Shown: positions 1 through 64,000 of the stretch, one piece after another | Layout of the letters: each line of letters opens with the position of its first letter | Numbering within the stretch: the stretch's first letter is position 1 | Assembly: GCA_010405405.1 (NCBI GenBank) | Contig: MU004234.1 | Coordinates: 2,391,697 to 2,455,696 of the forward strand | Reading direction: 5' to 3' | DNA: 64,000 bases | DNA from: Microthyrium microscopicum | Taxonomy: Eukaryota | Program-made: the position numbers and the translations under genes | The notes under the pieces: model-generated | Told to the model about the DNA's origin: nothing | Databases searched by the model: none | The model's input: the letters and a program-made list of their open reading frames with translations, nothing else

Positions 1-1560
1 TAATAAATAACAAATTTCTTATTATTAGGTAGCGTTAGATATATTTAAATTACTACCTACGCTATAGTAGTTAATTTAGTAAAGAAACTAGGTCCTTTAA
101 TAGGTAAAGTTCATTATAGCCTATAGGCTAGAATATTAATATTTTTACTTATTAATTAAGGCCTTCTTATGCAAGTAGTATATAATAGGTTATAAATATA
201 CTTACAATTATATAATATAAGTATTTTATACCCCTTTAGGATTAGTTTATCCTTAATGTAGAGTATATTAGCTAATCTACCCGTAAATTTCACTATTATC
301 TTATTAACTACAAGGTAGCTAGAAGGGATAATATATAATTTAAAGCGCTAAGAGATATTTAACGCTAGTGGTTCTAGTTTGTTAAAAACTAACTCTTATT
401 TATACTACGGATTCCTAGTAGTAGAAGTAGAATTTAATTCTCCTAGTAGTCTAGTATCTTATGTTTGAATATAGCTTAGGTAGAGATACTTCTTAATATA
501 CTAGAATTTATATTATAGCATAAAATACTATATAGTATAATATAAATTTATGCTATTAGAGCACTAAAGATCTAAAGCTCTAGTAATTAAGTAGGCCCCT
601 ATATAAATATAGATTCTAAAGAATATCTTAATATCGCCTAATGTAATTAGTATAAGAATAGCTTTATTAGGCTAAAGACTAAGCTAATAACGTATATATT
701 CCATAGTATTAAAAGTAATCTCTTCATAATCTTCTTACTAAATAAATAGGCTAAAGAATCATAAAGGCATATTAAAGCGTATTATTAGATTATTAACATT
801 AAGAGGAGAAACGTATTTTACTAAAGGCGTAATATTAATAGTTCTAGAACCTAATTTAATATAGAGTTCTTTAGGTTAAGAAGTAGTAGGGTTATAGAAG
901 TTAATAAGTAGTTAAATAGATAATTTAGTATAATTTAGTAGTAGTATTAGCTTAAATTTAAATCTATTATAACCCTAAATAGTTATTTTAGTGCCTTTAA
1001 GTTGTACGTTAATTACTTCTCTACCTCTAGGAAGTATTTACCTACTATCTAGCAGTAGCAGGATATAAAAATCTTCTCTCTTAGTATCTATATCTAAATC
1101 TTCTTCTTTGCTATCTAAAACTATATTCTCTATATTTAGCTCGTTAAGACTATTTAATTCTACTCCTTAAATCTTATATTTAGTATCTAATAGTAATTCT
1201 AGCTTAAGATCTTATAGTAGGTTATCTATAGTAGTAAGGAAGTAGTAGGGTAAAGGATAATTAATTATAGAATAAGAGAGGGCTATAAATAGGTAGTGGA
1301 CTCTAAAAAATATTAAAGTTTCGTTACTAAAGTACTAAATAACTAATTTAATACTAAAACTTAAGATAATTTGTGTACTAACTAAACTAAATATAGCGCA
1401 TCTAATAATCCTATTTTTAGTAGGGGGAACGCCTTAGGGGTTAAGAACGCTTAGTTAATCAGCAAAATATTAAGGTTTATAATTTTCTTGCGACCCATAA
1501 TATTAGGCCTAAAAGGGTAAGGGTCCCGTACGCTAATGCGAGGTCCTATTACAGCTTCAG
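1..1560. repeat. AT-rich RIP-degraded block, probably a repeat/transposon relic; runs off the window start
   Basis: Very high AT with a strong TpA excess and scarce CpA/TpG, while CpG persists. Stops occur in all frames. Composition returns gradually to balanced GC at about 1450-1600. The element family cannot be recognised. Confidence 0.8.
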
Positions 1561-1982
1561 ATGTTAAGGGATAGCTGTGGGGTACAGGGTTGCGCTGTTC
1601 CGTGCCTTCTCGTTGGGCCAAATGATCGCCGGCTATCAATTCAGCAAGCTCTTTGAGCTAGTCTAGACTTTCTCTAGACAGCCTCGTATCGACAGGCCGT
1701 TCAAGCCAGCTCATGGCGTCCATACACTGATACAGTACTGTGCCCCGAGAAAGCCGCTTCGTATATGCAAGCTACAATGGCGCAGGAGCTTGCTTAAGTC
1801 AAAAGTTGCCGTCCGAGGCTCTGTGATGGAAGAACGCGAGGAGAAACATAAATAGTTCCTGTTCTCTCCCTGTTATTCGATTCATCATCTGAATATCACT
1901 CTCGTTTACACCTATTCGACATTCAACTGACACGACTCTTTCCTTTCGAAGAACCTAGTCACATACTCAACCTACCTTAGAC

Positions 1983-2546
1983 ATGTATTTCTCAAACGCT
2001 ATCACCATCGCTGCTTCAGCATTGGCTCTCTGCGGAACTGTCGCTGCCTCACCAGCACCCGCTGTTGGACCTCAAGCAAGAGCCGCCGCCAAATCATTCT
2101 GCCCCAACAAGGAAGATGATGTTGACACTGGACGTCGCCTCAATCTCTTCAAGCAATTCAACACTCTCCTCTTCTCTGGATCCCAAACCCCCGCCAACGT
2201 CGCCGCCGCCTTTGCCCAGTATGTCTCACCAAACCTTATCGAGCACACTGCTTCAGCCAACAGCTACGGCGCTGATGTCGGCTTCTTGACCGCTCTCTTC
2301 CCCACCGTCGACATCACCATCATCCCCGGTCTCCAGGACTGCTTCCCAACCAACGAGAACACCAACAAGGGCATCTGTGCGATCCACTACAAGGCCACAC
2401 CCAAGCCAGGTGTACAATCATTCATCACCAACACTACCGTCATCTCAGACTTCTACAAGTATGACGGTGTCTGCATCACTGAGCACTGGGATTCTACCCA
2501 GACTGCCAATGCTGCTACCACCAACCCAGGATTCCCAGGAGCTTAA
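1983..2546 (+). CDS. Small secreted SnoaL/NTF2-like protein, candidate effector
   Basis: 187-aa intronless ORF with strong codon bias and signal peptide MYFSNAITIAASALALCGTVAA. Motifs AAAFAQYVSPNLIEH and DFYKYDGVCITEHWD are typical of SnoaL-like folds. The mature part has 4 Cys, and a TATA-like cataaata lies about 135 nt upstream. Confidence 0.8.
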   Translation: MYFSNAITIAASALALCGTVAASPAPAVGPQARAAAKSFCPNKEDDVDTGRRLNLFKQFNTLLFSGSQTPANVAAAFAQYVSPNLIEHTASANSYGADVGFLTALFPTVDITIIPGLQDCFPTNENTNKGICAIHYKATPKPGVQSFITNTTVISDFYKYDGVCITEHWDSTQTANAATTNPGFPGA

Positions 2547-5500
2547 AACAATATACCCCAGGTATTCATTGGCGCATTTGGTGTTTTCGGTGTTCAAAAT
2601 GGCACAGCCATGTACTACATGATAATGTATTCTAATAAACGATATTTTTACCTACAACCATGTCTTGTAAGATCGTGAAATCATGACTTTTGCTCTACCG
2701 TCTGAAAAGTGCGAGGTTAGAAGCTCTAGACCCAATTTTGAACTAGTTAGAGTCGATATTTATAACCTGCAGCACGGGATGTTAGGCTGGAAATATGTAT
2801 GCAGCATGCGAGCATTAATGCACAGCCTCAAGGATCATGGAATTTTGACCACCCGTTTTTCAATAATGCCATTTTTCCATGCTTAGTTGCAGGTAGAAAT
2901 TCTCATTGGCTTCATTGATTGTCGTGCGAAAGAAGGTTCAAAATTTGCTTTTGAATGAGCCCAGATGTCTTCAACAGTGGCCGTTATTGCACAATCGTCT
3001 ACCGTAGACACCTGCATGTCTGTGTTCGGTACAAAAGAGTTATTGATCCAATAAGAGCGTTAACAGTAGCTTAAGTCTTGAACTTTGGCAGACTACTTTG
3101 GGTGTTTAGGACCAATCAATATGAATTCATGATTATGCAGCTTTGGCTTGAATGACAGCGTATAGAACCTCCAATGAGTATATCTAAGCCAAGCCAATAA
3201 GTAAGCCGATTAGCTCATCTATATGACAGAATGTATGTCCTTCTTTCCCCCAGATACCATTCGTAGGTAGAGATAATATAGTAGACTCATCCAAGGCAGA
3301 TGAGATATGGACATTATTTGCAAATTTGCATTATGCGTCGTTCACTACAATGAAAGACAAAGCATTTGTGACATGGCAGGCTGCGATCTCGTCAAATCAC
3401 TTCCAAGTGTTTTGATATTCAATGATTATACACGATAACGAACATACTCCCGTGCAGTACGTGGTCCCTGAGGTGAGCAGTCTACTGCCTTCAGTGACAA
3501 CTTACAAGCGCTTCATTCCCTATTGGATACGCATAATCGTCGAATCCGCAACAAATGCACGTTCACAAGAAACACACATTCATCAGGATGAGCTTTCTCT
3601 TCTGGACCTCAAGTGGAAAGTTTCTCTAGCTGTCTGCGGTTAAGAAGGCCATATTGTGACACATGTGGGTCTAGACTTGGACTACTATGATTATATCGTT
3701 CACAGGAATTATAGCTAAGACCAGTTTCTAAACACACGCGCATACCGGTATGTCTTCAGTGATATGATCATCTAAAATAACTCACTCTCGCAATCTTCGA
3801 GACACGTTCTATTCTATCGGTAAATGTCATCACACTGACTGATCTACAACAGAGAAATTCTCGAGCTCAAAGTCTGGTAGGACATTATTCTCATGAATGA
3901 TTCTAACATATGGCAAGGACGCTCAATCACACAGTTCTTCTGCAATCGTTTGAGTTTAACAATCAAGTATAAAGAATAGGTTACGATGATTAAGATCAAA
4001 TCTGTTTATGTATAGACTTAACATACCTGAAAACCTACAGATCAGTCCTAATATCAGTTTCCCCATTCAGTTCATATTAAATGCTTTTGGCAGTGAACAA
4101 CGAATGAGAGAACATAAAAAGTTCATTTAGAAATCGATAAGTACTTCCAAATCCGATACCTGGATATCCGAACGTGCCGTCAAAGAATCTAGACTAAATC
4201 ACTGTTGAGACCAGAAGCATAGGAATATCTAAAGCAAGAAATGGAGTCTGTAAAAGCTACCAAGAGGAAAGTTTCAACCACCACTAATTACAGAGCATGG
4301 GATCTCGGAAGCAACCCGATGGGGCCGCTGAGCAATTCACCTACCATTTCAGGCTTAGCCTTCCAAATGTGCACCATGAATGCTTCAACATTGATATTGA
4401 CCAAAATCCCGAATTTTCTCTTGGTGGATCAGAGTGCAAGTTCAATTGCTCGAACGAAACGAGGGATAAATGTTCCTCAGAATGTCCGAAATTTTGCAGA
4501 GGCAATCACTCATCCTTTATGGCTGCTTTTACTGTTTGGCGATCGACAGAACCTTGAAGCCACGCATTGGCTCCCCACGTGGCAATCAACACGCCAACTG
4601 TTTCTAGCTGCTTTTTAATCTAACTTGGCTTATTGTTGCAGAGTATTTCGCAGTCGATAGCCAACTTAAGTATATTTGATTACATCCAGGGACCATATAC
4701 ATTCAAGGATATGCTGGAAACTCAATCGTAAATATCCAGCCTTTTCCTGCAATTGCACTGTCAGTGTCCCAAAGTGTCATGCTCATCATCTCCACTTGGA
4801 CTTGAAACCCCAGTCCAGCACGGAGACACCGTTAGGTACTACTGACAGCAACTGACAGCAAATGAAAGCCAACACAACGTGCAACTTGTGGCCTATCCGC
4901 TGCCTCGGGCTGTTGAAGCGGCTGCGCCTCTTGTGCGGCATGGCATCGCGTTTGATGCCGTTAAAACTTCAGGCATTTGGAGCCTTTCAAAGGTTTCTAA
5001 TCAGCACTTCCGTGCCTGGTGTACGCTCAGCAGACTTTGACAAGGAAGACCGGTACGTACATTGTATTTAGATCATTAAAAACACTGGCATTTGCAAGAT
5101 GCAACTTGACCTGGGTAGCTAGGCCATTGCATTGATGATTACATGGGCTCTTGCATGTCCCAATCCTACCCGAGCCTTGAGATTTGGCTATGATATATTG
5201 CATTTGAAGGCCGCAACTAGAGAGATTTCTCGCTATGCACTACTAAGCGTGCCTTGGTGATATTGCGAAGAGTGATTTTCTTTGCATCTTGCGCAAGGAG
5301 CACACGGTGTCTCGCAGTGCTTTTGGACAGAAAACCTGCCTTACCTGCTCCATCTTCCAGCCCACTCTGAAAACAACCACCACTGTCCTCTGCCCCTCCA
5401 GAGTACAGTGAGAAACCCATCAAATCCACTGACCCACAACTCCGACTGACTGCACCGACTAGCGATCCAGACTGCAATATTTGGCCAAAATAGGCCAAGT

Positions 5501-6096
5501 CTTCTGCAGGCCTGACCATCATTGCACAACAAGCTGTGCCAAAGCTGTGTCGTCAAACTAGAGACCTTGTCTGTTGTCAGTTGGCTCCCAAAAGCGGTCT
5601 TGTCGACCAATCTCCTCCAACGTCTCTTCATCTTGATCCTGTCGTCAACACCAGCAACATTCAGCACCTGTTCCAAACCTCAACCACCTACAACCTTTTC
5701 GTGTTCTCTCTCCTCTCTCTGTCGGCTTATCGATTGGTTGCAGTGGGTCCATCGTGCCTGCCCGTTATCTGGCCCTGCCCGCTGGGTCGCAGCTTCCTTC
5801 CCATTCTCCGCCAACTTCCCTTCCCAGAAACGCAGGCGCCGAGGATCGAGCCTGCCACTTTGGAAAATCCTCTCAACCACAATACCACAACAAGAAAATA
5901 AAATACAAGACATCGTCCTTCACCTCCCCGCCTTCACCTCCTTGACGCCTACTCCAACACGTATTACGACCATACGTCCTTTTCCGAATCTCATACATCC
6001 GACCTCCGACCACACCCAGACCCTTCAGCTGCGTACAGCCCCATCGTTCCTTGACCGCGAACCCCGCGTCGCCATCCGCCAGCTGTCAACGCAATC

Positions 6097-8471
<2,375 letters not shown>

Positions 8472-9914
8472 TTTGAGGTCACACCGCGAATACGAAATCC
8501 AATCAACGATAAATATGCACCACATCCCGAGCCCGCCGCTCAACCACAATTGCCGGAAGTGCAAGTCCAAGCAGAAGCAGAAGAACAGGAAGAATACGAT
8601 GGAGACAACGACGACGAAGAGACGGCACTTTTGCGTGGTCCACTTCGCATCATCAATGCCTCACCAGCGTCAAGCCTCGAGCAGTTCAAAACCACCACGA
8701 TCAAGGAAGCGACTGGCGCCACTGAAGAATGGTCGTTTACAGACGAGGATGGAGTCGATTTCTTTGGTTAAGAAAATAACTGCCTCTTGCTTCGTTTGCT
8801 GCCGCGAGTTGCACGACGAAGACTATAGAAAGGCCTGATCAACGTATTTGATGTACAATAGAATTGATCATGGCCATTGTTTCAATATTTGGGAGCTGGG
8901 GGATCTCAGAGGGAAGTGCTCAGCTCGGAGCCGTCAAGAGTTCAACGGATGAAGGTAATAATGTGTAGGGGATACGGATGTGTAAAGAGGAACAACGTGG
9001 AGGGTGAAGTTCAAGCGAACAGCTTGGGTAATATCAAAGGGGTCTTTTTTCTGTAAAAGTAGTTGGAATGCCACACCCCATACCAAGCGCCATATTGTCT
9101 AGCTGTATTTACATGATATATTGTAAACCGAGCCATGTAAGGTAAACAAAAGGGGATAATATGGCTGTCTCGTCACGTTCAGACACATCTAATATTTGGT
9201 AGGTATACAAGCAACGGGCAATTAGATATAGGCCTACCCTCAAGGAATGCGCCTTCTACTATCATTTTTGTTAGCGAGCGTACACTTGCTCGCCATCGCA
9301 GCCGAGATTTACTAAATCTCTCAAGCGCTCGATGGAGCCAGCGAAGCTGATGAACAGAGCACGCATTTCAGGAGCCACCACATAATCACAAGAACTGCTG
9401 CATCACAGAGGCTGATGAAGATGTATGGGTGACGTAACTCAGCCCTCAAAATAGACCTTGACGAGGAACACAGCGTCCGTGTGTAAAGGTAAAGCCTGGC
9501 AAGCCTGGTCTGGATATCTGCAATTTGAGCTGCCTGATTGGGTTTGAACCCTCAATCACATGAATCAGTGAGCTCAGAGAGGTTTGGCCAGGTTGAGCGC
9601 TATCGATGATGAATAGCAGAGAGAGTGAAGGCGGAATTTGAAGATTAAGCAAATATACATGTTGCTGTTCGATGATGAAGGATTGGAAAGGCAGAAAGCT
9701 ACAACTGCATCTTCAAAGTCTTGGTACAAGGAGGTGGCCCCTGCACATCAGATGCTCTTACAAGTTACGCCTCCACATCCAACATCACCACCAGTAGTCC
9801 ACCACCATTCAAGGCACATCACTTTCTCCCCACCGCCAACACTATTTACCAGCTACTTTACTATCCTGATCCTGCCTGGTTTATTCTCCTACTCTTCAAC
9901 AACTGCTGGCCATC

Positions 9915-12341
9915 ATGTTCCGCGCACAGCAAAATGCCTTTGACGACCTCGTCGGTACGTTTACAGCTTACAAGCTCTCATGACCTAGGGCGGCCTCAGT
10001 CCACCACTGCCCGTTCCCAAGGCCTGCTTTCTCAAAGCCAGAAACTGATGGTGTCTCTTGACGTTGTTACTAACTGTCTGTAGGCAAGGCGACCGACGAG
10101 AATCTCACCAGCGAGAACTGGGAATACATCATGGTACGTCGCATCATTTCCTGCCGCCTAGTCCACCTTATTCCTCTCTCCATAATCTCTACCAACCCGA
10201 CGAGCTCCCATAACTAACGACTGTCGACTCATAGAACGTCTGCGACAAAGTAGGCGAGAGTGATGCAGGTCCTAAAGATGTCGTCGCCGCAGTCATCAAA
10301 CGCCTCGGTCACCGCAATGCGAACGTTCAGTTATACACCCTCGAGCTCGCCAATGCCCTATCTCAGAACTGCGACATCAAAGTACATCGTGAACTAGCTT
10401 CGAAAAGCTTCACTGAAGCTCTTCTACGCCTAGCCAACGAGCGAAACACACATCAAAAAGTCAAGACCAAGATCTTGGAACGTATGACGGATTGGGCAGA
10501 AATGTTCTCTAGTAACCCAGAACTTGGAATTATGGAGCAAGCATACATGCGCTTGAAAGCTCAAAGTAAGCTGAAATTGAAAATGGCTATGCGCTATACT
10601 AATCATGGCAGATCCTCATCTACACCCTCCTTCACAACCACCGAAGACAATGATTACACAAGCAGATAAACAGCGGGAAGATGATGAGCTTCAGATGGCA
10701 CTTGCTCTCTCGATAAAAGAAAAGGAACGGCCGAATCCATCTCACGGAAAAGCTCCTGCCGCTCAGAATAATACATCGCAGCCAGCGGAAAGCACGATCC
10801 CACAACCTGTCGCCGTACCATCTGGGACAACCGCTGCTACCGTTTCTCGTGTGCGAGCCCTCTATGATTTCAACCCAACCGAACAAGGCGAACTTCAATT
10901 CCGCAAGGGCGATATTATTGCAGTTTTGGAGTCGGTATACAAAGACTGGTGGAAAGGCTCACTTCGAGGTCAAACTGGAATTTTCCCATTAAATTATGTC
11001 GAGAAGCTGCAAGATCCCACACCAGACGAGCTAGAGCGAGAGGCACATATGGAGGCTGAAGTTTTTGCCGAGATCAAGAATGTAGAAAAGCTTCTTGCTC
11101 TGCTGAGCACCAGCGCAGAGAGTGGACGAGGAGACGTCCGGGATAATGAAGAAATAACCGTAAGTGCTTCGTTCGACTTGCTGGCTTTTACTTACAGAAC
11201 AGAAGACACTCTATCACTCAACACTGGCGATTCGCCCGAAGCTTATTGAGCTCATTGGCAAATACTCACAAAAGAAAGGTATGTTTCTTTCGAGATTTTT
11301 ATGAAATCATACTGACGATATAAAGATGATTTTACGCAACTGAACGAGAAGTTCATCAAAGCGCGACGAGACTATGAAGGCCTACTCGAAGCATCAATGT
11401 CACAGCCAAGTCGCCAATATGGCAGACCTCCTTATCAAGCTCCTTACAGCCAGCAACAAGATCCATACGCTGGTGGGTATGCAAATCAAGCGCCGCCAGC
11501 CCAACAACAGCAACAACAGCCATACTATCCTGCTGGGCCCTCAGAATCACAGTATCCTCAAGCCAATGGTCCTCAACCATTTTACTTTGTCCCTCCTTCA
11601 CAGCAAAACCAAAGCACCCAACAGCTCGCTACACATCACGAAAACAATAGCGCTGAGGATCTGTACTCCGCTCCAAGTAGACCGAACGTGAATGCACGGC
11701 CACAAAGCATGGCGTTTGATCCAAGAATAGCTGGTGCTCCAGGTGCCCAACCCCAAGAACTTGCCACCGGCTCATTTGACAGTCCTGTTGACGGTCGAAC
11801 AGGTTATCCGCTACCTGGCCAACATGCTCCTCCTCAACAACCCCAGCAACAACCACCGCCCGCTCCGCAAACACAGGCTCCGTCTGCACCACCAGGTCAA
11901 GCGCCTCCTGGCTATGAACAACAGTACTCCAATGCTCCTCCAAGCTCCAATCAACGCCCCGCCTCTCCCTACGCTGCTCAAGCTCAACAAAAGCCCGTCA
12001 ACGCAATCTACTCTCTCCCGTCGCAATCGCAGGCTCGCATTCCCAACCAACAACCGTCAGATCCATATTCGTATGCCGCCCAGCAACGTCCTCCGACTGC
12101 TGGTAGTGTGCCCCCTTCATCCACGTCACCAGTTCAACAACATCAGCCTGGCTACCCCCAGCAAGGCGGACCTGCTCAATCACAACCTCCACCTCAAGGA
12201 AACGGCTATCCGCCCCAAGGAGCACCACCTGGCGGCGTACCAGCAGGATATCCTCCGCAAGCTGGGTATCCTGGATATCAGTCCTATCAACAACCAGGGC
12301 GGCCGCGAGAAGCGGAGTGGACTGGGGCAGCTGCGCCATAG
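9915..12341 (+). CDS. HSE1: ESCRT-0 subunit Hse1/STAM (VHS-UIM-SH3-GAT, Pro/Gln-rich tail)
   Basis: Spliced N-terminus MFRAQQNAFDDLV-GKATDENLTSENWEYIM (VHS), UIM EDDELQMALALS, SH3 VRALYDF...WWKG...GIFPLNYV, GAT region AIRPKLIELIGKYSQKK. Five GT-AG introns are recognisable. Confidence 0.92.
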
Positions 12342-12790
12342 GGAGGCGTGTGATAGCTCGAAATGGATCATTTGTACATAATGAATGGATGGATGGAACC
12401 AAGTGATTGTGCTTTTACCACTGTCTTCTCTTTTGCTTTTGGTGCAAAAATTGTTAGCGTGGCGCGGGCTGGGTGAATAATTAAGAATGATGATCTTCAC
12501 AATCTAGGCTTTTGTCGCTTGCAGTCTTCCTCCATGATGTTTTTTGTGTTGGTGATATAATTAAACCAGTCGATTATGCCTGCCTTTCCCTATCCTATAT
12601 AAATTGACGTATAACTGAAATCTACAGGATATCCACGTCCCAAACTGATCTCTCGCCCTCTCTTGGCCATCACCTTCCTTGCCACCCACAGTATGCCGTG
12701 ACTCTGCATCCAGTCCCAACTTTTCCTAGAGTAGTGTCCAATATTCACCCCATCCTCACACTTTCTTATCCGTCTTAACTTGATAGAGCT

Positions 12791-13324
12791 CTACTGTTTC
12801 GCCTGCTGACTCTGCAAATACGTGTATCCAGCATACGCAGCCGCGCCACCAATCAAGATAACGGCATAAAGACCAATACCAAAGCTCGTAGCATCGCCAC
12901 TCGAAGAGGAGGAAGAAGTGTTTGGTGCCTGGACTTTAGGAACTGGATCGCCGGGCTATTAACATTTTCGGTGATTAGCATGTGATCTTCATCTCTAGCC
13001 AAGCAGAAGGAAGGGGTGTATTTACGCTGCGCTTTAGTTGTCCGACTAGCAAGCCTTCGAGGATTTCGCGCGCTTCGTCGCTGTGGCCGACGTCTTCAAA
13101 GGCTTCGGTGGCGTCTTGGCCGGCTACGTCGAGGAGGACTTCTTCGCCGCCGCTGAGTGGATTTGTTAGTGATATGGATGATGGTATGGGGAAAAGGGGG
13201 GAGCGTACGGATGTTCATCGACGAAGGGGGTGGCGTTGTAGACGACGTCGTGGATTACCATGTACAGGTCTTTCTTTGTCGCGTGGGCCGAGACGTCGGC
13301 GTAGGTGAGTTCTTTTTCGGCCAT
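12791..13324 (-). CDS. CYB5: Cytochrome b5, 3 exons; not in the ORF track
   Basis: The minus strand reads [14 protein letters not shown]...[37 protein letters not shown], containing the HPGG heme motif, and ends with tail anchor [22 protein letters not shown]. Confidence 0.93.
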
Positions 13325-14471
13325 GGTTCTTGTTGGAGCGATTGTGGATTGTGGATGACTAGGGGCGCGCTGAGCAGGAGATGTGGATGGTGAGGAGGAA
13401 GGGAGGGAGGAGTTGATTCAGGTGATGAGTTGTTGGATAGGGTTGTACAAGGTGGAGAGAGATAGAGATGGTTTGCTGGTGGTTGAATGGGAAAAGATTA
13501 AATGGTTGAGTTGCGGAACGGGAGACTTTCTTCAATCTGGCTGGTTTGATTGGCTGATGGCGGCTTTGCTTCCGTCGCGCGTAGGGTATTTTTATGGGAA
13601 GAGCCTCTAGACTTTTTGGACCCTTCAATCAACGACTTTTAGGCTGCAGGACGGATCTCGGAATCGGGAGTTCTTTTATCTGTTCATCGCCTATTTCTTG
13701 TTTGATAGCTCTTTGATAGCTTTTTGGAGTCGGAACGGATGCTGGAGGGATATCATTTCCCTGTCAGATGAACTGACCGCTAAACCTCACTCCCGTTCTA
13801 TCCGTCTCCTAAGATACTTTGCCTTTTGGGGGTCGCCATAACTCTTTTCGACTGTCATTTTTATTGTCTACTTCGAGTTTGTATGAAGCTACAATGTCTA
13901 AGAGCTAGCGGAGCAGTATGCGCCTACTCTTGACCTTCTGTCAAGACAAGCTGCCGTCAAATTCCCGCATTTCGCACAACCAAATTAGGAGAGGCGAGAA
14001 ATCTTGATGCTTGTGCTGGAAAGTTGAGTGAGCTACTTATGTGAAGCTGATAGGAGACATTTTTGATATCAAGCATAGCAGATGTCAGGGTCTGGTAACG
14101 CTGCTACAGTGCTACTAGTGCTCAAAATCATAACATTGTGAAGTCGTTCATTCTTTTATAGGCATTTCAGGGGCATTCATAGACGCTCAATATCGAAAAC
14201 AATTCACTTGAGTGCTACGTTACAAATCGACCTTGATCATGGGAAGTTGCGTATGGATGCCCGAAGGAAGTTTGTTCACCTCACCCGCTTCGTTCTCGTT
14301 GGCCCTCAAACTACCTCCCATCCACCCATTTCCGCTCCCAAAGATTCTATACACCTGCACATCATCGCATTGTGCCAAACAACCTGTTGACTCAATCAAA
14401 TACTTCCCACATCTGCAAGAGCTAGGATCAAACGCCGCAAGGCGCGGATTTGCCTCATCGAAGAAGAGACC

Positions 14472-16050
14472 ATGGCATCCGCTGGGCGCCGCCCAAGGCT
14501 CACGATTCTGAGCACAAATCAGCGGCTGGCATTTCAAACACCCGTGAAAAAGATCAATGATGGAAATGATGTACAATTCTGGCTTCAAAGCAAAGCCTAC
14601 TCGGAGGTCATGACGTTCCTCCTCCAACTCAACATCGCCATGTTCCCCGTTGAGGGTCCACCCTCGTCAACAACATCTCCAATTTTCTCAGAAACAATAA
14701 CAAAATTACAAAACCTCATATCCAAGCTCTCCGATTATATTGATGAAGCGCCGCCGGATCCCGGACCGCGAAGATTTGGCAACATCAGCTTTCGAAGATG
14801 GTACGAGATTGTCGAGCTTAGAATCAACAATTTACTTCTAGAAAGTTTACCCAAAACTGTGGTATCATCTCATAGTGCTGCCGATGCACATTCTAGTGCC
14901 CTTAACGAGCTGGAAATGTACCTCATGGGAAGCTTTGGAAGCCCACAACGACTGGACTATGGCACTGGGCATGAGCTTAGTTTCCTTGCCTTTCTTGCCG
15001 GCATTTGGAAGCTTGAAGGCTTTGCCTTCGCCGAAGAATCACACACAGAAGGAGATATAGAACGACAAATCGTTGTAGGACTGATAATACCGTACGTTCA
15101 AGATTCATGTCTAGGTAAGACTTACTGACGAGGTTCAAGATATCTAAGCCTGGTCAGAAGGCTTATTGGTATCTACAACCTAGAACCAGCCGGTTCACAT
15201 GGAGTTTGGGGCCTGGATGATCACGCTTTTCTACCATATATATTCGGTTCTGCTCAGCTTTCACCTTCGATACCGATAAATGCTGTCGCCGTTCCGCAAG
15301 AAGGATCCGCACCTGGGGCTCCGAATCCTGCGGAAGTTGCGAAGAAAAAGTCTGTTGATGGGTGGAGAGGGCGAAACATGTATTTCGATGCCATCGGATT
15401 CATCTACGATGTCAAAACGGGTCCTTTCTGGGAGCATAGCCCAATGTTGTATGACATCTCTGGTGTGCCAGCTGGCTGGGCAAAAATAAACAAGGTAATC
15501 GCCCCCAACTCTTGTGCATAAACTATACTAAGTGCAACATAAGGGCATGCTGAAGATGTACCACGCCGAAGTCCTCTCAAAGTTCCCGGTGGTTCAACAT
15601 TTTCCATTTGGCGCGCTCTTCCCATGGGAACAAGATACAAATGCTGCCACACAAGCAAAGTCTATCCATGCAGACAGCCAACCTCAATCAAAACCTTCGA
15701 CGCCTTCCACGGGTCCTTCCATGGTGTCAGGTCCTCAGGCTGGTATGCAAGCGCCATGGGCTACTTCAAGGACGGGAAATAGTTCCTTGTCGTCTAGTGG
15801 TATATCGACGCCGACGGCTACTGCTCGAATGGCTCCTCCGCAGACTGGAGCTCCATGGACACGTCAAGCTCAGGCTGTACCAGTTACGTCTACTCGCATG
15901 CCGTCAAGAATGTCCCCTGCAACGGGTGCTCCTTGGGCTACTGGAAGTCAAGCTCGAGTGGATGGACAGGCACAGTCAGTCGTTGATACAGGACAGAGCC
16001 TGGAGTCTGTCTTACCAAAGAGTGCGTATGGCAAGCCAGACAAGAATTAG
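14472..16050 (+). CDS. RRD1: PP2A activator PTPA (Rrd1-like), 3 exons
   Basis: Motifs [60 protein letters not shown] and [19 protein letters not shown]. Introns at about 15092-15139 and 15495-15543. Confidence 0.9.
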
Positions 16051-16589
16051 ACTCGACTAGTTCTGGTATCCTAGCAATATGAGCTCTTCGGATCAATGTT
16101 CAAGTATCTCACTAGTGCTAGAGGTGTTCTATCAATCGAGCTATACTGTACGCCAATGAGCCTTCCGTCCAGCTCCTCCAGTTAGCATGTGTCTGATTCG
16201 TTTTTGGATTTTTCAGGTAATCTATCATGAAGAGCCAAGTTATGTGTTGTGGCCACCCGAAACATATCTTGTTCCAATGCTTCGAAATTTCTCACTGCCT
16301 GATTGGCTGTCTGTTTTCAATGGAGACGACTGGAAAGATTACATTCTGCAGCCGGAGTAAGTTGATGTCTTCTAGTTTAGTCCACTAAAAATGCCTGAAG
16401 GCTAGGTTACCTCATCACATAGCGAATATCCGAGTAAAGGTAACTTGTTTGCTATTCACATGACCCTTGTGATACCTCTTGAGCACAATGATTATGACCC
16501 TTCAAATAGGTTACGAGTCATGTTTGGCTCTTTGCCCCGTCGTCTTTCCGATAAAGTCACTCAATTTCGTCCTATGAAGTTAGTTCGAA

Positions 16590-17610
16590 CGCTACCTGCT
16601 CTTTTGCCGTTGACAAGTGGAAGTCTGAAGGACTGCTTACAAACAGACCATTAAGAACACCCAGTCAAGTACACGTCGTGGGTCCTACAGCAGCTCCAGG
16701 GTGTCGCCGATGGTGTTGAAATTATCCACCGAAAGGGAGTACGAACTGGAGAAACAACATACTCGAGCACAGCTTTCTCTGCTAACATCTCCTTCTGATG
16801 GCTGCCGCTGGATCGAATCTCATAAAAGGTCCTGGCCAGTGGCAAGGCCAAGGTCCTCGACCTGAAGTCACCGGTGGCTTTCAGCACGACATCTCTCCTT
16901 AAATCTACTGACATTTCGCAACCAACCCAAGAAATTGAAGGCACTAGAGGCAGAATTCGGCCGAATCGTTCTCGCGGACTTTGGGTTGACAAAGTTCAAG
17001 ATGTTCAATACTTTTAACACCAGAGAAATGGACAGCACGGCGTGGACTGCCAGCCTGACTGGAGTGCCGACATAACCTCCACCCGAAATTGACACTCAAG
17101 GTTAGTGGACATCTTCGACGCAATTTGGCGGTAAGATGTTGTATGACGACCCTAGACTGACATCTTCAGCTACGAGTGAAACTCGAATCGTGACTCGGTC
17201 GAAAGATACATGCGCCTTGGCCTGCATAATGTTTGAGTTTATGGTTTGGCCCCGAGAAGGTAATCAAGGCCTAAACCCTTCTAAGAATGAGAGGTGCGGT
17301 GAACATTCTAGGACAATCAAAGAGATGCAGTCCACTGACGAGGTCGAAGGGTAAAAGATTGCACCTACCATAGCTCCCATCCTTATGCCAGTATCAGTAT
17401 AGATTGCTTCTATTGCCTCGACTTTGATGCACAGCCCAAACTTAAAGAAAGTGTAATTGAGCAAATAAAGAGAATTCGAGAGCATGATCAGCCTTGGACT
17501 TCCAACAGTGCGGATCTGATCGAAGATTGTCTTAGGGTCAATCCTGGGGATAGACTGCTTGCTTCGGACATGGCTTCTCGAGTTGGAAAGATTGCATATA
17601 TGTTTGACAA
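16590..17610 (+). pseudogene. Degraded Ser/Thr protein kinase pseudogene
   Basis: Ordered kinase subdomain remnants: LLPLTSGSLKDCL, WVLQQLQGVADGVEIIH (16679), QHDISP/NLL, GRIVLADFGLTKF (DFG at 16977), GVPT*PPPE, VTRSKDTCALACIMFEFMVW, DLIEDCLRVNPGDR (17513). They are interrupted by TAA/TAG stops and frameshifts. Confidence 0.8.
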
Positions 17611-17853
17611 ACTAAACACCAGAGATAACAGAGCTTGGAGTCGTACCTCAGCGAGTCCAAGTATGTCGCAGACTCCATATACCTCAGGTTCAGTCTACTG
17701 GTCAGGAGAGAGAAATGGCGGGAAAGATTGTAATTGAATCCCCCTCAGATGATGCTTGAGCTAGGCGTAGTTTTTGCGATTTTCTTGTGGCTCATTGGCA
17801 CTTGATACCTTTGATGTTACATGAGGGAGAAAGCACTCGGTAAACAAGTGCAG

Positions 17854-17956
17854 TTGATGGGGGACATGATACTTGATGGGGGACATGATACTTGATGGGG
17901 GACATGATACTTGATGGGGGACATGATACTTGATGGGGGACATGATACTTGATGGG
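17854..17956. repeat. Perfect 19-bp minisatellite (TTGATGGGGGACATGATAC) x5.4
   Basis: Identical units start at 17854, 17873, 17892, 17911 and 17930, with a partial unit at 17949. Confidence 0.97.
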
Positions 17957-18239
17957 AGTAGGTAAGATGGAGTTAAAACTTGATACGAAGTAGACCTGGA
18001 AGCAGGAAATTGCACTCGCTTCGGCCTGCCCTTTTCAACCCACGACTCCCTTCGGTGCCCTCACCTTCTGACCCAAGCTCCCAACGTAAACAACCTCATC
18101 TCTCTCTTCTTCATCTTCTTCAACTTCACGAAAACATCTCCACTTCTCGCACCAACAACTTCTATTCTTTGATCATCTCCCTCGTTATCTGCCATCGCCC
18201 CATTTATTGACCACCACATCTTATCACCACACCGCAAAT

Positions 18240-18807
18240 ATGCCTGGAGTTCGTAAGTCACACCTACCCGCCATGCTTATCTATCGTCTTTGTACATATG
18301 GCAGTCCCTAATATCTCATCTAATCTAGCACCGGACACAATGGACAAGCTCAAGAACATTGCCAAAGGCTTGTTCAAGCGCAAGAAGAAGACCGATACCA
18401 CAACTCCAGCCCCAACAACCACCACTGCTGCCGAGTCTTCTACCAATGCGACCAAACCGACCGAAACTGCCCCTCCAGCCCCGGCCCCAGCGACTACTCC
18501 AGCTCCCACCAGTACTGAACCATCGACTATTCCAGCTCCCACCAGCGCTGAACCATCGACTGCTGAGCCACCCGCTCCGGCACCCGCTCCTCCAGTAGCT
18601 TCTGAAGCGCCCAAGGCTGTCGAGACCTCAGCAGTTCCCACCCCAGCAGCTCCTGCGGCCAGCGCACCCACTGCGGCCCCACCAGTTGAGGAGACACCAA
18701 CAGCTCCAGTATCTACCCCGGCTGAACCAACAGCCACATCTACAGCAGTTCCGACCGAGGGCATGTCAGCGACAAGTGGTCCCTTAGGGGAGGCGGCTCA
18801 TAAGTAG
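18240..18807 (+). CDS. Small Pro/Ala/Thr-rich low-complexity protein of unknown function
   Basis: An ATG at 18240 plus the intron 18253-18328 (GTAAGT...CTAATCTAG) joins in frame to MDKLKNIAKGLFKRKKK; an alternative start is 18340. Internal repeat PAPTS(T/A)EPST; ends GMSATSGPLGEAAHK. Confidence 0.7.
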
Positions 18808-18968
18808 GAAGAGCAGCCGCGGATCCACCCGTGGGATTACGGTCATGGTCTACTTTGTGAGTTTTTTTGATGAGCTCTGGCTAGCTCCCAGCCTGAAACC
18901 CAGAAATATCAGAGATTCCAGGCTGATTTATGTATAGAACGTGAAAGTTGTGAAAAGACGATCGCTTG

Positions 18969-19214
18969 CGATGGTCACCAACAACTCTTTTGGGGAAGAA
19001 AGCCTCTGATGGGAGATAGAGCACCTGATGGGGAAAAGAGCCTGTCGTTGTGTTCTGGCTTTATTGTGTTTTTATCGATATTCTGTCTTCCGATGGTCAC
19101 CAACAACTCTTATGGGAAAGAAAGCCTCTGATGGGAGATAGAGCACTTGATGGGGAAAATAGCCTGTCATTGTGTTATGGTTTTATTGTTTGTTTTTATC
19201 GATATTCTGTCCTC
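18969..19214. repeat. Tandem duplication of a ~122-bp non-coding segment (2 diverged copies)
   Basis: CGATGGTCACCAACAACTCTT...GAAAGCCTCTGATGGGAGATAGAGCAC...TTTTTATCGATATTCTGTC starts at 18969 and again at 19091. Confidence 0.93.
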
Positions 19215-19654
19215 TTTTCAAATGTTTTGCTTCGTCTATACCCCGGTAACTCTTAGTCTTAATCAACAATGATCGATTTGGTTGTTTGTGATCAACCCTT
19301 CCCTGGGTGAACAAATTTCCCATCGACTACGATGTTCACCATATGCTACGCAAATTATCGAGTGCGTTGGTCGCCATCTAGTGCGTAAAAAAGATGCTGG
19401 TGTATCAAATGCGATGGGAGTTGAATGACCATCATAGTTGAAAGTAGTAACTGGCTCACCAGCTTTGATGCTAGAGAGTCACTATTATCTTGAAAGTGGC
19501 CTCGTGAAGTGGTTGAACATTGGCTCAAGAATTGAAGGGACCCAAGTGATAGAGCCAGCAACCCTAGCCCTAGGGGATCTGCCATATCTTAATGCCTGGC
19601 GTTAGCGGATCGTGTGCCATCATCAACATCTCCTTTACCCAAATTCCGCCCAAA

Positions 19655-21474
19655 ATGTCTCGACGAATAACACCATCCGAAACTAAGGTCGAGCAAAACC
19701 GAGCGACGCTGAAAAGTCTTGTCAAACTCGAAGGCAATAAAAGCTGTGCCGACTGCAAGAGAAACAAGCGTATGTTGCATATCGCTCCACCTAATCTTTG
19801 GAGCCTTTGCGTACAGTTCACTAATGTTCCTGAATAGATCCACGATGGGCAAGCTGGAACCTCGGTATCTTTGTTTGCATACGATGCTCCGGTATACATC
19901 GCGGAATGGGTACACACATTAGTCGCGTCAAATCGGTGGATCTAGACTCTTGGACGGACGAGCAGACACAGAGCATGATCAAGTGGGGCAACTCTCGAGC
20001 GAATAAGTTAGTGGACAGCTTTTGTTATGGTGATGGCTCTTGCTGACAGGTCTACAGATACTGGGAAGCGAAATTGGCTCCTGGTCATGTCCCCTCCGAG
20101 AACAAAATCGAGAACTATATCCGCACAAAGTACGAATCGAAGCGATGGACTATGGAAGGACCAATGCCCGATCCTTCTTCTTTGGATGATGAAAATGAGG
20201 GAGCGGTATGTTATTCAGAGATATGGCTTATGCACATGATTAATATGTCACAGGCTTCAGCTTCAGCTGCACCAGTAGAACGATCCTCATCCCAGCGACA
20301 AGCTCCAGCCTCGAGGGCGGCACCAAAGAACTCAGTCGACTTGTTTGGTGAGAGTATATCGGCTCCTCCTCGACCTTCAACTGGCCCTCCTTTGGGCACA
20401 CAACCGCCAGCCAAGGCAGATGCAGCAGTACCGAAGCAGACCAAAGCATCAGAATCACTTCTAGGGTTCGACTTCTTTGGAGCTGCACCAGCACCTGCAG
20501 CAAGGTCTACACCCGATATTACTGGTGGAGCAGCACCGCCGTCAGGTCCTTCCAAGGCCGATCTCAAGCAATCAATTCTATCATTATACTCGTCAACACC
20601 AAAACCAACTCCGCAACCACAAGTTCAATCTCCAGGTTTTGGTGGGCTCCAAAATCCTCAACAAGGCCACCAAACCCAATCTTCATTCGGTGGCATGACA
20701 GACGCATTCAGTTCCCTTGGAGTATCCTCACCTCCAATCTCTCAACCACAAAGCAAGCCATCCGCCTTTGACAGTCTCACCAGCAGCTTCGCCAGCCCGC
20801 GCGCAACATCTACAACTACCACAACTCCTTCACTTGGAGCCGGCGGAAGCTTCTTTGATGCCGCACCCAAATCACCTCCTGTCACTGAACAATCTCACAC
20901 TGCCCGCGCTCCTAGCACTGGTGGTTGGGGCGATCTCCTTTCCTCCACACCTGCCGCACCCGCTACTCAACCCAAGCCCGCTCAAACCATGTCCTCCGAC
21001 CTCTTCGATCTCAGCGCGCCAGCTCCACCCACCGCCAGCAATACCGCCCAACCAGCCGCGTCCAACCCCATGTCCTCCATGTCCTCCGCCTTCAACCTCT
21101 CCTCCAACGCACCCCAAGCAGCAGCCGCCGCACCAGCATCCAAACAAGCAGGTGGCTTCTCCAGTCTAGGCGGTATGGACGCCTGGGGCTCGTCGAACGT
21201 GTGGGGTGCAGAGTCAAATACAACTGCACCTGCAGCAGCAGCAGCTACCAACACGGCACAATCGCCACCTATGATGGACGCCGGCTGGGGGTCAAGCTCT
21301 GTGGCAACCACGAAAAGCACCAAGCCAGCTGAAACGACGATTGCAGGCGACGAGGACTTTGGCGGTTGGAACAGTGCACCGGCGGCGCCGTCACCAGCTC
21401 CAGCAAACAATGGCGGTTCAGGAGCAAAGGGATTTGGCGGTAATGATGACTTGTTTGGTAATGTGTGGGGCTAG
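19655..21474 (+). CDS. ArfGAP domain protein (Age2/SMAP-like)
   Basis: Zinc finger [47 protein letters not shown] and [14 protein letters not shown]. The low-complexity tail ends DDLFGNVWG. Three introns. Confidence 0.9.
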
Positions 21475-21594
21475 GTTGTAGACACAGGAGGCAGTATGTA
21501 CCGTTAGGACTTTATGAAAACTATAACACATGAACAGTCAGCACATCACTGCAATTCATCACGGTCATCAATTCATATCAACTTGCTATGATAG

Positions 21595-22587
21595 TCATAA
21601 CTCCTCCCTAACCTTCCTGCTCCCACCACTATCACTCCCCAGCGTGTACCGCCCAAAGAACTCCATAATAATACTCGACGCGTTGAAACTCGCAACTCCA
21701 TGCCCCTCCCGCCCATTATCGCTATTCTTCTTTGTACTAGGCCAATCATGCCCCAGCGTCCTATCATAGTACCCAGTCACCATCCCATTGCCAAAAGTAT
21801 GCACTTGCACATCCCTACTCAACCGACTCGTCACATTCTGCGGCGTAAAATCATCGCGTTCAGCCCAAGAGCGGAGATAGTGCGGTATACTTGGAAGACA
21901 CGCATTTCGGCGCTCACCGCCTTCGTAACTAATTGTGTCGTCCTTGCCGCCATGGAACTCTAGGAAGGGAATAAGTCGTGAAGCCTTGCAGGATATGGAC
22001 ACGGTGTCGGCGTCACAGTCGTCGGCTGGGGTGGTGGTGTAGAATGCGCCGGATACTGCGGCGAAGGCGGCGATTAGTGAGGATGTGGTTGGGTGGCAGG
22101 CGAGTTGGCCTACGAAGCCGCCGCCTTGGGACTTGCCGGTGGCGTAGATTTTCGTGCTGTCTATTCGGTGTGCGGTGGATGTGTGCGTTGTTGAGAGGTG
22201 CTTTAGGAGAGTGGTTGTGAAGAGGATATCGTTTGTTTTTACGCCTGGTGCGCCTTGCCACATGTTTTCAATTCCTTGGGGATAGACGATGATATTATCG
22301 TTGTTGAAGAAGGGCGTTGTGAGGAGGTCTAGCTTGAGCTGGCTAGTAGCTGTTCGGGATCGAGCGTGATATGATAGAATGAGTGATCGAGGGGTTGGTG
22401 AGGACTTGTAGTTTGCTGGTAGGAAAAGAACATAGCTTCGCTCTGTTTTGCCTACACATATCGTTTGGTTTTTGGCTGTTCCTGGTTCTTGGGGAAAGTT
22501 TGACGTTTGGCATTTTGCTGCGCCAGCAACATGAGCGCTGAGGAGTAGTCCGAGGGCCAGAAGATTTCCAAGAAGTGGTGAACACAT
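21595..22587 (-). CDS. Secreted carbohydrate esterase family 1 (feruloyl esterase C-like)
   Basis: 330-aa ORF with a signal peptide, YPQG, nucleophile elbow TGKSQGGG, AAFAAVSGAFY, EFHGGKDDTISY and GHDWP. Confidence 0.85.
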   Translation of the reverse strand: MCSPLLGNLLALGLLLSAHVAGAAKCQTSNFPQEPGTAKNQTICVGKTERSYVLFLPANYKSSPTPRSLILSYHARSRTATSQLKLDLLTTPFFNNDNIIVYPQGIENMWQGAPGVKTNDILFTTTLLKHLSTTHTSTAHRIDSTKIYATGKSQGGGFVGQLACHPTTSSLIAAFAAVSGAFYTTTPADDCDADTVSISCKASRLIPFLEFHGGKDDTISYEGGERRNACLPSIPHYLRSWAERDDFTPQNVTSRLSRDVQVHTFGNGMVTGYYDRTLGHDWPSTKKNSDNGREGHGVASFNASSIIMEFFGRYTLGSDSGGSRKVREEL

Positions 22588-23441
22588 CTTTAGTTCTTGT
22601 TATGTGACTTGTTGGAGGCAGCAACTCATGATATGCCAACAATGAGATAATTCCTAAATATAGACATACTATCGGTAAATTGTTGAAGGGGCCATGTTCA
22701 CTGATGCTGAGAATTGGTGGTACTAAGCGGGGGTTTGATGGCACAGACCAAAAGAAGTTGTTCCCGTAAATCGTGGACAGTGGAGACAATTAGATTTCTG
22801 TAGAACCTGTGAGGTTTTCTTGTGTGATGTGTGTTCTAGCAGTGAATCTTGAACGGTTTCATGGCCTGTTCAAGATCGGAGGTTACATTTGAGATCTGAA
22901 AGAGGGTCCGCACGGGGTATGCTAGGATATGCTGGTCTTGATCATACGAACTAGAAAAGGTCTCAACGATAATTAGGGGAAGAAGCCAGGTAAGATCCGC
23001 CAGGTATTCTCGACGGGAAACATCCTGTTTTGAGGTTTTATCAAAGTCGAGGGTTGATCTTTTTCCACGGGCTCTGCATGGCAGATTTGAGCAGGGGATT
23101 GATGTACACCCCCCGATGCATTTGATAATTACTATTAACTTGTATGAGGGCAGCTGGTACTGTTTGATTTTTAGCAATTAGACTATTGACATATCCAATG
23201 ATAAACACACCAGAGCAACCTTGGGTAAACGAATGATCATGGAATCTGCTACGTGCAAATTATCCTAAGACAGTATGAGCGTGCGATACAGAGGCAGTCG
23301 TCAACGATCCTATACTCACTCGTTTGACAGCCTTGTTCATAGAAATATATCAGCACTGAAGCTTTAGTTGGTGGTGTCTTCCTCATCATAACAAAGCCTT
23401 ACTTCGTGCTCCGGCGATACAGGGGAAGTAGGCGCGTCCAA

Positions 23442-24417
23442 CTACCACCGACGACCTCCTCTGAATCCTCCTCCACGACCGCCGTACCCACCGCCGCCTC
23501 CTCTTGGATATCCTCCTGAGCGGCCGCCGTAGCCTCTATCCCCATAATCCCCACCACCAGGACCATTATCGTCTTGCTGTCTTGAAGGTGGAGCTCGTCC
23601 TTTGAGCTCTTTCTGAAGCGCCTCGTATGTTTTGCGCATTTGCGCATAGCCCAGATGCATCTTTCCGTAGAAATGATCTGCCAGTCGACGGTCGTTGTCT
23701 AGTCTGCTGAGGTAGGCTCCACACACATCGCAGACTTGTAGCTTTTGGTGACCCGATGGTCCGGACGTATCTGATAGTGCTTTGAGCTCTCTTTCGCGAT
23801 CTTCTTTGGTATACTTCGCTTGACGAATCTTGAAGAAATCCTGGACTGCTTGGTTGACGGCGCCAAGTTCACTCAAGGTTTCGATTTCTTGTAGACCGAT
23901 CTCGATGGTATTTGTATGGTCGGATATCTGCTTAAGCTTCAAGAAGTTAGCATTGCTACGCGAAGAATGAATCGGGCTAACTTACTAGAGCATTGGTTTG
24001 CCGTATTTCATCGGGTGTCTTCTCGAGTCTTCTTTGCGCCGTATCGATTCTTCGATTACACTCGTCGACGTATTTTTGCATGTCTCTTAAGTAATCAAAG
24101 TCAAATCCCCATTTTCGCTTCTGCTCGTCGGTTGCAGCATCGTATTCGGCTTTCAGCGCTTCGCTATGAGTCTTCGTGCATGGACCGAAATCTTGTTTGG
24201 TGTTGGTGAATAGGTCATGAGGACATGTTCCGGCGAGGTATGAGCGGCACACCTTTGGATCAGTTATGCTGAGCTGCGGTGCTCTTGGCCCTGGACCACT
24301 CATGTACTGGTCTCCCATCAACTGCTCTAGAAATTGCGGTTCATGTTAGTTGCATGTTCTTGAAGAAATGAACTCCTTGCGGTGCTTACCTAGCAGTTTC
24401 CGTTGCTCTGCCGCCAT
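23442..24417 (-). CDS. LUC7: U1 snRNP protein Luc7, 3 exons
   Basis: MAAEQRKLL/EQLMG. Zinc fingers VCRSYLAGTCPHDLFTNTKQD and LQVCDVCGAYLSRLDNDRRLADHFYGKMHLGY, followed by an RGG tail. Confidence 0.95.
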
Positions 24418-24837
24418 GCTTTCGTTTGCGCTGGTTTCTCAGCTATGTAGTTAATATGGCGTTGAGGTCTTAGAGTGTCAGAAGAGTTGCTAAAGGCCGT
24501 CGGTGGATGCGGAGGTTGAATGTTGAAAGTTGAAGGCTGAGGACTGCTCCGGACCTTGAGAAAGTGGCAGCTTTAAAATTAGCGCGGCACGTCTCAACGC
24601 GCATAGACGCGCGCTAATCCCATATTTCGACAGAGTGTTCTGATACTATATATTCTGACTGTCCTTAGACACATATCTCCAACCATTATTTCAGGAAACA
24701 CACAGTTCCTCTTGGACTTTTGAAGCTGAGAGTCTCGTACTGCGAATTTGGACCGACTTTACTGCCTTTCTACCTCCACGGAGAACTGACGAAACGATTG
24801 ACTCCCATTCATGATGTTTTGAGATGCGCCATGTGCA

Positions 24838-26739
24838 ATGATCTTTAGAATCTTTCTTTCCCTTCTCCTGCTGCTCCCGCTAGCATGCTGCTCAGACTAC
24901 CATGAAAAACTCCTTCTTCGGCCGCTTCCTGGAAACGCGCTCCTAGCCTCCTTCAACTTCCGAAGCAATGCGACAGCAAACTCGTTTGATGAACAGAACT
25001 TTCGTTACTTCCCTAGGTCGTTCGGTCAGATCCTCCAACATGCACATACAAAAGAACTACATTTGCGGTTCAGTGTAGGAAGATGGGACGCAGAGACATG
25101 GGGCGCTAGACCTTGGAATGGTGCTAGAGAAGGCGGAACAGGTGTGGAGTTATGGGCATGGGTTGAAGCAAAGTCGGATGAAGAGTATGATACTACAATA
25201 CTAGCGGGGAGAACGTTGCTGATATGATGTAGAGCAAACTCGAGATGGTTGACGCTCACGAATGCGCTCTCTGGACTATTCTGCGCCTCTCTAAATTTCA
25301 TTGATTCCACGAGGACTATCCGGCCTATGAAGACTTTCGAACCAGAAGGACTGCATCCAAAGTCGATGTTACCCAACTTACAACTTCTGCATGGTGTTCT
25401 TCCTCACGAGGTTGTTTGCACGGAAAACCTGACCCCTTTCGTTAAGCTCCTACCGTGTAAGGGAAAGGCAGGAATTTCTAGTCTGCTCGATGGCCATAAG
25501 CTTTTTGATGCATCTTGGCAGGTCATGTCTATTGACGTCCGGCCAATATGCCATGGAGATGATGAGTCAAACTGTATCCTTGAGATCGAGCAGACTGTAG
25601 ACATGGTATTGGACCGAGAGAGATCCAAGAGGCCGAGAGGTATGATATGATCCTTAGTTGCTAGGCGGTATTGACCATAAACAGACAATCCAATTCCTCG
25701 CCCGCTTCCAATGGATCAAATAGAATGCGATGTCTCCAAACCATATCACGCAGAAGACTCCTGCTATCCCCTGGAGAAATCCTCTGAACCAGCTTGGGAT
25801 CTCGCAGAAATATTTGGACGCCATATCAAAGGCGACTGCCCTATAACCGGAGATGATTCAATGACAGTTTGTGTCAACACACAACCAGAACGCATCATCA
25901 ACGTCTTTACCAATCCCGAAGATCAAGACTTTGGTATGAAGAAGATCCCTGAAGAGAACCTCACCTGCTTTGAACCTCCATCCAATGGAACCGACTTCAG
26001 CCTGAGTTTCCCAGAACAGAACATGACCACTCCACTCCCCTTAGCCTCACCGCGTATTCACGCTTTCCGCTCCATCACAGGCTACGGCCAAGAACGAGGC
26101 GGCATACAAGCCATCATCCAAAACCCATCCTCCACAGAACCTTTAGACGTGATATACCTAGAGTCTCTCCCATGGTACATGAAACCATATCTCCACACCC
26201 TACGCTCCCAGCTCTCCCCACCATCCACCATCCAGCCCATCAAAGAGACCTATTACCGCCCAGCACTCGACCGTCGTCGCGGCACTCATCTCGAACTCAA
26301 ATTACACATCCCACCGGGCTCCTCGCTCACACTAACCTACGACATTGAAAAGGCCATCCTACGCTACACGGAGTACCCACCGGATGCGAATCGTGGTTTT
26401 GACGTTGCGCCTGCCGCTATTCGCGTCTTACCTGGACCGAACGACGCCGTCGATGAGGATACACGACGTCGCGGCATCTATGTACGCACGACGTCGCTTT
26501 TGCTACCGTTACCGACGCCGGATTTCAGCATGCCGTATAATGTGATCATCCTCACGAGCACGGTAATGGCACTGGGTTTTGGTGGTATCTTTAATATCTT
26601 GGTAAGGAGGTTTGTTGCGGCTGACGAGGTGCCTGAGAACAAGTTGCCTTTGGCATTGACGGCGCTGGTGGCGAGGTTTAGAGGCAGGATACGGCAGGTA
26701 ATCACAAAAGCGATGGGGAATAGAGAGAAAACGGAGTGA
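24838..26739 (+). CDS. GPI16: GPI transamidase subunit Gpi16/PIG-T, 3 exons
   Basis: Signal peptide, FPRSFGQIL, GGTGVELWAW, LTNALSGLFCASLNFID, EVVCTENLTPFVKLLPCKGKAGIS, EYPPDANRGFD and LPTPDFSMPYNVII followed by a TM helix. Confidence 0.95.
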
Positions 26740-26958
26740 AAGAATATTTTGACAAGAAATCCAATATCACCTTTTCTTGGTGTGTGATCTTAGGGCGTTG
26801 AGATTTTGTCCACAAATTTATCATTTTTGATGGCACGCGTAGTATTTGAAGATTTTGTATTAATGAGCTTAGGCATTTCATCGGGTACTTATACAAACAG
26901 CCTTTAGAGCTCCGAACACCACCAATGCTACGCTATGCTAAACAGGACGAAGAGTCGT

Positions 26959-28120
26959 TTACCACAGGGTATATCCACCATCGATGATCAGGTCGGATCC
27001 CGTCATGAACGACGAACCGTCCGAAGCCAGGAACACAGCCAATGTATTCAACTCCGTGACATCACCCAAACGACCCATCGGAGTGCGCTCCTTCCAGATG
27101 ACCTTCTGACTCTCGAGCTTTGGATCGCGGTTCAGCTCGGTGTCCATGTATCCTGGCGAGATGGAGTTGACGCGGACATTGTACTTTGCCCACTCCGCGG
27201 CGAGGGACTTGGTCAGTTGGATCACGCCAGCTTTGGACGCATTGTAGCAAGATTGCTGTTGCGGATAATTGACGATGGAACCGGACATGGATGCGATGTT
27301 GATGATGGAGCCTGGTTGACGGGCCTCGATCATGCGTTTGCCGACCTCACGGCACACGAAAAAGGTGCCGTTGAGATTGATATTGACGAGATTCCGGAAC
27401 TTCTCATCCGGGTATGTCTCCGCAGGAAGGTTGGAACTGGCTAGGTCAGCATATATTTCCGTTCGAATGTGGCCCTATTCTTACTCCGCAATTCCAGCAG
27501 CATTGATCACAACATCGAGCTTGCCAAAGTGGTCATGAGCAGCTGCGACAGCATCCGCAACACCAGCAGCATCGCGCACATCAACACGGATGAACTTGGT
27601 CGCGACACCAGTATCAGCCTTTAGCTTCTCTGCAGACACCATTCCAAGAGCCTCCTGAAAATCGAGGATGGCGATGCCTTTGATGCCCGCTTCGGCAAGA
27701 CCTTGCGCCATATTGTAGCCCAAACCACGGGCGCCGCTGAATTTTCATTAGCCTCTCACATTCCTCGCAAAATCTCAAAGGCTTACCCAGTGATAAGCGC
27801 AATCTTCCCACCCAAACTCAGATTCTTCATAGTCGTTGGCAACTGGCTCACGACCTCTTTCTCCAACGCACTAGCCTCACGGCTCAAGTCCTTGGAAATA
27901 CCACCTACGTCAGGTTAGAACGAGCACATCTATCAGTATAGCCGCTGGGCTTACGAGCATGCTCCTCGAGCACTTCGTGAGTAGGTAAATGAATATCCTT
28001 TTTGGCGCACTGGGAGGCCGAGAACGTACGACGGGGAACGAACGAGGTGGTCATTCGAGGAGCAAAAGAGAGCGCTTTAGAAGCGCGAGTAGCAGATGAT
28101 AGGGTCTTCATTGAGAACAT
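26959..28120 (-). CDS. Short-chain dehydrogenase, D-arabinitol/sorbose-reductase-like, with a mitochondrial-type presequence; several introns
   Basis: ALIT/GGARGLG, VINAAGIA, NIASMSG, YNASKAG, VNSISPGY, IDGGYTLW. The N-terminus MFSMKTLSSATRASKALSFAPR is Arg/Ser-rich. Confidence 0.88.
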
Positions 28121-31100
28121 GGTGATGGTAGAAATTGTGGGATTGTAGGGTGTGTTGATGATAGGGAGAAGAAGGAGGATGAATGTTTGTAGTGAGGGTT
28201 GAAGGATGGATGATGAAGAAAGTTAGAGGACTAGTAGTGAGCACAGCGGTTATAGGGATTCATAAAAGAATTTGGAGGTTACTTGAAGGTTCAAAATAGG
28301 TGGGTGAAGAGTGTTGAGTTATAGGTGAGGGTGGTTGTGCTCTTCCTAAAGAGGAAAATGCGACAACATGCTACGCAAACGAGAAAGAGCGACCGGTTTG
28401 GGCACTTTCGATCAAGGCCACATGATATGCTAATTGAAACACTATGCTATTATAAGGTAGCTCGACCTTAAGCATCTATCGTACTTGACATATAAATCAG
28501 AAAGGTAGCTGTTTGGGGGTGGTTATAAAGACATCACTTGGAAAGCAGTTGTAGGTCGTAGCAAACCTCCCAGTCGAGGCATTTGGAGGTAGCAGAAATT
28601 TCATGTTTAGAAGATATACTCAATTGGTTGTAGAATGATGATGTCAAATTGCCAGTAGTATATGGCAAGACAATGGAATCTGGCCAAGGGCGCAACAAGC
28701 ACAGATCCGACTGACGACTTGAACAAGCAGCCCCTCGTTTGTTCTTTACAAGTCGATGGCTCCTGTCACAATCGATCCATTTTGTTCAAGATGTGACAGT
28801 TCTTTCAATTGTTGGGCAAAAATCCAGTGATCCGGGCATGTTTTCAAGGCTGCAAAAAAGGTAAATTGTGCTTGTGCAGGATTCGTGCTTGGTGCTTGCT
28901 GTCATCAAAGAGCAAAGAGACTATTCTGTAACGTCATATCAATGTCCTCCTTGAGCTGCCTCGATATCTAGCAGAATCGACTATTTATACAGCAAAGATG
29001 AAGTTGGAGTAGAGAAGGGCGAAGGACGAAATATTTGGTGAAAATATGTAGGCCCGTGCATACGAACCCCGGATGCTCGCGTGGCCGTAGATTCAGCACG
29101 CGCTGGGTCCCGCCTCAACTGCAAATCTGAAGATCACAACTGACGAGCCAACAACTTCCTAGTTTTATGCGGATACAGATTGGTGATAGAATGCCGTGCG
29201 AAAGCTTAATACTCTTAGTCACAACATCAACAAATACCGAAATCAGAAAGGAACCAATGCAGTGACAACGTCACAGCAACTACCTGACAGAAATTAGCGA
29301 TACAAGTGGATGAAAGACAATTTCGTGGTTGGTGGAAGCTGAAGAAGGAAATCAGAAAGAAAAGACCAAAAAGCAAAAAGGGAAGAAAATTTGGGATGAC
29401 CCCAGATTTGATCCGACCAACTGGAATTCAAGGAAAGCGAAAGGTAAGGCACGCCACCAGCCGTTTGTGCATGCAACTCACAGCGCTCTTGGCGATTCGT
29501 GAGAGGCCCAAACAAGTCAAACGACTCCCCGGTTTTTCCAAACTCTGGCACCCTGCCCTGCGGACGGCACAAGCTGCCTTCCGCCTTGCAGCAGAGCCGC
29601 CTGGACTCTCGTCGTATACTGGGCGCGACGGGGTAATCAGTATAAACAGCTGGAGGGCGGCCTCTATCAATAATACATGGTCTTGCACATATGCTACAAC
29701 ATTCAACTCGGTCTTTGGATCCCTTCAAGGCGTCGTACTACTTGCTTTCATGGGAGGTCCTTGATGGATGGACGAGCAAGAGACCAAACACAGCATACCC
29801 CTCATTGGTTTAGAGTTGGTGTCTGGTCACAACGGCGGAGCATGCCTAGTTTGGCGAGAACCGAATGCTGCATGGCGACTTTTGGATGGTAGAGTTGACA
29901 GCAAGGTAACTACTACTCCGCAGCACAGTAACCTTTGAGCAGAGTGCAGATCCGAGCCGCAGGCATATAAATGGCGACAAGCTCTTATGTGACTTCAAGA
30001 CCCGTCCTTCCGTCGTGGGGGAAGACATGGCCTTAATATATATTCCTTGCCAAGGATGACAAGGCAACAGAACAGTTGGACTATTGACCTTTCACAATTG
30101 AGCTAGATGGATTATCTAGTCTGTCATTTCCTACGTAAACATAACGCTAGCGGAGGAATTCTGGAAACGTAGCGGTGGAAACTCCGGTACTGTACCATAC
30201 CTGTATATTTGCTGGGAGCCTGGGACGGTTTGAGTGTCGAAATGCCCCCCACATCAGGGTTCGCTGACTTTGGTTCAGGCCTCCAGGGTCTTGTGGCCGA
30301 AATGGTGAATAATTGGGTCCGCAGAATAGGTGGGGCGCGATTCCCCATTCACTCTGGGTGGTAGAACGGTGCTGGAGGCGCATTCTAAGGAGACTGTCTG
30401 GCCAAAATATCATTCTTATCAAGCTACCTTATGTTTAGGGACTGGTGGACTATGTTACTTGAAAGCATCATTTCAAGAAGTTAGCCAGCAGTTAACATTT
30501 GTCTTGAAGAAAAGTGATTGATATTGGGCCCAGGTTATTATAGCGAGCCATGGTATTCTTGGCTAGTGGCGTATTGTATTAGTAGGCCGGGATAATATGC
30601 CTAAAGCAGCAAAGATTTGCAGTGATAGAGAGGATAGTCCATAAATTGTGTAAGAGAAACAGATTACTAATAATGTGCTCAAGGCTAGTGGGCATCCTCC
30701 ATTTGAAGCCCATCAACCGGACCATATGTTGAGCGTGAACTGGAAGCGGGCTGCGGCTTCCCAGCATGGGCTCATCTCTGACCTCAGTAGTCTGTACGGT
30801 CTACGGAGTAGTCAAATCATCCTTCCAAGTTTCCGCCAGACTGGACATCATCTAGCAGCACACTGTCATTGCGAATCGTCCGCCATTACCACTGCCACCA
30901 CTAACACAAGTCGCGATTCTTGTCTTTGTCGCACTCGCTCGAGCTTACGCTGTCTGGAATCCATTGTAACCGCTGGAACCGTCCTCATTTTCACTTGCGA
31001 CCCGACTGTCTGGCTTCCATCAGGATTTTCACCACTACTCCATCTTCTACTTGCACGCTCATCGCGCCTCGTGTCACACAACAAGACGTATTCAGCCTTT

Positions 31101-31479
31101 CCCCCCAGAGAACGCCTTCCTGTGCGATCAGCCTCTACTTTCCTTATAGAGCGACTTGCTGGTCTTATCAAAAACAGTCGCTATTCTGTGACCTTTGACG
31201 CAAGAAACAATTGAATAGTGCCCTGCGTCCATGGCCGTTGGCTGAGAGTGAGTTATGCTCCTGCATCTTTTCATGCCTACATTGGCCCCTGCTTCTGTTC
31301 ACTGTCGAAAACTTGCTCATTATTTGCCGTTTTAATAAAACATGCCAATCCCCTTAAACTTCACTATTTTGTCATCTCCCGCAGGATCAACTGATGCGTT
31401 GTCTTACCCAATACTCACATCATGACAGTTGTGACTCTCCCAGCCAACGTTGTTATCAAGTCTGTCTGTGAAAACAGAC

Positions 31480-33360
31480 ATGCCTGTCCTCACCGTAAAC
31501 GGCGAGAAAAAGAAGGTAGCTTGGTAAGTAGTCTCATTCTATATTGTTTTACCAGCCAACATGTCTCTGCCCAACAACACTGAAGCATTGTTCGTGTTGG
31601 CATCTTGGCGATACGAAACTCTGTTGTCACCCAGATGACCTGTTTCTTTGCTGTTTGTGCTAACGTTGTTCAGTGGCCCTTGTATACGGGGACACAGGTC
31701 TTCAAAATGTGCACACAAAGATCGAGTATTGATTGAGGTGCGGAAACCTGGTCGTCCTTTGGGCACCTGTCCGCATCCTGCAGGTTCTTGTGGATGCGAA
31801 CGCGTAGTGATAAACTACATGATTCCTAGAGGTAAAGCACTTGGAATTTAGAGCAGAGGACAAACTAACAGTGTTTCTGAAGAGCGGTCCAACCCGATGA
31901 TGTCGCCAGGTCTGCCTTCTAATTTACAGCCGGCATCTAGAGTTCAGAAGAAGTCTCAGAGATCAGTTGCCAACCTTAATCAGACCGCGGTTCAGAAAGT
32001 CATCTCAGGGGATCCAGATGCGCTCGCTCAATTGGCCAGGTTTCCCACAGAAAGCTTTCCGCATGCTTCTGACGATTCTAGCGAACCTCCTTCAACAGCA
32101 TCGAGCTCTAGTTCGACCCCAAGGATTGATGCTATTCACACACCACAAAGTTCTGTTTATAGTGAGAATGCTAGCCAGCCTGGTAACGATCATCGATGGC
32201 AAGGGGGATGGACAGGATATGATGGGGGCCTACAATCCGCCCAAGGACCGGGACAACCTATCCAACCACCACAACAGCAGGAGCCATCATCGTGTTGCTG
32301 TCCTGAACCAAAAGAATCGCCGACTCCTAGAGTAGCGGAAGCACCACAGACTCCAGGCCATCCGATGTATCAAATACCCTCTTCCACCCATCCACAGCCA
32401 TTTCCTCATGCCCATCAATTCCAATCTGCTCCTCTGGCTCATCAAGGCTATGCCACTCAGTCAGGCGCTCCATTCACACAACCGGACTTTCCCTCCTTCG
32501 AATTTGATATTGGATGCGGCGGAATGCACCTACCTTCTGATTCTATTCAAGAGCGAATCATGGCTGGTGGTCATTCTGACTGTGGCTGTGGAGATACATG
32601 CGAATGCTTTGCATGCATGACACATCCGAACAACAACACTACTATAAAATATGTAAAATATCACCAAGAGATACTTACCAGGCCGGCATATCTACCTGAA
32701 GGATTCCCACCGCCTGCTACGCAATTCTCTTCGGTCAATCGAGTCGATTACAGCCTACCATTCCAATATGACCCAACACATCCTCCACCTGCTGTACTAC
32801 AATCCTTTCCGCACAACTTTGGTAATCACTTTGCTGGCCAAGTTCCGGTGGGTTTCGCTGTTCCTGCCTGGCCAACAACTGCTGGACCTTCAGTGCAAAT
32901 TCCGCATACTCCAGTAACAGAGATGGAGGGCATGCATTTCGGCCCGGTGCATTCTCAACTGGATCCTTCAATGCATGCAGTGACTGGAATTCCTTCATAC
33001 CTTAAACACGAGCCTATCGCACGCCCACAAAACGGACCATCTACGGCAGAAGAACGCAAAGATCCAAATGGCAAGACGCGTATAACATCGCCTCTGATGA
33101 CGGCTGCATTTGATGCCGAATCACCTGCAGATGACGATAGCTCGACACTCTCCCCATCGTCCTTCCTCGTTCAACAGTTTACTCTTCCTGGATGCGACGA
33201 TATCACCGGTACCTGTCAATGTGGAGAAGGTTGCAAATGCTCCGGATGCGTAACACATAGCGGACACAGATCCAATGAGGGTGGTGGTGAGACTGAAGAC
33301 GAGTTCAACAACTTTCTCTTAGATCCCGCCAAGGAAGATTTACCCAGTTGCTGCCGCTAG
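31480..33360 (+). CDS. Copper-fist transcription factor (Ace1/Mac1/Cuf1 family), 3 exons
   Basis: MPVLTVNGEKKKVAC/GPCIRGHRSSKCAHKDRVLIEVRKPGRPLGTC, with introns at about 31524-31673 and 31832-31881. Two Cys/His motifs: CGCGDTCECFACMTH and CQCGEGCKCSGCVTH. Confidence 0.9.
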
Positions 33361-34763
33361 CTGGATTTGAGGGCGTACGAATGGCAAAGTGTCAATTGGG
33401 AACACAGGATTGTCGAGTCCAGTATGGAAACGATACGCATAATATCATGAGCATGGAGCAGTTTACAGAAAGATACCCCCACTCCGAGGAATAGGAATGC
33501 ATGACGGACGAGACCAGGTTTTGGCGTACACAGGTCATATATCATTGGATAGATCCAACAGCGGGAAAAAGAGCTGTTTTTATCCCTCAACCCTTTCCGT
33601 CTACTCGTGAACATGAGATGGTATTAAGTGGGCGAGATCTTCTAATAGCGCACCCTGATGGATTCGGCTTTGAGTTCAGTATTCGCCTGCCTTTCAAGCC
33701 TTGCAATAGAGCAAGAAAGGATGCAGACAAAGGTTGAAGTTCTTAGCGATCATCCCATGATGCTTCAGCAATCAGCTGTGAAATTGGTGCAGCAACTACA
33801 AAATGCTGCGGCCTGTACAGCCGTCGCGAACGTATTTATTATGCTTTGCGAATGAGTTGCCAAGTCTAGTAAGTCAAGCAGTCAGTGCGCATGACATTAT
33901 TCCCGTTCGACAAGATATTATGACACTTGACAGCGATGGCTTTTCGGTCTTTATAAACACAAAAGTTTCGTTTCATGCTTGTCATACATAGTACATCCAG
34001 GCCGCACCAACAGCGGCCCGCGGATGTTTCCTTTCGCATGTCTTGGGTGGGAACAAATAAGGTAGAGTGGACATCCTTTTACGCCCGGCTGTAATGATCT
34101 AGGCCAAGTAGCTTGGAAAGCCCTGCTCATCATCGATATAGTAGTACCCAAGCAACCCTCTTCAATATCGATACTGGACCAAGCGCGACCTTGCCCACAC
34201 AAGGCTTGCGATTCGATCCATCGACATAACGCCGGAAATTGTGCTCATAGTCCTACAAATGTAGATCGTACATTCAAAGCCGCATTTGTTGAGTGCAGAA
34301 TCTCGAGTGAGTTTGGCACTATTTGTGGCTTCCTTGTGGCTTTCAAACACTATCCAGATCGTCAATTCCGTTTCAAGTTTCTGGGGAGCCCTGTTCAAAG
34401 CGACATTTGACAGAACTACTCTGATAATTCTTTAACTTTGCTGCAGAGATCTTATCTTCCAGATGAAACCACAAACTTAATTTGTTTGACGCCCGTCCGT
34501 ATCCCTTCCCATGGTCTCGAAGCAACCATATACTAGCCATGTTGCCAAAAAGCTTGGGCTTATTAACTGTCTGCTCTATATGCTGCTGAGGCTTTGCCAA
34601 AGTATGTCCTCAGTTGTTTATTTGAGCAATAATGTAGCGCTCTATACTTAGTGCCCGAAATGTCTTGTTCTCTCCCCACCGAACTGTACATTTGACCCTA
34701 CATTCCTCGACTCTTCCATTCTGCGCCAACTGCTTCTTAGATTGGAACTGGAGGTTGTTGACC

Positions 34764-36858
34764 ATGATCAACTCACTTACTGAGCTGTTTACGCTCTGTC
34801 TCCTATTAACCAATTTCGTTGATGGTAAAGATTGACTCATCCACCTTTTGAACGCATGTGCTAATTTCTAAATATAGCCGCAGCAGTCGATTTCGGAAAA
34901 GAGGAAAGAATATTTGCGGAAAATCTTATACCTCGAGCTTTACCTGCCGCCCCAGATGGATATGCGCCCATGCGAGTTCCCTGTCCTCAGGACGGAGGGC
35001 CCATTCGAACTGCCTGGGAATTATCTCCCAGTGAGCAAGAATGGCTCAAAAAGCGAAGACCGAATACCGTAAACGCCATGAAGGACTTTATAAACCGCGC
35101 CAATATCGACGGCTTCGATGCGAATAAATACATTGACAAAGTCAAAGGAAACGTGGACAATCTTCCCAACATCGGAATAGCATTTTCTGGCGGTGGATAT
35201 CGGGCTATGCTTACCGGTGCTGGTGTCCTTACAGCTTTTGACGATAGGACTCCTGGTGCAAAAGAGGCTGGTCAAATGGGTGGTTTACTACAAGCGTCAA
35301 CTTATGTCTCTGGTCTATCAGGTGGTGGATGGCTGGTTGGAAGTATATTTGGGAACAATTTCAGCACCGTGGGGGATATTCTTCATGCTACTTCGCAAGG
35401 CCATGGACATCTTTGGGACTTTAATCGATCGATTCTGGAAGGTCCGCAAAACCATGCTCGCATGAATATTATGGGCATGGCGGATTATTGGAAGGACATC
35501 TACACCTCCATCACGGCGAAGAGAGATTCGCATTTTGATATTTCCATTACGGATGTTTGGGCACGAGGATTTGCTCATCAACTTATCAACAACACTGACG
35601 GTGGTGCATGTGAGTTATACCCCTTACTAGCTGTGTACGCTGTTACTGATAGTCTCTAGCGATCACCTGGTCGTCTATCGCTGACCAGCCCGGTTTTGGC
35701 GATGGCCAGATCCCAATGCCAGTGCTCGTAGCCGGCTCTCGCGATCCAAATGAAGTAATCGTCCCAAGAAACGCCACAATCTTCGAATTCAATCCATGGG
35801 AAATGGGTTCATGGGATCCCCATCTCTACGCCATGGCACCCGTAAAGTACGTCGGTTCCCCTTACGACAAGGGCCAAATCATCGATCGCCAATGCTACGC
35901 TGGTCTCGACAATATTGGTTTCGTCATGGGCACATCGAGCTCTCTGTTCAATGAAGTCGCAACCACATTGATGGAAAACGCGCCCGGTGCCACCTACCAA
36001 TATCTGAAAAACCTCATGCTGGATCTCGCTCAAAAGCTCTCTGGCAAAGACAACGATATTGCTTCCTGGTCGCCTAATCCCTTCAAGGGGTGGCGTCCTG
36101 ATACCTATCGTGGTTCCGCGGGTGACCATCTCAGCCTCGTCGACGGCGGTGAAGACTTTCAGAATATTCCTATCTACCCACACATCCAACCGAACCGCAA
36201 AGTCGACGTAATTTTTGCCGTCGACTCCTCCGCTGACACTGTAGGTGCCAGCGCCGGCTGGCCCAATGGAACATCGCTGATTGCTACCTATGAGCGCAGC
36301 ACAAACGCATACATCATGAACGGCACCGGCTTCCCCAAAATCCCCGACATGAACACCTTCGTCAACCTAGGCCTCAACACCAAACCCACCTTCTTCGGCT
36401 GCAACTCCGCCAACATCTCCGGCCCAGCCCCCCTAATCGTCTACCTGCCCAACCACCCCTACTCCTACTGGTCCAACATATCCACCGTGACCCTAAAAAT
36501 GCCACCAGAGATGCGCGACGGCATGATCAACAACGGCTACAATGTCGCCACCATGGGCAACGGCACACTGTCAGACAAGTGGCCAGCGTGCGCCGCATGT
36601 GCGATTATGCAGAGGAGTTTTGAGCGCACAAAGACGACGCCGCCGAAAATGTGTCTGGATTGTATGGCGCAGCATTGCTGGAATGGGTCGGTGGATTCTA
36701 GTACGCCGCATTTTGATCCGCCGTTGGTTAATCCGAGTGGCAAGTTTACGGTGCGGCCGAAGAAGAATTCGGCGGTGGGGGGGAAGGGGAGTGTGTCGAT
36801 GGGTGGGTTGTTGATGGCGAGTACTATGGTCGCGCTGGCGACTAGTACGATGAGATGA
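34764..36858 (+). CDS. Lysophospholipase / phospholipase B, secreted and probably GPI-anchored, 3 exons
   Basis: Signal-peptide exon from 34764 (intron about 34825-34878). Motifs SGGGYRAML, GLSGGGW, FEFNPWEMGSWD, LVDGGED and AVDSSADT, with a hydrophobic C-terminus. Confidence 0.92.
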
Positions 36859-37315
36859 GTGGGAGTATGGGGAGGCTGGAATGGGTGAGGAGGATTTGAT
36901 GTCGTATACGAATTTGGTTGGCATTTTGGAGTTATTGTTTGAGCTGTTCTGCATTCGTTTGAGATAGAGCTAGAGCTCTTTTCGTTCATTGTTGCTAAAC
37001 TTGTAAATAGTTCGTGATCTCATCAGGCTGATGGGAGATATAACAACAATTCAAAAGGTGTGGTTCAAGCATGTCGGACTATTCTTACGCGTCGGATAAG
37101 CTTCTGCATGTAAGTTCTAACGGGTCGAAGCCCAATCCTGCCTTACCGCGGGTTTTAGAGTTGACGAATGGCGACTCACGAGGTTGTAGACCGCATGCTT
37201 CAGGGCGCATGAAGTGCTGCAGTCCAGCCCGTCTCTTTAAGTACTTAACAGGACTCAGAGCCACCAACTATGGAACAATTCTACCAATGTTCATTTACTG
37301 CGGTCTGACCAAGAA

Positions 37316-39072
37316 ATGTCACATCCTCAGTCCTCTGACAGATCCAGCTCATGGAGCACCAATATTTCTCGAGCTGATCATCAGGCTGAGCAGCAATTTA
37401 CTGAGAATGGACACGCGCATCTTGATCAGGCTGAATCCAAGCTAGTGGTTTCCCCTATGCCATCGAGTCCTGTATCGCCGGTTCTGAGTTTGAGAAAGCC
37501 GCCATCAATACGGACAGCCACACCGGTATCCGACCTTGGAGGTGAAGAGCTCAAAGAGGCAAATGAGCCATGGGGGTAGACACTTTCAACATGGCAAGTA
37601 GGTTGGACCACACCCGCTTTTATGTTCGGCTTGTGGTTTTGCGGTAAGTTCATTGGTGCTCAATCATGTACGCGGATATTCTCGGTTTAATCCGACTCTG
37701 ACACAGATATATAGCACTATTCATCGCCGTAATACATCTCGTCTTGTTTGTAATTATGCAAGACAAGAGAGCCACGGGCGAGCATTCCATACCCCAATCC
37801 TACGTATCAGCCGCATCACAGTTGTTAGCCCGACTATTCAGCACAGCCCTTTGCAGTTCTCTGGCTGTTGTCTTTACCCAACACTTATGGTACGTCCTAC
37901 GAGATAGACCTATCAAGATTGATCACTTGGAGAAGTTATATGGGATTCGAGAGAACGTCCTACTTCTAGCAAGCCCAAGTGGTAGACTTGGTGATCTCGA
38001 AATCAATGAGACGACTATAATCGGCGAGTGGACCAGCCATTACACGCCATCAGGGAACTGGACAGTATATGCAGAAACAAGACAAACGTCGTGCGCTCCA
38101 AGAATAGCCTCTTATCGGCTACAGACCAGCTTCTCAGGTGGAAGTCGAAAGCTATCCTATGTGGTCAAATCAATACAGCCACTTACAGATATGCTGGGAA
38201 CTGAAGAACTTCAAACCGGCTACAATTTTCCACCCGGTTGTAAGACTAACACAGAATCCGCTTATTGGCCAGTCAACGACACGACTAGCGATCAACTGCT
38301 TGTCCTCAACGTATATTCCATAATTGACGCTGTCGTCAGCCGGCTCTCGGGAACCTTTCCCCTACAATTTGGGCCAACTTTATCTCAATTCAACCACACG
38401 CTCTCAAACGGCACAAGAATCTTACTAAATAACACAGAGACTTGGCTTTGGTCGGATCAAGCTGTTATGAAGCAGTATCTTAACTTTACGTGGGATGCCT
38501 CAAGCGCAGCTATAGATACCCCATACAATGTGCAGCGTAACAACTACACTGCCGTCGAACCGGATTTCAATTTCACACAAGAAAGTCTTAACGAAGGCCT
38601 GGCAAATGTTACTTTTAGCCTTATGTTTGCGATGGATCAATCGAACACTACCGTCGAGGCCCAGACCTGGGAACCAGTCAACGTATACAAATTTGAACCA
38701 CGCCTGAATCTCATCATACCGTATTTTCTGTGTCTGGCAGTCGCCATACCATTCTTATTCCTTGGCATGGTATCACTGAACCGGAATGGAGTATCTGCTA
38801 TGGACGGCGGATTTTTGCAAATTCTGATGACAACGACTGGAAGCAAGAGTCTTGAGAAGGCTGCCGCAGCTGGATGCCTAGGCGGTCGAGAGAACATTCC
38901 AAAAGAATTGCTGGACATGAAGATACGATTCGGAGAGTTGGTTGAAGCTGATGGACATGGCGTTGGAGATACAACTGGTGTAGTTCGGAGAGCTGGCTTC
39001 GGGACCGAGGATGAGACTATCCCATTGACGCGAAATGCTCGGTATGGCGTGCAAGAGGAGATGGGGAAGTAG
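37316..39072 (+). pseudogene. Fungal multi-pass membrane glycoprotein of unknown function with a premature TAG
   Basis: The frame from ATG 37316 hits TAG at 37577-37579, then continues TLSTWQVGWTTPAFMFGLWFC. An intron at about 37644-37713 follows, then ALFIAVIHLVLF...AVVFTQHLW, and C-terminal LIIPYFLCLAVAIPFLFLG...NGVSAMDGGFLQILMTT...IRFGEL...AGFGTEDE. Confidence 0.65.
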
Positions 39073-41366
39073 ATATCCCAGTTATTACACAAGTTGGGGA
39101 ATCTCTTGATCGTCAGACTGAAGAATGTTCTCCAAATAATCACATCAGTAAGAAGTTGGTATTGTATGTTATCGTCCCTATGGTTAACCCCTGAGGTGTA
39201 AACATTGCAATGCATACTTTCTCTGGCATTAGCAGAATATCCAGAGGCAATCCCGGTATTCATCGATCAAACTTTGATAGACAACTCATCCTCTCCATAA
39301 TACAGCCCTTGCTCTTAGAATAAGATATACTTGGCCGAAAGCCAAAATTAAAACAAACCAATCGGGTCCTCTACCAACTCAATCTGTCTAGAAATAGGTA
39401 GGAGCCTATAAAGTAGTAACACAAAGTAGTAGGAGTAAATTAACGTTACCCTTCGACGTCACCTTGTTCTATAAAAGCACCCCTACCCCAATATCAAAAA
39501 ATCCAAGTAATCTACCGGTCTATGCAGCGTTTCTCCAGACGTCATAGTAGAACGTGCGCACCTGCTAGGAAGAACATGAAACCCAGGCCCTCAATCAAAC
39601 TGGCGGCCTGTTCACTTGTTCTTTGCTGGCAGGATGAAACTGTTTTATGAAACAAAAGCAGCGACTGGACAGCTGGTGAAGACATAAAAAGTATGTCTAT
39701 GTGGATGAGGTGTGGTTAGAGATGGATAGTGGAGTTTACGGTGGATTTGTTCGTTGGAACCGCCGGCGATTTTCTGATGCAGTGATGGACAGGGGAGTCT
39801 CCCTGAGTCCAGGCCGATCTCCATCTGAAGCTAATTTCAAAGCTCGATGATTGGCATGATTTTCACCGTGGTCTGGCGCTGGCAGGGCTGGTTGGCGGTG
39901 TTTAGCGGCTTGGACCGCTTGGTGGGTTTATGGCATTCTTGATGCTGCGATGATTCTGCAAACTATACCGTGTATGAGGATTTTCAGTTTGTTTGCGTCG
40001 TACTGTTTTTTGGAGGCTTAAAGAAGTTGTTGTGATCATTGGCGCGGAAAAGACCTGATTTCAATGGGTAGTAATTGAATCCATGACCCATCGATACGGT
40101 AGAGTTGAATGTCAATTTCGAACGAGGCGCAGCAGAGCTGTCAAACAGCGGGCTCCTGCAGACTGTCAGTAGTCTGCTGCATGATGCATCTTACTGCAAT
40201 TCATCGTGTTCTCGATCTTGATAACTCCAAGAGACCGCGTGGCTCTTGTTTATACTCTGACTCTCTGAGATGGTTTTTTATTCGTAGATCTGTAGCACGT
40301 CAGAATCGTACATCGTGAGCTTTTGAAATATCACTCAAGATCAACTGCTGATACCCGAAGCCAAGTTGAAGACTTTTGAACGCCACCACGGGGTCCAGTA
40401 CGGGTTCATGGCTCCCGTTGGTTAGGGGTGGCGGTTGTGGCATCCATTGTGGCAAGCGGTCCAGAAGAGCGTTTGAAGATTCAGCATTTTGTGGTTGAAA
40501 ATGCGGCTGATTGCTGGAGCATGGCTTGCATTGGCTTGCATGGCTTCCAGCTGGCTTGCATGACACGATGGGCATATTTGCTGGGAGACCAATGATATGA
40601 ACCGGTGGCGCCTTGGCCGGGGACACGGTCCTGAGCTTAAATTCGATTTGACCCAAAGAGGCAGAGAGTGGCGTGTCCCTGCATTGGCGGATTGGAGGTT
40701 TGATCGGTTTGGTGTTTATTCTCTCTCACAGTGCTCACAGCTCTGGATTTTGATGGTGACATGGTATATTTGATAATTCATGGATTGTATAGACGGAAGG
40801 AGCTTCTTGGGATCCTTGGGAGCACTTGCCAAAGTCTGTGAGGTCACTTCCTGTAGTTCCTTCCTTGGATCTACCGCCCTCACGTGTTTTGGTCCTTTGC
40901 ACTTGCCAATTGCAATTGCCAATTCAGCCAGTCGCTCTCTCCCTTCTTGGCGCACTAGACACGGTTCAGCTAGGCGTGCCTTCCACTTCTTGTTCTTCAT
41001 CTCGCTTGCTTCCCACATTCTTCCCCTTCTCTTCTCTCCTCCAACTTCAATCTTGAATCTTCCCATCTCCATCTTCTTTTCTGCCTTTTTCTTCATCTTG
41101 CCAATTGTGTCATTTGCGCAGTTGACTTGCCTGTCGTTTTTCCAACTGACTTGTGCTTCATTGCTCTCGCTTCAAAGCCCCAGTTTAACTTTTTACTTCG
41201 CCCTTACCACCTATCTAATTCACACCGTCTTCTTGGGGTTGTGCCCTCATTCTCTCGGCCTCCTCGCTTGACTCCTAGTTGCTTTAGCCGCAATAAGAGC
41301 CTTTTCCCTTCAAAAACTTATCCAGGATCCCCTTCGACTTGTAGTTTTCACCACCCATCCATAATC

Positions 41367-42818
41367 ATGAAGGCCTCTACCACTCTCCTGGCTGCTTCAG
41401 CCTTGGTCTCTACCGCCTTTGCTGGCCCAGCTCCTGTTAAGCGGGACACCGTCAGCAATGCCAACACCCCTCCAGTCACCGTCAAGGGCAATGCATTCTA
41501 TGCCAACAACAAGCGATTCTACATCCGTGGTGTTGATTATCAACCTGGTATGCATCCATTGCAACGCGTTCAGGTCCAATTGCTAATCGCCCTTGTCTTC
41601 TAGGTGGATCCTCTAACATCGCTGATCCTATCGCCGATGCCAACTCCTGCGCTCGCGATGTTGCCGAATTCAAGAAGCTAGGAATCAACACCGTCCGTGT
41701 ATACACTGTCGACAATTCCGCCAACCACGATAGCTGCATGAAGGCCCTCGCCGATGCTGGTATCTACCTTGCTCTCGACGTCAACAGCCCACAGTACTCT
41801 CTCAACCGTGCTGATGAGGCTTCCATCCAACGTTCATACAACGACGTCTACCTGCAATTCGTCTTCGCTACTATTGATACATTTGCCAAGTACGACAACA
41901 CTTTACTGTTTTACTCAGCAAACGAGGTCATCAATGATAACGCTACTTCTTTTGCTGCTCCATATGTCAAGGCTGTCACCCGCGATATGCGTGCGTACAT
42001 CAAGGCACGCTCATACCGCTCCATCCCTGTTGGTTACTCTGCTGCCGATATCGACTCCAACCGTCTTCAAATGGCTCAGTACATGAACTGTGGTTCCGAT
42101 GATGTGCGAAGCGATTTCTTTGCTTTCAACGATTACTCCTGGTGTGACCCATCTACCTTCAGCACTTCCGGATGGGACAAGAAGGTAGCACAATACTCCG
42201 ACTACTCTCTCCCTATTTTGTAAGTTCTCCCCCCTGACCGTATCTGGTCATTGCCTGACGCATTACAGCCTGTCTGAGTTTGGTTGCAACACCAATAAGC
42301 GGGATTTTGGCGAGATTGCTGCTCTTTACTCTACTCAGATGACCTCGGTCTACAGCGGTGGTCTTGTTTACGAATACTCCATGGAAGCCAACAAGTACGG
42401 TCTCGTCCAGATTTCAGGCAGCTCAGTCTCAGAACTTGACGATTTTACTACTCTTCAAACTCAATACAAGAACAACCCCATCCCATCTGGTGATGGTGGA
42501 GCAAAGGCTTCAGGTACTGCCTCAACCTGCCCACCATTCGAATCTCCAGCTTGGGTTGTCAACACCACTCAACTTCCCGCCCTTCCAGCCAAAGCCCAGG
42601 CGTTTTTCACCAGTGGCGCTGGCACCGCACCAGGTCTTAGCAGCAAAGCCGGCTCGCAGAACGCCGGTACCGCGTCTACCGGATTCAGCTCTAACAGTGG
42701 TGTTCCCGCTACCAATGGTACCTCATCATCTGGAAAGAAGAGTGCTGCTTCCAGCGTCAGCACCGGCATCACATCTGTGGTCCTCGCTGCTTTTGGTGTT
42801 ATCGTTATGCTTTTGTAA
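41367..42818 (+). CDS. GH72 1,3-beta-glucanosyltransferase (Gas/Gel), GPI-anchored, 3 exons
   Basis: Signal peptide, RFYIRGVDYQP, INTVRVYTVDN, ANEVIND, PVGYSAAD, FNDYSWC, LSEFGC and YSGGLVYEY. Ends with a Ser-rich region and a hydrophobic GPI signal. Confidence 0.95.
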
Positions 42819-43146
42819 ATGGAGCTCTTATGAAACATGGATTGACGCTATAGAAGCGTCTGGTCGAGAAACCTGTGCAGGATCAGGAAGACGAAATAGA
42901 CTTTGGAAGAAAGCCAATAAGTATCTGTTCGGCGTTGGATTCGGGCAATCGTCAAATGGATCGAGCTTAATACCTTTAGGTTCCATGACCTACGATAGAA
43001 GTAGGCATAGAACCATGCCAATCCGTTCTTGACTAGGGATTTGTTGATGCATGGGCGTTGTATGCGATAGACTTTTTTTATTCTAGGTTCAAAGACAAAA
43101 AGTCCAAATATAGCATATTGTTTTTTTTTGTTATGAAGATTATTCC

Positions 43147-44999
43147 CTATCTTATTGCTAGTGTTTGTTTCTCATCGGTATCGTCAGTCCACGCCAAAGC
43201 CGCTTTTGTACACTCCTGCCCAGGGCCGTCATGCACTAAATCCATCCAGATGAAACTCTTCAGCATTGTCCGAATTTCTTTCCATTCGCTTTTCTTTACG
43301 CTGCGTAGGAGGGCTGAGAGTCGCGACATTATCCACTCATCATCGCTGTCATCTACGGCTGTTATCCGCGCGATCACTAACATCCATATGCGCATCTCCT
43401 TCTCCTCGTCTATAGCACTTTCGTCCAGTGCACAGATATCCCTGCGTTGATGGGCCGATAGTGTGGCGAATCGCATGCCTATTGCGCCTGTTTGCAGAAA
43501 TACGTTCGCTGCGGTTGCTGTTAGACTTGTGTGTAGAGCGCGCACGATCGGAGTTTGATCGCATGCGCTGGCATTCGGTTGATTTGTGCTTGCAGTGGTC
43601 CTGGGTAACAGAAGCAGCCGATACATGCTACTAATCAATATCTCTTGAAATAGCAACGGATTTATCTTCGTGCCTGTCTGCAACGCTATATTGGCTAGGC
43701 GCGCAAAGGCCACGAGATCAGCATATATTGCCGCCAATTCTGGATTCTGCGCGAGAACGGTGGTGATTGGTGTGTTTGGGGGCGCGAGGTATGATACCCA
43801 GGAAATGCTTGTTGCGGAGAGGAGGGTGGGTGTCTTGTTGATTGCGAGGGCGATCATTAGGTCTGCGCTAGAGGAGTGTTAGTTGTTTGGTGGGTATGAG
43901 GGAGTTGGGTGGGAGACTTACCGGCTGGCTTTCATCTGGAGTTGGATGTTTGATTGAAGTGCTCGTAGACTGGACTTTGTTAGTACAAGATTTCCGCTAC
44001 GTTCATCGTGTTCGATGAGCTCTATAGCACTTGATCAGGAACGCGTGTTATGGTAGCCATCGAACGACATGTCTTTGGCTTCATGGGATGTCGTCAAGAA
44101 ATGTAATTTTGCAGGAGTGAATCTTACCCGCCACGTAAAGTGATGAGGTGGTGGAGACCTATCATGTGTTTCTCTGCTTGCTCGATATTTCCTAAGGATT
44201 GATTAGTCTTTTCGGTGAATACCGTTCTGTGGAAAAAGGTCTCACCAAGCAAGGCAAGACTCATAATGAGATTTACGACAACACTGATTGTGGTATCACG
44301 TGTAGCGACATCACTGGAGGCTGCGATCAAGATTTGAAGCTCAGTGAGTGTCTTGCTCATATGGAATAGGCAGGCTTCAGATGTGGGTTGCTGGCGTTGC
44401 AAGTTGAAGTAAGCCTCTGTTGACCATAACACTGAGTGGGTATATGTAGTGTCATAGCGCAGGTAATCGAACCACACGGTAGAGGTGGAAGTTGCGTCAA
44501 CACATACTTCCAGTGGGTACAGAGCATGTTTTAGGATGGTGAAGACTGGAATGGAGTCAGCGAGGTCAAACCATATCAGCTATGTGAAAGGGGTTCAAAA
44601 CAAGATGCTCATTACGGCTAAGGCTGAGTTAGCTTACAATTGAATATCAGTTCTAGCGAGTATGGCTGCATTTCCTGCGCGAAGACACAAAGAGATAATC
44701 CAGAGCCCCCAAATTCGCGCCTCGGACTGGGAATCGCGAGCTCCTGCTGCCCACTGGTAGAGGTAATATCATTAGAGCTTCCATTGATCCAGGAACCAGG
44801 GATAATCTTTACTCCCTTGGGTTTGCGACGATTCTTTCCGCGCATGACATGGCTTCGTATCTCCCGGCGCGAGACCTTGTCTGGCCCCGTTGTGTTGACT
44901 AGTATAAATCTGTGGGCTGAAGATAGGTTGGCATGTGTCACTGACCATTATCTACGCATTGATAGGCTCACCATCTGTTCTAACTACAAGGTCCTTCAT
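43147..44999 (-). CDS. Fungal transcription-factor-like protein (IRSHVM-type N-terminus, no Zn2Cys6 cluster seen), about 6-7 exons
   Basis: Probable start MKDLVVRTD/AHRFILVNTTGPDKVSRREIRSHVMRGKNRRK, followed by AEKHMIGLHHLITLRGG/LRAL...KASR/ADLMIAL and MLKSFIWMDLVHDGPG. The splice phases checked are consistent. Confidence 0.72.
43970..44127 (-). mobile_element. Introner-like element (spliceosomal intron), copy A
   Basis: 158-nt phase-2 intron GTAAGA...ACTAACAAAGTCCAG, homologous along its length to the intron at 49453-49677, with a central hairpin. Confidence 0.75.
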
Positions 45000-45690
45000 T
45001 GTATCAGTCTAGCCAGCTAAAACCGAGGTCTTGGTAAGCAGAATACCGGAATCCAGTCCAGGTCAATTTGGTAGAATGTTGAGGCTCGCGAGCAGAAGGG
45101 ATGAATTCATCCCGAGTAACGAGTTATCAAGTAGCATAAAGTGCCAAGAGGCGAACAAGGACTCAATCCGGCGTAGTCTAGCCATCTGAGTTTACAGATC
45201 ACTTCGCATGTGGGCATTGATGATGAGCATCTCATCCGCTGGAGTTCGAGATGATTAACGGGCTAAGACAGAATAGGAATTCAATCAGATCTTGGCTTAA
45301 ATCTCAGCCAATCAGATGCAGGCATCTGTGGATACGCAAGGCTGAAGAGTAGAGTAGGGCGCCATCTTCGACATTTAGCGCAGGGATATTGTTTAAGTCC
45401 GCACCTTTGCGCTCGAATTCACAATCGGGCGAATGCTAGAATTATGCCGCGTTACGGGGTACGGAAGAACAATGGAATTATGGGCCCAATTATTCAAAAG
45501 GTTGATTCCACTTGAAAAGAGAGGTATTCCTTTCCTCACGAAAACACAATACCTTCATCTTCTTTACGATAATTCCATTTCAGCATCCCAGTTATTGAGC
45601 AATAAACAATAGTCAGGGGCAAACAGGCACTCCACAAAAGTTCTAAAGATTTGAAGTTGGCATCACGAAATAAGCAGAAGCACCTCCAGC

Positions 45691-46780
45691 ATGTCGACTG
45701 TGAAATCTGCTGATATGGCTCCCAACGAGCGAGGCAGCCTTTCTATCTTCATACACTCCCAATTCTTCGGCAAACACCGTCCCCCTCCAGACTCAACAGA
45801 CCTATCTTCAAAAACTGCTGTCGTTTCCGGAGCAAATGTCGGCTTGGGCTTCGAGTGTTGTCGCCAACTTCTGCACTTCAAGCTTTCGCACCTAGTTCTC
45901 GCAGTCCGATCCATTCAGCGTGGTGAAGAAGCCGCCGCAAAGCTCAAGACAGAGTACCCCAAGGCCGTGATCGAAGTCATGCAGCTTGACATGCTATCCT
46001 ACGACTCGATCCAGGCATTTGTGCAGAACATATCCAAGCTCCCCAGAATCGATATCGCCATCCTCAATGCGGGCATGGTTGCGCCTGAATTCGTCATCAA
46101 CGAAGCGACAGGACATGAGCGTGTAATTCAAACGAATTACCTATCAACTATGCTTCTTTCCATCTTGCTCCTACCAGTCCTCAAATCGAATTCATCAACA
46201 GGCATACCAGGTCGTTTGACTATTGTTGGTTCCGGAGTGTCGTACTTTGCGAAGATGCCGAATCAAAACGAGAACCCATTGCTGGCATCATTCGATGATA
46301 CAAAGATAATGGCGTGGGATCCAAACGAGCGTTATTTCTCGTCAAAGGTGATGGTATCCATGGGCCTCACCAAGATTGTCGAATATGTCAATCCCGACGA
46401 CGTTATTGTAAACGTTGTCGATCCGGGATATTGCAAAGGATCGGATTTGCATCGCGATGTGCATGGAATCCTCAGTGCCATTATAGGCTTTTCCAAGACC
46501 CTTACTGCTCGAACGGCCGTGGTGGGAGCGTCGACATATCTGGATGCTGCCGTTGTTAGAGGAAAGGATTCTCATGGCTGCTTCCTTATGGATTGGGACG
46601 TAAAACCGTAAGTCTTACATCTTGGCGGGCGTTTGACTTGTAACTAATTATTTTCCAAGATTTCCAAAGCTGATGCATGGTGAGCAAGGAAGAAAGATTG
46701 CGGACAAGTTGTGGGCGGAGACCATGAAAGAGTTCGAGTTTGCCAACGCCAAAGGAATTCTTGAAGGACTCAAGGCATGA
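45691..46780 (+). CDS. Short-chain dehydrogenase/reductase (retinol dehydrogenase/WWOX-like), 2 exons
   Basis: VSGANVGLG, ILNAG, TNYLST, YFSSK and VDPGYC. Intron at about 46608-46659; TGA at 46778-46780. Confidence 0.9.
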
Positions 46781-46943
46781 GTGTGCACTGTGTTAGTCGG
46801 CTTCTGTATAGCTTTGGTTTATTTCTTGTGTCGTTTTGGGGCGTTCTGAGAAGGATGTAGGTTGGTTTCGAATCAGTTAATGTATATGCCAGGCCTTGAA
46901 ATCTTAGCACAATCCAATATTTGACATAAACAATGCGATACTA

Positions 46944-48267
46944 TCACATTTTTGATAGTTTGAAGAGCCAGAGTGGATTGATCTCCTTGGTCCAGAATCT
47001 AGTGTCTTTGGAATCTTCAGTCAAGTCGTGCTGCCATAACTCAAGCTGTCTGTTCAGCCATGGAGTCATGGCCTTCGCAGTCTCTTTGGGCTTTTCCAAC
47101 GGCATAGGATGTCCGGAGTCTAGATAGATGGTTAGTGCTATTCAAGATAGGTCATGAAGTTCTCCTCGCAGGCACATGGCGTACCTTTTACCCACGCCCC
47201 TTCCACCATACCTGCTGCCGGCCCTCCGCTGCCGCCTCTCCCCGTTCCTGTTCGCTCAATGAGCCACTTCTGATATCCAACATGATCAGGGATTGTGGAG
47301 TTTTCAGCAAAAACGTAGAGAACCGATGGTCGAACGTTTCCCAGCCTATGCTGTATAATGTCGGGCTCCGTTCTATAAAATCCAGGTAGGATATGCGCCG
47401 CGCCCTCCCCTTCGTCATCTGGATCCTTAGCACATGGCCGTTTGTCATCAGTGGATGGTATAATCCGCATCATCGACGTGACTTCCATCATCTTTGGCGT
47501 CGTCAGTGTCACAGGAGTCTGGCCAGATACCACTGCTGATGACGAGCTTGAAACGTCGCGCAAGTCATGCTTCATAACCTTCTCAAACACTGCTGGGTCA
47601 AAAGCGGCATAGTAAGGATTCTTCAATAGGGCCTTCCGCGCTTCTTCTCGCGAAATCCATGTATCTCGTCTCCTGGCCATAGCGCGCGTTGTAATTCCGG
47701 CGAAACTGAATGCGTCTGAGCTACCACCTACTAACATTGGCTCCAGTGCAACAAGCGCAGTGAATAGTCGAGGATGTATCAATGCCGCTTGAACTATCGG
47801 ATACCCTCCATACGACTGGCCGATAGCAACCAAAGGCGGCGGCATTTCGTCTTGAAAGCTATTGACCATGTGTAGAATATCACGCGCTGCATCGTCCCAG
47901 TGAGGCTCATCGCCAACAATTTCCTCATTAATAACATACGATTGACCTTGATATAAGTGAGCAACCAAAATGACGTAGTTTCCTCAAAGATCTTACCATG
48001 CCAGGCTAAGTCGGCGGCCCATATGGAGCGAATAGGAAGACCAGTCTTCAGTAATCCCGCGAAGAACGGCTCGTAGGATTCCTTGGTCGATCCGACGCCG
48101 TGAACGAATATCACTGTCCACCCGACATCTGGTATTTTGTTAGGGGTATACTGATTGACAGAAAGTCGTAGTCTGTGCTTGGTCTCGTCTCGAACTCCAC
48201 GCCTGTATCCTCTCATATGAGAGGCTGGAATGACATGAGTCCTCAGTGTCCATATTTTAGATTCCAT
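46944..48267 (-). CDS. Alpha/beta hydrolase (Lpx1-like) with PTS1-like C-terminus SKM, 3 exons
   Basis: FVHGVGSTKESYEP, IWAADLAWH/GQS, WDDAARD, GQSYGG, RRRDTWISREEA and GHPMPLEKP; ends LFKLSKM*. Confidence 0.85.
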
Positions 48268-49016
48268 GGTAGTTTGGTGTTCAGAATTGGCTCAGTTGAT
48301 TGAGCAGAGGCCAAAACTATGGCCGCGTTAAGTTTCAATTCGACCTTTTTGAAGGAACTTGATCAGTTGCCCGTGTACGACCAGCGACGTGATTAGGAAT
48401 ACGAAATCAGACTGTTTCTGGCAGAGCAAGGGTTTGAGAGATGATCCCGAGCTCATAAACGGGACGCCCCTAATCATTCATGGTAAAATATCAGAAAAGT
48501 ACGAGTAAGCACTAAGCCACTCTCCGCACAAATGCAAAAGAGGTGGCGGAGAGAGCAGAAGGGACCGAGGTTGAACTTGAAGCTCATTGAGTCGATATCT
48601 CCTGAACTCCTCATGTCGCTAAGTTCGATTACAAGAGCAACTTCATCCAAGTTCACTTTGCAGTTACTGTGAATTATTATACAATCTGATTTCATTGAAT
48701 TCCAGTCTATCTCTAAGCTAAGCACTTCCTGTCGTCAAAAGGAATCAATTTGTGATGAATCCCAGTGACTCGCAACCAAATCCCACAAAGACCGTTAATT
48801 TTTTGGATAAGAATAAAGCAAAAATGAGCTGGGAATAGTGCAAGGTAAAGGCATCCCAGTGCCGTCCGTAATAGAAGGCAGAATTCGACAGTGACCATAA
48901 AGTTGTAGGAAAGTCAGAGAAACAAAGTCGACAGCCATCCGGAGAGAGAACTAGCAAAAGCCTCTTAAAAAAGCCAAGAACTGAACTCACTAGCCTGAGG
49001 ATGCGCAGGATAAGTC

Positions 49017-50816
49017 TTAATCCACGTCGTTCTCGTGGCGAGCAGAGCGCCGTAGCGATGAAAGCTGCATACGCTGTTCCGCCGTGAAAACGCCTTCCAG
49101 CTTGAGTCCTTGAGGTCGAGTAACTCGCTTGATCGGCAGAAACACATTGACAATGCGCTGGTCCTCTTCAGGTGTACGCTCAGTGGGCGGAGTGTTGTCG
49201 TCGACTAGTCTAATAGTGACTACTTGCATCATATGTTCGTGGTGATCTAGGATATTGGCAAAAGCCGCTATCAATGGTTTCCACAGATGGTTTCGATGCC
49301 CATAGCCAAGGTGATATTCGAACACGATACCCTTCAGATGAGTGACATGAGTATCCATCATGAATGGAGATAAAGTGCGCCATGGGGCACCAGCAGACTC
49401 GGAAAATGGATTGGCAGGTGTGATTTTATCGAGGAGCATAGCAGGGAGAAACCTGGAATTTGTTAGTTCAAGGCGACATTCAATGCAAGTGCGCTCTGAA
49501 AAGACCAAATATCATTTTCGGGACGAAACCGTAGAACACCAATCGCATCCGGTGGCTACCACAGCACTCAACTAGGAACGCACTGTGTGGTAGCCATCGG
49601 TTGCGATGAAAGAAACAGCGGTTTTTTACTTCAAGAGATGTTGTCAAGATATGTGATTAGGCGAGGGCAAAACTTACGGTTTGTTGATAACCATTGGTGA
49701 CTTGGGTATTTCGCGAATCTGTTGGCTCATCCATCTGCTCACCGTCAACACGCCTGGAGTCGACATATCCCGTTGTCGAACTTCCTGATACGGTTTCAAG
49801 AATTTATGCAGCAGTGAATGATCCGCCCCGGAGTTGTTGTGAAGATTTGCAAGGCTTGCCAGCTCTGCAGGAGTCGCAAGATTCCAGATGGTATTATCCA
49901 ATTCAATTTGCATTTCGAATGGATTTTTTCGATAGCTGGCGTACTCCATAATTTTGCGCAAGATTTGGCCCTTCACTCTATGTTCTTTGGGTCCACTGAA
50001 TACCTGCGCGAGCTCTTGAAGAGAAAACCCCTTTCGGCCTTTCATGCCCTCAATTATCTCAGCCTTCTCGGTGATTGTGTCGAAGAGACCACCAATTTCA
50101 ACAGATTGAATTCCTCGTAGACTTTTCAGCGCCAACAGTGCTTGACGAATCTGCGAATACACATAGCAACCGAATGGGCCTGGTGAAGACACAGCAGGGC
50201 AGGAGTTCAGGTGTAGCTCGTGATAGTCGGACGAGACGGTGAGCTTGAATTTCTTGAGCTTGTGTTCATGCTCAGTCCAAACTTTGACGAGCTGGGTTAA
50301 TAATGTGATTAGCCGATCGTATTGATCTTCGGACTCATTGCGTGCAATAGAGTAATGGTCTGGGGTGACCCAAACAAAATGAAGTTCAACTTCTGGTAGA
50401 TTGGCCAGTAGATCTGAGGACATGCCGTTCTTCTCTAGCTTCCAGCCCTTGGGAGGAAGTTGTTCCATAATCAATGGTACACGCTTTAGGATTTCCTTTG
50501 CCTCGCCCGAGACTTGCTTGTTGAGAAGTAGCAGTGGGTGAGCGCGGAGCTTGCCCTTTCCATGCGGCTTGCACAATGAATTGAAATCCAAAGCCTCATG
50601 GTATATCATGTTGCGCAACTCTCCGGGCAGATACATGAATGGAAAAGTTGCCAGTTTCTGCTTGATCTGGGCTCGAGTTTTTACGGTCGACAGCACGATA
50701 TTGAAGGTGGATTGTCGCTTCTTTGCAGACTGCGTGCCATTGGCAGATGCGGAGAGCCGCTTTTTGACAGACGGCGTGCTATTGGCAGAGATGGAAGTTC
50801 GCTTCTTGGGAGCCAT
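49017..50816 (-). CDS. F-box-like protein of unknown function, 2 exons
   Basis: Basic N-terminus, F-box-like FPFMYLPGELRNMIYHEAL and LLLLNKQVSGEA. The intron 49453-49677 joins the 380-aa and downstream ORFs in frame (VINKP/FLPAM). Confidence 0.75.
49453..49677 (-). mobile_element. Introner-like element (spliceosomal intron), copy B
   Basis: 225-nt phase-2 intron GTAAGT...ACTAACAAATTCCAG with a 22-nt inverted repeat (49542-49563 / 49586-49607, 20/22 complementary), homologous to copy A. Confidence 0.75.
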
Positions 50817-53800
50817 AGTAGCTGATTGGGTTGATTAGAGCTGAACGGGTTGGTAATGATGGTTGGGTTGCCGAAAAATTGTTGGATAGGAAGAGAACGG
50901 AGTTTTTGTGGGTTGGTGAAGAATGAAGTGTTGGATGTGTTGGATGTGTCGGATGTGTTGGAAGAAGCGATGGAGAATTGGAGAGAAGGAGATGTGATTT
51001 TGTAGTTAATCGGGGCAAGTGATGAAGCAGTGACGCTGCAGTAGAAGCCTGAAAGAAGCAGGAGCCTATGAGGCTACTAAGTCACCACAATGGCCTAAAT
51101 AGGTAGGTGCGATGAAGTTATGAGGTGGTGCAGGTATTGACGTGTTGGACCTGATCGCTCGAGTGACTCTTGAATGTAGCCTCAAATCAGGTGGGCCAAG
51201 ACCGCGATAGGTACCAATCCAGGGGCCAATCGAAATGTTGATGGCACAAGAATTTTTTGGGAGGTAAGGTAGTGCGAGGAAATAGGATTTGTGTAGAGAT
51301 GAATGCGAGTTGAGATGGAATCAAGCTTCAGCGTGCCACTTGATCGAGATAACCTGGACCTCCGACGCTGCTCAGTTTATATCGCTCAGATATCCGTGTG
51401 GTATTTCAACTATCCAGCTTATCAGCAACGATGGTCTCTCCAAATGAGGGCTCTTTACTTGCCTGGGGTCTTGATAGGTTCTAGATAACTTCTTACCGGA
51501 GAATGACCTTCAATGGAGGAAATTTGGTTACTAGATTCTTGCGATGATGCTGAGCTCCGATAGCCAACTGGATGTGAATTGGAGTATGTTGAAGAGTGCT
51601 GCGGTAAATGTTAGACAGAGCAATGGAACTGTTAAATATCCGCCTAAACAGCAAGATGTGACATACCGGTGCCTGTGAGACCAAGTCAGCGTGATCGATA
51701 TAAATCAGCCTTTTAGTTTCTTCAAATGTTTACTGCAGCCTATATCCAGGCAAGCTTATAAAATGTGACGACACAATATGATGGTATCGTCTGATGAGAT
51801 CCAATGATCAACTCATGAGATATTGATGAGACTCCAATTGTCTATCATATGAGGGATTACTGAAAGTGACTTCTTGAAGGGGACTACATCCGTTATGTTA
51901 AGCCAGGCTTGATTATGGATATTGCGCTTTGAATTATGATGGCCTGAAGGAATAAAATTCAAATCCTATTGATGAGTGGTGGAACGGCAAGTAGGTAGGT
52001 TTGAAAAGTGGGACTATAACGACTCAGCGATTAATTGACTGACCTAGCAGAACAATAGTGAGGCTGTGAGGCCATATGTCAAGTGCTTCTGGCGCTCAAA
52101 ACTCGGATTGCACACTGCAGGCGTTATGGATGAAGTCTACCTTCTTCAACTCAACAACCCTGATAAAATGAACTTTTTAGCATTATATCTGTCGCGCACC
52201 GGGCGATTGTTACAATTCCTATGATGAGCATGAAGTGGGTAGAAGATAAGTTGAGCTTGGGCTATCAGGCTGAAGGATGAATGACTGCGGAATTTCTCTG
52301 CGAGCCGGTTCATATCAGATATGAAGCTACGAAGTATATTGAGCCATGATGCGTAGCTCGAGTAAGATGAAAATGATCCAACAACAACGAAGTCGGGTTG
52401 ATGTAAGGCGTAACATTGACGGATATCAATTTCACATCGCCGTATTCAGATTCCCCACTTCCAGGTCTCGACAAGCTCTAGCTCAGCCTGATTGTACCAC
52501 CTTCTTTCTTTGCAAGACCCGTCATTTCTCTACTGATCCATCAGTAATCGTAATCCAATACAGCTTTCAGTAAGTTGGTGAGATTAAAACTGGCAGATTG
52601 ATACTGAACTGCTCGCGGCTTTCGATTTTGAAGTAGCACTGTAGCACCTGTACTTCTACCGCTGCTAAGTATTGCGACCGGCAGGCAATACGATTCATAA
52701 TGCCTTCACTTGACTTGAACAATGCTGCAGTCAAGTGCCCAAATAACGAGATCACAGAAGACAAATACCTGAGTGCTATCCTAGATCACTGCACTGGCCT
52801 TCATCAGGGCATCAATCAAGTATGCAATGAAGATACGACAAAGCCAGGAGTAGTCGACGTTGGTCTAGGTCAGAAGTCGCAAACAATGATTTCGCTCATG
52901 AGATGGCTTATTGGATTCATATGAACAGAGATGAGACACCAGCACAAGGCATAATACGCTTTTTCTCTGCAGTGATATAATAGCACTAACAATCCACAAG
53001 ACACTATTGCGATATTCGCAACACTTTCAGGCCTATGGATGCAATGACATCCGGAGATTCAAAAGCAGCATGCAGAAAATTGACAAAGGCTACTCAAGAA
53101 ATGCATTTCGTCAAGCTCTAGTGCTAGACTTGCAGTCGATGCTCTGTGTTATCGAAATGCAGATATGCTAGAAGCTATACTTGAGGTGTATGGGACTGGT
53201 AGACACTTCGGGGAGCTCGATTTTACGTTCGATGCCATCAAGCATGAGGGTGGTGATGCAAGGATTGTTCAGACTATCGAGGATGAGGGATCAGTGAGCA
53301 TCGTGCTAAAGGTAAAGAGGTTCAAAGATCTACATCCGCTTGTCGTTATAATGTGATGATTATATCTCGCTATTGTAGTTTATGGGGGCCGACGTGGTCA
53401 TGTTGCTCAACACTTGGTCGCACAAAGCGTACAAATCGAAATCGGCACGACAACGATAGATCCCTCGTTAATCGTGTCCGTGTTCTAGGTTCTATCTTCT
53501 TAATGAGGATTGCTGCTGAGATATTCCTAATCCAGCGTATGTTGAGGACAGGATAACCAGTTGGACTCTAAAGACAGACATATACAAGAGGGGCTGAAAA
53601 GACTAGCCACGATTCTAGTCGCTGGGAGTGCAAAAAGCATAAGGAGCGTTTGTTCAGTGTTTCGGAGCTTGACGTCGTGAACGGTTGCGCTGTAAGGTTT
53701 TCGCGGTATGGGGCTGTACCCTTTTATATAGAGTTGTTTTCGGGGTTGAAATTATGGAAGAACATCCACCGTGAAAAGTAACGAATTCATTTTTTTTGAA

Positions 53801-54981
53801 GCTTTTCATCGATTTCACCATATATCACGGCATCGATGAACTTTTGACCTTGAAAGAAATCGAGAAGGAACACCTTCGTGTTGGTGATAAAGTTGTTGGC
53901 GGTGGCACACTGGCACAGGAGCATTATTTCTCAACGGCCCCCAAAATATGACGCCTCAAGGGAGCTTACCGGACATGTCATAATTCAAGCGAATCAAAAG
54001 ACCTGGCTAACCTAAATTGACCAGTTTTTAGGCAGTGGCTGCTTGAGGCTGACCTCTTCCGTTACCGAACAAATCTTGAACCTTGCAACTTGCCTGATGC
54101 TTCGCCAAATGCTGACTGTAAAATTGTGGGCTCTAATGCTTGCACCACCACAGTGTTTACAGGCCCACAAAATCTTACAGTACTCCGTACAAGCATATCG
54201 TTCGACAACATTTGGGGTAACGATTGTGCCAAATAGCAGCCGCATGAGCTAGGAATTAGCCAATATCCAACGACAGTTCGATCGTGGACTTGTTGATGTC
54301 TTGTGCTTTTGAAAGCCTCAATCTGAGTTGTCCATTCAACTTGATCCAGAGTGGTGGCCAGAATCGTCTCACTTGCATAAGCCTCCATGAACCTGGCCCC
54401 CAAGGTTCATTATTGATGATCTCGCGCTGCTTCATGCGGGCAAGGCGGGCGCTTCATGGCTCTGTGCTCCTGTGGACGCAAATGTCCCAACATGCATCCC
54501 AGCTGTCCTAGGCCAAGACGTTTTCTACCTTCCAAGCACAACAGCTCGTCTTGGGATCAGGCCATGTCCGAATACCTTTACCGTTTGACGTGTTCAACAT
54601 CTTCGGAGTTTATGTGACCGAAATCATTTCAGTTGCTCAAAGTTGTTGAACGGCAGATAGTTGGCCAGTCTTTACCAGTTACGTCTGGGCTTTCATTTTT
54701 TCTTCACAGCTGAGTGGCGCTGTGATTCATTATTCGCTACTTGGTCGCTACACCCATTCTACACTTTCTTCCCTCTAATCTCTTCAAAGACGCGTCCGCA
54801 GCCACTGTTCTACTTGTTCATTATTGGCCTATTCCCCCGCCTCTTCAGCTGAATACACAGACCTTGCGTGGACCAGACTCACCAGAGCCCCCCTTGGCGA
54901 TCTCTAAGGCTCGTCTATTGATAACTTCCTACCTTCCTACTAAACCCAAGATTGTCAACAATCCTCGAAGACCAGTACATT

Positions 54982-56678
54982 ATGGCAGAGTCAATATCGA
55001 CCATGCATTCACCAGGAAATACCCATTCCTCTGTTCATGAGTCTCCAGCTCCAGTTTACTCACCATTGTACTCAGTCGACCCTGACCAGGAACGAGGAAT
55101 CCCTTCTGGAAAGGATACGAAGCTTGCGACCAATTATGCTTCCTATAACCACCCAGACATACAGTCACCTGGATTGGAATCGGTAGATTATTCTCACAGT
55201 GGCGGATTGGAAGTAGTACCTCAGCAATACCCACAACACCAACAACAATACGCAAACCAAGGGCAAGGACAGTACGCCTACCCGCAAGAAAAGGGTCAGT
55301 ATGGCTATGCCGAGAACGCTCAACCTTCACCACCGATGGAGGAACAACAGAAGAGACACAAAAAGGTGATATGTGGATGTATACCGCTTTGGCTTCTTAT
55401 TGGAGCCATAGTTTTCATTTCGATATTGGCTTTAGCACTCGGTTTAGGAATTGGATTAGGACTGAAAAAGCACAGGTAAAATGCTACCTGTTTTCGAGAG
55501 ACTCGGCATATGCTAACATAATGTGATAGCTCAGGTGTATCCGATGGGCAACTAAATCCAGCGTTCATGTCCAAAGTCGGTGCCTTCAATGGAACTGGTA
55601 TCGCTATAGCGTCCTATTCTTTCTCACAGGGAGGTTATGGTGTACTAAACGCATATTTTCAACACCACACAGGCCAACTGAGAAAGCTACAGCTCAACAC
55701 TGACGGCTCGTGGACTGGAGGAGATGCAACTACTATCATTGCTACTGATGCGCGAAATGCGACCCCTATTTCTGCCGTGGCGTATGCTATGGACTCGATT
55801 GCAACAGTAAGTTAATACCTATCGTCCGCTTCAAGGTCCAAATATTGGGTGCTGACAACTCCTAGTGGCATATATTCTATATCGATCAGAACAACCTGGT
55901 CAAAGAACGAATCAGCGACAACGTTACAAACTCCTGGCGCGACGGACCTATCAACCAGCTTAGTCTAAAAGCCATGGATCACCCCAATGTTGGTCTACAA
56001 GCTTGCTGGTATGGCAGCTTTTACGGTAGTGCCAACTACACACATTCCCCAGTCCCAGGAACCGGATCAAACGACACTGCTAAAGATTCCGTCATCGGTA
56101 TGCATCTTTGGTACGGCAGAGATGCTACCACTCAAGAAGAAGTCAACTGGACATATAACACCACCCAGTGGTACGTGCAGGACGAGTTCACCGCCAACGG
56201 TCACGCAGGAGTCGGCTGCTACTCATGGGGTCCTGGAAGTGTATCCTATGTCATGATGGTCAATCTCAACAACCAAGTCAACGTCATGTGGAAAGATCTC
56301 AACGCATCCGTCGCTTCCACTACTCAACATCCCGTTGGTGTCTGGACAAACTCGTCCGCTGTTATCCCCAATGTAATGTCAAACACGTCGCTCGGCTATA
56401 CCAATTACTTCTATGTCCAACAGGCTGATGGCGCAATTGCTGGCCATAACATTAGCTTTGATGCAGAGCGCACACAACTGATGACCGCCCAGATGTTTAC
56501 CATTCCTCAGAAACCCCTGGCCGGCTCCCATTTTTCCGTCACGGCTGTGCCTAATAAATCCGGCGGCGATCAGCTTATGGTTTTCAACCAAGACAACGGG
56601 ACCGACATTACTGAAAATCTTCGAGACATATCTTCTGGACAGTGGTCATACAGCAGTCTTCCCGTGCCTAATGTCTGA
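54982..56678 (+). CDS. Single-pass membrane protein with a fungal fucose-specific lectin-like beta-propeller, 3 exons
   Basis: Disordered N-terminus, then KKVICGC plus TM helix ...LALGLGIGLGL. Propeller-type repeats follow: AYFQHHTGQLR, ARNATPISAVAY, WHIFYIDQNNLVKE, VFNQDNGTDITE. Introns at about 55476-55529 and 55807-55865. Confidence 0.72.
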
Positions 56679-57160
56679 ATGTACTACAAGAAGTCTAATA
56701 TCAAAGTCTTGGACTTATTGGAAGAGTTTCGTTGGTGTCGGAGTATTTCCATTTTGGTCTGTTCTATCATTTACCATATCTGCAATTCGAGTGTTTATAC
56801 TTCGGGAAAGAGTATATTTAGTAATTTTGATAATATCTCTCATCTGGATAGGAGAGAAAAGAGCTTACCTTTGTGCACTAAGATACCAACAAAGCTTTCA
56901 ATTAGTATTTGCGATGGAATAGCCTTTGCATTATATATTGCAATCGAATCTTCTCGACAGAGTTGTACAATATTAAATGATTTGGAAAGTGCTCTTTACG
57001 TTCATGGATGTCAAGAGAAATTGCTTGTCTTTCCGTGCTTAAGCGTCACTCCGACAATCGGCCTTATTCCTTGAACTTTTTATATCTCACCCATTTCCTT
57101 TCACAATTTCGATCATATCAAGTTCACAAATCCAATCTCTCAGTCCAAAGTTCCATAACC

Positions 57161-58111
57161 ATGACCATCCAAAAAGCTCCAGCATCGTTCGCTGGCAGCC
57201 TCCACCGCTACAACAACCGACTCGTCGCATTCGAACATACCCGTACCGGCACTGCTCCTACCAACACCTTACTTTGGGTCGGTGGACTCGGCGATGGTCT
57301 CCTCACAGTAAACTACCCAGCAGTCCTTGCGTCCGCTTTACCACCAACCTGGTCCCTTGTCGAAGTCTCCACCTCCGCCTCGCTGTCCGGCTGGGGCTCC
57401 ACCACACTCGCGCGCGACGCCCATGAAATCGCAGCATGCGTAGCCTATTTCCAAAAACTACGCGGCGGCAAGGTCGTGCTGATGGGACACAGCACCGGCT
57501 GCCAGGACACCATGGAGTATGTCACTGGAGCTGACAGCGCTCAGAGGACACCATTGAATGGTGCGATATTACAGGCGCCTGTGAGTGATCGTGAGGCTTG
57601 TGAGGCTGGCAAAACGAGGACGGACTTTAGCAGCATTATTGAGACGTCACGGCAGTATGTTAAAGAGGGACGGGGTGATGATGTTATTCCAATGGCGTTG
57701 GGGAGCAGCATTTTCGGACGGACACCGGTGAGCGCGTATCGGTGGCTTAGTTTGCTGAGTCCGGACCATGATGGGGATGATGACTTCTTTAGTAGCGATC
57801 TTAGTGATGAGCAGCTCAGGGCGACGTTTGGAAGGTTTCCGAGGCGGACGCCGTTGTTGGTGCTGTGTTCGGGGAGTGATCAGCATGTACCCAAGTTTGT
57901 GGATGTGCCGAAGCTGGTGGGTCGGTGGACGGCTTGCGTGAAGTCGGGCGGAGGAGTTGTCGATGAGGAGAACTCGGGGCTGGTAGAGGGCGCGACTCAC
58001 AATTTGGATGGGGATGATAAGGTGGTAGTGGAGAGACTTTGTCGGAAGGTGGTGTCCTTCCTGACCAAAGTCGAGAGCGACGAATTTTCCGCGAGTGCCT
58101 CACAGTTGTAA
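57161..58111 (+). CDS. DUF1749 alpha/beta hydrolase (SidJ/UPF0613-like esterase)
   Basis: WVGGLGDGL, VLMGHSTGCQD, GAILQAPVSDRE, DDDFFSSDL and GATH; ends ASASQL*. Confidence 0.85.
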   Translation: MTIQKAPASFAGSLHRYNNRLVAFEHTRTGTAPTNTLLWVGGLGDGLLTVNYPAVLASALPPTWSLVEVSTSASLSGWGSTTLARDAHEIAACVAYFQKLRGGKVVLMGHSTGCQDTMEYVTGADSAQRTPLNGAILQAPVSDREACEAGKTRTDFSSIIETSRQYVKEGRGDDVIPMALGSSIFGRTPVSAYRWLSLLSPDHDGDDDFFSSDLSDEQLRATFGRFPRRTPLLVLCSGSDQHVPKFVDVPKLVGRWTACVKSGGGVVDEENSGLVEGATHNLDGDDKVVVERLCRKVVSFLTKVESDEFSASASQL

Positions 58112-60661
58112 AATTCGTCATGAAGAGGTGGCTTTCGGATCTGGTTATGATTTAGATTTGATATTGCTACAAAGCGAAGATCCAGAAAAATGATACCACC
58201 TAGCGATGCAGGTTGTGGGCATGGCGGCGAATTCATTACAGCCGATAGATTCGATATTTACCACAGTAATGCGCCCAATATAGGTAGGATGTTGTCGAAT
58301 GAGATTCAAAATTGAAGCACGGTCTTGACAAAGCCAAGATTAAAGCGTACGCGGACAACATGCCTACGATGCGGCATATTCATTACTTGGGCAGTCAACT
58401 TGGGCGCCTGATTATGGATGAAAAGTAGTGAGACCTATCAAACGACGGAGCTTTTGAATGTTGATGGCAATATCCTGACGTGTACAGGTCGGTATCATGT
58501 GCCAGTGGTTACCAGTGTATATCATATGCTTGTTGTGCTGATATCAGATTACAGCCTTGAATCGCTACTTATATTGCAGATTGTCTTCGTATGAAACTTA
58601 CACGTTTTATTTAAGGAAGACAGTTTTTTCTATACTTCTGACGTATATTTCCTACTTTAGCCAGCTACATTGACGAGTAAAGTGTCAGTGACTCTATTGA
58701 TGCAGAGCTTGTAAGAACTAGACGGAGTGCATATTATGCTGAAAGTAATTGATAAGCCTGCGGGAAAGCATATTAAGTGACTGTGTAATTCACAAGACAA
58801 GAAACATGCTTCTCCACTTCACAGTTGTTGAAGAACATAACAAATGTTCCTGCATGAGTGGTTTTGACGATCTCATAACCTCGCAGAGAAGGCATGGAGG
58901 AGAGGAGAACCAATCTAAAAAGCCTCTGGTGATGAATAATCTTGTCATCGCCTGAAAACCTACTAAGTAGATATTAGCTACAGTGGTATCTCTATTTTGA
59001 GTTTATTACTACGTTAAGTAGCAGTAGTTGGTACAATTTTTGGTAGATTAGAGCAGTATCTCCTCGTAAGAAAGTCTCCCTCTACAAAAATTCTGCGACT
59101 TGATCACCTTTGACATACGACTACTACCCACAACCTATATTGAAAAATGAGTTTTCTCAACTAATTCGAATAAACACACCCTTTGGATTCGATGATAAAG
59201 AGGGGCAGAAGTCCATATGTTCACATCAAGTACTGGCGGAGAACTCAAGGATCGGCAGAAGCAAGTGAATGTATGGAAGATCAACGTTATCCATGAGCGA
59301 ATTAGGTGATTTGACAGATAGGATTTGATGCAGGACATGGTAAGGTACTTACGTGTGTAGTCCTTTAGTTGCTGTAGGCATGCCGTGCATCATGCCTTAA
59401 AGGGCGGGATGCAGACGGCTCAACTTCAAATCTTGCTTCACTCGCTCTCTCCCTCCCTTTCTATGACCACACCTTCTTACGCCACCCACGCGAGCCTCGC
59501 CGGCCACTTTCCATCAAACCACCCCAGTATATCACTATCTTGACCATGTATATCGAAAACAATCACCAAGAAGGCCTCGTACAGTCGCGTAGTTGCGTTG
59601 GGCCGCGTCCAAGCGAGATGGAAGCTGTCACAGCCCCAACAGGCAAAGTTGGCTCGGTCAAGCAACCGTGAGAACATGTCACCGGGACGTTGTTGTGTCA
59701 GGCTTGGCCAGTCAATGGTTTCAATGACTACCGCAATGGATGTCGAGCATATGAGATGCTGGCGATTTGCAGCAGAGAGAGTCGAGTTGCGGCAATGACT
59801 GCTACAGAGGTAGCGGTAGGCTGTATCCCACCGAGCCTCAGCACCTCTTCCGACAACCTCCGAATTTGATGAGAAATTCACCATGGATTTCCAAGCCAAA
59901 GGACACTCAGTCTATTGTTAATTCGTCAAAGTCATCACTACGTCTGGATATTGTTAAGCTTCCTAATCCTTTACAACTATTGCTACAGGTACAAGCTTTC
60001 GGCCTTCCATCCATCTTTTCAACCTGCCACCATCAGGACGCTGCATCAGATATACTTTTACTTTTTGCACCTCCGCATTCCCCTATAAACCTTTATGCAC
60101 CCCATCTCCTGATTGTGGTGTTGTGACTATTATTTGGATTGTAGCGCCATCTTGACCCCAGGTTTCCACTCCAACGGCCTAGACGCTACCATACTCCTTG
60201 GCTACCATATCTGCTAGTATTGCCACTCATCCGCTGGACCCGTCTCCGCAAATTTCTCGAATTCTAATATATCTTCGCGAGGTCGCCAGATCGCAGAAAC
60301 ACTTTTCGCATTCTAAGAATTGCCAAATTGTATTGTTGTTGCCGCCACCTTCACATATCTCAACATCATAGAACGGTTCCGAAGTCTTCCTTGGACCCAG
60401 AAAATCCCGCCTCCGATCATCGGCTGAGCACGCGACATTTTAAACATTTTTTGAAATTTACTGGTTTTGAAATACCATCAACTCTTTACGACTTCTTCCG
60501 GAATACATCCACACAGCAAGCCTGAGGGCTATAGGGACACTCTGTGCTCACACTTTCACCACTTACTGCAGTCATAACTCTCTAAGATCGCCAGCATCAT
60601 CAGATCGACTGGTTCCCGTGCGGTACCTTGCATCTGGTTTTCCGAATAAGGCATAGGGAAA

Positions 60662-62185
60662 ATGTATCCACCTATTCCACGCCTCGGCGATTTTGACGTC
60701 TCTCCTCTTAATGGTTTCCTTCCGACCGAACCTCCATGCGACCACATTTCCGACCCATACTACGCTCCTTGGGAATCTATCATCAATAACTTACAGCCGC
60801 TCATCCTTACCAAGCGGCTCCGCGGTTGTGTCGACCGCCTTCCAGTACTCTCCACCGATTTCCTCCACGCCAAAGCTGAATGGCGGCGCGCATATTCCAT
60901 CCTTGGCTTCATTGTCCACGCCTACGTCTGGGGCGAAGACTCACCCGCAGATATAATTCCACCACCAATATCAATTCCATTCCTTGAAACATGTGAGTAT
61001 CTCGAACTGCCGCCTGTGGGCACATATGCCAGCTTCGTGCTCTGGAACTGGAAACCACTCATCCTCTCGGAACCGGTGGACTGTCTCGAGAACATTTTCA
61101 CGCTGCACACTCTTACTGGAAGTATGGACGAAGCATGGTTTTTCCTCGTTTCCGTCGCCATAGAGGCACGCGGCGCCGCCATAATTCCTCTGATGCTCGA
61201 GGCTATCAGCGCTGCTCGCTTTAACGACACGGAAGCAGTCACTGAAGCGCTGAGATCCTTCGCTCAGCGTCTCGACGAACTCGGCATGTTGCTCAACCGG
61301 ATGTACGAAAATTGCGACCCACATATCTTCTACCATCGCATTCGCGTTGTCCTCGCAGGCTCAAAAAACATGGTTGAAGCCGGTCTTCCCAACGGCATCA
61401 AATTCGACACAGGCTCCAACACAGATGAGTACGTGCAATACTCAGGCGGCTCCAACGCCCAATCCTCCATCATCCAATTCTTCGACATCATCCTCGGCGT
61501 TGAACATCGACCAACTGGCGCACCTCCCTCAAGTGACAGACCGGCCATGCATGGTCCGCCAAGCGCAAACTTCATCCTCGAAATGCGTCGCTACATGCCC
61601 GGTCCACACAGACGTTTCCTCGAAGCCGTCGAACGGATCGCAAATATCCGCAATTTCGTTGTCGCCAACAGTGGAAATGCGGCCCTCCGCACAGCCTATG
61701 ATGCGTGTCTCGCAATGTTGCGTGCTTTCCGCGATATTCACATCCAGATCGTCTCCCGCTACATCATCATCAAATCTCGCGAATCTCGGCCTTCTAGCAC
61801 ATCTCCACCACGACCTTCTGGCCGGAAGAATCTCGCGGTCGCTAGCATGCAGAGCCACTCAAGTGGCGAAGATAGCGCTGGTGCGCCACGGCAACGGAAG
61901 TTGAAAGGAACTGGTGGCACGGCGCTTATTCCGTTCCTTAAGCAGGCGCGTGATGAGACTGGTGAGCCTGCGATTGATGACTGGGCACGCCGGTTGTTGA
62001 GCAATGGGCCTGCTACCGTGGCGCGAGGCATGGATCCGTGGGCTTCTGGTGGGTCAGTTGGCTCGGCTGGCGCGGGCGCAAGGTTGACGAAGATGGGTGA
62101 GCACGCAAGTGGGGAGATGGAGATTTTGGGACTGGCGGGTGTATGGCGGGTCGGTGATGATGAAGGTGGAATATGTCATTGGTAG
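60662..62185 (+). CDS. BNA2: Indoleamine 2,3-dioxygenase
   Basis: 507-aa intronless ORF with NGFLP, EWRRAY, HAYVWG, DEAWFFLVS, CDPHIFYHRIR, YSGGSNAQSS, EMRRYMPGPHRRFL and GTGGTALIPFLKQARDET. Confidence 0.93.
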   Translation: MYPPIPRLGDFDVSPLNGFLPTEPPCDHISDPYYAPWESIINNLQPLILTKRLRGCVDRLPVLSTDFLHAKAEWRRAYSILGFIVHAYVWGEDSPADIIPPPISIPFLETCEYLELPPVGTYASFVLWNWKPLILSEPVDCLENIFTLHTLTGSMDEAWFFLVSVAIEARGAAIIPLMLEAISAARFNDTEAVTEALRSFAQRLDELGMLLNRMYENCDPHIFYHRIRVVLAGSKNMVEAGLPNGIKFDTGSNTDEYVQYSGGSNAQSSIIQFFDIILGVEHRPTGAPPSSDRPAMHGPPSANFILEMRRYMPGPHRRFLEAVERIANIRNFVVANSGNAALRTAYDACLAMLRAFRDIHIQIVSRYIIIKSRESRPSSTSPPRPSGRKNLAVASMQSHSSGEDSAGAPRQRKLKGTGGTALIPFLKQARDETGEPAIDDWARRLLSNGPATVARGMDPWASGGSVGSAGAGARLTKMGEHASGEMEILGLAGVWRVGDDEGGICHW

Positions 62186-62455
62186 GGCGATGATAGATGT
62201 TTGAATGAGTGATAAACGCCATGATGAGTTCGACGCTGGCTCTGTAAGTGGTGATATGGCACACACAAAAGCGCGGCATGGCATGTATTTTTTGGTTTAG
62301 TGGTTGTATACCCACTCTTGGTCTATGCCTAGAGATATTATTCTCAGCTCATTATTATGATATTCTTTATGATATACTATCGCGTTTGTCCATTCTTGAA
62401 CAATCCACTAAAGGCTTTTTGATTGCCCTTAGACACGTCTCATTTCTCGTAAGCG

Positions 62456-64000
62456 CTACTTCTCTACCAAGCCTACAGCTCCATAATCATCTTCACTAAC
62501 GCCTACTCTAGCTCGATTCCGTCCATCTGCTTTCAAAAGTTCCCGTACACTCCTATCCGGCATTCCGTTCGCTGCCTTATCCCAAAAATCAATTGTTGCC
62601 GATGCAACGAGCTGGGCAACCGAGCACCACGTATTGCCCAAGATACTCCATTTCGTGCCAGCCAAGAATGTAGCCAGACAAATGATCACCATCAACATAT
62701 GGAAAACCATCACAGCTGCCACTGCTATAAAGCCGGCATGTCGTACAGGCGCGTTGGAGGTCATAAAGTACGCCTGCTGCACCTTTTCGGATTCATCGAG
62801 CAACGCGAGCTTGTCATAGTAGTTTATACTAGCCAGCGAAGATATCAGTGACTGTAGCGCAAATGCCAAGCTTCCGCCAGTGTTCAGAATCTCTTGAAAG
62901 AGACGCAGGTGCATTGGGTCGGGACAGATGATATTTGGAGAATTCACTTCTAGGCACCAGCTCTGCCAGAGGGAGGCAGGGATATTTCCCTCCATGTCAA
63001 GAGCATAGTGGTGGTAGCTGCCAAGGTTGGCGAGCCCGCGAATCCATGGATCGTTGATGGGGAGCTCGTCGCTTTGCGCCAGCCAGGAGGCACGGATGGG
63101 TGTGAGGTCAAGTAGACCGCGTGCCATGTTGCTCTTGTCACGTTCTTGGCCGTAGAGTGCGCGAATATCGTCGAAACGGTATGTCTGGTTCGTGCTATTG
63201 TATTTGGGACTTGGCTCTGTGCGGTTTTTTGGGCTTGACATGCGGACGGGCAAGTTGGCGGTGGTGAAGGCTGCGTAGCATAGCGATATGCTGAGGGTTA
63301 GATTTACATCTTTGTACTCGAGATCCTGCCATATGCCGCGCTCATAACTGCTCACCGACCCTAGATTGTCCCCTTCTGGCAATTGGTCATCACCCAGCTC
63401 AACATTAAGCACGATGTATGCCGTTCCAAGGTGTTGGGACCCATTCACGCCGGTTATATAGTCTGTGAGGTTCGTGAGGGAAGGAAACTCGCTGATTAAC
63501 CCACCCGGGCCTGTGTTATCGAATTCGGGAAGCTGGCATAATGCGATGCGATGATCTTTCGTAACCGAGCCGAGGAAAGGGACGTAGCAGGTGAAAGGTG
63601 AGGCCTCGTTGTCGTGTTCGTCAGGAATGGCAGTATTGTTCAAGCGAGGAGTCAGTCGAGTAGCGCCAATGAATCCAGACACCACGGTACTTGTGAACAA
63701 CCCGCCATACCGCGAAGGAGCTAGGTATAACATCGGTATTTGGCATGTCACTCGGTTGTCCAGCACCATAGTCTTGCCAACATCCTCATTAAGAGTTTCT
63801 CATGCAGAAGCTGACTGGAAAGGTAGAAAGGCACGAAGTGTCAGTCCAGTATCGTCCACACCATCGGCCACTTGAGGAGCTTCTCTATACTCTGCAAATG
63901 CAGGGTATCCTTGAGGCTTGAGTGACCACGTCGACGGCCGAGTGGCCGAATCATCTGTCACATCGCCTAGGCCGTACGAAATATTTTGTGTAAAAGATCT
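62456..64000 (-). pseudogene. Fungal membrane glycoprotein of unknown function, 5'-truncated by the window end, with an in-frame TGA
   Basis: The frame is open from 64000: ...YPAFAEY...GVDDTGLTLRAFLPFQSASA*ETLNEDVGKTMVLDNRVTC. The stop is at 63800-63802. A C-terminal TM and LGNTWCSVAQL follow. Confidence 0.65.

Follow-up and report, generated by a model that had tools for sequence, protein, structure and literature searches.

An in-frame, coding-like tail behind the UAG stop codon of STE20 in Microthyrium microscopicum as a candidate for conditional stop-loss editing

The STE20 gene of Microthyrium microscopicum is followed by a real, lineage-restricted and coding-like tail of 99 codons that lies in frame behind its true stop codon. 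The gene was analysed within a stretch of 64,000 nucleotides (the window; contig MU004234.1, positions 2,391,697 to 2,455,696), and positions given without a locus name are counted from the first letter of the window. As the initial annotation had described, the frame stays open for 99 codons after the TAG at 8469-8471, ends at a TAA (8769-8771), lacks an in-frame ATG and encodes an acidic peptide (8472..8771, + strand). It is probable that the tail is still made in some condition. Among the routes that could lead past the stop, conditional A-to-I editing at A8470 (TAG at 8469..8471, + strand), by which UAG would become UIG and be read as Trp, is tentatively our best reading, with readthrough next. 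Three statistics that are in part independent (coding log-odds with simulations, synonymous codon choice, and a synonymous excess against a captured copy) speak for the proposed protein-coding extension of Ste20, as does the presence of the tail on the mRNA; an edited, spliced or translated product was not observed in the data that we analysed.

The gene model consists of six exons (6097-6300, 6550-7036, 7090-7781, 7833-7932, 7983-8317 and 8367-8471, + strand), extends over 6097..8471 and yields an unbroken translation of 640 amino acids. A CRIB region, a PAK kinase domain and a C-terminal motif place the protein among the Ste20/PAK kinases. The closest matches of the kinase exon, at 82-85% identity, are the Ste20 kinases of Venturia, Verruconis, Trichodelitschia and Tothia, and a protein of this genome is identical, across all 211 residues used as query, to one labelled Microthyrium microscopicum; judged by sequence the host is thus a Dothideomycete and not a Sordariomycete. 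One further PAK is present in the genome (67%) and is probably Cla4. The conserved ten-residue C-terminal motif (8400..8429, + strand), which we take to be the G-beta-binding motif, was found in 77 of 120 homologous proteins; the 43 that lack it by pattern are for the most part fusions, distant proteins or gene calls that extend into the last intron. All 77 motif-bearing homologs end 5-17 residues beyond the motif, and the distance in this STE20 is 14 by the measure of our script. The TAG at 8469-8471 thus matches the ends of the annotated orthologs and, by this comparison, is the ancestral STE20 stop, a canonical UAG closing an otherwise complete gene.

RNA evidence was taken from a single public run (X1) in the form of contigs, whose RNA nature is shown by their splice joints. 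All five STE20 introns are present as joints. A contig with a depth of 578 spans 6549 to 9672, with no gap and no variant letter from exon 6 on, and it shows no poly(A) end before 9672. Since this contig is unbroken, the tail lies within a 3′-UTR of at least 1.2 kb in the main mRNA (8472..9672, + strand). A poly(A) site upstream of about 8600, which the initial annotation had named as evidence against its proposal, is absent, as the mRNA reaches 9672. The dominant form in the X1 sample carries the UAG and is normally spliced. Neither of the RNA signatures that had been suggested as a check, A>G at 8470 or a junction at 8471, was found in X1, and at A8470 the contig shows the TAG form only; minority variants are lost in such contigs, and no stage is recorded for the sample. 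Intron 1 (6301-6549, + strand, 249 nt) is retained in a minor X1 contig with a depth of 29, compared to 319-578 for the spliced forms.

Coding-likeness was scored with a periodic Markov model, for which 400 kb of the genome, with the window excluded, served as training set. In the Ste20 frame the tail reaches a coding log-odds of 0.319 per codon (0.35 and 0.27 for its two halves), while the other two + frames score about 0 and the sequence after the TAA scores -0.27. The tail thus lies above the 95th percentile (0.27) of 38 held-out windows of long ORFs, whose median is 0.17, and the maximum among 852 non-coding training windows was 0.128. Directly behind the stop the signal is weak for ten codons, and it sets in within about ten codons of 8472. 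When 20,000 sequences were simulated with the composition of the tail itself, 6.3% (1253) had no stop, and 0.319 was reached by none of them; simulations from the composition of the whole 3′-UTR gave a 99-codon stop-free frame in 0.5% of cases. With the amino acids held fixed, the synonymous codon choice differed from uniform or local-composition choice (p<0.001) and was compatible with coding usage (p=0.12). The synonymous codon choice of the tail therefore follows the coding usage of the genome.

The tail was also compared with other gene ends. An earlier survey of 481 ORF ends was dropped as noisy due to introns and antisense frames, and the survey used here comprises 114 candidate ends in 864 kb; exon 6 of STE20 was too short to enter it. 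Tails of at least 99 codons follow four of the 114 ends, and the best coding score among the 19 surveyed tails of at least 40 codons was 0.156, compared to 0.319 for STE20. In these 114 sampled ends, long or coding-like tails were not enriched for TAG. Gene ends with TAG mostly have short non-coding tails (median 13 codons), which indicates that UAG is not generally leaky.

A second line of evidence comes from a 120-nt segment of the tail (8614..8733, + strand), of which a 79% identical captured copy lies at G000:C3:2316589-2316708. Of the 25 differences between the two, 11 are synonymous in the Ste20 frame where 6.9 are expected (p=0.04, with substitution types held fixed and the frame chosen beforehand), a weak test given only 25 differences. 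The Ste20 frame is the best of all six for synonymous excess, and the other 14 differences are non-synonymous. Among nine control blocks, three from clear ORFs on C11 and C15 gave p=0.013-0.027 in their ORF frames, one block on C9 gave p=0.01 in a stop-containing frame, and the remaining five were not significant in any sense frame. The excess is modest evidence that the tail may be under purifying selection. Additionally, the copy on C3 carries indels upstream, and the STE20 copy is free of stops and frameshifts. Neutral decay over 6-12% divergence keeps the frame in 2-50% of simulations, depending on divergence and indel rate, and in 27-50% if indels are left out. No other donor gene for the tail was found elsewhere in the genome.

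Searches for homologs of the tail gave no relative. Compared with longer proteins, the tail alone had no match at E<=0.001 among 170 candidates, a search of the ESM Atlas gave no usable match, and Pfam showed no domain in the tail, in its +1 frame or in four frames of the C3 copy. The last exon together with the tail, searched against 1.84 billion representatives, gave one match to a repetitive bacterial surface protein (34%), which was judged to be due to chance. The comparison was extended to 80 metagenomic PAK loci with 66-80% kinase identity, loci above 80% not being returned; the best E-value in tblastn with the tail was 0.5. The last STE20 exon was located in 59 of the 80 loci and ends in TGA (27), TAG (17) or TAA (15). 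None of the 52 complete tails in these loci, which have 0-95 codons, resembles the tail described here, and TAG and hairpin (see below) are not kept across the 59 loci at this distance (66-80% kinase identity). The tblastn search of relatives with the extension, which had been suggested, covered distant loci, and its result speaks neither for nor against conservation of the frame. Because homologs were found neither in the protein searches nor in the PAK loci, we regard the tail as lineage-restricted. One Sordariomycete-like STE20 locus (L037) has a TAG centred in a predicted hairpin, followed by a 29-codon tail.

The surroundings of the gene are ordinary. From the STE20 stop to the VHS exon of the neighbouring HSE1-like gene, so named from its VHS and SH3-type sequence, the distance is 1764 nt (8471-10235), compared to 980-2201 nt in relatives, which gives no hint of a foreign insertion. 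These two genes adjoin across distant Pezizomycotina (19 metagenomic loci).

In the predicted 61-nt fold, the stop codon lies in the loop of a hairpin, CCUCA-[UAGUU]-UGAGG (8464..8478, + strand), in both the MFE and the centroid structure. A8470 is unpaired with a probability of 1.0, although the z-score of the whole fold is only -1.7. When the closing A-U pair is opened, a 7-nt loop results that carries U and then A at positions 2 and 3, like the anticodon loop of a tRNA (U33, A34). This strict anticodon-like geometry occurs at 13 of the 1549 TAG triplets of the window, while any hairpin loop holds 121 of 387 folded window TAGs (31%). Fungal mRNA editing by the tRNA deaminase Tad2-Tad3 is reported to favour hairpin loops and U at -1 (PMC9600606, PMC11156358), and the predicted fold of STE20 exposes A8470 within such a loop, preceded by U. 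The site thus resembles the preferred substrate of fungal editing, which speaks for this route. The same work reports a preference for C or U at -2 and for purines at +3 and +4 (PMC9600606). STE20 has A at -2 and U at +3 and +4, the bases depleted in editing of F. graminearum; these preferences are described as minor, with hairpins compensating (PMC9600606).

Three further genes were compared in the same way, namely RPC5 (TAG followed by a coding-like tail of 202 codons, score 0.20), CWC21 (TAG and 65 codons, 0.148) and HIR1 (two TAGs and then 141 codons, 0.158). The stops of RPC5 and CWC21 each form the centre of an MFE hairpin, as does the first of the two HIR1 stops but not the second. Stop-centred hairpins are therefore present in three of three genes (three of four stops) compared to 4 of 40 control TAG ends (Fisher p=0.003 by genes, 0.01 by stops), where the geometry had been fixed on STE20 before the three genes were seen and the genes themselves were preselected, not blind. 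With a looser test that accepts any hairpin loop, the numbers are three of three genes and 15 of 40 control stops (p=0.07). The stops of RPC5, CWC21 and HIR1 are taken as gene ends, and the ancestral position is established for STE20 alone. Two control TAG ends, one of them that of HSE1, show the strict hairpin and have no coding tail. The TAG of the HSE1-like gene (12339-12341, + strand) has a strict anticodon-like stem and is followed by only three codons.

The initial annotation had proposed a second Ste20 isoform made by editing, readthrough or alternative splicing. Editing fits the hairpin, and the other two routes fare less well. Readthrough of the unedited UAG by a near-cognate or suppressor tRNA (Gln, Tyr or Lys) would constantly produce a few percent of tail-bearing Ste20. 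It would account for the coding statistics and for the unedited contig without a new enzyme, and the RPC5 and HIR1 stops read TAG-CAR, which is part of the classic leaky motif. Programmed readthrough, which likewise hides an in-frame C-terminal extension, is associated with the contexts UAG-CAR-YYA or UGA-CUA. At the STE20 stop, however, neither of these contexts is present. As had been noted before, its context UCA-UAG-UUU-GAG is not a classic readthrough motif as such motifs are generally known, and neither is TAG-TAT at CWC21; STE20 has no CAR-YYA, CAR-NBA or UGA-CU context and no 3′ stimulatory structure, as the sequence 3′ of the stop folds no better than shuffled sequences (z +1.2 and +1.7). 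The surveyed gene ends also argue against a general leakiness of UAG, and two serial stops as in HIR1 would be passed more easily by editing than by leaky decoding. We consider readthrough rather unlikely. For splicing, the elements pointed out earlier are all present (GTAAAG at 8415, the intron-5 donor at 8318 and CTCATAG/TTT at 8471). If the AG of the stop (8471) served as acceptor for the donor at 8318 or 8415, the result would be an alternative last exon in which the tail replaces the C-terminus. Both joins are in frame, the YAG is present, the coding signal begins close behind 8472, and the 57 nt of 8415-8471 are near the 49-53 nt of four real introns. On the other hand, a CTRAY branch site is present in each of the five real introns and missing before the acceptor at 8471: the only site of this type in 8300-8800 is that of intron 5 at 8351, which agrees with the earlier remark that no strong branch point precedes 8471. 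An alternative 3′ splice site is expected to show a branch point 8-30 nt before its YAG and a junction, and neither was found at 8471. Only canonical joints occur in X1, even though the intron-1-retaining contig with a depth of 29 was kept. Skipping of exon 6 would probably remove the end of the kinase domain as well. An alternative last exon is thus very unlikely, and the loss of the G-beta-binding motif that had been expected from it does not follow from our preferred reading, as editing or readthrough would keep the motif.

The tail could also be a relic that was once coding, as part of an extended, edited or read-through Ste20, and is no longer translated. That no product was seen, that three protein searches gave no homolog, that 14 of the 25 differences to the C3 copy are non-synonymous and that a neutral frame without indels often survives in simulations would all agree with a relic. 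Against it stand the 99 codons without stop or frameshift, whereas the captured copy has indels, as well as the lack of any sign of an inserted foreign fragment or of another donor gene in the genome. Because the stop is at its ancestral position, a formerly extended Ste20 would require that the stop was lost and then regained. A relic seems fairly improbable. Finally, an A-rich, T-poor stretch of 3′-UTR with triplet-like repeats might be open and coding-like by accident. A further + frame stays open over 139 codons, stop-free sequences make up 6.3% at this composition and tails of this length follow 4 of 114 gene ends. However, none of the composition-matched open frames reached the score, the codon-choice test is independent of amino-acid composition, and the non-repetitive second half still scores 0.27 and bears the synonymous excess. 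A chance origin is largely refuted by these observations and is the least credible of the explanations.

If A8470 is edited, the main product would still be the ordinary 640-aa Ste20 that ends at the TAG. In a certain condition, most likely fruiting-body development, or a response to stress or virus, a tRNA-deaminase-type enzyme would convert A8470, displayed in the anticodon-like hairpin loop, to inosine. The UIG would be read as Trp and ribosomes would append the 99-residue acidic, presumably disordered tail. The outcome would be a 740-aa isoform that retains the kinase and the C-terminal motif.

The precedent for such editing, which the initial annotation had drawn from Sordariomycetes, is confirmed by published cases in F. 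graminearum and S. macrospora, but the host studied here is a Dothideomycete. In F. graminearum, 403 stop-loss-edited genes are reported, with tails that are longer and disordered (PMC13123824). FG4G28950, annotated as 'ste ste20 paka protein kinase' (Ste20 or Cla4), is listed there with a stop-loss edit in 23% of 665 reads (PMC13123824). For S. macrospora, 15 stop-loss events with peptide evidence are described, for example WC-1 with 131 additional amino acids (PMC6794485). Among the matches listed for S. macrospora ste20 in supplementary data, the rows show a C>G variant in the UTR and not a stop edit (PMC5381528). Fusarium mRNA editing is reported to need Ame1 (DUF726) with M-V at positions 500-501, where ancestors have K-N, and Tad2-Tad3-Ame1 editing is said to have originated in Sordariomycetes and to have arisen independently in Pyronema (PMC11087585). 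Aspergillus and Botrytis are reported to have shown no such editing. Reviews describe it as open in which filamentous ascomycete classes mRNA is edited, and they single out pseudothecial fungi as untested (PMC11156358, PMC7306014). Our literature search yielded no report of mRNA editing in Dothideomycetes and, in main texts, no paper on stop-loss editing of fungal ste20.

Candidate editing enzymes are nevertheless encoded in this genome. There are three DUF726 genes, two of which are alike (39%) and were taken as Ame1 family; many Dothideomycetes are listed with two such genes (PMC11087585). One Ame1-family paralog (L153:1267-3525, - strand, G000:C7) has L-V at the site that probably corresponds to M-V of Fusarium Ame1, mapped by spacing alone to the catalytic Ser that follows (30 residues, compared to 31 in Fusarium). 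Of 120 DUF726 homologs, 10 were not parsed at this site; 79 of the 110 parsed ones have K-x and 17 have M/L-x, mostly the closest relatives of the L-V paralog, and none showed K-N exactly. The nearest database relatives of this paralog, and Verruconis, have M-A or L-A in place of K-x, and the Mil1-like paralog has L-A at the mapped site. The Mil1-like gene and one Ame1-family gene adjoin on the same strand (L157, G000:C1:945000-954900). The genome also holds five OTT_1508-like (OLD-type) deaminase domains (L204-L208, on C4, C7, C14, C4 and C15). By sequence, the Ame1-family genes and the OTT_1508-like domains are candidate editors. A wider scheme would be that this Dothideomycete lineage has its own convergent A-to-I mRNA editing, in which an Ame1 paralog (K-to-L/M at the Tad3 contact) or an OLD-type deaminase of wide specificity reads anticodon-mimic hairpins at UAG and switches on the tails of STE20, RPC5, HIR1, CWC21 and others; we regard this scheme as conceivable and somewhat doubtful.

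The STE20 tail may work like Sordariomycete stop-loss editing, judged by analogy, although its membership in this class is unproven. As in FgDBF2, FgMOB1 and FgCDC14, the UAG is the canonical stop of a signalling kinase and lies in a hairpin loop, and the published tails are likewise disordered, in frame and little conserved beyond close relatives (PMC13123824). In contrast to them, the host is a Dothideomycete, the tail has 99 residues compared to 24 for FgDbf2 and shows measurable coding constraint, and editing is predicted here from DNA and fold. Like the S. macrospora extensions, the tail is long and follows the UAG of a complete gene (PMC6794485), whereas those are proven by peptides and the STE20 tail, in which no domain was found, is known from sequence. 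OLD-ZAO editing (Neurospora; CHE1 in Fusarium) also acts on UAG in hairpin loops with U at -1, and the genome studied here likewise has OTT_1508-like domains, but the reported sites are for the most part premature stops of zinc-finger genes that neighbour the enzyme, edited when a virus infects (PMC12754623), whereas STE20 has a canonical stop.

The likeliest function of the tail, by analogy, would be to lower or retune Ste20 dosage. This is our default guess because Fusarium stop-loss tails were destabilising in six of six GFP tests (PMC13123824). More speculatively, the terminal acidic segment could serve as a docking site. Its W-S-F (8730..8738, + strand), within EEWSFT, resembles the WxF motif, a likeness of three residues only; in STRAD, MST3/4 and Nak1 this motif is reported to bind MO25/Hym1 (PMC3725419). 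In its acidic context and its near-terminal position in the tail of a STE20-family kinase, the W-S-F agrees with the WxF kinases (PMC3725419), but WxF is known in germinal-centre kinases, and the two-hybrid interaction of N. crassa STE20 with HYM1 was obtained with the normal, unextended protein (PMC3447951). A complex prediction for Hym1 and the last 36 tail residues gave 0.28 where the mark is 0.34, and was counted neither for nor against docking. The TAG inside the Hym1 match lies in an intron.

Dothideomycetes are the largest fungal class, and the stops of STE20, RPC5, HIR1 and CWC21 provide named sites at which mRNA editing in a Dothideomycete can be decided. If editing holds true, ADAR-free mRNA editing would have arisen independently once more, and a core MAPK-activating kinase would be shown to carry a stop-gated tail that is under real coding constraint. 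Should readthrough act instead, a noteworthy non-canonical context would be gained.

The captured copy on C3 sits in an intergenic mosaic (L011:1800-5200, G000:C3: about 2313400-2316800). Its pieces are 40-180 nt long, lie mostly in sense orientation and correspond to at least six other host loci (C5, C9, C11, C15), to which they are 72-93% identical. Also present are a triple tandem repeat of 179 nt and an inverted repeat of 18 nt (1920-1937 / 4831-4848). The mosaic looks like gene capture of the Pack-MULE or Helitron type. Such mosaics of captured fragments offer a means to gauge coding constraint where no close relative has been sequenced.

Follow-up and report, generated by a model that had tools for sequence, protein, structure and literature searches.

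The origin of new spliceosomal introns is a long-standing open question, and to our knowledge the introner-like elements (ILEs) of fungi are the main example with no known transposition signature. Two introns of Microthyrium microscopicum bear on this question. An original prediction, made from the sequence of the window (the whole 64-kb stretch of DNA analyzed here), had claimed that the long introns at 43970-44127 and 49453-49677, herein called A and B, are homologous hairpin-forming introns in unrelated genes and diverged members of an intron-gain family. We asked how far the likeness of A and B extends, whether related sequences occur elsewhere, and which origin of the pair best agrees with the evidence.

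Two long spliced introns in unrelated genes

The predicted borders, phase, and minus-strand orientation of both introns were confirmed (Table 1). RNA contigs skip exactly 158 nt at intron A and exactly 225 nt at intron B, and the plus-strand ends of both skips read CT..AC. The junctions withstood the RNA check, and the DNA run of the source genome contained no joint skipping either intron. Intron A follows nucleotide 671 of a 1437-nt CDS and intron B follows nucleotide 1139 of a 1572-nt CDS, which places both in phase 2. The CDS freed of intron B encodes the 524-aa NCBI protein BT63DRAFT_454785 letter for letter, and a 30-aa stretch spanning the intron A junction was found in the NCBI protein BT63DRAFT_478723. 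Both introns carry a GTAAG donor, an ACTAAC branch site, and a CAG acceptor, the canonical signals for spliceosomal removal. As had been stated, A and B are longer than the local introns: the other six RNA-verified introns between 43800 and 49900 measure 50, 54, 54, 55, 65, and 92 nt, so that A and B exceed all others among the eight and are approximately 2-4 times as long as their neighbors.

Table 1. Positions of introns A and B, of their shared blocks, and of the third copy of the core in the window.
Feature	Position	Strand	Description
Intron A	43970-44127	minus	158 nt, phase 2; GTAAGA...ACTAAC...CAG; host gene BT63DRAFT_478723
5' block of A	44071-44115	minus	intron positions 13-57, donor hexamer excluded
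Palindromic core of A	43998-44075	minus	arms 44010-44030 and 44045-44065, 21 nt, 71% complementary
Branch-site and acceptor block of A	43970-43989	minus	last 20 nt, 18/20 identical to B
Intron B	49453-49677	minus	225 nt, phase 2; GTAAGT...ACTAAC...CAG; host gene BT63DRAFT_454785
5' block of B	49621-49666	minus	intron positions 12-57
Palindromic core of B	49535-49612	minus	arms 49542-49563 and 49586-49607, 22 nt, 91% complementary; loop 22 nt
Branch-site and acceptor block of B	49453-49472	minus	last 20 nt
Copy C of palindromic core	19317-19422	plus	28-nt insertion in 3' arm; non-coding gap

The host proteins are unrelated, as the original prediction stated, with a best BLASTP E value of 0.18 when the largest exons were compared. 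Word-based protein searches found no homologue for the protein of gene 1 and a single weak homologue (E 3.9e-5) for that of gene 2. The labels 'TF-like' and 'F-box-like' attached to the two genes were not confirmed: Pfam returned no family for gene 1 and only a sub-threshold 2EXR match for gene 2 (E 0.053; 15.1 bits, below the cut-off of 24.8). Both host proteins are orphans, annotated as hypothetical proteins.

The match counts given in the original prediction were reproduced exactly by ungapped comparison: 36/49 for the first 49 nt, 28/37 for the core (A66-102 against B79-115), and 18/20 for the last 20 nt. In the exon flanks, 30 nt per side, matching was no better than chance (8/30 and 8/30). 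When each intron was compared with the 64-kb window by blastn, three collinear blocks were returned, including A20-57/B20-57 (79% identity, E 6e-4). In a MAFFT alignment, 109 of the 158 aligned columns were identical (JC distance, 0.40; identity, ~69-74%). The global A-B score of 39.75 was compared with 1000 dinucleotide shuffles of the interior of B in which the splice signals were kept; the shuffles scored 4.6 +/- 3.9 (z 9.1) and none reached the observed value. The local A-B score was 36.5, against 5-10 in all 27 other pairs of the eight RNA-verified introns. The likeness extends from about 12 nt past the donor up to the acceptor. Without the donor hexamer, the 5' blocks were identical in 36 of 46 columns and scored 22.5 versus 7.8 +/- 1.5 (0/1000 shuffles), and once ACTAAC and CAG are set aside, 9 of the remaining 11 positions in the last 20 nt were identical by hand count. 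As judged from the alignments, A and B are homologous over nearly the whole intron length, and not in the exons.

A palindromic core and its further copies

The common center of A and B is an imperfect palindrome of ~78 nt, and the hairpin claimed for both introns was found, with arms that are internal (intron positions ~63-118 in A and ~71-136 in B). The core of B has a predicted fold of -36.7 kcal/mol (z -5.0), with none of 200 shuffles as stable, and that of A a fold of -18.9 kcal/mol (z -2.3). When whole introns were folded, the z score was -2.04 for B and -0.88 for A, the latter no different from shuffles. A covariance-model match was obtained at the core of A, which is itself a training sequence of the model. 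Intron A is the shorter and more degenerate copy of the element, and intron B is the fuller one.

The ends of the introns were examined for transposition signatures. Terminal inverted repeats are absent from A and B, the sole inverted repeat being internal. In agreement with the earlier statement that no target-site duplication is evident, the ends carry no consistent one: a 4-nt repeat at the ends of A and a 6-nt repeat at those of B are mutually unrelated, and 4-nt repeats also turned up in 890 of the 2000 random site pairs used as a control. The whole intron as a MITE or TIR DNA transposon was rejected for want of both features. For the ~78-nt palindrome alone, the arms are inverted repeats, and the flanking 4-5-nt repeats were not above the control rate.

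A third copy of the core, C, is situated in the non-coding gap that separates the end of a gene at 18807 from an ArfGAP-like ORF with its first ATG at ~19655. With C left out of the A/B profile, nhmmer found it with an E value of 0.016 on the plus strand and 0.27 on the minus strand, and the local alignment score of its core with that of B was reached by 12 of 1000 shuffles. In four comparisons of the flanks of C with those of A and B, the score was reached by 634/1000, 992/1000, and 526/1000 shuffles, and by 42/1000 in the lowest case (C3 against B3). Copy C has no strong donor site. Changes on both sides were present in 3 of the 27 consensus pairs among A, B, and C. Profile and covariance-model searches of the 64-kb window yielded no copies besides these three; two of the three are complete introns, although introns make up a small share of the DNA. 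A tandem 122-nt repeat, which carries arm-like motifs, adjoins C.

In the DNA run of the source genome, the core was present in 11 further contigs at ~82-85% identity. These matches, 40-53 nt long with 6-10 mismatches, cover 44011/44024-44063 of the A core and, by our own binomial estimate, are beyond chance expectation in 44 Mb. Depth was ~88-108, that of single-copy sequence, in the 7 of 11 contigs listed, and in three of these seven the match lay at most 240 nt from a contig end. The core was the only part of A matched by other contigs at >=80%, with 0.92 of the sequence compared running on unlike. The 3' arm of these copies, taken as a loose-end consensus, agreed with B118-143 at 21/26 positions and with copy C at 17/19 (0/500 shuffles in each case). 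Their 30-nt flanks resembled those of B marginally (12/500 and 24/500 shuffles), and the hairpin arm alone could account for a flank consensus agreement of 0.67-0.77. Given the marginal B-likeness outside the palindrome and the flanks of C, which have no demonstrable likeness to A or B, the multicopy unit could be only the ~78-nt palindrome.

Collectively, these results comprise intron homology without exon homology, exact splicing, and dispersal of the core, including to one non-coding site. Of the claim that A and B are diverged members of a multicopy family, the homology and the recurrence of the core at C and in 11 contigs were upheld, whereas the multicopy unit need not be the intron. The 'high' copy number was not established, 11 extra loci at >=80% being a modest number compared with the 24-377 ILEs, in near-identical families, reported for individual species elsewhere (PMC3609843, Table 1).

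Possible origins of the intron pair

We favor, with a rough probability of 0.6, the reading that A and B belong to an old, degenerate ILE family in a Dothideomycete order without reported introners. Since the two introns are diverged copies of a hairpin sequence found elsewhere in the genome, they probably stem from an old 'copy-and-paste' family of a type on record from related fungi. The element unit would measure ~160-225 nt and consist of a GTAAG donor, a ~46-nt 5' block, the ~78-nt palindrome, a variable 3' part, and ACTAAC...CAG. Because it carries its own splice signals, a copy landing in a transcribed exon would be spliced out and the host protein left unharmed, and this harmless removal may have let the element settle in two unrelated genes. 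Both introns would then have been created by insertion, with the whole intron rather than the palindrome alone as the presumed mobile unit and the palindrome having a putative role in mobilization.

The most serious alternative, possible but in our estimation on the unlikely side, is a ~78-nt MITE-like palindromic repeat scattered over the genome, combined with a single isolated event in which an intron already holding a copy was duplicated or transposed. A and B would then correspond to what Collemare et al. 2013 call a 'low-copy intron' and would not belong to a family of proliferating introns. It would account for the observation that only the core was matched at >=80% in other genomic copies, the flanks being marginally B-like, and for copy C, which is non-coding, has flanks with no demonstrable likeness to those of A and B, and adjoins a 122-nt tandem repeat with arm-like motifs. 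It also has fungal precedents (PMC3609843): in three fungi, the 'high-copy introns' proved to be repeats that had entered regular introns, and duplicated introns of low copy number are present in almost every fungus surveyed. The zero families listed for this genome in Dataset S1 of a published screen (PMC12130899) agree with it as well. However, the ~46-nt 5' block and the last 20 nt are still common to A and B, a whole intron must still be copied into an unrelated gene, two of the window copies A, B, and C are complete introns, and direct repeats at the borders of the palindrome stay within the control rate.

Further from the favored reading, and improbable in our judgment, is the proposal that the ILEs of ascomycetes move as DNA by way of their central palindrome, through a hairpin or cruciform that some enzyme would recognize, rather than by reverse splicing. 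The core would then occur in complete, spliced introns and also in non-coding DNA, there as bare copies and as fragments in tandem, and the youngest copies would break the assembly at 31-mers; in a variant that shares this low estimate, the hairpins would also be processed to small RNAs policing the family. If true, this would open a concrete route to the unsolved question of how fungal introners propagate.

A functional RNA hosted by the introns and kept by its function, whether a snoRNA, some other structured ncRNA, or a hairpin cut by Dicer into small RNAs, is a very unlikely identity for the core. The hairpin is conserved, with three compensatory pairs among three sequences, and the 21-27-bp stem may fit small-RNA precursors in size. 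Nevertheless, an Rfam snoRNA, named in the original prediction as a possible explanation of the core, was not found on either strand of 43000-50500 (Rfam release 15, E up to 1, no matches of any kind), and no box C/D or H/ACA motifs were seen by eye at homologous positions of A and B. In addition, the diverged copies number at least 14 and include one in non-coding DNA, which fits a repeat better than a gene, and the likeness also spans the 5' block, outside the hairpin, and the surroundings of the splice sites. Chance likeness on top of the common fungal consensus signals GTAAG, ACTAAC, and CAG, which do raise the counts at the ends, has a negligible probability and is refuted by the shuffle tests with the signals fixed, the contrast with the 27 other intron pairs, the 5' block test, and the independent genomic copies of the core.

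For the Microthyriales, which have no reported introners, the locus adds two homologous introns that are verified as spliced and lie in unrelated genes. That such a pair occurs in a genome scored zero by the largest published screen suggests that similarity-threshold screens miss old families. The internal palindrome, common to a copy outside any CDS, can be tracked genome-wide and bears on whether the spread took place as DNA or RNA. If the other copies are bare palindromic repeats, the finding would shrink to one intron duplication and an ordinary small repeat.

Comparison with known introner systems

The pipeline of Gozashti et al., as outlined in the accessible text of PMC12130899, combines an all-against-all intron blast at E < 1e-5 with at least four members in different paralogy groups, and Dataset S1 of that study lists no introner family for Microthyrium microscopicum. 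The A-B pair falls short of both values, with a best HSP of E 6e-4 even in a 64-kb database and two known intron members; since 6e-4 misses the E < 1e-5 threshold, the pair would escape the screen. A full-text literature search with the species name and 'intron' returned nothing on introners, as far as titles and the beginnings of abstracts tell. Both outcomes fit the suggestion that the family is possibly undescribed in this lineage.

The sister (stw)introns of the Hypoxylaceae, as described in the accessible portion of Fekete et al. 2021 (PMC8469720), resemble A and B in being proliferated introns in unrelated genes with hairpin-forming inverted repeats, without flanking duplications or an Rfam match, and in being true introns on the coding strand only. 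According to the same portion, they differ in having terminal inverted repeats of 45-55 nt that reach the intron ends, in the many donor-disrupted nested copies, and in belonging to Sordariomycetes, whereas A and B, compared by description, have an internal palindrome with non-palindromic 5' and 3' parts around it. Their 10-nt palindrome WTTCTAGAAA was not seen in A or B on reading by eye. Assignment of A and B to the Hypoxylaceae type was rejected because the arms are internal, not terminal.

The IIHE-related introns of Zymoseptoria (Wu et al. 2017, PMC5647799) are, in the part of that report accessible to us, long introns with intronic and intergenic homologues, which recalls copy C. IIHEs are described there as sharing >=80% identity over >=80% of their length, sometimes with target-site duplications, whereas the match of C is confined to the core and of low identity, and target-site duplications were not found here. 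Parallels are also offered by the introners of Gozashti et al. (bioRxiv 10.1101/2022.06.06.494994; PMC12130899), in which, from the text accessible, similarity likewise runs up to the exon borders and stops there and the hosts are not paralogues. Other ascomycete introner families, so far as these sources describe them, also have neither terminal inverted repeats nor target-site duplications.

ILEs are known in Fulvia fulva, Dothistroma septosporum, Zymoseptoria tritici, Pseudocercospora fijiensis, Hysterium pulicare, and Parastagonospora nodorum (PMC3609843; PMC4457414, in its accessible part). Their definition includes a high number of intron members, tens to hundreds per genome, with an HMM search enlarging the cluster more than 2-fold; it also names positions of recent intron gain, where orthologues lack the intron, and predicted folds of greater stability than those of regular introns (PMC3609843). 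For A and B, stability was gauged against shuffles, and the fold of whole intron A did not stand out from these. In contrast to the near-identical copies of ILEs, 24-377 per species, here there are two known intron copies of ~69-74% identity and at least 11 further core copies, and the host is one of the Microthyriales rather than of the Mycosphaerellales, Pleosporales, or Hysteriales. Likened by description, A and B nevertheless agree with ILEs in being canonical spliceosomal introns in unrelated genes of the same fungal class, about twice the regular length, with a predicted hairpin that shows compensatory changes, no known transposase, and decay in both sequence and length.

Splicing and host genes of the two long introns

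Splicing was assessed with contigs of RNA run X5, aligned over 43800-49900. Their exons are identical to the window, and they join across eight gaps, all CT..AC on the + strand, none of which appears as a joint in DNA run X1, indicating that X5 represents spliced RNA. Two of the eight gaps correspond exactly to intron A and, after a stated shift of the cut, to intron B, which confirms the borders proposed for both, and phase 2 holds for each. The remaining six RNA-verified introns, of 50, 54, 54, 55, 65 and 92 nt, are all shorter, which makes A and B the longest in this stretch, in line with the original prediction that they exceed most local introns; the comparison is based solely on these eight introns because a rough ab initio listing proved too noisy. 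A crude splice-signal scan also predicted three long introns with good signals, none like the A/B family.

Features of the window and their positions
Feature	Position	Strand	Remark
Intron A	43970-44127	-	158 nt; gene 1 (BT63DRAFT_478723)
Intron B	49453-49677	-	225 nt; gene 2 (BT63DRAFT_454785)
Copy C, third copy of the core	19317-19422	+	same arms as A/B; 28-nt insertion
Gene 1, RNA-verified introns beside A	44192-44245; 43868-43921	-
Gene 1, RNA-verified 5' intron	44917-44971	-	55 nt
Gene 1, short exons	44128-44191; 43922-43969		64 nt; 48 nt
Gene 1, ATG of RNA-based model	44973-44999		33 codons upstream of NCBI start
Short-chain dehydrogenase ORF	45691-46611	+	100% identical to NCBI protein (Microthyrium microscopicum)
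RNA contig over two convergent genes	45586-48409
Introns of gene convergent to dehydrogenase	47120-47184; 47947-47996	-
Predicted long introns	19770-20057; 6301-6549; 55272-55529		~245-290 nt
Tandem of ~122-nt units	18965-19214		two copies, 91% identical
Perfect 46-nt direct repeat	17854-17899; 17911-17956
Palindrome	505-548		44 nt; 82% self-complementary (self-blast)

Removal of B from the coding sequence of the window yields a 524-aa NCBI protein letter for letter. For gene 1, the 446-aa NCBI protein equals the RNA-based 479-aa model without its first 33 residues and spans the junction over A. Each host protein matches a hypothetical protein of Microthyrium microscopicum at 100% identity, which together with the dehydrogenase ORF assigns the window to this species. 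The two do not resemble one another (best E 0.18), in agreement with the claim that the host genes are unrelated. A Pfam search of the exons and whole host proteins found no family above threshold, the gene 2 protein giving only a sub-threshold 2EXR match; therefore, the labels "TF-like" and "F-box-like" attached to the genes are unsupported. A word-based protein search returned one homologue for gene 2 (E 3.9e-5) and none for gene 1. All that runs X6 and X7 supplied were short pieces of low depth that do not differ from the window, so they are uninformative on sister species.

Gene 1 contains two very short exons bounded by three RNA-verified introns, A among them, within 380 nt, and its upstream ATG lies in an extra 5' exon that precedes the verified 55-nt intron. 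A single RNA contig covers the dehydrogenase gene and a convergent minus-strand gene, so that in the transcript assembly their 3' ends meet or overlap.

Similarity and internal hairpin of introns A and B

Both introns have the canonical ends GTAAG...ACTAAC...CAG on the minus strand. A recount reproduced the earlier hand counts exactly, with 36/49 identities in the first 49 nt, 28/37 in the core (A66-102 vs B79-115) and 18/20 in the last 20 nt, and the flanking exons, said to be dissimilar, agree at 8 of 30 positions on either side. In the MAFFT alignment, 109/158 columns are identical (31 transitions, 18 transversions; JC distance 0.40). The global A-B score was 39.75 vs 4.6 +/- 3.9 (z 9.1; reached by 0/1000) in dinucleotide shuffles of the B interior, in which the donor hexamer and last 20 nt of B were kept fixed. 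The local score was 36.5, and every other pair among the eight RNA-verified introns scored 5-10. The 5' block without the donor was significant in itself (36/46 columns identical; 22.5 vs 7.8 +/- 1.5; 0/1000 shuffles). In the segment that separates the hairpin from the last 20 nt, where A lacks ~50 nt, similarity was not significant (350/1000 shuffles). If 1e-9 to 1.3e-8 changes per site per year are assumed, the rates quoted in PMC12130899, a JC distance of 0.40 would date the divergence of A and B to some 15-200 million years ago.

In the common unit, the donor is followed by a conserved 5' block of ~46 nt, then by an imperfect palindrome in the centre, a variable segment, and finally the branch site with the acceptor. 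The predicted hairpin is present in both introns as an internal palindrome, with arms of 21 nt in A (71% complementary) and 22 nt in B (91% complementary). The core folds at -18.9 kcal/mol in A (z -2.3) and -36.7 kcal/mol in B (z -5.0); for the whole introns, z is -0.88 and -2.04, respectively. In neither intron do the two ends form an inverted repeat. No consistent target-site duplication was found at their ends, as had been noted: the direct repeats there, 6 nt in B and merely 4 nt in A, are mutually unrelated, and 4-nt repeats occurred at 890/2000 random site pairs. The antisense strand of the hairpin folds more stably; since a hand count of the arm mismatches of A gives two wobble-compatible changes on each strand, no conclusion was drawn from this asymmetry.

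Copies of the core in the window and in run X1

Further copies of the core were sought and found, both in the window and outside it. Searching the whole window with an nhmmer profile of the two introns gave one further site, 19316-19385, which was hit on either strand (E 0.016 and 0.27). This site, copy C, lies in a non-coding gap between a gene end at 18807 and the start of an ArfGAP-like ORF near 19655, and its core resembles that of B at p ~0.012 (12/1000 shuffles). Flank homology of C with A or B, suspected by eye, was unsupported by shuffles. The window was also searched, with filters off, with a covariance model trained on the cores of A, B and C; it recovered only these training copies and their reverse strands (next E >= 1.3). 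A blast comparison of the window with itself (word 11, E < 1e-3) revealed no further family of dispersed repeats.

Immediately upstream of copy C stand the tandem ~122-nt units. Each contains a 12-mer two mismatches off the motif of the hairpin arm, as well as a stretch like the outer arm of the other genomic copies. These units may be fragments of the A/B/C element; their nhmmer E was only 0.9, with no covariance-model match. Elsewhere in the window, the minus-strand ORFs of the 46-nt repeat region (17854-17956) encode a repeated peptide (SSIMSPIKYHVPHQVSCPP), and a separate palindrome lies at 505-548.

Run X1 comprises 44 Mb of contigs, the window's own included, and may be the source of the window DNA. 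Eleven other contigs carry a match of 40-53 nt to 44011/44024-44063, with 6-10 mismatches; by a binomial estimate, such matches are unexpected by chance in 44 Mb. Depth was ~88-108 in the 7 of these 11 contigs that were listed, close to the 101.3 of the window's own. In three of the seven listed, the match lies within 240 nt of a contig end; such positions in contigs of 20-45 kb suggest that certain copies are so similar that a 31-mer assembly breaks at them. Three further contigs of RNA run X5 carry the core. When metagenomes were scanned for a degenerate 20-nt motif of the arm, at least 120 loci appeared; none of the 120 listed fits the A/B profile (E up to 0.01), and they were taken as chance hits.

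A consensus of the 3' arm from the other genomic copies agrees with B in 21/26 positions and with C in 17/19 (0/500 shuffles each). Outside the palindrome, the flanks of these copies are only marginally like B (12/500 and 24/500 shuffles), so it is the palindrome of ~78 nt that is firmly multicopy.

Origin of the introns and comparison with known families

We read A and B as belonging to a candidate old, degenerate family of introner-like elements (ILEs), with a probability of about 0.6. The original prediction of ILEs is partly borne out: the two long, spliced introns are homologous, both bear the hairpin, they sit in unrelated genes, and their core belongs to a dispersed family. It is narrowed in that end-to-end homology is firm for the A-B pair alone, the many intron members and recent gains of a true ILE family being putative. 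A small palindromic repeat combined with a single intron duplication is a possible yet rather unlikely account; in three fungi, apparent high-copy introns were repeats inside regular introns, and low-copy duplicated introns are widespread (PMC3609843). A functional intronic RNA is improbable, given that Rfam release 15, consulted for a snoRNA that might explain the core, had no match at E up to 1 over 43000-50500 and that no conserved snoRNA boxes were seen. Chance resemblance with shared splice signals is ruled out for the A-B likeness by the shuffles and control introns, and we give it next to no weight.

In the literature naming Microthyrium microscopicum, a Dothideomycete of the order Microthyriales, together with "intron", titles and abstract openings held nothing on this intron subject, and nothing was found that pairs "introners" with "Dothideomycetes". 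Dataset S1 of PMC12130899 assigns the species 0 introner families; the pipeline behind it set a blast limit of E < 1e-5 and asked for 4 or more genes, and with a best HSP of E 6e-4 the A-B pair falls short of this.

As for the introner-like reading, the definition of ILEs calls for introns of near-identical sequence and high copy number that occur in unrelated genes; they are about twice the length of regular introns, have lower folding energy, carry compensatory changes and decay quickly (PMC3609843). Ascomycete introner families are reported without TIRs and TSDs (bioRxiv 10.1101/2022.06.06.494994), and Zymoseptoria introns have homologues in intergenic DNA (PMC5647799). The sister (stw)introns of Hypoxylaceae (PMC8469720) lack flanking duplications and carry their inverted repeats terminally, whereas the palindrome of A and B is internal.
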